In this document: positions 1-64,000 of the stretch, in pieces | Position numbering within the stretch: position 1 is the first letter of the stretch | How the letters are laid out: each line of letters begins with the position of its first letter | Assembly: GCA_951406725.2 (NCBI GenBank) | Contig: OX597821.1 | Location: forward strand, 76,012,001-76,076,000 | From: Octopus vulgaris | Taxonomy: Eukaryota | Direction: 5' to 3' | Length of the DNA stretch: 64,000 nt | Notes under the pieces: generated by a model | Databases searched by the model: none | What the model was told of the DNA's origin: nothing | Seen by the model: the letters and a program-made list of their open reading frames with translations, nothing else | Program-made: the position numbers and the translations under genes

Positions 1-825
1 TTGGTTGGCATCCTTTCAGTCTCGGGAGACCATGGAGTTGCGCATAAAGTAGTCTAGTCCTGCTTTTATATTTCATGTCCTGATACATTTCCTGCTGTGG
101 CTGTGTAGTCCTATCCTGGACAAACACTCCCTCTGGCAGGTACCGCAAATGTAGCGAAGACTGTTCCTGGCTGGTTGTAATGCCATAGTCTCTTGTTGGC
201 GTCTCTTCTTTTCTTTCCATTTCTCCTCTCTCTCTCTGTCACTCCTTTGTATTCCCTCTTTTACGGTACGTCGCCATTCTCCACGGTTGCCGGCAACTGC
301 CTCCCAACCGCTAATATTGATGTTGCAGACCTTCATGTCCCTTTTGCAAACATCCTTGTAACGTAAGATCGGTCTACCCACAGACCTAGCACCCCTAGCA
401 AGTTCTCCGTAGAGTATGTCCTTGGGGATTCTGCCATCTTTCATACGGCTAACATGCCCAAGCCATCTCATACGTCTTTGTGTGAGGAGTGCAAACATGC
501 TTGGTATTCCTGCTTGCCTGAGGACATCTTTGTTGGGGATATGATTCTGGCATTTGATGCGGAGGATTTTTCGGAGGCAGCGCAGGTGAAAGATGTTTAG
601 GCGACGCTCTTGGCGTGTGTATAGCGTCCAGGTCTCACTTCCATACAGTAGAGTGCTGAGTACACATACCTGGTAGATCTTCATTTTCGTGGTCTTGGTC
701 AGCTTATTGTTGTCCCAAGCCCGTTTGGAGAGTTGGGCCATCGCAGCAGCTGCCTTGCCAATGCGTATATTGAGCTCAGCGTCAAGGGATAGGTTGTAGG
801 TGACGGTAGAGCCCAGATAGGTAAA
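1..825 (-). mobile_element. 5'-truncated RTE-clade LINE: C-terminus of the ORF (stop at 73-75) plus 3' UTR
   Basis: ORF 73..~825 reads FTYLGS..ELNIRIGKAAAA..TKMKIYQVCVLSTLLYGSETWT..FHLRCLRKIL..RMRWLGHVSRM..IPKDILYGEL..GRPILRYKD..CGTCQRECLSRIGLHSH, typical of the RTE/BovB thumb and C-terminal zinc finger. The ORF-track N-terminus (826-909) is TA microsatellite. Confidence 0.9.
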
Positions 826-1657
826 CATATATATATATTTACCCAGATAGGTAAATATATATATATATATATATATACATAATATATGTATGTACATATA
901 TACAAGCATACAATATACATTATAGGCGCAGGAGTGGCTGTGTCGTAAGTAGCTTGCTAACGCACATGCGCAATTAGTCAGTTGCTTCCTGTTCAGCCAG
1001 AGTGGACGCGAGTCAATCAGCTCCGTCCAATTAAAGAAAAAAGACCAAAAACGGAAAGTTGTCGAGGTAAGTGATTTTGTTTATTGTGAGTTGGGCATAA
1101 TTTATTGCGTGCCAATTATTATTTCAGTAAGTTGTGTCCAACTCTGCGACAATTTCGCCTGCTCTCGGCGGCTGCTGTTTTTGTGTTCATTGAAAAAAAA
1201 AGAAAAAACAGTGGAGGGGCGTATCCTCAGAATTCAATACAGTTACTGTTAAAATTACCGTTGGCGGTAGCCAGTGCTGTGTTTGGGTTTGTTGAATTTA
1301 TTCCCTTGTCAGAGTACTTCGCAAGAAAATTATAAAAATAAGCCACTATTGAATTACCTTTCGGACCCATTTTTGTGGAGGTTGTGTTGCAGTTGCGGCG
1401 TTCTAGGTTCAACCCAGGCCGGGAGTACCGCAAGGCCAGAATATTTTTGCTGTGTTTTTTCTGTTTATTAACTTTCTTTTGAACTTCATTTAACCCCCCT
1501 TTTGTTTTTTTTCTTTATTGCGACTTTCCGTTAATTTCTTCCCTTCTGTTGTGCTTTCTCCTTTTTGTTTTTTCAAAAATCTATCAAATTTTATTTGGAC
1601 TTTTGAACTTTTTTCTTCCTGCTTTTGAGTTTAATTTGAATATATTTAAAAAAAAAC

Positions 1658-2893
1658 ATGGCAATGAAAAATAACAAAATTTTGGAGTGGGAAATCATAC
1701 CACCTAAAAAGTGGTTAAAGACCGTGAAGATAGGACGGTGGTGTTGAGAACCTACTCCAAGGCACTTGACACCATCGCCCTATTCGAAAAGACGGCAATT
1801 GAAAAGGAGTTGGAAGAGTATTTGCCAACAATTAAATTCATTTCCAGAGGTGTCAAATATGCAACGGTGTGGTTGCTATTTGACACCCCTGAAGAGGCTT
1901 GCAAATTTGCTAGCAAACCCCTGGAGGATAAGGAAATCTTATTCCTGCCCACGTACAAAAAAAAGAAATTGATGAAAGCTTGGATTTGCGGACTGCCACC
2001 CGACATAGAACCCGAGTGGTTAGAGGAGACTATCCGCCGGGGTCTGGGTGACAGCGAAACTAAGCTCCTCAATGTAAAAGTTCTTCCTGTGGCTGCTTGG
2101 GTTGGGTCAAAAGCAATTTTGACCCTGTGGACCCAATCAGCCAATCTGGTTCTTCCAGATTTTTTGAAAATGGCCGGGTGCAGGTACCCGGTGATGCTTG
2201 AGGGTCGCCCCCCTAAGTGTCATCGGTGCTTGGAGTCCGGCCACATAAAGAAGAACTGTCCTCGGGAACAAAATAGGATCCCGAAACAGTTAAGTAAAAC
2301 CCCTCTAGAAGAGGGAACGATAACGGCCGAGAAAGCAGAGGACTCCTCAAACAGAGACCGAAAGAGGAAGGTGAGCAACAATGGGTGCTCACCAAAGGAT
2401 AATAGGGATGAGGAGAGGAAGGCGAATCTTCCAGCCACGGAGGAGACGCACCCTCCCTCAGTTGAAAAGAAAAAAAAAGAAAAAGAGGAGGAAAAACGGG
2501 ACATTACCGGCTGTCAGTGTAGCACCGGAATGTCCCGGAACTACGTTGGTTGGGGTTGTGCCACCGACAAGAGAAGGAATACCGTTGGCGGAAACTGTGC
2601 CGCCAACGAAAGAACTGAACGTATTGGTCCTCTTCTATAGAGGAGGAGAAATTGAAAAAGTGATGGAAGAGCACTACAAGGGAGCACCTTTAGCCTTCAC
2701 ACAGGACCCCGAATGGCCTCCGCAGGTAGCTGTGGAGGCCGTGGCGTTCGACGTGACGCTTGGGCTAAAGGAGCTCAATGAAGATTATAACTTGGTCCCG
2801 GGCGACGCGAACTCGGAACTTGACTACGTTCTGAGGGAGGCGTGGTTGATGGTGGAGGGCGCGGGCACAAGCTATTTCGAGGACGATATGTAA
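1658..2893 (+). pseudogene. L1/Tx1-type ORF1 (gag-like nucleic-acid-binding protein with CCHC knuckle), two compensating frameshifts
   Basis: ATG at 1658 (MAMKNNKILEWEIIPPK) shifts at the A-run ~1706-1710 into ORF 1711-2640 (..YPVMLEGRPPKCHRCLESGHIKKNC..). It returns at the A-run ~2465-2490 to the original frame (ORF 2381-2893, ..ELNVLVLFYRGGEIEK..YFEDDM*). Reconstructed length about 411 aa. Confidence 0.75.
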
Positions 2894-2914
2894 TTATTGA
2901 ACTGTTATTATTAG

Positions 2915-3037
2915 TAATGGACTTAAGTCCAAAAATTGAAAAATTTTAAGAGGATTAATACCTCGTTTTGTATTAATAATGGACTGCTAAGTCCAAAAAT
3001 TGGAAAAAATTGTAAGAGGTTTAATACCTCGTTTTGT
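2915..3037 (+). repeat. Two ~60-bp direct repeats carrying hairpins in the element's 3' UTR
   Basis: taatggacttaagtccaaaaattg..gaggattaatacctcgttttgt (2915-2971) recurs at 2977-3037. Stems are tggact/agtcca and gagg/cctc. Confidence 0.85.
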
Positions 3038-3359
3038 GTTTATCTTTAAAAAGAACAATGTTTTAGAGAAGCGAAAGTCGGCGGGCGCTTTTTGTCTTCT
3101 CCCATCCTTATCATCTTTCTTTCATTATCATTCACCTCATTAATGTCCTCGTCCAGCCCGCAAAGCTAACTTAATCTGTGTACTGCCTTTATGGCAAATG
3201 TTTTGAAATAAAGTAGCTTGCTAACCAACCACATGGTTCCGAGTTCAGTCCCATTGCATGGCATCTTGGGCAAGTGTCTTCTGCTATAGCCCCGGGCCGA
3301 CCAATGCCTTGTGAGTGGATTTGGTAGACGGAAACTGAAAGAAGCCTGTCGTATATATG

Positions 3360-3411
<52 letters not shown>

Positions 3412-3739
3412 TGCCCTCCCCCCAACATCGCTTGACAACCGATGCTGGTGCGTTTACGTCCCTGTCACTTAGCGGTTCGGCAAAAGAGACTGATAGAATA
3501 AGTACTGGGCTTACAAAGAATAAGTCCCGGGGTCGATTTGCTCGACTAAAGGCGGTGCTCCAGCTTGGCCGCAGTCAAATGACTGAAACAAGTAAAAGAG
3601 TATATACACATATATTTATATATATTTTATATACTTGTATTATCCCATATATTTTTTCTCTTCTAGTTTCTGTCCAAGGACTGCGGCCATGCTGGGGCAC
3701 CGATGCACACACTGAGACACAGACACATACATGCATGCA

Positions 3740-5681
<1,942 letters not shown>

Positions 5682-5798
5682 TGTGTGTGTATATATAGGG
5701 AGAATTAACAAAGAAACAAAAGACGAAGACAGGTGGTGTAGAAAGCAACACAGAAAGAAACAAGTAGAGAAACAAGGAAAAAAAAGGAGCGAAAATAT

Positions 5799-5838
<40 letters not shown>

Positions 5839-5840
<2 letters not shown>

Positions 5841-6049
5841 TCTTTTACTCTTTTACTTGTTTCAGTCATTTGACTGCGGCCATGTTGGAGCACCGCCTTT
5901 AATCGAGCAACTCGACCCCGGGACTTATTCTTTTGTAAGCCCAGTACTTATTCTATCGGTCTCTTTGCCGAACCGCTACGTAACGGGGACATAAACATAC
6001 CAGCATCAGTTGTCAAGCAATGCTAGGGTAGACAAACACACACACACAA

Positions 6050-6122
<73 letters not shown>

Positions 6123-6288
6123 TATGACGGGCTTCTTTCAGTTTCCGTCTACCAAATCCACTCACAAGGCTTTGGTCGGCCCGAAGCTATAGTAGAAGAA
6201 ACTTGCCCAAGGTGCCGCGCAGTGGGACTGAACCCGGAACCATGTGGTTGGTAAACAAGCTACTTACCACACAGCCACTGCTGCGCCT
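5839..6288 (-). mobile_element. SINE family A, full length
   Basis: Reverse complement of the family A head (..cacagccactgctgcgcc) and tail (actcttttacttgtttcagtcatttgactgcggccatg), with internal microsatellite. Confidence 0.9.
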
Positions 6289-6615
6289 ATATATGTATAT
6301 TAAGAAAGAAATATTGATATATACATATATATATACACATACGTGGCAACATACACACATACACATGCATGTGTATATATATGTATATATCAATATACAT
6401 ATGTATCTATATATCAATATTTTTTTCTTTCTGTTAATCTATATATGGAGTGTACGCGCGTGCGCATGTAAGTATTCGCGGGGTTCTTTTGTGTAAGCTG
6501 GAGAAATTTGTGAAGTATTCTGGATGAGATTTTTTCGTATATAATTACGGTTAAGTAAGCAATTGTATTGTTTTTTTTATCTTTATTTTCATTATTGTAA
6601 TATTTGATAATATTT

Positions 6616-6662
6616 CTGTCTATAAATAGTGTGTTTCAGTATTTTATGCATCATCAGGACAG
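6616..6662 (-). ncRNA. Degenerate type I hammerhead ribozyme motif
   Basis: Minus strand: CTGTC-CTGATGA-tgcataaaatact-GAAAC-acactattta-TA-GACAG. Helix I is perfect; helices II and III are imperfect. Confidence 0.5.
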
Positions 6663-7048
6663 CATAGAGGCCGATTGTATTAAGTAAGCAAAATATATTT
6701 CAACAATTTAGATAAAAACTGATAAAGAAGAAAAAGAAGTATTTTTGGAAAAGTTCTTATTTTGAACGTTGGCCTCTTTATCCATTTTGCCGTTTCCACT
6801 AAAGTCACAAATATCTCTGAAATACTCAGTCGTTTATACTGTAATGCAGTGTGAGATAGGAACGAGGTCACGTGCTTATAGTAAGATACAGTGGATGATA
6901 TCAGCGTTACGAGATGCTACAAGAATTTAGCAAACCTTCATCAAAGAAGGTAGTGTGAAGTAACTAAATGCTGAAAAGTATTTTGTTTGCCACCATTTCT
7001 ATTATTCCTTTATTTTCGTCACTTATACTGCATCTAAGTGTGTAATTC

Positions 7049-7237
7049 TTTTCTACTCCAGGCACAAGGGCCGAAATTTGTGGAGCAAGTACATAACTGG
7101 TACTTAATTTATCAATCTCGAAAGGATTAAAGGCAAAGTCCACCTCGGCGAAATTTGAATTCAGAACGTAAAGACAGACGAAATACCGCTAAGCATTTCG
7201 TACGGCGTGCTAACGTTTCTGCCAACTCACCGCCTTT
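7049..7237 (-). mobile_element. tRNA-derived SINE family B
   Basis: Matches the family B core (aaggcaaagtc..ctcggcg..aatttgaattcagaacg). TSD taagtgtgtaattc at 7035-7048 and 7238-7251. Confidence 0.85.
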
Positions 7238-7660
7238 TAAGTGTGTAATTCGTTCTTCGAAAAACTAGATGATGTATCAGCGACACGAATTCCACCCAAA
7301 CGCATGTATATACTCACGTATATGCGTGTTTGCTTTTTTGTATGTATTAATATATCTGTGAGTATTTCTGTGCATCTTATTTTATGGTTTATTTATAGAT
7401 GGAAGGGTAGCTCTTACCGCATTTTTAAAGTTTTCAAAATTAAGATGGTTAGGTTGGGAGGCTGAAACTAGAAATCGTGGACTATTCGTTGTAATGGTTT
7501 GAATATTTGCAAAAAGAACAAAACGGACTGAAAAGTCAAGATATGAAGATGATTTGGACATAATGCAATCTTTCCAGTGAGTTTGTACAATGATTTTTAA
7601 TTCATATGTAAAGAATTGAATTCATAATGTCAGGGCCGCCGATCGAACCCGTAATCCTAT

Positions 7661-8010
7661 TGCGTCTGCCGTTACGTTCTGAGTTCAAATTCCGCCGAGG
7701 TCACCTTTGCCTTTCATCCTTTCGGGGCCGATAAATTAAGTACCAGTTACACACTGAGGTCGATGTAATCGGCTTATTCCGTTTGTCTGTCCTTGTTTAT
7801 CCCCTCTATGTTTAGCCCCTTGTGGGTAGTAAAGAAACAGTTACGTTCTGAGTTCAAATTCCGCCGAGGTCGACTTTGCCTGTCATTCTTTCGGGATCGA
7901 TTAAATAAGTACCAGTTACACACTGGGGTCGATATTATCGACTTAATCTCTTTGTCTGTTCTTGTTTGTCTCCTCTATATTTATCCCCCTGTGGGCAATA
8001 AAGAAATAAA
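7661..8010 (+). mobile_element. SINE family B, tandem of two core+tail units
   Basis: gttacgttctgagttcaaattccgccgagg..gcctttcatcctttcgggg..agtaccagttacacactg occurs twice. Confidence 0.85.
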
Positions 8011-8492
8011 AAAAAAACAATCGTATTACTGCGTAGTGAATCCAGCAGTAACACCAACTCTAATTGCAAAAATTCAACCCGGTACCTTTTAACTTAGAAT
8101 ACCGGGTTCGAGTCGTTTTACAGGCACAGATTCTTACAGAGGTCCTCATACCGTAGCTTCGTTTCAACCGGTTCCATAAATATGACTTTGGAATGAAGTT
8201 GTAAAACGAATGAATCATATGAGGTGTTGAGGTGGTGTAGAGAGACGAAAGAGCGGCACCGAGGCCACAAAATGCACATTACAGTTATCTAACGTGTCAT
8301 CGTACTGAGGTGCTGCTCCGCACAATACTTTGACACAATACCCGCAGCTCGCTAATTGCAATAATATAACTTTCAAATTTTTTTTTTCCCCTCAATTTTT
8401 AATCTTTTGCATCTTCATTTCCTACGACTTGTTTCACATATCTTTCTCTGCCATTAAATCCATCGTTTACACCACTGTCGCATTTAATATCT

Positions 8493-8531
<39 letters not shown>

Positions 8532-9447
8532 ACACACTCTTTCTCTCTCGCTATCTCCCTCTCTCTTTCTGTCTCTTTCTCTCACACTATTTCTCAAATA
8601 TCAAATATTTCTCTGTTTCTGTCTTTTTATGTCTCTTCGACATTAAATCTTTTTAATTTCCTCTTCCCTGTCACTCTCACGTTCATTATGTCTCTCTTTC
8701 TAAATTTCTCTCTCTCTCTCTACCACTCTCTCTGTCTCTCTCTCACACACTCCTGCTTTCTAGCTGCTATTAAATCACTTATAGATATCACACATACAAA
8801 CTTTAACATCCTTTCATCCCACTTCCCCACAATCATTAAAACAACCCTTCATCTACGCTATCCTTACCATTCCTCTTTCACTACTCCCCTCCCCCCAGCC
8901 ACCATCATCCCATTTCAATAAACATTGTCCTTATCACATTTTCCACCATATTTTCTCAACTTTGCTTTGTTCCCACCTCCTCCTTTTTCACTTTGTTTCA
9001 TCTTCTCCACCCCCCGCTCATGCTAGATTTCACTTCACTGGGTTCGACTGCCAGCAATGCGTTTATCACTTCAGTAAGAAGTCTCTAATTAAAGTTCAAC
9101 ATAGATGGTTTTACAGAAACACTGCAAGACTTCCCTTTCATTTGCTATCACTTTAAAATATCGTCTGATTTAAATTAAGAAATCATATGATTCTCTCAAC
9201 CATATTGTGATGTTCTGCCTCTTTATTTATTTATTTATTTATATGTTTGTTTGTTTGTGTGTTGATTTATTTATCTATTTATTAAAGCCATCAGAGCAGT
9301 AACTGACAACAGACACGCAACGGAGCATCTGAAGCGGTTCCCATATTTTCTTTCCATGGGTCTTTTTCTTACCAAAAGGAACATAATTACTTTCAAGTTT
9401 TAACTGCCCTATTAATGTGTGTGCGTGAGTGTGCGCGTATGCGTATG

Positions 9448-9526
<79 letters not shown>

Positions 9527-9556
9527 ATGTATTATTTATATATGTGTGTATTATAA

Positions 9557-9602
<46 letters not shown>

Positions 9603-9619
9603 GTATTACATATATCTTT

Positions 9620-9840
9620 TATCTCTTACTTTTTTAGTCATTGGACTGTGACCATGCTGGGGCACAGCCTTGTGGAATTTTAGTTGAACGAATCGACCTC
9701 AGTACTTATTAGGTTTTCTTTTGTAAAGCCTGGTACTTATTCTATCGGTCTGTACTGCCGAACTGCGAAGTTACAAGGACTTAAATACACCAGCGTCAGT
9801 TGTCAAGCGGTGGTGGGGAGACAAAATAGGACACAAAGAC
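9620..9840 (-). mobile_element. SINE family A 3' half, diverged
   Basis: gactgtgaccatgctggggcac..tacttattctatcggtc..caccagcgtcagttgtcaagcg matches the family A tail. Confidence 0.75.
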
Positions 9841-9903
9841 ACACACACTCACATACACGCACACACATACATATACATGAATATACATACATACACACAT
9901 ATG

Positions 9904-9940
<37 letters not shown>

Positions 9941-10614
9941 GATCTGTGTACTTACATTTTTGGAACAAGGGAATCTAGCACTCCCACAGATCGTGTCGTA
10001 TAGCCAGCTGGAGACGATGTCTCCTGGGGCTAAATTACAGCAGAATTTGTCCTAAACCAGGACTGCCATGTTATGTTGGCAAACAATCTTTAGTACAAAA
10101 TATTGTTGCTGAATGTCTCTCGTTGTGAGACTTGAAAATAGTAATTTTCTTAAACGATGCTGTTTCTCATTTGGTACCTAGGTCCGCATTGATTCTACCA
10201 GAATGAGTTGAGCTCCTAAGCCGTGACGAAAGCAACTAACCAAGGAAACCGAAAAAGGTAACGGAAATAATTTGAAGTAAGTTGTTCATCAACTTGGTGG
10301 TAATGATCTGCACCAACTTTCTGTTATCACCATTTCCAAAAAATAATTTGTCTGGGTAGTTTAAAAGTGTAGCCCCCCCCCCACGTCCTTTTGATGTGCA
10401 GCTTGGTCGTGCAGTTTCCTTTACAATTTAGTGATCCGCAGATAGAGCCTGTATAATTTCCAATTCTGTAACAAACGTTGTCCAAGAAGAACTGGCCGTA
10501 CTAATGACCAATAAGCAGTTTTTTTACTTGCGACTCTTGGATTTTATTTCATGCAAATCATCAAACATTTTCTCTACGCGCTCAAGCAGAGCGTAGTATA
10601 AAGACTAAAAAATA

Positions 10615-10781
10615 TTACATTATTTACATTTGACGGATATTTGTCCTCATCTTGTTTGTTGTTAACACGTTTCGGCTGATATACCCTCCAGCCTTCATCA
10701 AGTGTCTTGGGGGAAATTTGGAACCTGATTTTTCCTTCCTAAGCTATTTTTCGATGTTATTATTATTATTATTATTATTAT

Positions 10782-10851
<70 letters not shown>

Positions 10852-11021
10852 TGTAGTAGTTGTAGTAGTAGTCAGGTTACTGTTTGGAATCGTACTCGGA
10901 ATCTTTGGGTTAGTAGCCGGCGCTCTTAACCACTATGCTATATGCCCGTGGTTATGCATAGTCGTTACGAGCGCAGGCTACTAACCCCAACATTCCGAGT
11001 TCGATTCCAAGCAGTGACCTA

Positions 11022-11052
<31 letters not shown>

Positions 11053-11232
11053 TAATACTAATAATAATAATAATAACAACAACAACAACAACATCGAAAA
11101 ATACTTTAGGAATGAGAACCCAGGTTCGAAATTTCCACAAGACACCTGATGAAGGCTGGAGGGTATATCAGCCGAAACGTTGTGTTAATATCAAATATGA
11201 GGACAAATATCCGTCAAATGTAAATAATGTAA
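10615..11232. mobile_element. ~620-bp palindromic element; each arm is a tRNA-like head, a (TAA/TAG)n spacer and a hammerhead motif
   Basis: The left arm is the reverse complement of the right arm around a centre at ~10948. B-box gttcgattcc at 10999-11008. Hammerhead motifs at 11141-11186 (+) and 10664-10706 (-). Confidence 0.8.
11141..11186 (+). ncRNA. Minimal type I hammerhead ribozyme motif (Penelope-like element [PLE] type)
   Basis: GACAC-CTGATGA-a-GGCTG-gagggtatat-CAGCC-GAA-ACGT-T-GTGTT: helix I GACAC/GTGTT, helix II of 5 bp, and a very short palindromic helix III (ACGT). Confidence 0.65.
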
Positions 11233-13202
11233 ATAATGAAGATATTTGTGGTTTACTTCGTGCGCATGTCAAATGTAACCTGAGAATTTAAGCGCTACGA
11301 ACTGATACAAAGGCACACTTCATTCCAATTTATAGGTTGTGCAGGCAACCGAGAGATGGAATGATTGTTTGAACTCTTGTTTTCACACCCTGTCTTCAGT
11401 ATTCTGAGTTTACAATCTGTGAGAAGAAAAAAATAAATAAATACAGTAATTAAGAAAGGGTAAAATACAAGTGGATTACATCGATGAATATTTTCTGAAA
11501 TTTCCGAGTTGGACATCTTTATCTCTGGTGTGGATATATATGTTAGATAATGATGAGTTACGTGAAGCTGACTTGCCCTAGATAAACCCTTGAAGACAGC
11601 TTTGAGTCATGACTCCTTTCCAAATGGATTATGGGAACAACAGTCACCAGTAGATAGCACGTTTATTACAATCCCTGGCGTATAGGTCAATCGTCTGACA
11701 TTCGAATAATAAAAACCTATTCATACGTATTTGTGTTTATCACGACTGATATTTATTAGACAAACCAATCGTAAGGTGTGTGAGACGAGGAACAGGAAAT
11801 CAGAGATATGCTATAATGTTTCTGTTTTGTTTCGTTCATCCTTTTATTGCTATTTCGGTCTTTGATATGAATCATTCGTTCAATTTATTGTACAGGAATG
11901 CAAAATATTGATATCGCAGCCGTCTGTCGCAGCAATCAAGCGATGTCATTACAGCCGGAGAGACAAAGAAACAGAGACAGAGAAAGAGAGAGAGAGAGAG
12001 AAAGAAAGAAAAGATAACGAAGGGAAAAAGAAGAAATAGCACAAATGGTTGATAGAAAAAGGAAGAGAGAAGAGTGTTATTGTGGTAGCAGTGCTACAGA
12101 GGCGAGGCGGGGAAGATACACTTAGATATGATAGAAAGTAATAGCAAATGTTTTAAAGAGCGAATGGAAGAGTTTTTAGTCACTGAGGGAAGAGAAAGAA
12201 ATACAAGGCGTTGAAGATAAAATATTGACGAACGATATGAAATAATATATCGTGTCATTGAAATTGGGTAGAGACAGAGATTCACAGCAGACAGGGAAGA
12301 CTACCAGATACTAAATTGTTTTTTTTTTTTCTATTTTTTTATTTTTGATTAAGCATGAAAGCGAAACAGCAGAAATAGTACCAGAACGGATCGCACACTT
12401 TGTCTTAGGTTGTGCCACTGTGCCACCCACTATTCCACTGTTTTAGTACCTGAATATTGAATTCATTCCAGATTACATTGGAAAATTAAGGGACACTGTG
12501 AGGAATTTATTTCAATTTTTTACTTGAGGTGATACAAAAGCAAACAAATTCTTAATAATCCGAAAACGACCCCGTCTCTCAGATTTAGCTTACTCATCCC
12601 AATCTTATCAACTGTGATCCGCATATTGGTCAGTAATCCTAGAAATTTGTTTTAATTCTCACTCAACATAATTGTCTTCCAGTTAATAATTTTGCGATCT
12701 CGAGCTTTTTAAAGATTATTTCGAGCGAGTTATGAAGAACTTATATCGGAACTAGATCGAACTTTCCACTCGTTCAAAATTAATTTGTTTTTCTTCTCTA
12801 ATCGGTGAGGATTATAAAATGTTGTCAAATAATATATATATATATATGTGTGTGTGTGTGTATGTGTGTGTGTGTGTGTATGTGAGTGTGTGTAAATATA
12901 TGTAAATAGAAGGAGAAAAAAGGACACGCAGACAGACAAACAGACAGACACACAATGAGCGAGAAGGAGTGAAGCATAGATGTACTGCTCTAGATATGGT
13001 ACCAGAATGTTTTACCAGAATGTAATAAGCCCTAGAACAACCGGCAAAAGTCAACAAATTGTTACCTAGACACACTTAAGACACTGGCAACTCTAAGGGC
13101 AACAGGTACGCTTATAAACACACGAAGAAGCTAAAACAGAACTGCTGCGGCTGTAATTATTACTACCGCTGCTAATAATACAATAACAATAATGATTTCT
13201 TT

Positions 13203-13250
<48 letters not shown>

Positions 13251-13253
<3 letters not shown>

Positions 13254-13599
13254 GAGAATTGAGAGACCGCAAACCTCCACCAGGGCAACACCAACGTCCC
13301 CTCAACGATTAGCCAGAGATGATTTTTAAAATGAGAATATCTGAAATAAACTCAACTGCTCTCACAAACGAGAATACTAAAAAAATTAACCCGATCGCTC
13401 TCAGAAATTAAGTAATAAAGCAGGAAAATAATCCAGAACGTTCCCCAAATCTAATCAGTTCGTGCCAGTCACGAGGCCAAACATCCCTGAAAGTTTCATC
13501 CGAATCTATCCAGCGGTTCTTGAGATATCTTGTCCACGGTTAAACAAACAAACACGACTGAAAACAATACCTCCGCCTTAGCGAAAGCGGAGGTAATAA
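13251..13599 (+). mobile_element. Non-autonomous Helentron/Helitron2-like (HINE/DINE-type) element
   Basis: Subterminal acctccacc (13273-13281) is complementary to the 3' gcggaggt. Terminal hairpin tacctccgc/gcggaggta at 13568-13595. A/T-rich insertion site without a TSD. Class assignment is from recalled architecture. Confidence 0.6.
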
Positions 13600-14310
13600 A
13601 ACCCGATGGTATGGAAAAGCTCAATGCCTAAAATACCATGTCAAAGTTTGGTGGGGAATGACCACCCTAGACAATGGTGGTCAGGCCCTTCTCACCCTCT
13701 TCAGGCATACTTAATTAAGTGAAAGGCCAGAGATATTTGTCTGTCTATCTTCTCTTTTCTCTTATAGCTGAGAGATATAATATATTTTCTAGAGAGCATC
13801 CAGCCTAGGACAACATCTCTGGACGAGGGAAGACAGGCCACTCTGAGCTTCAAGACAACCTATTTAATGGGATAGTACAAACATCTTCTCTTCCAAATAA
13901 GGATAATCTCAGTCCTTAGACATCATGTCAATGTCTAAATCACACCAACTCGTCTATCGCAGGGTTTACCATGGGACACGTTTTGTAGCAGAGTATCAGA
14001 ACGGGATCGAAAATTAGACTTTTGAAGCAAACCCTCTAAAAGTTATCAGAACCTCGGAAATCTCAAACCTGAATCGTTAGCACACCCGTCACAAATTAGC
14101 AACAAAAATCAAAATACAAAACAAAATGGACAGGTGCGAAGTACAAAGAAAGGTAATGAGGGCGTTTCACACCGCAGTGAATATAGCAGAACCTAAAATC
14201 AATAAACAGATCCAAGAAAGATTTTCACAAACTAACGCGTTAGATATTTCTGTCAAGAACATTTTCTCTTGAATGTTGCATTCAGTCTAATTCTATAATT
14301 TACTTGTGTA

Positions 14311-14691
14311 GAGGCGCAATGGCCCAGTGGTTAGGGCAGCGGACTCGCGGTCATAGGATCGCGGTTTCGATTCCCAGACCGGGCGTTGTGAGTGTTTATT
14401 GAGCGAAAACACCTAAAGCTCCACGAGGCTCCGGCAGGGGATGGTGGTGATCCCTGCTGTATTCTTTCACCACAACATTCTCTCACTCTTACTTCCTGTT
14501 TCTGTTGTACCTGTATTTCAAAGGAGCGACCTTGTCACTCTCTGTATCACGCTTAATATCCCCGAGAACTACATTTAGGGTACACGTGTCTGTGGAGTGC
14601 TCAGCCACTTACACGTTAATTTCACGAGCAGGCTGTTCCGTTGATTCGGATCAACCGGAACCCTCGTCGTCGTAACCGACGGAGTGCTTCC
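14311..14691 (+). mobile_element. tRNA(Arg-like)-derived SINE family C
   Basis: A-box tggcccagtggttaggg and B-box ggtttcgattccc. 14-bp TSD ataatttacttgtg at 14295-14308 and 14692-14705. Confidence 0.9.
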
Positions 14692-14707
14692 ATAATTTAC
14701 TTGTGAA

Positions 14708-15025
14708 GGCGCGTAGCTTAGTGGTTGGGGTATTCTGCTCACGATCGTAAAGTCGTGGGTTCAATTCCCGGCGACGCGTAGTGTCTTTCAGCAAGACACT
14801 TTATTTCACGTTGCTACAGTTCACTCAGCTGGCAAAAATAAATAGTACCTGTATTTCAAAGGACCAGTCTTGTTACATTCTGTGTCATGCTGAATCTCCC
14901 TGAGAACTACGTTACGGGTACACGTGTCTATGGAGTGCTCAGCCTCTTGCACATAAATTTCATGAGCACACTGTTCCGTTGATCGGATCAGCTGAGACCC
15001 TCGTCGTCATAACCGAAGGAGTTCT
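14708..15025 (+). mobile_element. SINE family C' (different head and centre, same 3' half as family C)
   Basis: Head ggcgcgtagcttagtgg..ggttcaattccc. Shares gtacctgtatttcaaagg..gagaactac..ccctcgtcgtc.taaccga with 14311-14691. Confidence 0.85.
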
Positions 15026-15727
15026 TCAAAAATTTTCTTAATATAGTATTTATCTGCTTAATTTTTTTTTCTCTATGACTCGGCAGCATATATTCTGCAC
15101 ATTTATAAACAGTTCTGGTTTTTAATTTTTGGCTGAAAGTGAGTATCTTTGTAATTACTCTAATTGATGTGTATCTAATTTCGTTTAAACTCGTAGTATT
15201 GATGTTCGTTTTTGTTTTTCATTAAGTCTGCGATGGTTAGGGTTGAGTGTTTAAAGTTCTTTATTTATCCGTCTGAAGTACTCATTGAAATTAATCAATA
15301 ATCTATTGCGAAAATATTGATCAGTGCTTGATTCTCATTGAATAATACCAGTTCTGTCTACGACAACATCGGCGATGGCGACGATAGCGATGATACTGAT
15401 ATTATTGGTAGTAAGTCTGCTAGAGATGATGATGTTAAGGATAATACAATTACGATAATGGTGGTGGTGGAGGGTTAGGGTTAGGATTACGATGAAGATG
15501 ACAACGACAATAAATAGTGACGAAAAGTTGTGATGAAGCTGATGTGGTTGAATGTAAACTAGCGGAGCAATATCAACGTTGGAAACAACAGTAACAACCA
15601 GGACAACAAAAAAGATTAAAATTAATTTAGAGAAACTGATTTAATGATCATCGAAATGGCTTAAATGGCTCAGTGATAGAATTACTGGAGCAGTCTAAAT
15701 GACTTGCAATGTTTATTGTGCTATTAA

Positions 15728-16130
15728 GGCGATGGCCTGCCAGAATCGTCAGCAGCACCGGACAAAATGCTTAGCGGTATTTCGTCTGCCGTTGCGTTGT
15801 GAGTTCAAATTCCGCCGAGGTCGACTTTGCCTTTCATCCTTTCGGGGTCGATTAAATAAGTACCAGTTACGCACTGGTGTCGATGTAATCGACTTAATCC
15901 GTTTGTCTGTCCTTGTTTGTCCCCTCTGTGTGTAGCCCCTTGTGGGTAGTAAAGAAATAGGTATTTTATCTGCCGTTACGTTCTGAGTTCAAATTCCGCC
16001 GAGGTCGACTTTACCTTTCATCATTTCAGAGGTCGATAAAATAAGTACCCGTTGAGCACTGGAGTCGGTGTACTTCACTTACATACCTTTCTCGCGATTA
16101 CTAGCCATGTGCTAAATTTAAAATCGATAT
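15728..16130 (+). mobile_element. SINE family B dimer
   Basis: Head ggcgatggcctgccagaatcgtcagc, core, tail 1, then a second core from ~15961. Confidence 0.85.
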
Positions 16131-16754
16131 TTCTTGTGTTCTTCAAGTTCTAGTCCTGCCATATTCCTGCTAAACCTTTCTATGTCTATGCTGATAGAGT
16201 TAAGACAGTCTAAAGTGACAGAATTGAATTGTTAAAGCACCCGATGAAATGCGTTGTGTTATACCTTTTGGGAGTTCTTGGATGCTCAACTCAACCATTC
16301 GGTTCAACTCTTTGACTTTGAGTGTCTGTAGTGGATAGTAATCTGTTGAAGGTATTCAAACGAGATTTCCATTTTCAGAATAACTCCTTCTATTCGTTCC
16401 ACAGTGAAAAGAATTTATGTGGAAGAACATTGCATCCCAACCCATTTCTAAAGAGTAAAAAGGAAAAATGATTGCAATCAAAAGAACGAAATCCACTATC
16501 AGTAAAATTACAACAAAATCAAAAACAAATAGAGTATTTTGCGGTTATCCGAATTGCTGGAAAAAGCAACCAAATCTCCCTAAAATCACATCTTATTCTA
16601 TTAAGAATAAATTGCTCGCGCATATTCGACAATGTAACCCGAGTCCATTCAAAATATTGGTATGGTTAATTGTAGAGACTTGCTATAGTAGAACTAATCG
16701 GTCAGAGCTAGGTGGGGATCGGTAGAATAGATTTAAGAGTAGAGTATTATCAAG

Positions 16755-21820
<5,066 letters not shown>

Positions 21821-22124
21821 TTACGGAGACATCATGTGGGCTATTTAGTTTTCAGTGAAATGTTATGCAGCCATTTTCATCCGTGAATTTCTGTCGTCTG
21901 CTTCGGCGAATGTCGAGATATCACTTGCGTTACATGATATCTGCTAAGCTGCCAAAGATAGCAACTAGTGATAGAATGTATTTCATTGCTACACCATTAG
22001 GATTACAAGCCGCTTACGACCTCTTGCAACAACAAAGTCGATTAGATCGGAAAATGGAACTGGTAATTGTGGACATTTCCCATCATGGCCAGTTAACATA
22101 ATCATACAAACACATAAATCAGTA

Positions 22125-22159
<35 letters not shown>

Positions 22160-22326
22160 ACACACACACACGTACACACACATACAAACACACACACTTA
22201 CAAATTGTTCTATTCTCATGCGTACACTTTTATATAAATATATGTCTATGCATATGCTCACATACAGTTATGTATGCATTTGTATATTAATACATATATA
22301 TGTATATAGATATACATACGCACATA

Positions 22327-22389
<63 letters not shown>

Positions 22390-22789
22390 TCACACACACA
22401 CATTCGCGTGCATAAATATATACATACATCTATAAAGTAAACTTACTAGGGAATGACGAGAATGATATGGCATGACTTTATTAGAAGTTACGATCGTTTC
22501 AATATCATATTGCCTGTGCATAACAAAGTACCACGTACCTACAAATCTTTATTGTTTACATTGCAGCTCCAGGAACGCGTCTAATATGTCAATTGGTGTA
22601 TCCAATAATTTAACACCGTTATATGCGGTGGCTGTATAAGCAATGTGTTCGGAGGCAAAAGTGGGTTAGATGAGGGCTGAAGAAGGAGCAGCACGCCTGA
22701 AATATGGCATATACTCTCATTACCTCACTTTTTCCTTGATCACATTGTCTGTTTACGTTTGACGTCTCAATACGAAACGTTGTAGCAAA

Positions 22790-23293
22790 AATCAGGCGAA
22801 ATACCGTTCTAGCAAAAAAGGACAGACGAGATACCTCTAAACATTTCGTCCGGCGTGTTAACGTTTCTGCTAGCATGCCGCCTTAACTCCATACAAATAT
22901 TCTTTTATACTCTGGGCACCAGGCCCGAAATTTGCGGGAGGGACCAGTCGATTAGATCGATCTTAGTACGCAACTCGTACTTAATTTATCAACCCGGAAG
23001 GATGAAAGGCAAAGTCGACCTCGGCGGAATTTGAACTCAGAACATAAAGACAGACGAAATACCTATTTCTTTACTACCCACAAGGAGCTAAACACAGAGA
23101 GGACAAACAAGGACAGACAAACGGATTAAGTCAATTACATCGATCCCAGTGCGTAACTGGTACTTTTTTATCGACCCCGAAAGGAAGAAAGGCAAAGTTG
23201 ACCTCGGCGGAATTTGAACTCACAACGTAACGGCAGACGAAATACCGCAAAGCATTTCGCCCGGCGTGCTAACGTTTCTGCCAGCTCGCCGCC
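22790..23293 (-). mobile_element. SINE family B dimer (22902-23293) abutting the head of an older family B copy (22790-22883)
   Basis: ttaactccatacaaatatt is duplicated at ~22883-22901 and ~23294-23312. Confidence 0.85.
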
Positions 23294-24606
23294 TTAACTC
23301 CATACAAATATTAATTAATTAATTACATTGTACTTAGTTGTACTTGCGGCGTCATTCACCCGGGGTGGATTCACCACGGCCCTCACGAATACTGACCAGC
23401 TTGACAAATGCCACTCTAAGAGAGCAATCGCGTCGGATAACATGAAAGCCACAGCTGTTGTCGTCATTCGATATTGAGATGTAGAGTTCATGTTCGGAGT
23501 TTCAGTAGAATTAAGTTCACATGTGATCTCCGGTTACTTGTAAACACATTTTGAAATAGGACGCACCGTAGCAATTGATTTTACTGTCGACCGTCGCAGA
23601 GGATTCGCTGACCAAGTAACCACCGATTATCGACGCAAACGTAGTCTTAATTTGAAGTAGGTTCTTGAGACACGCTTTAACAAAATTTAAGGGATTCCTC
23701 ACTCCTAGTGATATTCCAGTACTCCGAACACTGACCCTGAATTTCTGAGGGTCTGTCCTATTGTCAGATAGTCATTGAACCTATACAAGTTCTTCCATCC
23801 TATTGACAGATCTTCTTTTGCGTCCTGCTTCTTTTCTAGCAACCATCTTCATCTGAGGGGAGGGGGGGGGCTAGTAGGGGCCTCGGCTTAGTAGCCGATG
23901 ACCTGACCATGCAACAAGTTTTACGAGATTCAATGTTACAAGTAGCATTCATGGGGGACCTAACAAGCGTCCTTACAGGTAATTAACGACGTTGCTGCTA
24001 GCCATATCTTGAAGCCACTTAAAATCACAGTTGTATATTTTGAGAATTACAAACAAATATATTGAAAGATGTTATGCTGCAGAATGCCAGAATTATGAAG
24101 TATACACTCTATTTATGAGATATTTCAGTTGATGGATAATGAAGGAACGCAACAGATTACATTATTTAATCTAATATATAGCTGCCAGTGCCCCTGGCGG
24201 TTGTCGAGTGTATTGTATGTATGTCTAGTGATGGAGAGAAAGAATTTTAGGAGATAAACCAGAATTTCAAAGAGATGGCAGCTTATACTGCAATCTCAGA
24301 ACTGCCGATAGAGGGGGAATCGTAGTGTCATGAAAAATTTATATAGCGGTGAGATTCCATAGGAACTAAAATAAATAAAGAACAGAGGGTGGTGGAGGGT
24401 GGAGGCACATTATTAATTAGTGCACACCTAATTGGGTCATCTCCAATTAAACTGAAATTAAATTGGTTACAATAGTTAAATATTAAATTAGATACGTTAG
24501 TTAAGAATGGTTGGTTACACAAGAAAGAATTCAAGTGGGAGGTGAGAGAATCAATGAATTAGAACACCGCCGTTAATATTGGTTGAATCAAAATAACTTG
24601 GATATG

Positions 24607-24931
24607 ACTGGCACTCCGTCGGTTACGACGACGAGTGTTTCAGTTGATCCAATCAACGGAACAGCCTCCACAGACACGTGTACACTTAACGTAGTTCTCG
24701 GGAAGACTCAGTGTGACAAAGCTGGCCCTTTGAAATACAGGTACAACAGAAACAGGAAAAAAGTTGTGGTGAAAGAGTACAACAGGGATATCCACCAGCC
24801 CCTGCCGGAACCTCGTGGAGCTTTAGGTGTTTTCGCTCAATAAACACTCACAACGCCCGGTCTGGGAATCGAAACCGCGATCCTAAGACCGCGAGTCCGT
24901 TCCCCTAAGCACTGAGCCATTGCGCCTCCCC
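24607..24931 (-). mobile_element. SINE family C with internal deletions
   Basis: Reverse complement of 14311-14691. TSD acttggatatg at 24596-24606 and 24932-24942. Confidence 0.85.
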
Positions 24932-25266
24932 ACTTGGATATGTGTAGTTTTTATGTGAAAAGTTTTGGAAGGTTAAACAACCCGCATGGGTAATAAAGAA
25001 ATGTATATTAAATGTAACCAATGGATTAATAATTCATTATGCTAATTAATTAAATTAGACCCACATTTGAAGATTTCCAACAAAAATTTCAGCTACCTCC
25101 TGCACCTCTCTATCGAGAATTGATTAGTCGATGTTTTCCTTCTTGCGGTCCTAAAGAGTTTGTATGTATTATCTATCTTGATTCAGTTCAGCATTATTAC
25201 AAGTCATGCAAACAAATAAGTCACGACTGATCGCTTTGATGTGATAACATTCATGGACTCAATATT

Positions 25267-25888
25267 CTTTTCTACTCTAGGCACAAGGCCCAAAATTTGT
25301 GTGGAGGGGCTCAGTCGATTAGATTGACCCCATTACGCAACTGGTACTTAATTTATCGACCCCGAAAAGATTAAAGGCAAAGTCGATCACGGCGGTATTT
25401 CAACTCAGAACATAAAGACAGACGAAATAGCGCTAAGTATTTCGCCCGGCGTGCTAATATTTCTGTCAGCTCGCCGCCTTATTTAATATACTTTTCTACT
25501 CTAGGCACAAGGCCCAAAATTTGGGGGGAGGCGGCCAGTCGATTAGATCGACACCAGTACGCAACTGGTACTTAATTTATCGACCTCGGAAGGATGAAAG
25601 GCAGTCGACCTCAGCAGAATTTTAACTCAGAACATAAAGACAGATGAAATACCTATTTTTTTACTACCGACAAGGGGCTAAACACAGAGGGGTCAAACAA
25701 GGACAGACAAACGGATTAAGTCGATTACATCGACCCCAGTGTGTAACTGGTACTTAATTTATCGACCCCGAAAGGATGAAATGCAAAGTCGACCTCGGCG
25801 GAATTTGAACTCAGAACGTAAAGACTGACGAAATATCTCTAAGCAGTTCGCTCGGTGTGCTAACATTTCTGCCAGTTCGGCGCTTTGT
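25267..25888 (-). mobile_element. Composite SINE family B (dimer + monomer) inside one TSD
   Basis: Three family B cores. TSD tggactcaatatt at 25254-25266 and 25889-25901. Confidence 0.85.
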
Positions 25889-26459
25889 TGGACTCAATAT
25901 TACCAAACCCATATGATTACACGCATGTTTTGATTCTGTTATACATGTAGTAATGAAGTCAAACAACTCATGTAAATATTTATACTCCACAACACCCAAA
26001 TATATAAAGACGTTCAAAATAATTCAGAATTTCTTTGTTATTGATATAAACCGAATAAAATAATAACCGAGTGCAGTTGAGCCCCTCCATGTACATCTCA
26101 ACTCCCTTCCACCCCCACCCTCCGTTGCTCCTGCCACTTCTTTAACACATCACCCACCTACCTCACCCCTACATTCATTAAACTACCATCCCTTAGCAGA
26201 AATCTATCCGCTGACTGCCTCAACACCTGGGACACATAACCTGGTGACGATACCAGCATTTGAACTATAATCGAGAAATTCAATATTTATATGCATTTTA
26301 TTATCTTTTTAGGGCTCAGCTTGAGATAATGACAAGCCTTTAAAAATATAAAACAAAGTGTGTGCATGTGTGTGAGTGTGTGTGAGTGTATGTTTTGGAA
26401 ATAATCCATATTTTCTTTCTATGAAATAATTTAAGAACAATTCTTCCCATTTCTTTGGA

Positions 26460-27222
26460 TAGGTTTGTTCCCCATGAATTTAATGAGATCCAAAGAAACA
26501 TGGAACAGTGTGTTCCATGTTGATTTCTCGGTTGGAAAGAGAACCAGTTTTGTATTCACTCATTATGTGTGATGAGAAATGGATACTCTTTGATAACAAC
26601 AGAAGGGCAGGACAGTGGTTAGATGCAGGAGAGTTACCAAAACACTACCCAAAACTATCATTGCACCCTAAAAAGTCGATGGTCACTACATGGTGGTCAA
26701 CAAAGTGGATTATTCATTATTCAATTTTGCAGCAAGGAAAACCTGAAACAGCAACATCCCCTTGTCAGGAAATTGATTGTATGCAAGAAAAAATTAAAAA
26801 GAAGCAACACATATTAATGAATAGAGATGACCCAATTTTGCTTCATGATAATGCACGGCCTCACACTTCTCAAGCTACGGGCCACAAGATGCAAAGCTTG
26901 AATTATGAAATTTTGGCACATTTTCCTTATTCTCTTGATATCTCTCCTACTGATTATCACATATTTAAACACTTCGAGCTTGCTAAACACAATAAAACAT
27001 TCTTAAATAAAGAAGAGGTAATTGAAGCATTCGAACAGTTTATCAGTATAAAAGATAACAAATTCTTTGAAGATGGAATATATGCCTAGAGAGGAACGTT
27101 GGATGAAGGTCATAAATGAACAATGACCATATTTTGATTAAATAAATAAATATTCTAAAACTTGAAAAGCAATTTTACTGTTTCCTTTTCAAATGCAACA
27201 TTTCATGTGAGACAACCTAATA
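26460..27222 (+). mobile_element. 5'-truncated mariner (DD34D) transposon: decayed transposase catalytic domain and right TIR
   Basis: ORF 26508-27089 has MCDEKWI, LLHDNARPH and HFPYSLDISPTDYHIF. Ends in ..gagacaacctaa-TA (27213-27222). Confidence 0.9.
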
Positions 27223-27525
27223 TATCAGCGAGAGTTTTCAAGGCACATGATGCATCATAGAAAGTCTGGGTGAAGAACCTGGCATGTGTGGGACCCTGCT
27301 TATTTTAGAGCAATCAAAAGCTTTTGATAGGGTTTACTATCAACAGTTTGGCGGCCTCTTCACATGGCGAGTCGCTTCGATCCAATCTTCAATGATTTAA
27401 TCGGCGACATTTGGTTGGTGGTTAGAGTAAATAGCCATCTATTGGAACTTATTTTCACGATACTGTGTGTGTGCGTGTGTGTGTGTGTGTGCGTGTGTGT
27501 GTGTGTGCGTGTGTGTGTGCGTGTA

Positions 27526-27585
<60 letters not shown>

Positions 27586-30198
27586 TTTGTTTACACAATC
27601 GTGGAGAACTTATCCTTATCCGATGGAGTACAGAATACTCTATCAAGGTACTAACCAGATGACTTGTTATATTTTTTCCCGGTCTACATTGGTACATTCA
27701 GAAAATCCAGTCGATGTCTGTCAAACGAAACGTCTGAACAGTTTTGCGAGGCTTTTATGCTCTCTCTCCTATTACACAATTCAATCGTCCTCCAAATCGT
27801 AAGAGCGGGATCTAACTGATGGCTATCACATTCGTCCTAACTTTGATTGGTATAAATTATGATTAGAGAGAGCACTAGATTGATATATTGGCAGTGATAA
27901 TAAAACTTTGTTTCACTTTATATTTGAACACTTTGCAGTCGATACAATATTTTAATCCACTAAATACATTCCCGTAAAATGTGTAGCATTTTGGATTTTA
28001 TCAGTAAGAAATGGCTGAATCGTTACTTCATCTGTCTTCATGTTCTGAGTTCAAATTCCGTCGATGTCGACTTTGCCTTTCCTCCTTTCGGGTTCGACAA
28101 CATAAGTACAAGTTGAGAACCGATATGGACGTAATCGATTTTTCCCCTTCCAGAACTTGCTTTTGAAACCAATATATTGTGGTCGATAGAATCAAGTATA
28201 CATAGAAAGCGATGAAGTGGTAGAATGGTACTTTCAGCTTCACTCTATGTTTAAACCCTTGGCAATCGATACAATAAGTGTTGGGTATTTATTTCTATCA
28301 TTTTAATCCACTAAATGCCATCCCGTAAAGTATTTAGGCTGCAGTATTATGGCCCTCACCAGCGAGGGTATCTCTCGGCCAACACTCGCCTGGTTAAATT
28401 CTGTGCTAAATCAAAACCCAATTTAATAATTCGAAGTTAATATATTGTTCAAACGCATAAATTAATCAGATAATTTTAATCAATTATATCTAACATATCT
28501 GAAAGTTTTATTTCAAACTTGCGACATTATCGGCAGCTTGCTGTGCTTGTGTGTGACTAGCAATCTCATAATCTGGACTATGATTCTCTATGTTCGCGTT
28601 TAGAAGGAAAAGAAAAGCTAGAAATAATAATAAACATTTCATTAGTGGGGGAAAAATTGGTTCGTGTGTTTACAGAGTAACTACACAAAATAATGGTTTT
28701 ACAGATTTTAAAATAAATGTATGAAATATGAGTTATGCCTTCATTCAATCATAACTGTTCTCCTTTATTCACGTTTCTATATAATCGAAGTGGTGTAAGC
28801 CTTGCTATAGTTGGGCGTTTGTTTAAGAAATGAGGAATAGTATGAGGCGCTATGGAATAAATAGATCAGCAGCCTTGCTGAACAAGCCATTGGGGATATG
28901 GTTCAGCATGTTCTGACGTGCCTACGCATATATATCACACAATATGTCTGCTTACGTCCATTTTTCTTGCTTTTCGACTCCGTTTCTCTGCTTTATGTTA
29001 GCCAATAGGCGTATCTGATTTAGTGTTCCATGAAAGGTTCTCAAGCAATCTGCAGATATTGCATCGGTCAAAAACAAGAGAAACATTATTTATTTAAACT
29101 TTTTCTTTATCTTTTTATCTATTTATATATTTCTTTACTTATTTTTACTTTCATTATTAACTTATTGATCCGGAATTCTTTCCTAGTTGAATAGTCGAAT
29201 AGGTTTTGACGGCGAATAAACACAAAATATTGTTTATGGTACACTTGAAAACACGTGTAAGCGTTTACCACATTCTAATATTACATGCATCATTGAGGCT
29301 TGCATTGGCATCACTGATTTGGCAATATCTTGAAAAGTTGTGAAAGAAATGAAAGGAATGCACTGTTGTAAAAAGGAACAAATGTTTGTTAAAATAGTCA
29401 TCTAAATCTCGACATCAGAGAAAATCATTTTTATAGTGGCATTGTTTTATGCATTTATGTATTTATTTAACCTGTTTTGGCTTTCTTTCAATTTTTGTTT
29501 CTTTCTCTATATATTAATTCCTTTCATACGAGACACATCATATTCACAAGATGTGGTTGAAATTGCTTGACATTCGTTATTTATCTTCTCAAGGGCATTT
29601 TCTATGTAGATTATAATGGCTCTGAACAAAAATCAAAACTGAACTGCAGGCTCATCGATTCTTTTCTAAAAATTATTGCTGTCTAAAATGGAGCAAAATT
29701 GAATCAACCGAGAATAGAACCCGAACCTCAAAATATTAAGTATTTATTTGCTGTTGTTGTTTTGCCTCAAGTCAAGTCTGGTCGACTAGATCTATGACCA
29801 AAGAAGTTCCAACCGTGATCATCTCGGTTTATTTTTTTACTCCAGCTATTGTGCGTCTGTATATCAGCCCAAATGTTATATATTTGAAACATGTGGTGTA
29901 TGATATGAGTGAAACTTAGTTACCATTTTAGCAGGTCGAACAGTCACATACGAGCACCTAACAATAAATTTACACACTTTTCCTTTCATTCTAGGTTTTC
30001 AGGCGACTATATTCCGACTTCTTCTAAAGCCCGAGGATATCCACTTTATAGTGACTTTGTCGAAGGAGAATAGAATAAATCATATTTATGTCTTTATGAC
30101 TGTTCATTTAACTGAGACCCTCTTGCATAGGTTTTTTAATTGGGACCATTGTAAAGGATTGTACTTGCTCTTCTTATGTTTGAACCAGTCACATATTC

Positions 30199-30494
30199 TT
30201 TTATTTGTTTCCGTTATTCTACTGCGGCCATGCAGGAGCACCGCCTTTTAGTCGAGCAAATCGACTCCAGAGCTTATTCTTTATAAGCCTAGTTACTTAT
30301 TCTATTGATCTCTTTTGCCGAACCGCTAAGTTACGGGGACGTAAACACACCAGCATCGGTTGTCAAGCGATGTTAGGAGGACAAACACAGACACACAAAT
30401 ATATACATTCATATTTATATATATGTGTGTGTGTGTATGTGTGTGTATATGTATATATATATATATGTGTGTCTGTGTGTGTGTATATATATAT

Positions 30495-30558
<64 letters not shown>

Positions 30559-30744
30559 ATATATATATATATATATATATATACGACGGGCTTCTTTCAG
30601 TTTCCGTCAACCAAATCCACTCACAAGGCTTTGGTCTGCCCGAAGCCTAGTAAAAAACACTTACCCAAGGTTCCACGCAGTAAGACTGAACTCGGAACCA
30701 TGAGGCTGGTAAGCAAGCTACTTACCACACAGCCACTCCTGCGC
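30199..30744 (-). mobile_element. SINE family A
   Basis: Colinear with 5839-6288, with an expanded internal microsatellite. Confidence 0.9.
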
Positions 30745-31350
30745 ATATATTGTTTCTAAATTAGTGGTTTAACAACACACACGGACCACATTGTGGATTA
30801 TCAACTGCATAAAGAAGGTAGTTAAAATCTGAACAGGTGGAGTTTTAAGATTGCATCAACACACCTGCTATTCGGTTTCATTTTCAAGTTGTCTGCAATA
30901 AAGACGGTTAAAGACAAAAGAGTTTAAAAGAAAAAAAAAAGGTTGGTATATCAGTTAGAGGACTGTTTGTATGTCAATGCTATCATCTCTAATGAATGTC
31001 CTGTTTACAACTATGCATAGACCCCATACGTGTGCTGCAGAATGGTACAAAACTTCTAGTAAATAGTATTTACGATTCAGTTTCGGTCAAATTATCGTCT
31101 TTCTCTATTTAATCATCGTGAACTTAGATGCCGTCACTGTGGAATGGAGCCAATTGTTTTGTGAACAGATTTTGTCATCTGTGAGTCTTGTCGCGAAAAT
31201 ATAAATCAACATAAACATGATAAAGGATCATAAATTTTTTCGTAATAAAAATAATCTCTCCTTCCATTATATGCATACATATGGATATAGTTATCTAAAG
31301 GTATGAGAGTTTGAGATGGAACAAGTATAAACAAGTTATGAACTTCATTA

Positions 31351-31660
31351 GCTTACGGCTGTTTCTGCTATAAGATGCGGTGGACTCATAGATTAGTAAT
31401 TGAGTATCACCTTATAAAGGGCCGCGAGCTGGCAGAATCGTTAGCATATCGGGCGAAATGCTTAGCGGTAGTTCGCCTGATTTTACGTTCTGAGTTCAAA
31501 TTCCGCCGAGGTCGATTTAGCCTTTCATCCATTCGGGGTCGATAAATTAGGTACCAGTTGCGTACTGGGGTCGATCTAATCGACTGGCCCCTTCCCCCAA
31601 AATATTTCGAGCCTTCTGCCTAGAGTAGAAAAGAGTATCGCCTTATAGCTCCATCAGAGC
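31351..31660 (-). ncRNA. Hammerhead-like motif split by a SINE insertion
   Basis: After removing the SINE and one TSD copy: GCT-CTGATGG-a-GCTATAAG..CTTATAGC-a-GAAAC-AGCC-GTA-AGC. One core substitution (A9 to G). Confidence 0.55.
31417..31632 (+). mobile_element. SINE family B monomer (tail 2)
   Basis: TSD gagtatcRccttata at 31402-31416 and 31633-31647. Confidence 0.9.
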
Positions 31661-32169
31661 ATTAAAGATCCATCAGAGTTTCAAACATGAAATGCACTTC
31701 GTGTTTGGTTAGCTCCAATGAAACGTTTCGGTGTTACTCATTCATTCACCTATGAGCCCACTGCATCTTATAGAGACGTCTGATATAGAAGGATAGCTTA
31801 CATTGACAGCTGAAAAGCTGTGCACTTCAAATCTTGCTGAGGTCGAACTTACTTTTCATCCAGTCCGTGGTCGACAAATAGTAGCAGTTATGTTCTGAGA
31901 TGAAGCTTTTCGATATAACTGATCGTTCCTACTCCATAAATTCATAGCTTTATTTAAAGTTAAGCAGAATAAGAATGTTCCCGTTGAGATTGGAATTCGG
32001 GGCATAATCAGACAGGTATCACTACTGTAAGAGATTTTCTTTCAGATCACATTTGCTTCTCCCATTCTCTATCCTACGTGGGTTAAATAGTAATGTATAA
32101 TTTAGTTAAGAAGGATACAAATTTGTGGAGAAGGAAAATCTGACCATGTTGGTGATTCCCATCTCCGAA

Positions 32170-32530
32170 CCTAACTGGTTATAGTTTATTGACCTCTGAT
32201 GGAATGTAAAGCAAAGTCAAGCCCAGCAGGATTTGAACTCCGAATGTATCGAAATACGAAAACGCTTTTGGTTTGAAAGATTTACCGCTATTGTTACGCC
32301 CAACCTTTAGAAAGAAAAGAACAATCATTTCTTACACAGGATAGAAATCCGATAAGGAACGACGTCGGTTGTATCGAATTCCAATACTTGACTGACTTTG
32401 TATTACATTGACCCCTGAAGGGCGAAACACAAAGATCAGCTTGTCGGGATTTGAACTCAGAATGTCAACAACCGAAAGAAATACCGGAAGGCATTTTGTC
32501 CTACGCTCTAACGGTTCTGCCAATCTATCA
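32170..32530 (-). mobile_element. Two diverged SINE family B fragments
   Basis: gcaaagtcaa..ggatttgaactc and gggatttgaactcagaatg..ctaacggttctgcca. Confidence 0.6.
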
Positions 32531-33499
32531 GAATGAAGAAGGCGACTGAAAAAAATTTTTTTTTTTAATCTAAAAGCAAACCAATACGAGTCTCTGCTAA
32601 GTTGTTGTAACTGAGACAGCAGCAGCTGAACAGTTAGCATGGAGAATAATATTTCAGAATGCTGCTCGTTTCATTAATGCTGTGAGTTGTTTTTGCTCTG
32701 TTTGGATTGTAGTCTTTATATTTTCTTTATATTTCATAACGTAATCTGTCACATTTGTCTTTGTGTAAATTATTGATGAATTGGTTCTAATTAACTTGAT
32801 AATGCAGAACATTAATTAAACTGCCACAATCATCGTTGATTTTTCACTAGATATTAGCATAACAGCTAATATATTAGCGTGAGACTCTACTCTAAACAGG
32901 ATTAGAAATACTTAAATAAATATTATAATCTGATTAATTTCGAGACGAAACTAATGTTTACATGAAAGATGAAATAATAATGGTTGATCTAAGGAATAAA
33001 TTCTTCTCTTTCTTACCGCCCTATCCCTTCTTTTACTCCATAAAACCAAGCTTCAACATACAAACAAAATTCTACGTACACATTTCTATACATCTTCTCT
33101 CCATTTACTACTTCTCTCTTTCTTTCTCTCTCTCTCTTTCTTTCTCTCACTCTTTCTCTCTTTCTTTCTCTGTCTCTATCTCTTAGTTTATTTTCTTTAT
33201 GTTATGTATTTCAGGTTCATTATTCTTGTTTGTTTAATTCGGTTAGACATAAAGTCATAGCAGTGACTGCATGTTGAATCATTGTGCACTCTAAGTGATT
33301 AAATACCCTACTTAGATGAACTTGTACAGTCTAAACTTAGACTGCATGTGCGCTGGCGTGTGTATCTGTGGATGTGGGTGTATGGATTCTGGTGTAAAAA
33401 TAGATTAGTCGTTCCAACCATGATTTTCCAGTTCTTCAACCAACTCAACATCCAGCATCATTAAATAACGTATGATTATCTAAAGACCCGACAATTACG

Positions 33500-34545
33500 T
33501 GTTGTGAACTTAATATCGTTCCCACAGGGAGCAATGTGATAAGAGTGGGTCCTTGTGCTCTTGGTACAACCCATTCGGAAAATTTCCACACACTTACCAT
33601 CGATAGGATTTCAGTCACAAGATGGAACCGCGAACCTTGTATACTAGTTTACATTAACCTGAAGAATTACTCTATACTTTTATAAAGAACAAATTTATTA
33701 TTCTTAAGCAAGAATATAATTGACAGAGACTTTGAAGCTTTGGACTGCGATGCATTCGATTTAATCTTGGCTTTATACAGTCTTTGTTGGGCTAAAATCT
33801 TCTATAGGTGTGTGAGTTTGAGTGGAATGGTAACTGGGTTGTAATGTGGGTTACGATGGTGAGGTGCTTCGGAGAAACTGATTGAATTTGTGGTTATGTT
33901 ATTTTTTTAGAATTTATACATGCATGTAGAACTTTATAAACAGGTGTGTATATTTAGGTGTGTCAGCTTTATGTCACACAGCTGTTTTTTAGTGGTTCAC
34001 AAAAAAGGATGTAGCTAGGTTTAGTGAGTATTTTGGCCAGCGGATGCATCATTAGTTTTAGTTATTTTTAGTTTTATTGGATTCAATCCTTTACATTGTC
34101 AGTGTAGAGATCAAAGTCCAAGGTTTGATACAGTATTTAAAAACTTAGTAATTGAGAGCATCAAATTACTTATAATGCTGTTTTTAAGGGTTCACAAAAG
34201 ATTATAATATGTTTTAGATGATCAGTTTCTTTGCCTGTTATATATGGTATTTCTTGTTTGTATTTGGAAGGTGGCAATTATCAGGCTGGCATGTCATGAT
34301 GTTGTTAGTATAGAAATGTGTTCGATTTGTACTTTGATGTTCACAAGAGGACGTGGATAGGTGTAAAGGTTGTTGGTCTGTATGTTTCCCTCTGGATTCA
34401 TTGCTTTATAAGCACTTTAATATGAAGAATTTTTTAACTTTGTGTTTTACGGAGGCAGAGTTTCTTATCTATGTGTTTATAAATGTTGCTTTAATTTTTG
34501 TTCAAATGTATTGTAGGCCTATGTATTATTGTAGGTCTATGTGAA
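33500..34545 (-). mobile_element. Possible highly decayed Penelope-like element coding remnant
   Basis: Strong strand bias. Minus strand near 34340-34390 reads KHTDQQPLHLSTSSC, reminiscent of the Penelope KPTD..YLH..SCHP motif. No open frame. Confidence 0.3.
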
Positions 34546-34902
34546 AGTGAGACATTATAAACTACTTGTATGAAAATAGGAATAAAAATTGAATTTAAAA
34601 AATGATTACAAAATTTTAAATTCTAAATTTTAAAAATTGATATAAAACTTTAAAATTTGAAATTAAAGAAAACATTTTAGAAAAAGAGAGTTAACAAAAC
34701 AGGCTTTTCCAACTTGGTTTCATACAAATATTTATGTGAATATATGTAGGTTTGTGTATTTATATTAGAAAGTGTTCGCTTACTGGCATTCGTCTTTAAC
34801 GTTGGAAACCGAATTGTTCTCTGTGGAGTGTTATTCTCCGTCTTAGAGATATTCTTGTCTGCCTTGCATAACAATTATATATAATATGCGAAAGGTTTGA
34901 GT

Positions 34903-35295
34903 TAGTGGTAAGAAGCTTACTTTACAACCACGTGGTTCTGAGTTTAGTCTCACTGCCTGACATCGCGAGCAAGTGTCTTCTACTATTACCCCTTTACCCA
35001 CGAAAGCTTTGTGTGGATTTGGTTGACAGAAATTGAAATAATCCCGTTGTATATATATATATATATATATACATATGTATGTGTGTTTGCGTGTGTTTGC
35101 ATGTGTTCTTGTCCCACACCACCGCTTGACAACCGGTGATGGTGGGCTTATGTCCCCGTAATCTTGCAGTTCGACAAAAGAAAAACAATAGAATAAGTAC
35201 CAGCTTGAAAAATCAGTTCTGGGTTCGATACGTTCGACGAAACATTTTTCAGAGCGCTGCCCCAGCATGGTCGCAGTGTAATGACTGAAACAAAA
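34903..35295 (+). mobile_element. SINE family A, diverged
   Basis: gtggtaagaagcttactttacaaccacgtggttc..gtggatttggttgacagaaattgaa..cagcatggtcgcagtgtaatgactgaaac. Confidence 0.8.
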
Positions 35296-35371
35296 ATTAT
35301 AAGTAATATACATTTATTGAAAAGTTTTGACCTGTATATATTGGCATATATATAATATATAATATATAGTA

Positions 35372-35419
<48 letters not shown>

Positions 35420-35481
35420 CACCTGTGCGTATGTTTGTACATATATACATATAGGTTATATAGTGTATGTATATATTGGAA

Positions 35482-35672
35482 TGGCGAGCTAGCAGAATCG
35501 TTAGCACGCCGGGCAAAATGCTCAGCCGTATTTCGTCTGCCGAGGTCAACTTTGCCTTTTCTCCTTTCGGGGTCGATTAAATGAGCACCAGTTACGCACT
35601 GGGATCGATGTAATCGACTAATTCTTTTTGTTTGTCCCCTCTGTGTTTAGCCCCCTGTGGGCAATAAAGAAA
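35482..35672 (+). mobile_element. SINE family B with an internal deletion
   Basis: ggcgagctagcagaatcgttagcacgccgggc..ccccctgtgggcaataaagaaa. Confidence 0.8.
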
Positions 35673-35678
35673 AATATA

Positions 35679-35926
35679 TTGGGTTGGTGCATAATTATTG
35701 CGGCTTTTTTCAACAAATTTTATTCAACAAAAACAATAACAACATGTAACAAAAGCGTCTTTAAATGATTATTCCGGATCATATTCACCATCTACTTCAA
35801 TTACTGCTGCTCATTTACTTGGCAGACGGCCAGACCGTCATTTAAAGATGCTTTCTATATATTACTATTGTTTCTGTTGAATAAAATTTGTTGAGAAAAA
35901 GCCGCAGTAATTATGCACCAACCCTG
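35679..35926. mobile_element. Mariner-derived MITE
   Basis: ~60-bp TIRs gggttggtgcataattattgcggcttttt..caacaaattttattcaaca / tgttgaataaaatttgttg..aaaaagccgcagtaattatgcaccaaccc. TA at the left end. Confidence 0.85.
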
Positions 35927-37244
35927 TGTGTGTGTGTGTGTGTGTGTGTATGTATATATGCTATTTGTGTATATGTATGTATATGTATATATATAAACAT
36001 ATATATATATATATATATACACGTATTTATATACACATATACACACGCAGTGAGCGAGAGAGAAAGTGGAAGATGGAAACACAGAGAGAGTGAGGGAGAG
36101 CGCAACAGCCAGAATAAAGGATGTGGCTGAACACCTTTTTAGAAATGTCGGAAAAAATAAACGAATAAAGAAAAAGGGATAACAAAAAACTTGAAACTGT
36201 TCGGAGGGGAGAAGCAAAGACAGGGAAAGACAAAACAGGGAGATAAAGAGAGAAGGGAAAACTACAATAAAAGCAGTAACAACAACAACAACAACAACAA
36301 AAACAGCAACAATAAATAACAGCAACAAAAAGAGAAACACTAACGAAAGAAGACAAAAGATAAAAATAGTGTGAAAAAAGAATAAAAAGATATTACGATA
36401 AAGAAAAAGATAAGGGGAGATAATTATTGAATGAATGGCAGAACGAATGATTAAAAGGAGAAGGAAAGTTGAATGCGAGAAGATTGAGAAGAAATAATGA
36501 GAAGAAAGCAAGATGTCGGATAAAATTAAAACAGTGATCCAAGCAAAAAAAATATATATATATAAAAAGAAAATTCACAAACAACACGTATACATAGTCA
36601 TAATGGAACGTAATATACATACAGACACACATACACATACATCCACACAAATACACACACACACGGACACACACACAAGCACACACATATATATATATAT
36701 GTACACATATATATATATATACATGCACAAAGAAGGACAGAGTAAAAAGTAAGAAACGAACAAAGAAACAAAAACAGCAAAAAAAAAACAGACAAATAAA
36801 GAAATATATATTAATAAAAAAAAAAAGAAGTAGAGGGAAAGATCGATGTATTTAATGTTTTTGAGACACTTGTGATCCGGGTTCTGGAGATTGTCTTCCT
36901 ATGGCGGACATCAAACGGATTGCTATTGTATGTTTAATGAGGCGAGAGAAGCAAGACGGCAGTCACAAACAACAGCCAAAGGACAACTAGCAAAGCCAAA
37001 CGCCAAGCGCCCGCTGCTAAATACAGCTTAATCGGATTGGAGGTGTTTACACGAAAAGATTGCCAAGCGAAAACTTGTTTGCTCGCCTTTTTTTAGAACC
37101 AATGTTTCACCTTATATCCAGCCCCTATCATAGAAATAACCTTGGTTCAACCGACAACAAAAGCCTTTGGTTTCCCTATGTGTGGAATTATGATTGTTGC
37201 ATAGGTGTGTACGTGTGTGTGTGTGTGTGTGTCTGTGCATATGT

Positions 37245-37450
37245 GAAGTAGGCTTGTGTGTGCATATAAGTACGTGTGTGTGCATATAAGTACGTGTGTG
37301 TGTATGTATGTGGTGAAGTAGGCTTGTGTATGTATGCATGTATGTTTGTTAGCACATGTGTGTGTGTGTTGTTTGTGTGTGTGCGTGTATGAAGTAGGCT
37401 TGTGTATGTGAATATGTGTGTGTATTTCATGTGTGATATAGGCTTCTATA
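37245..37450. repeat. Degenerate minisatellite (gaagtaggcttgtgt units interleaved with TG/TA runs)
   Basis: gaagtaggcttgtgt recurs at ~37245, ~37315 and ~37391, with a diverged copy at ~37435. Confidence 0.6.
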
Positions 37451-37792
37451 TGCATGTATGTACGTGTGTGGGTGCATGTGTGTGTATGTGTGTGTGCGTG
37501 CGTAGTCAATTAGTAGAGTGAGTAGAGCGTCGGATTACAACGCCTTGTGGTAATTCTTCCAACTCCCTACGCTCAGAGTTCAAATACCGCTGGGGTTAGC
37601 TTTGCCTTTAGTCTTTGCGAGGTCGATAAAAGAGGGCCAATTCCGGGCGTTTAACTAGTAGGACTGTGAGAAAAGGTTGGACTTAATGCCTTGTGGTATT
37701 CGGTCCCGATCTTTCTATTTTATCATTTGAAGATACTCTCCTCCATCCGTGTAACTATTCTTAGTAACACCTTCTAATTGGATGTGAAGTGG

Positions 37793-37829
<37 letters not shown>

Positions 37830-38061
37830 GGGACACAAAGTGAGGGAGAGGGAAAGAAAGAGATATCGGTGAAGTGAGAGGAAGAGGGAGATGAGAGATA
37901 GAGATAGAGAGATGAGGGAAAGCGAGAGAGAGAGAGAAAGAGAGAGAGAGTATGACAAATTGAGAGAAATAAGGGGACGAGAGAGTTTTTCATAAAGAAT
38001 ATCATAGGAGGAATAAGGGTGCTTTAAGGCTTAGCTTGTGCGATCGTATACACAAGTGTTA

Positions 38062-38109
<48 letters not shown>

Positions 38110-38422
38110 TGAACTGATGTGGTTTTCATATACCCAGGTGTATGAATGTGTGAATGCATGTATGCGCATACTGATGTACTCTACGCAGGTATTAAAATTT
38201 TGAGTTTCACCTTACTTGACTAATAATTCTGTTATTTACGGCTAGTGCAGCCGTGATGGATGGATGAATGGATTGATGGATGGATGGATGGATGGATGGA
38301 TGGATGATGATGATGATGATGATGACGACTACGACGACGACAACGACGACGACCCTGATTCTGGAGGATGCAGATGTTTTGCTAGGAAATAGGGACGAAG
38401 AGAAACGACCAGAAAGCAGAGA

Positions 38423-38535
38423 ATGAGGCACCTACGATTCCGAAGATACAGAATTTGCTGACAAATCTGTATTTATTATTATTATTATTGTTGTTGTTGT
38501 TGTTGTTATCATTATCATCATCATCATCATCATCA

Positions 38536-38599
<64 letters not shown>

Positions 38600-38604
38600 C
38601 ATCA

Positions 38605-38663
<59 letters not shown>

Positions 38664-39217
38664 GAGTGAGCGAGCAGAGCATCCCATCAAAGTGATACTG
38701 GGGTAAAATATACGAAGCCCAGTATACCCATCATGACTACCCGTCTGATAAGGGTACACCAGGCACATGCATCACAACCATATGTGCGCGACATGGTGAT
38801 CTCATATCAAGATAAACAGCACATGACCTTGCAGGTGGAGCCCAGTTAGAATTTTCTTCAGATCGAGTAACCCATCCCGCTCAAAAGGTCCCTGAATAAG
38901 GGTTGTTTAAGGACGTTGAACGAAACACCCATGTTTCCAGAGGTGAATTATTCAAACCCCAAAGAATCCTTCTCAACACATGGCTATGATGCTCCCCCAC
39001 TACTTCTGCTCGTGATCAGAGATGCACATATCGTCAGCCACTAAGGGACATGCTCAACTGGTTAAGGTCAAACAACTGACAAGCAAATCTGTGGTATTGA
39101 GCAGAATATTTGCTGTAGCCCATCTTTTATACCAAGACAAAACAATGTACATGATAACACTTCCAATCAGTTAAGATCAGAAGCCATGAGAGCCACTGCC
39201 TGGTACTGCATCAGGGC

Positions 39218-39290
<73 letters not shown>

Positions 39291-39373
39291 GTCACCGTTT
39301 TCTTTCGATTGTGTTTCCATTTCTTGCCGAGTGTCTTCTCGACACCCAGGGTCGAGAAACTCACTATACTCAC
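38423..39373. mobile_element. Short repeat family F with an internal (ATT)n, here interrupted by element E
   Basis: atgaggcacctacgattccgaag..tctgtattt(ATT)n..tcaccgttttc..gagaaactcac. An uninterrupted copy lies at 43359-43548. Flanked by 48-bp direct repeats (38375-38422, 39374-39421). Confidence 0.75.
38664..39219 (+). mobile_element. ~555-bp non-coding interspersed repeat family E embedded in (ATT)n
   Basis: Near-identical to 43767-44321; both copies are flanked by (ATT)n on each side. Confidence 0.85.
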
Positions 39374-39475
39374 TGTTTTGCTAGGAAATAGGGACGAAAA
39401 GAAACGACCAGAAAGCAGAGAGGATAACCTGGGTAATCAATACAGAGGAAGATGGTGAAAGAAGCAATCAGGCTC

Positions 39476-39866
39476 TTTACTCTTTTACTTGTTTCAGTCA
39501 TTTCACTGTGGCAATGTGGGAACACCGCCCTTAGTCGAGCAAATTGACCCCCAGGACTTATTCTTTGTAAGCCTAGTACTTATTCTATCGGTCTCTTTTG
39601 CTGAACTGCTAGGTTATGGGAACGTAAACACACCAGCATCGGTTGTCAAGCGATGTTGCGGGAACAAACATAGACACACCAACATATACACATACATATA
39701 TATACATATATACGAAGGGCTTCTTTCCGTTTCCGTCTACCAAATCCAGTCACAAGACTTTGGTCGGCCCGAGGCTATAGTAGAAGACATTTGCTCAAGA
39801 TGCCACGCAGTGGGACTAAACCCGGAACCATGTGGTTCGTTAGCAAGCTACTTACCGCACAGCCAC
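39476..39866 (-). mobile_element. SINE family A
   Basis: Colinear with the other family A copies. Confidence 0.85.
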
Positions 39867-40639
39867 CGAAACCCTAAATAGACATCTAAAACATTGATGT
39901 TTTTATTCCATTTGTTTTCATTCGACGGAACACTTCTGTATTTTTTTATTTTTTGTTACTAGTCTTTATAGTACGGAATTTGGGTGAGTTGTGAGTCAAA
40001 ATTAACAGAGAAAGATTTGAACTCAGAATGCAGGATTTGATCAGAGAACAATATTACTTTAAAGAAAATATTGTTTCTCTTAAGAATTCCCATCACGTCA
40101 GCGAACAGCCCCTGCAACTCTTATAATGTAACAAAAGAATTTTATTGAAATAATATCTCAAAGGATACCGCTATACCAAATGATTGTAACCACTGAATCG
40201 AAAGACTATATCGAAGAACTGATAGTTCATATGCTGCTACGGGTGACACTTTCACAAGCCTAGAACCGAAATATATACCAGACAGAATGAATGCAATGTC
40301 TTATATTTTTTCTCCCTCCACCCCCTTCTACCACATGCACACACACGGAAACATACATGCGCTCGTGCCCGGACAATCGCATATTCTTATCTTCCGAACT
40401 GATCTGCCGATATATACGTTAGATTGTAGTAGCATCAGCCGCAATCAGATCAGTCCGGTTGGGCCTTTAAAGATCAGAGGTACTGACCTTTTTCTCCTGA
40501 CTAATTTATAGAGTAATATATATATATAAGTGTGTGTGTGTATGTGTATGTATGTGTGAGTGACTGTTTGTGTCTGTGTTTCTAAGTGTTAAGTTTATGT
40601 GCCTTTATGTAAGTATGCGTATTATAGTTGTGTGAGTAA

Positions 40640-40683
<44 letters not shown>

Positions 40684-40845
40684 AGCGTATACATGAGTAT
40701 GTGTGTATACAGACATAAGTGCACACACACACATATATATATATAAATATGTGTGTATGTATATATATAAAACACATACATATACATATATATATGTGTA
40801 TGTATATATACATATTTACATACATATATATGTGTGTGTGTACAT

Positions 40846-40883
<38 letters not shown>

Positions 40884-40932
40884 GTGTGTGTGTGTGTGTC
40901 TGCCTGTCTGTGTATGTGAGTGTGTGCGCGCG

Positions 40933-40970
<38 letters not shown>

Positions 40971-41710
40971 CTGTTGAATCTATCAATCGAAATTGTATTA
41001 GTTTGCAACTCTTTGCAAGATCATTTGTAAACTTTTTTTTTACTATACTTCTGGGGTTTTTTTCATTATTTTTTTATTATTTACGTGTCTTTCCAGTACC
41101 TGTCTTCGGAGGCCAACATTTCCAACACTTTCGTTTTTTGTCTTCTACTCTCCAAAATAATTCCATTTCAATAATTCCACCGACACAAAATATTGTTGTA
41201 TTGGAGCCAAAACAAAACGTGTTTTTTTTTTCCTCATGAATATTCATCTCTGATCGGTCTTCAAGTACAGATCAATTTTCAGGAATCCTAAATCTCCGAT
41301 TCTTGCGTCTTCGCAAACAAAACGGAGAAGCCCAATAATTATGTTAATGATTTCTTTTATTGGCCACGAGGATTGAAGATTTGGGGGACAGTACAAAAGT
41401 AAGGCAGAAAATAAATGACAAACGTGAGAGCGGGTTAGGAGTTGACATGGTGTAAAATGGTGAACTCAACATTCACGGGAAACACATTAATAAACGCAAG
41501 GTTTATTGCCAGTTCAAATAAGCTTAGGATATGTTCGAATCCAAGCATGTTTGAGCTAGTAACACACTACTGCATGGCGCTGCTACCGCATAACATTAAT
41601 AAAGAGGTAACAACAAATATAAAACAAAATATAATAACAAAAATGTGTCTTTTGGACGTTAGACTACATTTAACGTATCAGGGAACCCACCTCCGAAAAC
41701 TGTATTACTC

Positions 41711-41742
<32 letters not shown>

Positions 41743-41794
41743 GTAATAGTAATGATAATAATAGTAATAGTAATAATAATAATAATAATAATTT

Positions 41795-42023
41795 TTTATT
41801 CTTTATTGCGCAACGGATGCTAAACATAGAAGGGACAAACACGGACAAAGGGATTAAGGCGATAACATAGACCCTAGTGCGTAACTGGTACTTAGTTAAT
41901 CGACACCGAAAGAAAGAAAGGTAAAGTCAACCTCGATGCAATTTGAACTCAGAACGTAACTGCAGACGAAATACCGCAAATCACTTCGCCTGACGTGCTA
42001 ACGTTTCTACCAGCTCGCCGCCC
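41795..42023 (-). mobile_element. SINE family B (tail 1)
   Basis: ..atttgaactcagaacgtaactgcagacgaaataccgc..gctaacgtttctaccagctcgccgcc. Confidence 0.8.
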
Positions 42024-42032
42024 ATAAATATA

Positions 42033-42610
42033 CTGGTGGTCATGTTCGGTATACTGGGCTTCATATATTTTACTCCGGTATCATTTAGAGGGTTTGCGCT
42101 GCTCAGACACTGGTTCTCATGGCTTCTGAACTTGACTGATTGGAAGTGCCATCATGTACATTGTTTGGTCTTGGTATAAAAGATGGGCTACAGCAAATAC
42201 TCTGCTCAGTACCACAGATTTGCTTTTTAGTTGTTTGATCTTAACCAGTTGAGCATGTCTTTTGTGGCTGACAATATGTGCAACTCTGATCACGAGCAGA
42301 AGTAGTGGGGGAGCATCATAGCCATAGGTTAAGAGGAATTCTTTGGGGTTTGGATAATTCACCTCTGGAACCATTGGGGTTTTGTTCAACAATATTAAAC
42401 AAACCTTTTTCAAGGACCTTTCGAACCGGATGTGTTACTCGGCCAAAAGAAAATTCTAACTGGGCCCCATGTGCAAGGTCATGCGCTTTTTATCTTGATA
42501 TTAGATCACTATGTGGCGCACATATCGTTGTGATGCATGTACCTAGTGTACACTTATCAGATGAGTTGTGTAGTCGTGGTAGGTATACTGGGCTTCGTAT
42601 ATCTTACCCC
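42033..42610 (-). mobile_element. Diverged family E copy followed head-to-tail by the start of a second E copy
   Basis: 42110-42610 is the reverse complement of E. 42033-42103 is the reverse complement of the E 5' end (ggtatactgggcttc appears twice). Confidence 0.75.
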
Positions 42611-42815
42611 AAAGAATCATTGTTCTTTTTGAACCCAGAATGTAGAGAGCAGGACTGATATAGACGCAAATAGCCAGAACGGACAGCAAATTTTGAGAAA
42701 GGAGTCAGGTGATTAAATCGACCCCTCTGCTGGATTGGTAATATATATTTCATCAAGCTCGAAGAAATGAAAGGTAAGATTAACGTCAACTGATATGAAA
42801 GCAATAACAATAACG

Positions 42816-42891
<76 letters not shown>

Positions 42892-43358
42892 ATAATTTAA
42901 ATAACTAAATAAAATTGTAACCGAAGACTTTGCCCTCGTATAAAACAACTGAATGTCATAGAGCTTTGTTCGGTGAAGCTTTGGAGCGTCTTGAAGCACG
43001 TGACATGCCTCGCTTTGATATTATCAAAATGTCAGTAAGAGGATATCTTTAACTTATTTACGTTTGTTCAATATGATTATGAACAGAAAATAAAAAAAGG
43101 TTTGCACTGAAGGTCAGGTGTCTGCAGAAACTAAGGAGCGCTCCATAATGAAAAGAAAAAATCAAAAAGAAAAAAGAAATGGAATCTTTTTTCTTTGCAT
43201 TGAAATCTAACGTAAGTGTTGATTGGAAAGATTCGCAATTCGCATTCGTATCACGTCTTCTTTGTTTTCGGCAAGAATAGAAGAAAAACTGTGATACTGC
43301 TGTTAAAAGAATATAAAAAAAAAAAGACTTGGTGAAATTCGTAAATGTTAATTGTCTA

Positions 43359-43407
43359 GAATGAAGCACCTACGATTCCGAAGTTACAGAATTTGCTGAC
43401 AAATCTG

Positions 43408-43471
<64 letters not shown>

Positions 43472-43548
43472 CACCCTTTTCATTCGAATGTGTTTCCATT
43501 TCTTGCCGAGTGTCTTCCCGACACCCAGGGCCGAGAAACACACTGCAT
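43359..43548. mobile_element. Family F, empty copy lacking element E
   Basis: Same left and right halves as 38423-39373, joined only by (ATT)n. Confidence 0.75.
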
Positions 43549-43766
43549 ACATTGGCAGGCCATCAAAATAAACACACCAGATTGTTCATTTACAAGATCA
43601 TGTGATACAAAGAAGGGGGAAGAAAGACAGACAGAAAAAGGAAAGAAGAAAAAATGAAAACAGAAAAAGAAAATAGAGGGGAAGAAAGGAAAGAAAATTC
43701 CCAACGACAATTCTCTTCTCAATACGTGTGACGTACTAGTTGAGGCATATTATTATTATTATTATT

Positions 43767-44320
43767 GAGTGAGAGAGCAGTGCATGCCATCAAAGTGACA
43801 CTGGGGTAAAATATACGAAGCCCAATATACCCATCATGACTACCCGTCTGATAAAGGTACACCAGGCACATGCATCACAACCATATGTGCGCGACATGGT
43901 GATCTCATATCAAGATAAACAGCACATGACCTTGCAGGTGGGGCCCAGTTAGAATTTTCTTCAGATTGAGTAGCCCATCCCGCTCAAACGGTCCCTGAAT
44001 AAGGGTTGTTTAAGGATGTTGAAAGAACCACCCATGTTTCCAGAGGTGAACTATTCAAACCCCAAAGAATCCCTCTCAACACATGGCTATGATGCTCCCC
44101 CACTACTTCTGCTCGTGATCAGAGATGCACATATTGTCAGCCACGAAGGGACATGCTCAACTGGTTAAGGTCAAACAACTGACAAGCAAATCTGTGGTAT
44201 TGAGCAGAATATTTGCTGTAGCCCATCTTTTATACCAAGACAAAACAATGTACATGATAACACTTCCAATCAGTTAAGATCAGAAGCCATGAGAGCCTCT
44301 GCCTGGTACTGCATCAGGGC

Positions 44321-44321
<1 letters not shown>
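43767..44321 (+). mobile_element. Family E copy in (ATT)n
   Basis: Near-identical to 38664-39219. Confidence 0.85.
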
Positions 44322-44389
<68 letters not shown>

Positions 44390-44402
44390 CATCATCATCA
44401 TC

Positions 44403-45025
44403 ATTGCCTTTGCACAGCTTCTAACGCTGGTGATGTACTACAGTATCAGCTGTTCACTACCAGTGAGCTATGGTAACACCTCTTATTTTTCGAGCACCTT
44501 CCGGAGTATTCGAGCGGTTTCAAGCAGTGCTGTTTTCTGCAAGTCCTCCACCCTTATTACAGCCCATATTTGTTCCACGTGTTTCTGCAGATTTTTGCTC
44601 ACTGTTCCCAGGGCACCGACGTATTATTATCATCATCATCATCATTGCCTTTGCACAGCTTCTAACGCTGGTGATGTACTACAGTATCAGCTGTTCACTA
44701 CCAGTGAGCTATGGTAACACCTCTTATTTTTCGAGCACCTTCCGGAGTATTCGAGCGGTTTCAAGCAGTGCTGTTTTCTGCAAGTCCTCCACCCTTATTA
44801 CAGCCCATATTTGTTCCACGTGTTTCTGCAGATTTTTGCTCACTGTTCCCAGGGCACCGACGATTATTGGTACTACTGCTACCTTTTTCATCAACCACAA
44901 CTGCTTTACCTCCCAAGCTAACCTGTAATATCTATTGACTTTTCATTCTTTCTTATGACATATCTTGTCAGCTGGCCATCTATGATCCAGCATAGATTAT
45001 TTTCTTTCTCAATTAAGACTATGTC
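44403..45025 (-). mobile_element. 3' end of an RLE-type non-LTR retrotransposon (R4/Dong/NeSL-like) with an exact tandem duplication of its terminal ~220 bp
   Basis: Minus strand reads DIVLIEKENNLCWIID..RLAWEVKQLWLMKKVAVVPIIVGALGTVSKNL..LQKTALLETARILRKVLEK*, followed by a (TGA)n(TAA)n tail. 44403-44621 equals 44644-44862. Confidence 0.8.
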
Positions 45026-45084
<59 letters not shown>

Positions 45085-45134
45085 GTTAATATTATTTGGT
45101 TTCGCTCAGTTTCGGTCTTATTCATTTATGTGGG

Positions 45135-45350
45135 TAGCGAGTTACTACTCTTAAACCTCAGGTATCCACCAAGTTTTCAATAGACTTTCAAGTGCTTGGA
45201 ACCCACCTAATAATCCTTGCTGCCCCTCAGAGACAAACTTCTTGTAAGAGCTCTCCAGTCATTTGTCTATATCCATACTTGTTGCTCCCAACATTCCAAT
45301 TATTACGGGCACAGCCTTGACAGTTCTAATGCTCCAACTTCTTCCTATTT
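45135..45350 (-). mobile_element. Decayed RLE-type LINE 3' fragment of a second family
   Basis: Minus strand reads ..WSIRTVKAVPVIIGMLGA.., followed downstream by (TAA)n. Confidence 0.45.
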
Positions 45351-45447
45351 AACATTTTAAGGGTTTGTATTTTTTACTTCCTCTTTTCGACCCCCTGGAA
45401 TCAAACAGGCTTGATGCGTCGATCAGTAAACAATATCGCATTAGTAA

Positions 45448-45566
45448 TGCATGCCATCAAAGTGACACTGGGGTACAAATATACAAAGACAAATATACCC
45501 ATCATGACTACCCGAATGATAAAGGTACACCAGGCACATGCATCACAACCATATGTGCGCGACATG
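45448..45566 (+). mobile_element. Family E 5' fragment
   Basis: tgcatgccatcaaagtgacactggggta..catatgtgcgcgacatg. Confidence 0.75.
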
Positions 45567-45596
45567 TTGTTATTACTTGTATTATTTGTCGGCAAA

Positions 45597-45809
45597 AAGG
45601 CGGCGATCTGGCAGAATCGTTAACACGCTGGACGAAATGCTTAGAAGTATTTTGCCCGTTGCTACATTCTGAGTTCAAATTCCGTCGAGGTCGACTTTGC
45701 CTTTCATCTTTTCGGGGTCGATAAATTAAGTACCAGTGAAACACTGTGGTCGATATAAACGACTAGTCCCCTTCCCCAAATTCAGGCCTTGTCTCTATAG
45801 TACAAAGGG
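45597..45809 (+). mobile_element. SINE family B monomer
   Basis: TSD ttatttgtcggcaaa at 45582-45596 and 45810-45824. Confidence 0.85.
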
Positions 45810-46539
45810 TTATTTGTCGGCAAATGCTTCTGGAGCTTTCTACCATATGAAAACAACATCGCAACAGAATCACATACGCCGTCAGCCTCCATCCTCCCAC
45901 AATTCCAGGGGATGCATACCTAGAACCTTAGAGAAACAGTCTTCTAAGGAAGTTATTTTTCACTACTTCCACATCACAAAATAATGTTTCTTTTACCAAT
46001 AGACTCCAGTACATTATGAACCCTTAATATTAAATTAACGCCATCGACCCATTTCGGTTATTTACTCATTTTATTTCTTTATTCTGCTAATTCTACTGGC
46101 TAAACACGTTTATAGTTGTCCCTTTCTGCAAACAAATATCCTTTAAACATATTAATTCAATTTAAGAGATTATTTTTTAATTTTTTGAAATTATTTCCCC
46201 TTTCGTTTGAAGGATGTTTACAATTGTCTCAAAATATTTACTTTCCCAATAAATGGGAGATTTAAACTAATTAAGAATTTTATGTTTACAATAATCGCTC
46301 ATTGCTCCCGAACATATTTCTTCAAATTCATGCTATTTGCCCATTTCAGTTACCTCCCTTTGCCTCTCTCACTTTTCACGTATTTTAATTATATTGGCCA
46401 AACAAATTAAACATAACGCTTTCTATACGTAAAAATCTTTCTCAATTTATCGGTAGGGATGACTGTATTATACTCAAACGGTCTAAATGCTAAAGCATAC
46501 CCATGGTTGTTTTTAAAAAATTGATTAAAAATATTGCTA

Positions 46540-47095
46540 CAGTCAAACAGATGAACTACAGGTAGAGGCTGAAAGAACTATGATTCAACTCCCTACAGCG
46601 CAGACGAGAGAGATATGTAATAATTTATATGTGGAAAGTACTGGAAGAGCTAGTACCCAGTTTTGCCATCAAGTGTTATGTGAATGCTCGTACTGTACGT
46701 ACGAGCATAGTACCGAAGCTATCGTTTAATGCATCTAATATAAGAACCATGTACTGCAATAGCCTAGGGTTCAGAGGACCATAGATCTTCAATGTTCGGT
46801 CAAAACACTTGAGAAACTTACATGATATAGATGTGGAAGTCTTCAAAAAGAAACTGGACTCACTCCTATCCACAATACCAGATGAATCGATGGCTCGACA
46901 TGAGGCACAGTTGAGGGCAGCAGTGTCAAACTCTCTCATACACCAGATGGGCCATCGACAATTTTGATGGGATCGCATTAGTCTGAGGAAAGTTACCACG
47001 GAAGGATTGTGGGAAGGGTACAAAGATAAAGAATGAAAAATCATGGTGGTGCTCCAGCATGACCACAGCCACATGGCTGAAACACATAAAAAAAA
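46540..47095 (+). mobile_element. 3' fragment of a CR1/Jockey-group LINE
   Basis: Reads RLKEL*FNSLQRRRERYVIIYMWKVLEELVP..FKKKLDSLLSTIPDE. Followed by ggtgctccagcatgaccacagc..gctgaaaca, which resembles the SINE A tail. Confidence 0.7.
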
Positions 47096-47252
47096 AGTCA
47101 CTTTAATAGCTTAATTTTCAATTTCCTAAGATACTTTGAAAGAAAGATGAAATCCTTCTGGGAGAACTTTTAATCTTCTTTTCTTTTTTTCTTTGAATGA
47201 GAGATACATTTCAATTAAACATATTCTTGCGCGCGGCACACACTACGTTCAC

Positions 47253-47449
47253 TTTTTACTTGTTCCAGTCATTAGACTGCCGTTCATGCTGGGGCACTGC
47301 TTTGAGGAATTTCAAATAAGCCTTGTACTCGTTCATTTGCCTAATCTGAAGAACCGCTGAATTACGGGAACGTAAACACACCAACACCGGTTCTGAAGTG
47401 CTGGTGAAGGACAAAAGCAGACACAAAACACATGCACGCAGATATATAC

Positions 47450-47502
<53 letters not shown>

Positions 47503-47623
47503 CCTAACCCATCTACCCGTGTCTATGCTCGAAAACACTGCCCAAGGTGCCAAGCAGTGGGACCGAACCATGAACCATGTGGCTGGGAAGCAAACTGCTT
47601 ACCACACAGCCACGTCTACGCCT
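47253..47623 (-). mobile_element. SINE family A, diverged
   Basis: Head ..cttaccacacagccacgtctacgcc and tail ttttacttgttccagtcattagactgc. Confidence 0.75.
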
Positions 47624-47930
47624 ATACGCCATTTATTTATCCAAATTCCTGTTTATTGTTTCATTAGACTTATTTCCTTGAGATTTTTTTGTTTTTGTTT
47701 TTTTCTCTACTCAACTTTGCTTTATACGCATATTTGACTTCCAAAATAATTAGCCGTTATTATTTTTCCACTACATTAATTTCTTTTAAAACTCTTCCTC
47801 TATGATATGTTACAATATGACTTTATACATATATTAAGGTTATGCAAATACAAGTCCTTACTTTCTCAGAAGCTCCTTCTTTTTTTTTTTTTTTTTTTGC
47901 TCTGAACTTTTTCAACTTTCTAGTTTACAT

Positions 47931-48182
47931 CACTGGTTCTCAACCGGGGTCCACATGACCCTTCAGCTTCCATTGGTATTCTGCTGTTATAATTTATGTA
48001 CAATACATTGGCTATACCTCTACAATGCACAAAATATTTTAACAATTTGTACGTTCGACTTCTTGTAAGATATAATTAAAATATATAATTAGGTGTTTTA
48101 AACATAGAATAGCTGTGAGGGTTCATTCCAGTACAATGAGAATCAAAGGGTACCATAGGTGAAAATTGGTCGACACTCATTG
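47931..48182. mobile_element. hAT (Charlie-like) MITE, decayed
   Basis: Left end cactggttctcaacc and degenerate right end ggtcgacactcattg. 8-bp TSD gtttacat (47923-47930) / gtttagat (48183-48190). Confidence 0.65.
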
Positions 48183-48578
48183 GTTTAGATAACATTTCGA
48201 CGTGTTGTCACTCTATCGTTCACAGACTTTTGTTTTGTTGTTTTCCTGCTTTATAGAAAGCCTTTTCTACAGAGTTCTTTCGAAGTTTCAGTGACGGTGA
48301 AATTAGTTGTAATGTGAAACCTTATTTTATATTTCAACCTTATATCACTGCATGAGGTTATGTCACGTACTGACCTTACAATTCCAGAACAGAGGTATAA
48401 AGTTTAAAAGTTCCTTTCTCGTGTCATACCGGTTTCCCGGTTCTCTGGCGTATAAATTCTCCCAATAGTGCGGGACGCCCCTTCGTCGTAGGAACAGAGA
48501 TACAGAGAAGTAAGGAAATTTACGGATTGATAGAGGGATTTGCTGAATGACATTAACAAATGTTATATCGTGTATAGC

Positions 48579-48760
48579 GAGTATAATCACTCTTAGCTTT
48601 CGTAACCAGAGTATAATCAGTCTTAGCTTTCGTAACCAGAGTATAATCACTCTTAGCTTTCGTAACCAGAGCATAATCACTCTAGGCTTTCATAACCAGA
48701 GTATAATCACTCTTAGCTTTCGTAAACAGAGTATAATCACTCTTAGCTTTTGTAACCAGA
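48579..48760. repeat. 30-bp minisatellite, 6 copies
   Basis: Unit gagtataatcactcttagctttcgtaacca. Confidence 0.95.
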
Positions 48761-49259
48761 ATTGAAGATTTTTTTAGTTTATTTTCTAATAATTTCCGCT
48801 ATCGCACAACAGTAAGCAGAAGCACAACCATGAATGGCTTGGTCGCGTATCTCAATCCTTGAACTAATTTCAGTCTGATAAGTATTTTATTGCTCTCTAT
48901 TGGTCGAACTGCTACAAACTGGGAAATAAACGTTCACAAACATCGTACGTTCACAGACCAAGATAAACACAAGCCCATACAACGATATACATAAACATGA
49001 GTACATGCAGATATAATTTTAAGAATATTTTCTGTTCTTAATAGAATCAAAGCCTACCATTAGCAACGTAATAAAAATTATTTTGTCTGAGAGTTGCAAG
49101 GACTAGAAATTTCTGCATTTGGGATTATGTTTATAGATACGTGTGAGATGCAAGCAGGAGGGACGATATGCATAAGTATTAATGTAAGGGTGTGTAAGAT
49201 ATGCTGTGAGCTATCCTATACATGTCCATTATACATCAAAGAATCATATTTATCCCAGG

Positions 49260-50815
49260 ATATTCCATAATTTCCAGATTCCTGCAGAAAAAACAGAAGA
49301 GGGAAAGAGAGAGAACCCAGGGCAGTTAAGAATATGAAAAGAATCCTAAATCCATCTACAATTTGCAAAAGATTCTACTTCAGAGCGCTACAAGATAGAG
49401 CCACTGTTTGAAGAAAATAGCTCACTAACTGCAGGTCCTGTAGGGGTAAGTGGAATTCTAAATAAACAATTCCAAAAGGTTTACACCCCATCCCCGCCCA
49501 CCGGAAACATGCAAATAAACAAACCTAATGAGTTCTTCAACATCACAGCTCAACATAAGAAAAGGGCAACCATCGACATGAAGGAAGAGGACATGATATT
49601 AGCCATTGATGAGATGAGTTCGAACTCAACAACGGCCTGAGATAGATTTTCGGCTGTTCTTTTAGAGACATGTAAAAATAAAAGTTCTCGTAAAATCACT
49701 GCAGATACTTTTTCAGAGATTCTTTGTATATTGTAAGCTCATTAGAATATTTAAAAGAAAACAATATGCCTTGTCTACAGAGGAGGAAGCAGAGCAGATG
49801 CTAGAATTTACAGGAGAACTATCTTTCTGAGCTCGCATGTTAATAAGGTTATTGAACTCGTTGTTAGAAGGAGATTCATTAGGTTCCTAGAGGAAAATAG
49901 CTTGCTCACAAACACGACAACATGGCTTCCGTCCTCTGCGGTGCTGCCTCACTCATCAACTACATCATTTTGACTGAATAGTGAATCAACAACGCAACCA
50001 CTCAAATGTGGATGTGATATATCTCGACTTTGCCAAGAAATTTGACAAAGTTGATCATGAGATGATGCATCACAAACTGCATGGTCATGGTATCGCTGGA
50101 AAACTGGGTAAGTGGCAGCAGGGCGTTTTGGTCTATGGAGTTCACTCTGAGGAGATATAAACTCTCAACAGATTTCCTCAGGGAACAGTACTGGGCGCAC
50201 TTCCGCTTGATATGGCCCTCTCAGACTTTCCCTCACCCATTCAGTCGGCCACTCCCACCAGCTGTGCTAATGACGCGAAAGTATCGTAGGCGGTCAAGGG
50301 CCATAAGGACAACCTAAAACTACAGAAAGACCTGAATGCATATACAAGAGGGCTGATGAAAATACATTTCAATGTCGAGAAGATGCAACCACTCTACTAC
50401 CGGCTCACAAACAGTCTACAATCGGAATACACAGGACCAAAGGTTAGTGCAATTCCGGAGTAGATTTGGGGCGTGATTTGGTCAGATTTGGCGCGTGACC
50501 TCGGAATTCACATGAGTAATGATGCAACATTCCATCTGCATATAACGATGATGGTAATACTGTGCAAATGTGCAGCTGAATGAATTCTGAGATCATTCAG
50601 AAACAGAAAGGATACCTTGCTTCATCTGTGGAGAACATTTGTTCTCAGTCAACTGGATTACCACCTGAAAAAGTGATCTCCAAAAGGTGGCAAACTAACT
50701 GTGGGATTACAGCAAATCCAGCACCACTACACACAGAAATCGAGTCGGTGCAACACGTAAGCGAATGGGAGAGTCTAATGAAACTTAAAGTCTACTCCTT
50801 ACAAAGAAGACGTGA
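49260..50815 (+). mobile_element. Decayed CR1/Jockey-group LINE reverse transcriptase region
   Basis: Frameshifted motifs QHGFRP.RCCLT, NVDVIYLDFAKKFDKVDH, PQGTVLG, RDLGIHMS and LKVYSLQRRRE; same type as 46540-47095. Confidence 0.8.
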
Positions 50816-50910
<95 letters not shown>

Positions 50911-51245
50911 TGTATGTGTTTGTGTGTGTGTGTGTGTGTGTTCGAAATACGAGACTAGAAAAACACCCAACAAGTGATGAAGGGTCGTTCTTTATGTTGT
51001 TTGTTTTGTTTTCCATTTGTGTCTTTCGTTGTTCGAAAGAATAGTTCATGTTCCATGTACTCGTGCTTCGTACTTTTTGTTGTACACGTTTCGTGACGTC
51101 CTGTGCCCACATATGCATATATATATACGTATAGATGTATGTACATATACGTATGTATATTATTATGTATATACATATACGTATGTATATTATGTATATA
51201 TGCAAAAATATATATATATGTTATTTTTATTATATATATATATAT

Positions 51246-51323
<78 letters not shown>

Positions 51324-51658
51324 GGATGGATAGTTAGATAGACAGACAGACAGGCAAACAGATAGATAGATAGGCAAGGAAATCATTCTCTATCTTTAAA
51401 AAACTTTTAATGATATTCTAGTATTGATTTTATTAAAAAGAAAACTTGATGACCAACAGCAACTAAAACTGAATAAAATATATGAAAAAAATCGATGTCA
51501 AACTATTGATTTCTCTCCAGCAAATAAAACTTCCAAACATATAAAAACTGTACAAGTCGTCAAACAAACGATCTACAAAAAAAACCATAATATCAACAAA
51601 AACATCATCATTAACAACAATAACAACAGCAACAACGACAACATTAATGATGATGAAG

Positions 51659-51725
<67 letters not shown>

Positions 51726-53825
51726 TAATAATAATGAAGGTATGAATTTGTGTAATTTGATGTTGTTGCTATTGTTGTTTTGGTGTCAGCGTTGTTTTAA
51801 TTACCAAATAAGTATTGTTAGTAAACCATCAGCTTTATCATCTTATTTGAAATAGTCGCTTTGAGCAGCAATAAAAGAAGAGATACGCCCTTTTAACTGG
51901 GCTGTTCAAAGTACAGAGATAATTTTTATAATCCTTAGTTATCCACCACTTTCGTCGTGTTTATGCTACATCATATCCTCTCATTCCCTCCATCACCCTC
52001 CACCTTCTCTTCGCTCTATGTCTGCCTCTCTCTCTCTCTCTCTCACTCACATACCAATACACACCTACACACACATACATACGCATCCACCCAATCACCC
52101 CAACACCCACACTGCTCTTTTTTTCCCCTCTCTGTCTCTTTTAAACATACTTTCAACTAGTATATGCAATGTTTACTCGGAGGTGTGATGTTCGATGTTC
52201 CATTTATGTCTTTATAATTCATTTATCCGTTGAACGTTATACGAATTTTATTTTACAAAAAAAAAAAAAAAAAAACGAAAAAGACATACAAACACTGACT
52301 TTTACAGTTTTGTTTAATCTATCGGAAATTTTAATATTCCAGTTAATTTATCGTTGATTTATTTATTTTGTTAAGCTTATGTTTCGAAGAGTCCTATTGG
52401 ATAAAGCTTTTCCTTCGAAGTCACCTATAAGTTAAAAATTCCATATATTTCTGTTATGTTAGAATTAGTAAGAAGTTTATGTGACTTAGTTGACTTCGAT
52501 ACTTGCTTTATAATTACATAATAAGGCTGTCCTCTGGTTCAGAATAAAACCATATCTTTAGGATATCTGAGAAGATGAGATTTCCCGGCAACTAAGCTAG
52601 TCATTAACAGACCTAAGAAGGAGAATAATGGCAAAGATGCTAATAGAAAAGTGGAGAAGTGTGTTGTGATTTAAAATTTATTCGTCTCATCAAAGAATAT
52701 TCAGAAACTGAAGAATATCACGTCAACAGTAACTTTCTTTAACACATTGCTCTCATCCGTGGGAATTTTTTTCCACCCAACAACGTAGCTAATTGAAGAT
52801 GAAGAGATGCGGAAATGATGGCGGGATTAATCCTATTCCCACCAATAGAACTCCACAGAATGGTTTTCTTAATATATTTGGAGAAAATCTTAAATATAGG
52901 AGCAGTATTTATGTACAAATAGCAGGAAATATGTTTTTTAAATTATTTATTAACCTCAGAGTTCTAAAAAACGAACCGAAGAACATCGCCTTCATGAGAC
53001 TCACAGTAAGTCTCATATCTTTTGGCTCATCTTTTCGAGTAGTGTTATTAAGCAGGTGATCGTGTATAGCTTATTCTTCTTGATTTTTTAAAAATATGTA
53101 TTTTAACCGCTTGAAGGAACGAGGTAAAAACAGAGAGAGAGAGAGAGAGAGTATGATGTGATTTAAAGGTCTTCATCTCCTTTCATCGAAGATGCTCTCA
53201 AATTGTTAGAGCTAAAGAAAGCAATAACTCCCACAACTCATGCAGTCTTTTCAATTCTTAGTTCAAATAACAACGACCAGAATGCAATATGACACCAAGG
53301 CAATCAGCTTTTGCCAAATTCACCATATTTCTTTCAAGGTCAATTTTCTTCTAAATATCTTTTGCGTAATTGTCTTCTCTAAACGTAAATTTTCCTTTTT
53401 ACTTTGTTCATACGAAGGACATCTAAAATAACAAGAAGACGTTTAAAACCAGCGACGGCGGTTTTGGCAAGGTACACTTTTGTTAATGATCTGGCTCTTA
53501 TCAGCTTATTAAGACTATAGCACTGAACACTAGCAACTCTACATCTTGTCTTCTTAACAGCCAACAAAGTTCTTCAGAAGCGGCTACGTTTAGTACAATC
53601 TTATAAATGTAGACATTCGAGATTCCATCCTAAGATAGGTCACTCAAGCGATTACCATGAAGTTTCCCTCTGATAAATACCATCCTCTAGTCAACACTTG
53701 TGTATCTCTAATACTTAATCTATCGTTCTCTCTTGCCGAACCACCAGGTTACAGGGACGTAAAGAATAAACTCCGATGACCAAGCAATGGTGGAGGACAT
53801 ACACAAACACGCACAGATATCTACG

Positions 53826-53919
<94 letters not shown>

Positions 53920-53926
53920 TACATAC

Positions 53927-53992
<66 letters not shown>

Positions 53993-54051
53993 ACGTTCGT
54001 TTTATGTTATAATAAAGACAACATTGCATTTAACTAGAAGCTAAGAATTGC

Positions 54052-54484
54052 TTTGATTCTCATTTCTAGCAATGCTGGTACTTACCGGTACCCTCCATCA
54101 CTTAAGTGACGACTTTACTTGCTTCCTATTGGTTCTAAATTGCGAATAGCCACCTTAGTAATTCATAATTCTCACTTCACCATTTTCGACACCAGTTGAT
54201 GTTTTTTATGGTGTTCTCTATAAAGCTGACAAGGTGACTTAGGTTTTTTAACCCTCGGCGACGAAGTAATGTGTCACCGGTGAAGACTGATTAAATCTGA
54301 AATCAGCGCTGATACTACTCCATCTCGTTTGTTGCAGGGAGGAATCATGTATCCATTATCAGCCGTTAGGAAAGTGCTCCTCACGTGGCTACGAGTTGTT
54401 TGACTCTTATTTCCAGCAATGCTTCTGCTCGCTAGCATTCTCCGTCACTTTAGTGATGACTGTACTTATTGCCTATCGGTTCTA
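54052..54484 (+). mobile_element. Retrozyme-like partial tandem repeat (347-bp period) with a degenerate hammerhead
   Basis: 86-bp imperfect direct repeats at 54052-54137 and 54399-54484. GTGAAGA-ctgattaaatct-GAA-ATCAGCGCTGAT-A at 54280-54314. Confidence 0.55.
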
Positions 54485-54570
54485 TATATACACACTTACA
54501 TATATATGTTAAATAAAATGTGACAACAAAGTCAAGGCAGTGTGAAATTTCTAGAACATTAATAAAGGTA

Positions 54571-54618
54571 GTTTTACAGCTGTTTCAGAGATATGAAGGA
54601 CACCCCTTCATCAGAGAC
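54571..54618 (-). ncRNA. Minimal type I hammerhead ribozyme motif
   Basis: Minus strand: gtct-CTGATGA-AGGGGTGT-ccttc-ATATCTCT-GAA-ACAGCTGT-A-aaac. Intact core and palindromic helix III; helix I has one mismatch. Confidence 0.7.
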
Positions 54619-54701
54619 GATATGAGAGAGTTAAATAGCGGGAAATAGTAGAGTTCAATATAAGAAGTTATTTTGGAAAGATGAGATATAGGAAGTATCA
54701 A

Positions 54702-54743
<42 letters not shown>

Positions 54744-54816
54744 CGTAATAATTTTTTGCGTAATAAGATAAAAACCAAGGCTGTGTAGATATCAGAACAT
54801 TTATAGATAGAACATT

Positions 54817-54860
<44 letters not shown>

Positions 54861-54879
54861 GAGAGAGAGAGAGCTAGGA

Positions 54880-54941
<62 letters not shown>

Positions 54942-55323
54942 ATTTTAAAGATCAAAAAGGAGCTCATCTGAGTCTTTTCACCTGCTGCGTGACTAGCAAA
55001 TAAAACTTTGATTAAGGTTAGAATGTAACCTTATCGACTTTCTGCGAATGCTGGAATAACAATGGTGGAGGGTATATATATAAACTGGTAAGATACGAAA
55101 GAGACAACAGAAGTTTCTTCCATTTGTTGACTGTTGTTTTGGCATCTGTGTCACTGACATAGGAGGCGCTACATCATCCATCACACAGTCACACATATAT
55201 GAATGAATATACATATGTGTATGTGTATGTGTGGGAAATATATATATATACTCTTTTACTCTCTCTTTACTCTTTTACTTGTTTCAGTTATTTGACTGTG
55301 GCCATGCTTGAGCATCGCCTTGA

Positions 55324-55885
55324 GTCGGAAATTAATTAGCACTTCTCAAATTTCTACATTTTCTTACATTTTCTTAATTTAATTAACTTATTATCAGAAA
55401 CGAACTCGTTTTTAATCAAAAATTTATTAAAACATATCCCAGCACACCACATAATTGTTATTAATCGTGAAATTTTGTCAATATCTTGTTGCTCCTCCTT
55501 TGGCAGCAATGACAGCTGCTACGCGGGTCGGCATGCTGTCTATGAGTGCCTGCAGGTACTGTGCAGGGATGGCCCCTCATGCAGCAAGAAGTGCCCCAAA
55601 CAGCTCGTGTCGGTTCCTGTATTGCTGCACATTCAAATCCCTACCCAATCGACTCCAGAGGTTCTCAATAGGGTTCAGGTCAGGTGACTGGCCAGCACGT
55701 ACTCCTCGCCACCAAAGAGGTATCCCGTACTATCTCAACGTACTTTGCTGCGTTGATGTTGCCTTCGACGGCTTAGAGCCGCCCAACACCACTATAGCTG
55801 AACGCCCCTCACACCATCAGACCACCCCCACCATGCTTCATGGTGAGCAAATCAAGGGTGCTAATTAATTTCTGACGGTAGTGTA
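55324..55885 (-). mobile_element. Internally deleted Tc1 (DD34E) transposon
   Basis: TIRs gtcggaaattaattagcac / gtgctaattaatttctgacggtagtg-TA. Minus strand encodes GQSPDLNPIENLW and ..MPTRVAAVIAAKGGATRY*. Confidence 0.85.
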
Positions 55886-56405
55886 TATATATATATATAT
55901 ATAAAACGAGACAGAGAGCGTTAGGATATCAGAATCTGGTGTTTTAACTTCAGATTCCATTTGAAAAATATTCTGAGGTGAATTCAATAATATTCAGAGA
56001 TCGACAGAAATTTGTTTATTTCTTTTATAATTACTTTATTTCTTATCCGATCCTTTCTGTTTCATTTGTATTAAAACCCGTGACGGCTTCTGATTAATAT
56101 AACAAAGAATCCATGATTATCAGTGATATAAATCAGTCATTTAGGAGAAACATCGCTGAAAATGAGTTTAACTTAAAATAATCTATTACGTATCTTAATG
56201 ACGTGATTTGGGAATTAATGATGGTTATTAGCTAATGAAACAGCTGTTGAGCACAATTAACTTATGAACTATTTGTGTAATTTATGGTTTTCTGCTTTTA
56301 TACTCTTTCTGTCTTCATATCTATCTATCTATCGGTTTATCTATTTGCCCGATTGTCTGTCTATCTGCCTGTCTTTCTCTCTGTATATTTATATATATAT
56401 ATGTA

Positions 56406-56441
<36 letters not shown>

Positions 56442-56669
56442 CGTGTGTGTGTATGTGTATAAATATATATATATGTATATATATAGAGAGAGAGAGAGGT
56501 AAGCAGAGTTAGCGGTTGTAATAACTGTGGAATAATAGTATCCGTTGTTACTATCGGTATCAATTACCTATGCTATCCCTGGCCATGGGTATGCAGGCAC
56601 ACTATGCCCATAGGGTTCAGGTAATAGCAGAATAAACAAAAGTTTATCTGGAATCAAATCTAAATAATC

Positions 56670-57031
56670 AGAAAATGGAGAAAACTTTGATCAAGAAACA
56701 AACAAACTGACCAACATCGGTTGATTATTTTTTTAATACAAAACATGATATTACATTTCTTACGGCCGTTTCCGCTTCCAATGTTAGTCGGTGCGAACGA
56801 AAGAAATTCCGAAAAAAACATTCGTCATCTTTATAGCATATTCACTCCATGTACTGGATCGAACATGCTATAAAGATGACGAATATTATCTTCGGAATTT
56901 CTTTCGTAAGCACTGACTAACATTGGAAGCGGAAACAACCGTAAGAAATGTAATGTCATGTTTTGTATTAAAAAATAGTCAACCGATGTTGGTCAGTTTG
57001 TTGGGTTTTTTTATCAAACGTTTTCTCCGTT

Positions 57032-57035
<4 letters not shown>
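56670..57035. repeat. ~365-bp near-perfect palindrome (foldback element)
   Basis: Arms agaaaatggagaaaac..ctgaccaacatcggttg..ctttatagcat and atgctataaag..caaccgatgttggtcag..gttttctccgttttct, centred at ~56851. Confidence 0.9.
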
Positions 57036-57115
<80 letters not shown>

Positions 57116-58105
57116 GAATATGCATATATGTTTGTATGTATGTTTGTATACAAAGGGAATTCCTGAGTGCCGACGTTTTAAGGAGGAGGAAGTGAGCTAA
57201 TCGGTTATGTGAAAGTGGTTGACTATGCTCTACATGTGTATAGATATGCACACCTATATGCATATATATATGTACAACACGCGCACGTACACATTAACAC
57301 ATAAACACGCACATATACATTTATAAATGCATTTATATATTGATTTTACTCAATGCCACATCTCAAAGCATTAAACATCAAGTGAACAGAAAGTATTCCT
57401 AAGCTTTACTTGAAGTCATAATGCATTATTGTTAATGTCTGATACCCCGCCAATAGTCTCGTACTTCTTTCTCGTACTCGCCTTTACCGTTTTATTAATT
57501 TATTTTTCTTTCCTGTTTGCTTCTATTCAATTGTTCAAAATCAGAACAGTAAAACCACTCAATTTTTTTTGTTTTTTAAATTTAAATCAACAAATACTAT
57601 TTCTTTCTTTAATTATAACAACAGATAACAAGCAGATCGTTTTTAATTAGGTTTTGCACCATAGGAGAAAAACAAAACAGAAAATTAAAATAAAATGTAG
57701 TTTAGAATGATTGTGTCTAGCAGGATAAATAAGCGAAGTAGAACTAGACTGTTAGTCCATCCTCCCTAATGAAACTCGTAATTGAATCTTTAATTAATTC
57801 TTTTTTTTTTTTCGAGTACTTGTATATTTTGACTTTTTCGAACGATGAAATATATGTTCAGTCGTCTACAATACGTGATCGAAACTATATCCAGCTATTT
57901 TTTTCTCTTTTTGCTTAAACCACGTAACAGTAATTTCTGGTTTCAGTTAAATAATTAATACGCCTCTGAAGAATACAAAGTTGTCTGTTGTCCTACATCA
58001 CTTACATTTTGCTGAAACTGATTTGGGAACTATAGAATGGTGTTGTTCATGGCGTCTGGTGTTATGCATTACCTCAGGTTTTGCTGTTAAACCTCAGACA
58101 AGTAT

Positions 58106-58564
58106 TTAATGTGACATTCCTATAGAAAGGAAGATAGCTAATGTTATTTAACCCTAGGAAACACCGTTTCCTGTTGGACTTGGCACATTTCCTGTGTCTA
58201 TATGTTCTCAAAGTGGAGACAAGCACCTCCACCCAGCAAAGCTAGCACCCAGAGACTAGTTTCAGAGACATTGCTCATCATCAGTCTGGAGTAGCATGGT
58301 TTGCTAGCTGTCGATGCTTATCCGCCCTTGAAAACATATATTTCAAGTGAAATACATTCACTGAATTTTGAAAATAGTAATAATATATTTCTAAATCTCT
58401 GAAAGAGATTTATGCAGTTGCAGCACGATAAAGTGATAGTATGTTGTCAACTTAATGTGAAAATCCCATGAAAGGGAAGAATGCTACTGTTATTTAGCCC
58501 TAGGAAACACCATTTCCTGTTAGACTTGACACATTTCCTATGCCCCTATGTTTTCAAAGTGGAG
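58106..58564 (-). mobile_element. Non-LTR retrozyme-like element: ~1.3 copies of a 346-bp monomer containing a hammerhead
   Basis: 113-bp imperfect direct repeats at 58106-58218 and 58452-58564. Hammerhead at 58249-58289. Confidence 0.7.
58249..58289 (-). ncRNA. Type I hammerhead ribozyme, intact core
   Basis: Minus strand: CCAGA-CTGATGA-t-GAG-caatgt-CTC-t-GAA-ACTAGT-C-TCTGG. GUC cleavage triplet and palindromic helix III. Helix I is extended by agctagca/tgctagct beyond an internal loop. Confidence 0.8.
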
Positions 58565-58877
58565 TATTTCTTGCTTATAAGTTTTGTTTCTCAGATTCAT
58601 TATAGAAGACAAAAGGGTGCATATTTAAAAACCATCGGAACTTATACCGGATATGACAACCCAAGGATACACCCAGGAAACTTCTCATCATGAACATATA
58701 GCGCTTGTGATGAGAACGTCCGAGAGGATTAGTCGGTTTGCTTGTGTCTGTGTTTATAGTCCGGTGATGTATGTCAGCAACAGCTATACACATCAACGGG
58801 AATGCTGGTAAAACAACGCTTTTAATGAAATCCCTTGTTATACTTGTTCTGCCGTGTTACAGAAACGGTCACAGAAA

Positions 58878-58914
<37 letters not shown>

Positions 58915-59285
58915 GCCTAGCAGAAGAAACGGGAGGAGATGACTTACAAGCAGTATCATAAATACCTTAACTCAAAACGTGAATCAGTAGATCGCTTCCG
59001 CGAGTTTCTTGTTGAGGTAAACTAGAACGGGAGTACATTTCGAAGTCCAAAGAGTGAAGAAATAAACTCACAGCTCTGAACTAATCTCGCACACTTCTCC
59101 CTTTTTTTAATATATGCTTCTTAAATATCCAGTTGTCAACCCGTGTGCTGAAATTCATATCACTGCATTTATGCACAAATTACATCAACGTGTGTCTCTA
59201 TAATCGTATATACATATGTGTGTGTGCATGTATGTATATATGTATGCATATATATCGATTATATGTATATATATATATTTCTCAT

Positions 59286-59363
<78 letters not shown>

Positions 59364-59427
59364 AATCTATCTATCTATATATCTATCTACCTATCTATCT
59401 ACCTACCTATATATCTACCGATCTTAT

Positions 59428-59615
59428 GACACGCTGTGTCTTTGAGCAGGATACTTTATTCTACGTTGCTCCAGAAGAGTGTGTTGGTAAAATTGAGTTG
59501 TAATTCAAAGGACCGGCCTTGTCACATTCTGTATCGCCCTAAAATCTACGTTAACGATACGTGTGTCTGCGGAGTGCTCAACCACTTGCACGTTAATTTC
59601 ACGAGCTGGCTGATA
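59428..59615 (+). mobile_element. SINE family C' fragment lacking the head
   Basis: gtgtctttgagcaggatactttattctacgttgct..gtgtctgcggagtgctcaaccacttgcacgttaatttcacgagc. Confidence 0.7.
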
Positions 59616-59661
59616 GGACAAACTAGAATTCATACACATGCACACACACACGCACACACAA

Positions 59662-59692
<31 letters not shown>

Positions 59693-59706
59693 CACACTCA
59701 CACACA

Positions 59707-59747
<41 letters not shown>

Positions 59748-59926
59748 ATAGATAGATAGATATACATGCATATATATACCTACATACATACATATGTATA
59801 TATCTGTGTGTGTGTGTGTGTGTATATACATGGATACATACAGGTATGGCTATAATTCGCTTTATTCATTTCTTTATTATTATTAGAAATTGGTAAATCG
59901 ACTTATGGCCATCCCTGTTTGTATCA

Positions 59927-60215
59927 GGTGCAAGGCTCAGTGGTTAGGGCGTCGTACTTACGGTTGCGAGGTCGTGGGTTCCATTCCCAGAGTGGCCGTT
60001 ACGTTCTGCTCTTGAGCAAAGCACTTCATTTCACGTTGCTTTGCGATCATTTCGTCATCTGACATATGGCACCCAGTTGCACATGGACAGGTAATGTCGA
60101 TCTGACGGAGGGAGTGATCTAATGTCTACACAAACATTTGATGACTATAAATAAATCATTTGGGTGGTTGTTCGGTAAGAACCCTCATAGTTCGTCAAAC
60201 AACGGGAGAGTCAAT
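59927..60215 (+). mobile_element. tRNA-derived SINE, further family (D)
   Basis: A-box ggctcagtggttaggg, B-box ggttccattccc and central cttgagcaaagcactt..tttcacgttgct. Confidence 0.7.
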
Positions 60216-60253
60216 GCTCTCTCTGTCTGTCTGACTCTCTCTCTCTCTCTCTC

Positions 60254-60286
<33 letters not shown>

Positions 60287-60306
60287 GCACACATATAAAT
60301 ATACGC

Positions 60307-60354
<48 letters not shown>

Positions 60355-60400
60355 TCATTATTTTATACATACATATAAAACATATTTTATTCTTAGTAGT

Positions 60401-60468
<68 letters not shown>

Positions 60469-60911
60469 ATTATGTTTATATATACATATATATATTTGTT
60501 TATATCCATACATATTTATATATGTATACATATATATAAATATACATATACATAAATATGTGTATATATATTTATATAACATATATATATGTATACACAC
60601 ACGTGTGTATGCAAAAATGTACGTACGTTTGTGTGTACGTGTTTATGAATATGTGTATGTGTGTACGCACTTTTGCATGTATGAATGTATGTGTGGAATT
60701 CAGGAAAATTATTATGAAAAAAAAAATAAGTGTAGAGTAAGGCTATAGCATATCATCACAAAGCCAAGACCAGTGGTATATAATCTTTTGTTCGTAAATG
60801 TCGCCGTATTACGTCTATATCTGCCATGTTACTTTACTGATGCTGTTAACTACGTTAATACTTCGATTTATATATATGCAAACACGCACCTCATGCATAC
60901 TTTTATATACA

Positions 60912-61008
<97 letters not shown>

Positions 61009-61015
61009 TTATATA

Positions 61016-61056
<41 letters not shown>

Positions 61057-61078
61057 TATACATATATATGTATGTATC

Positions 61079-61145
<67 letters not shown>

Positions 61146-61908
61146 TCATCTACGTATATACGTATGTGTGTGTACGTGTGTATGTATATGTATGTATATA
61201 AACGCATAGAATGAAAAAGCGAAAGGGAGAGAAGGTATGTTTGACCTTCCCTTCACAAGTTCATTTCTACTGTGTATGTGTATATATATATATACATACA
61301 TATATCTGTGTCTGTGTGTTGTGTATTTATCTATTTATCTGTTTCTCTGTGTGTTTGTTTACTGTGCGGTGGGGGCGATGGGGCGATGGGGCGCGCGGGC
61401 GAACGGGCGGGCGGGCGGGCGGGCGGTGAGGATTCGAGTAATCAGCTCTGCTGACAATGCATCTCATCCATTATTTTCCCCCTTCTTTGTCATGAAATAT
61501 TCCATCAGAATCTCCATTAAAACTTTGTTCCAAATGGACTCTTACACCAATTATTACTGACACTCCGCCAAAACCATTTACACACACACACGCACACTCA
61601 GACACACACACACACACGTACACATACACATTTCGCCGTAGATTTACACAACACAGTCTATATCTTCCTCAACTTTTCTCTCATCCACTCCTCAAACCAA
61701 AAAATAATATAAATATTAAAAAAGCATAATCGACCTAAAAAATAAGATAATAACCAAAATATTAAAAAAAAAAACACGGAATTGTTTATTCCACTTCTGT
61801 TTATTTTATGTATGATTTTTTTAATGTTTTTTTTTTTTTTTGGTATATTTATATATTCACTATTTTCTATATTTCAATACGGAATTGTTTGTGTTTCTAT
61901 TTGTCTGC

Positions 61909-61960
<52 letters not shown>

Positions 61961-62134
61961 CTGTGTGCGTGTGTGTACGTAACCCTCTTTCTTTTGATGG
62001 ATTCATGTAACACTTTTATTTGCTCTCTTATATGCCATCACAATTTTTGTTGGTTTCAGAGAGCAGTCCGTTTACGAGATATCATCACTGGGCTACGAAT
62101 GAGTGTGTGTTTGTGTGTAAGTGTATGTGTGTGT

Positions 62135-62205
<71 letters not shown>

Positions 62206-62340
62206 CGTGTGTGTGTGAAAATGGTTACCGGTCGTTGCCTCTGAAAACTGGTCGGGTTTGGGTAGTCTCGGTGGATATTTTAAGTAGATAGACAGATAGC
62301 CAAACTGATAGGTCTTCGTTCGCCTATCATTATTACTATG

Positions 62341-62411
<71 letters not shown>

Positions 62412-62476
62412 TATTATTATTACTATTATTATTATTACTATTATTATTATTATTATTATTATTATCATTATTATTA

Positions 62477-62538
<62 letters not shown>

Positions 62539-62720
62539 GGTATTGTTGCTGTTGTTATTGTTAGTATGATTATTACTTTATTTTCATTGATGTTGTCATC
62601 ATAATCATGTCCGCTTCATCACCACCTCCACCACCACCACCACCATCATAAGCATTCATCATCATCATCATCATCATCATCACTATCATCATCATCATCA
62701 TCATCATTGTCATAATCATC
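60215..62720. repeat. Microsatellite-rich block: (TA)n, (TG)n, (ATT)n, (CAT)n
   Basis: Directly visible. Confidence 0.9.
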
Positions 62721-63230
62721 TGACAGAGATAACTGCTGCACTGATTCATTTTTATTTATATTCCGGCCATATCGAGAAATCTGTTTCTAGTTAGGTGGGT
62801 TGTTTTTTTTCCCTCACCTTGTTTTTTTTTCTTCATCATATGAAAAGGCCAAACCAGCTTTCATATTGAAGTAGCTTTAGTTGCTCCTGCTGCTGCTGCT
62901 GCTGCTGTTGCTGCTGTTGCTGCTGCTGCTATTATTTCAATAGTTTTTTTTTTATCGCGTGCTTTCACAGTACGACTGAACACAGCTCTACACGTATTGA
63001 GTATGTAGAGTACTTTGTTAGGGGTTTGTGGTTTCTATTGCATTGAAAGTACTCTTCTTGGCAGCGCCTTGTACACCATTATTTTCTACGATGAATTTCC
63101 ATACAAGTTCACAGATGTTGCATGGTCATTTGCCTGTATTTTCATTTATCTGCACCTACCCACTTGTTATTACTGGTATTGTTTCTTCTTTCAGTCCCCT
63201 ATAATTTGGTTATCTCTAATCTCTAACATA

Positions 63231-63394
63231 TAGGCGCAGAAGTGGCTGTGTGGCAAGTAGCTTGCTTACCAACCACATGGTTCCGGGTTCAGTCCCACTG
63301 CCTGGCACCTTGGGCAAGTGCCTTCTACTATAGCCTCGGGCCGACCAAAGCCGTGTGAGTGGATTTGGTCGACGGAAACTGAAAGAAGCCCGTC

Positions 63395-63460
<66 letters not shown>

Positions 63461-63685
63461 TTGTGTGTCTGTGTTTATCCCCCCAACATCGCTTGACAAC
63501 CGACGCTGGTGTGTTTACATCCCCGTAACTTAGCGGTTCGGCAAGAAAGTCCGATAGAATAAGTACTAGGCTTACAAAGAATGTCTTGGAGTAGATTTGC
63601 TCGGCTAAAGGCGGTGCTCCAGCATGGCCACAGTCAAAGGACTGAAAAAAATGACTGAAAAAAAATAAAAGTGAAAGTAAGTAAA
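63231..63685 (+). mobile_element. SINE family A, full length (reference for the split copy at 923-3600)
   Basis: taggcgcagaagtggctgtgtggcaagtagcttgcttaccaaccacatggttccgggttcagtccc..ggcggtgctccagcatggccacagtc. Confidence 0.9.
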
Positions 63686-64000
63686 GTATATTTGGTCACT
63701 AACACCATTTGCTTTCTGTCCTCAGTTACTCATTCTGGAGACTTCTTTTCCTGACAGTCATTGACACTAATATACAAAACAACTTTCTCTGATCACCACG
63801 GATGTCCGAAGTGGTAAGTCCCAAGTGTCCTTCGTTCTTCTAGAAGACATTTTTGTGGGGTATGTTTGTATCATCACTTTTCCGTCGGTTCTTTGTTGGT
63901 GTTGCTACTGCATCAAGAAAATCTATGGTTAATCCTTTAGCATTCAGTGTTAATCCTTTAGCTGTCAAGTGTAAAGCTTATTTATTTACATTGCTTTGAA

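Follow-up and report, generated by a model that had tools for sequence, protein, structure and literature searches.

The 2249-bp insert at 962-3210 of the Octopus vulgaris window, the 64,000-nt stretch of DNA analyzed here, belongs to a family of non-LTR retrotransposons that encode ORF1 only and lie at one fixed base of a tRNA-type SINE, just after its A-box-like motif and 22 nt into the SINE. We consider it very probable that this ORF1-only family, placed at that base, is copied in trans by an L1-group, Tx1-like element that occupies the same base. The extent of the insert and its position in a SINE head had been recognized correctly in a first-pass annotation, which had however missed that the site is a fixed target of the family and not a chance landing. 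The features of the window copy, all on the plus strand, are as follows.

925-946, plus strand: 5' piece of the target tRNA-type SINE, read from the sequence; the head is identical in 63,896 exact empty sites.
947-961, plus strand: 5' copy of the apparent 15-bp target-site duplication; in related copies the initial ~9-11 bases agree with the local target, while the remaining ones (CTAAC-type leader) go with the element subfamily.
962-1657, plus strand: 5' UTR of type A, one of three or more 5' types that are interchangeable, with one upstream ATG (966) and likely containing a putative internal promoter.
1658-2893, plus strand: ORF1; intact natural copies encode 412-414 aa, and the window copy is interrupted near 1716 and 2469.
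1735-2199, plus strand: two predicted RRM-like domains, residues ~27-181 (AlphaFold pLDDT 73-90, Foldseek).
2218-2259, plus strand: CCHC zinc knuckle after an EGRPP motif common to autonomous ORF1s (alignment; Pfam zf-CCHC, E 0.0077, below the curated cut-off).
2606-2890, plus strand: orphan C-terminal domain, conserved across ORF1-only subfamilies with 20-26% identity between the three main types.
2909-3043, plus strand: imperfect tandem duplication of ~64 bp in the 3' UTR, from a repeat search.
3066-3161, plus strand: tail block conserved among ORF1-only subfamilies, with a hairpin at 3066-3102; pairing of the hairpin loop (3081-3086) with 3156-3161 is predicted.
3184-3196, plus strand: terminal 4-bp hairpin TGCC-N5-GGCA, common to the autonomous partner (13 tails and 22 tails compared).
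3211-3600, plus strand: remainder of the target SINE, comprising target bases 3211-3225, a microsatellite middle and the tail, read from the sequence; the same 3' flank is found in sampled copies.

The SINE carries motifs that resemble, by the box consensus, an A box at 935-945 and a B box near 3243-3251. ARAGORN called a tRNA in 0/12 empty-site loci and Rfam gave none at its cut-off. Insertion places 2.2 kb between the two boxes and would silence that SINE copy. The insert is bounded by perfect direct repeats (947-961 and 3211-3225), of which the 5' one is only partly the true duplication it had been taken for. Likewise, the AATAAA seen at the 3' end is present at 3207-3212, but straddles the junction, its final two bases being the first two of the target. 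Poly(A) is lacking from the window copy, as first described, and from every sampled copy of the family. A tblastn search with the partner ORF2 gave no reverse transcriptase or endonuclease match anywhere in the window, in agreement with the earlier reading. Rfam showed no match at gathering score within 850-3650, and thus no ribozyme or known RNA in that interval. A 5' UTR intron, considered for a GT-AAGT motif near 1067, is unsupported, as no such joint occurs among the contig joints listed. Separately, a long open frame lies on the minus strand at window 73-830, and a TA microsatellite immediately before the SINE marks its 5' end; the frame had no Pfam match and resembles the C-terminal portion of a LINE that we take to be of RTE type.

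A DNA search of the animal's own genome (2.8 Gb), in which the best 40 of 3267 candidates were scored and 30 loci fetched, yielded loci 95-100% identical to the window element, and all 29 that contained the 3' end ran on into the same SINE bases. The exact tail of the window subfamily occurs 216 times in the genome and is directly followed by the target bases in 213 cases; the one non-target exception inspected was a SINE target with a point mutation. With a looser pattern covering all ORF1-only tail types, at least 567 tails adjoin the target, and 889 do so when any hairpin tail is allowed. Exact empty sites number at least 63,896. Reversed-pattern controls for these counts gave zero. We then sampled 40 tail matches: one was chosen for its absent target bases, and the other 39 were taken as they came in the list, passing over six already known. 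All 40 were located at the SINE site and 38 had a 5' target junction 1.9-2.3 kb upstream of the tail; of the other two, one had lost nearly its entire interior and one was 5'-truncated. ORF2 was found between ORF1 and tail in none of the 40, the single ORF2 match being an autonomous neighbor upstream in tandem. Since the sequence is a dispersed repeat with hundreds of copies, a processed host pseudogene is ruled out. Neither outcome that could have overturned the first-pass reading, ORF2 in other copies or a host gene, was encountered, and an ORF1-only family of the L1/Tx1 group is supported. Contigs of four runs guessed to be RNA cover the element piecewise, which does not show transcription; contigs covering it come from runs under four organism labels.

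Units are stacked head to tail within one SINE, with five in L031, where the 5' UTRs of some subfamilies consist of two or three ~180-bp repeats. One SINE at G000:C1:223688500-223706800 (L103 and beyond) holds at least seven ORF1-only units of ~2.0 kb followed by one autonomous unit of 5.45 kb. The site also harbors 5'-truncated copies (L121, L194, L196 and L200). At L121 the insertion is ~150 bp long, begins at the hairpin and holds the conserved tail block only; it is either a 5'-truncated copy or a non-coding mini-element.

The partner was obtained from loci matching the junction pattern, 20 of which were chosen for varied tails; ORF2 sequence ended at the site in five. An autonomous Tx1/L1 element sharing the 3' end, which the first-pass annotation had proposed to look for, was found among them. 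This element (L105) is 5.44 kb long, with an intact ORF1 (467 aa) and an intact ORF2 (1133 aa) carrying endonuclease, RVT_1 and zf-RVT domains. The closest solved structure to its ORF2 in the PDB is human L1 ORF2p (E 8e-67). Its exact tail abuts the target in 96 of 100 occurrences. Of 20 partner copies, three are truncated at the site and the other 17 extend to 83 nt or less from the 5' end. Mixed arrays of ORF1-only and autonomous units are present at L103, L142 and L189. Among 19 reverse transcriptases from the same genome, the three that lie at the SINE site and have intact frames group in a single starred clade, and the best named match of the partner reverse transcriptase is from Argonauta hians. 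By its domains, its two ORFs and its target preference the partner classifies as L1-group and Tx1-like, the reverse transcriptase tree being built from own-genome and mostly unnamed proteins.

At the DNA level, element and partner resemble each other in weak pieces only; one of these is the last 36 nt (78%, E 0.12), a match that BLAST by itself would not make significant. Their tails have the terminal hairpin in common. A similar hairpin also ends other octopus L1-group families, so that it is the shared base, not the tail, that names the partner. The hairpin at 3184-3196 is likely a putative recognition signal for the reverse transcriptase. In the tail block at 3066-3161, changes across subfamilies are mostly one-sided wobble changes, with one double change, and the pairing of loop 3081-3086 with 3156-3161 may form a predicted pseudoknot. 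A structured 3' UTR had been claimed for the window copy; short stems are kept across subfamilies, but the predicted fold of the last 155 nt is no more stable than that of shuffled sequences (z +0.60), and a global 3' UTR structure was rejected. Regions reached through zf-RVT (a first 20 and 20 short zf-RVT loci) contained autonomous families with no DNA match to the element. Elsewhere, L088-L090 (G000:C2:73040000-73066000) form a tandem array of another autonomous family in which units recur every ~5.4-5.7 kb; this family has a repeated 3' flank of its own, which is probably a fixed target distinct from the SINE. At G000:C1:111116890-111116969, two partner-type 3' junctions face apart with ~25 bp between them.

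The common SINE alleles vary at target positions 10-14, and this variation separates true duplication from element sequence at the 5' end. In 24 of 25 informative copies the distal part of the 5' repeat tracks the element subfamily and not the local SINE allele. Among type A/B copies whose downstream allele is unlike the usual leader, 13 of 14 keep the A/B leader upstream and one matches the local allele, and all 11 informative type C copies carry the C leader upstream. One copy (L007) shows a duplication of the local allele and then an additional leader copy. Full-length partner copies carry the same leader regardless of the allele; partner copies without a leader show target matches of ~1 to 16 bases. 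We infer a start site at which the RNA would begin with target-like sequence that aids the 5' join.

Trans-mobilization by the partner ORF2 is likely, judging from the same base, the shared terminal hairpin and the mixed arrays. In the mechanism we propose, the RNA would be transcribed from an internal 5' promoter or from just upstream and would be coated by the element's own two-RRM/CCHC ORF1 protein. The partner ORF2 would bind the terminal hairpin, nick the SINE at GT|AAG and prime on the A-rich end. The leader would aid joining of the cDNA to the target at the 5' end, which would account for the near-all full-length copies. Each insertion would regenerate the target, so that arrays could grow head to tail and subfamilies could swap modules.

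The gag-like ORF of ~411 aa that had been described holds as a single frame from the ATG at 1658 to the stop at 2891-2893, but in this copy it is spread over three frames and broken. Compared with an intact natural copy, the window copy has lost one base near 1716, where four consecutive A stand in the intact copy, and two near 2469, both of them G and adjoining an A9 run, a net length change of -3. The two frameshifts had been called compensating and placed in A-runs: both do lie at or beside A-runs, but they compensate for total length only, because translation from the ATG follows the family protein for 21 residues and ends after 29 codons. As assembled, the window copy cannot make ORF1. 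The extra A at 1716 is present in contigs of 7/8 sequencing runs, these contigs stemming from the whole family and not from the window locus. Across the family ORFs, 60 of ~117 frameshifting indels (counted after dropping 28 end-alignment artefacts) fall at homopolymer runs, which make up 4% of the ORF.

The putative RRM-like region of the first-pass annotation resolves into two predicted RRMs, and AlphaFold (17-row alignment) is confident over the N-terminal 200 residues, followed by a disordered basic linker. Foldseek with this N-terminal block returned tandem-RRM proteins as top matches (best E 4.6e-5), with a low TM to target of ~0.3. The EGRPPK-CCHC knuckle draws the weak Pfam match listed above. 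Over the N-terminal ~190 aa the protein is 25-34% identical to autonomous L1-group ORF1s (best E 2.5e-28). The C-terminal domain, unrecognized at first reading, is conserved across ORF1-only subfamilies, and no relative was found in the comparisons given below. AlphaFold modeled this part, which the first-pass annotation had singled out, with low confidence (pLDDT 43) and the model is unusable. There was no usable Atlas match, no Pfam family in any of nine sequences, none among 7997 longer candidates (weak evidence) and no profile match to the C-termini of the sampled autonomous ORF1s (probability 0.1). One protein homologue, from Octopus sinensis, covers all domains at 63% identity; a second O. 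sinensis match covers 11% of the query. In two O. sinensis gene models (P0004 and P0005) the family ORF1 appears as an 'uncharacterized protein' and as a short piece fused into an integrase-domain model; both are likely repeats annotated as genes.

Whether the common position reflects repeated targeting depends on the SINEs around the elements. Identical flanks in every copy would also be expected if SINE and insert formed a composite that the SINE's own LINE had amplified, with a position set by a single ancestral insertion, and the element-SINE Mantel correlation is weakly positive (rho 0.15, p 0.057). However, the 3' SINE flank shows a mean divergence of 8.0% across 60 filled sites, as against 7.3% for 12 empty SINEs and 2.8% for the last 600 bp of the elements at those filled sites, and even for the 385 element pairs less than 1.5% apart the SINE flanks are 7.5% different. 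All three common SINE alleles are found downstream of elements. The tandem arrays, the 5'-truncated copies at the site and the unrelated 5.4-kb element at the same base also speak against a composite unit, a reading that is already largely refuted and that we regard as hardly credible. The insertions are independent of each other. Nor does the family look like a recent internal-deletion derivative of an autonomous element with ORF1 as a passenger, which we judge very improbable. Consistent with such an origin, an intact 412-414-aa ORF is present in only 6 of 29 DNA-selected copies, and autonomous families were partly sampled (the best 150 of 25,803 zf-RVT candidates scored, 20 regions fetched). 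Yet about half of the frameshifting indels lie at the homopolymer runs mentioned above, and eight ORF1-only proteins group as a single starred clade, on a branch of 1.5 changes and apart from 13 autonomous ORF1s, in an ORF1 tree that was built without 18 near-identical copies and rooted only at its midpoint. Subfamilies without ORF2 differ by saturated dS with low dN. The dN/dS analysis among copies for which the first-pass annotation had called shows ORF1 under purifying selection: between subfamilies the ratio is 0.09-0.23 for the N-terminal part in 6/6 pairs, with dS near saturation (1.2-2.2) in five of the six, and 0.44-0.53 for the C-terminal part. For shared changes among 20 intact copies it is 0.12, these copies having been chosen by protein similarity, so that dN is biased down. 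ORF1 is 29% identical to that of the partner and 34% to that of a family not targeting the SINE, so it is not a deletion product of today's partner; an ancestor was not found among the sampled autonomous families. Subfamilies are mosaic, as in L031_5307, with an N-terminus as in L031_2858 and a C-terminus as in L103, and three 5' UTR types are found on one body. By these comparisons the ORF1-only lineage has a long history and a mosaic make-up and evolves under purifying selection. Short ORF1-like units with a family-type tail and without ORF2 also lie in tandem with other autonomous families, at L083:7250-8900 and within the first ~2.3 kb of L095 on the minus strand. The protein of the L095 unit does not group with the clade of the window family, which suggests more than one ORF1-only lineage in the genome. 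Extra ORF1-like frames were seen in L097, L100 and L085.

A lineage of this age, kept under purifying selection and with a C-terminal domain that is conserved but was not detected in autonomous ORF1s, could also be more than a rider. The Gag of HeT-A has a targeting role, and in a similar division of labor the private C-terminal domain would help to aim or package the partner RNA, making the pair interdependent. The mixed arrays would fit, as would the excess of ORF1-only tails at the site (567) over exact tails of the main partner subfamily (100), two counts from patterns that differ in strictness. Against this stand the partner's own intact ORF1, the sufficiency of cis-acting RNP formation to explain the selection, and the available text of PMC4494074, which attributes target choice of non-LTR elements mainly to the endonuclease; we hold such interdependence to be very unlikely. 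Trans-copying of the ORF1-only family by the partner remains our preferred reading. Beyond it, we tentatively entertain, as a possible but doubtful extension, a three-tier system undescribed in print: a Tx1-like cutter of the promoter of a very abundant SINE, a long-lived ORF1-only rider with a new domain and a function of its own, and, on the 5' ends of both RNAs, short leaders derived from the target that lead to full-length insertions, together making a self-renewing, sequence-specific disruptor of SINE promoters.

With hundreds of copies, several old subfamilies and one partner, the system offers a natural setting in which to ask why ORF1 is retained by an element that is not autonomous. 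It also provides an APE-type retrotransposon that hits a single base with ~96-99% specificity and inserts mostly at full length, which bears on 5' junction formation and on tools for targeted insertion. Automated annotation would likely break such elements into SINE and unknown pieces. Our literature search returned no SINE-targeting Tx1 and no cephalopod ORF1-only element, and Repbase/Dfam, subscription papers and the supplements of PMC13282606 could contain the family. According to the accessible part of that study, O. vulgaris has 13 L1-Tx1 families with recent activity (PMC13282606, Table 1), and the main text contains neither 'HAL1' nor 'nested'.

Mammalian HAL1 descends from mammalian L1 and ends in poly(A), and to our knowledge the mammalian L1 ORF1p has no CCHC knuckle. 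The octopus family is not HAL1 in the strict sense: sampled copies lack poly(A) and the full-domain homologue is from Octopus sinensis. It differs further in its invertebrate host, its strict sequence-specific target, its arrays and its two-RRM and CCHC ORF1 with an orphan C-terminal domain. What the two share is a non-autonomous, ORF1p-only organization of L1-group origin, independently acquired, HAL1 itself being described as a non-autonomous L1 derivative with several mammalian origins (PMC5753468, in the text available). For the Tx1 clade, the accessible texts report targets in transposons, U2 genes and microsatellites (PMC4494074) and zebrafish elements directed to 5S genes and tRNA spacers (PMC5340908, PMC3706591; targeting in general, PMC4640811), with Tx1 (in Tx1D), Tx1-Mar, Keno (U2), Mutsu (5S rRNA) and Dewa (tRNA spacer) as examples (PMC4494074, PMC5340908, PMC3706591, PMC4640811). 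Like these, the octopus partner is an APE-type L1-group element at a fixed site in a multicopy repeat, often a transposon or small-RNA gene. Mutsu, as described there, is ~5.5 kb long and enters 5S genes ~20 nt from their 5' end; the size of the octopus partner and its site 22 nt into the SINE are close to these values. In the octopus system, by contrast, the target is a SINE head and the commonest passenger a protein-coding ORF1-only lineage. SINEU and Tx1-Mar of crocodilians likewise combine a non-autonomous passenger, a Tx1 partner inferred from the shared target and tandem insertions, but SINEU is non-coding with an snRNA head and its target is a Mariner (PMC4494074, in the part available). 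At Drosophila telomeres, according to the accessible text of PMC13534243, ORF1-only lineages with co-located partners are widespread: HeT-A and other telomeric Jockey lineages spawn ORF1-only families that need the ORF2 of a co-located partner and form head-to-tail arrays at a fixed niche. Those elements belong to the Jockey clade, occupy chromosome ends and benefit the host, whereas the target of the octopus family is internal DNA and no role in the host is known for it. Each strategy is thus already known; the octopus family joins ORF1-only parasitism with Tx1-type site specificity on a SINE promoter, a target that our literature search did not bring up.
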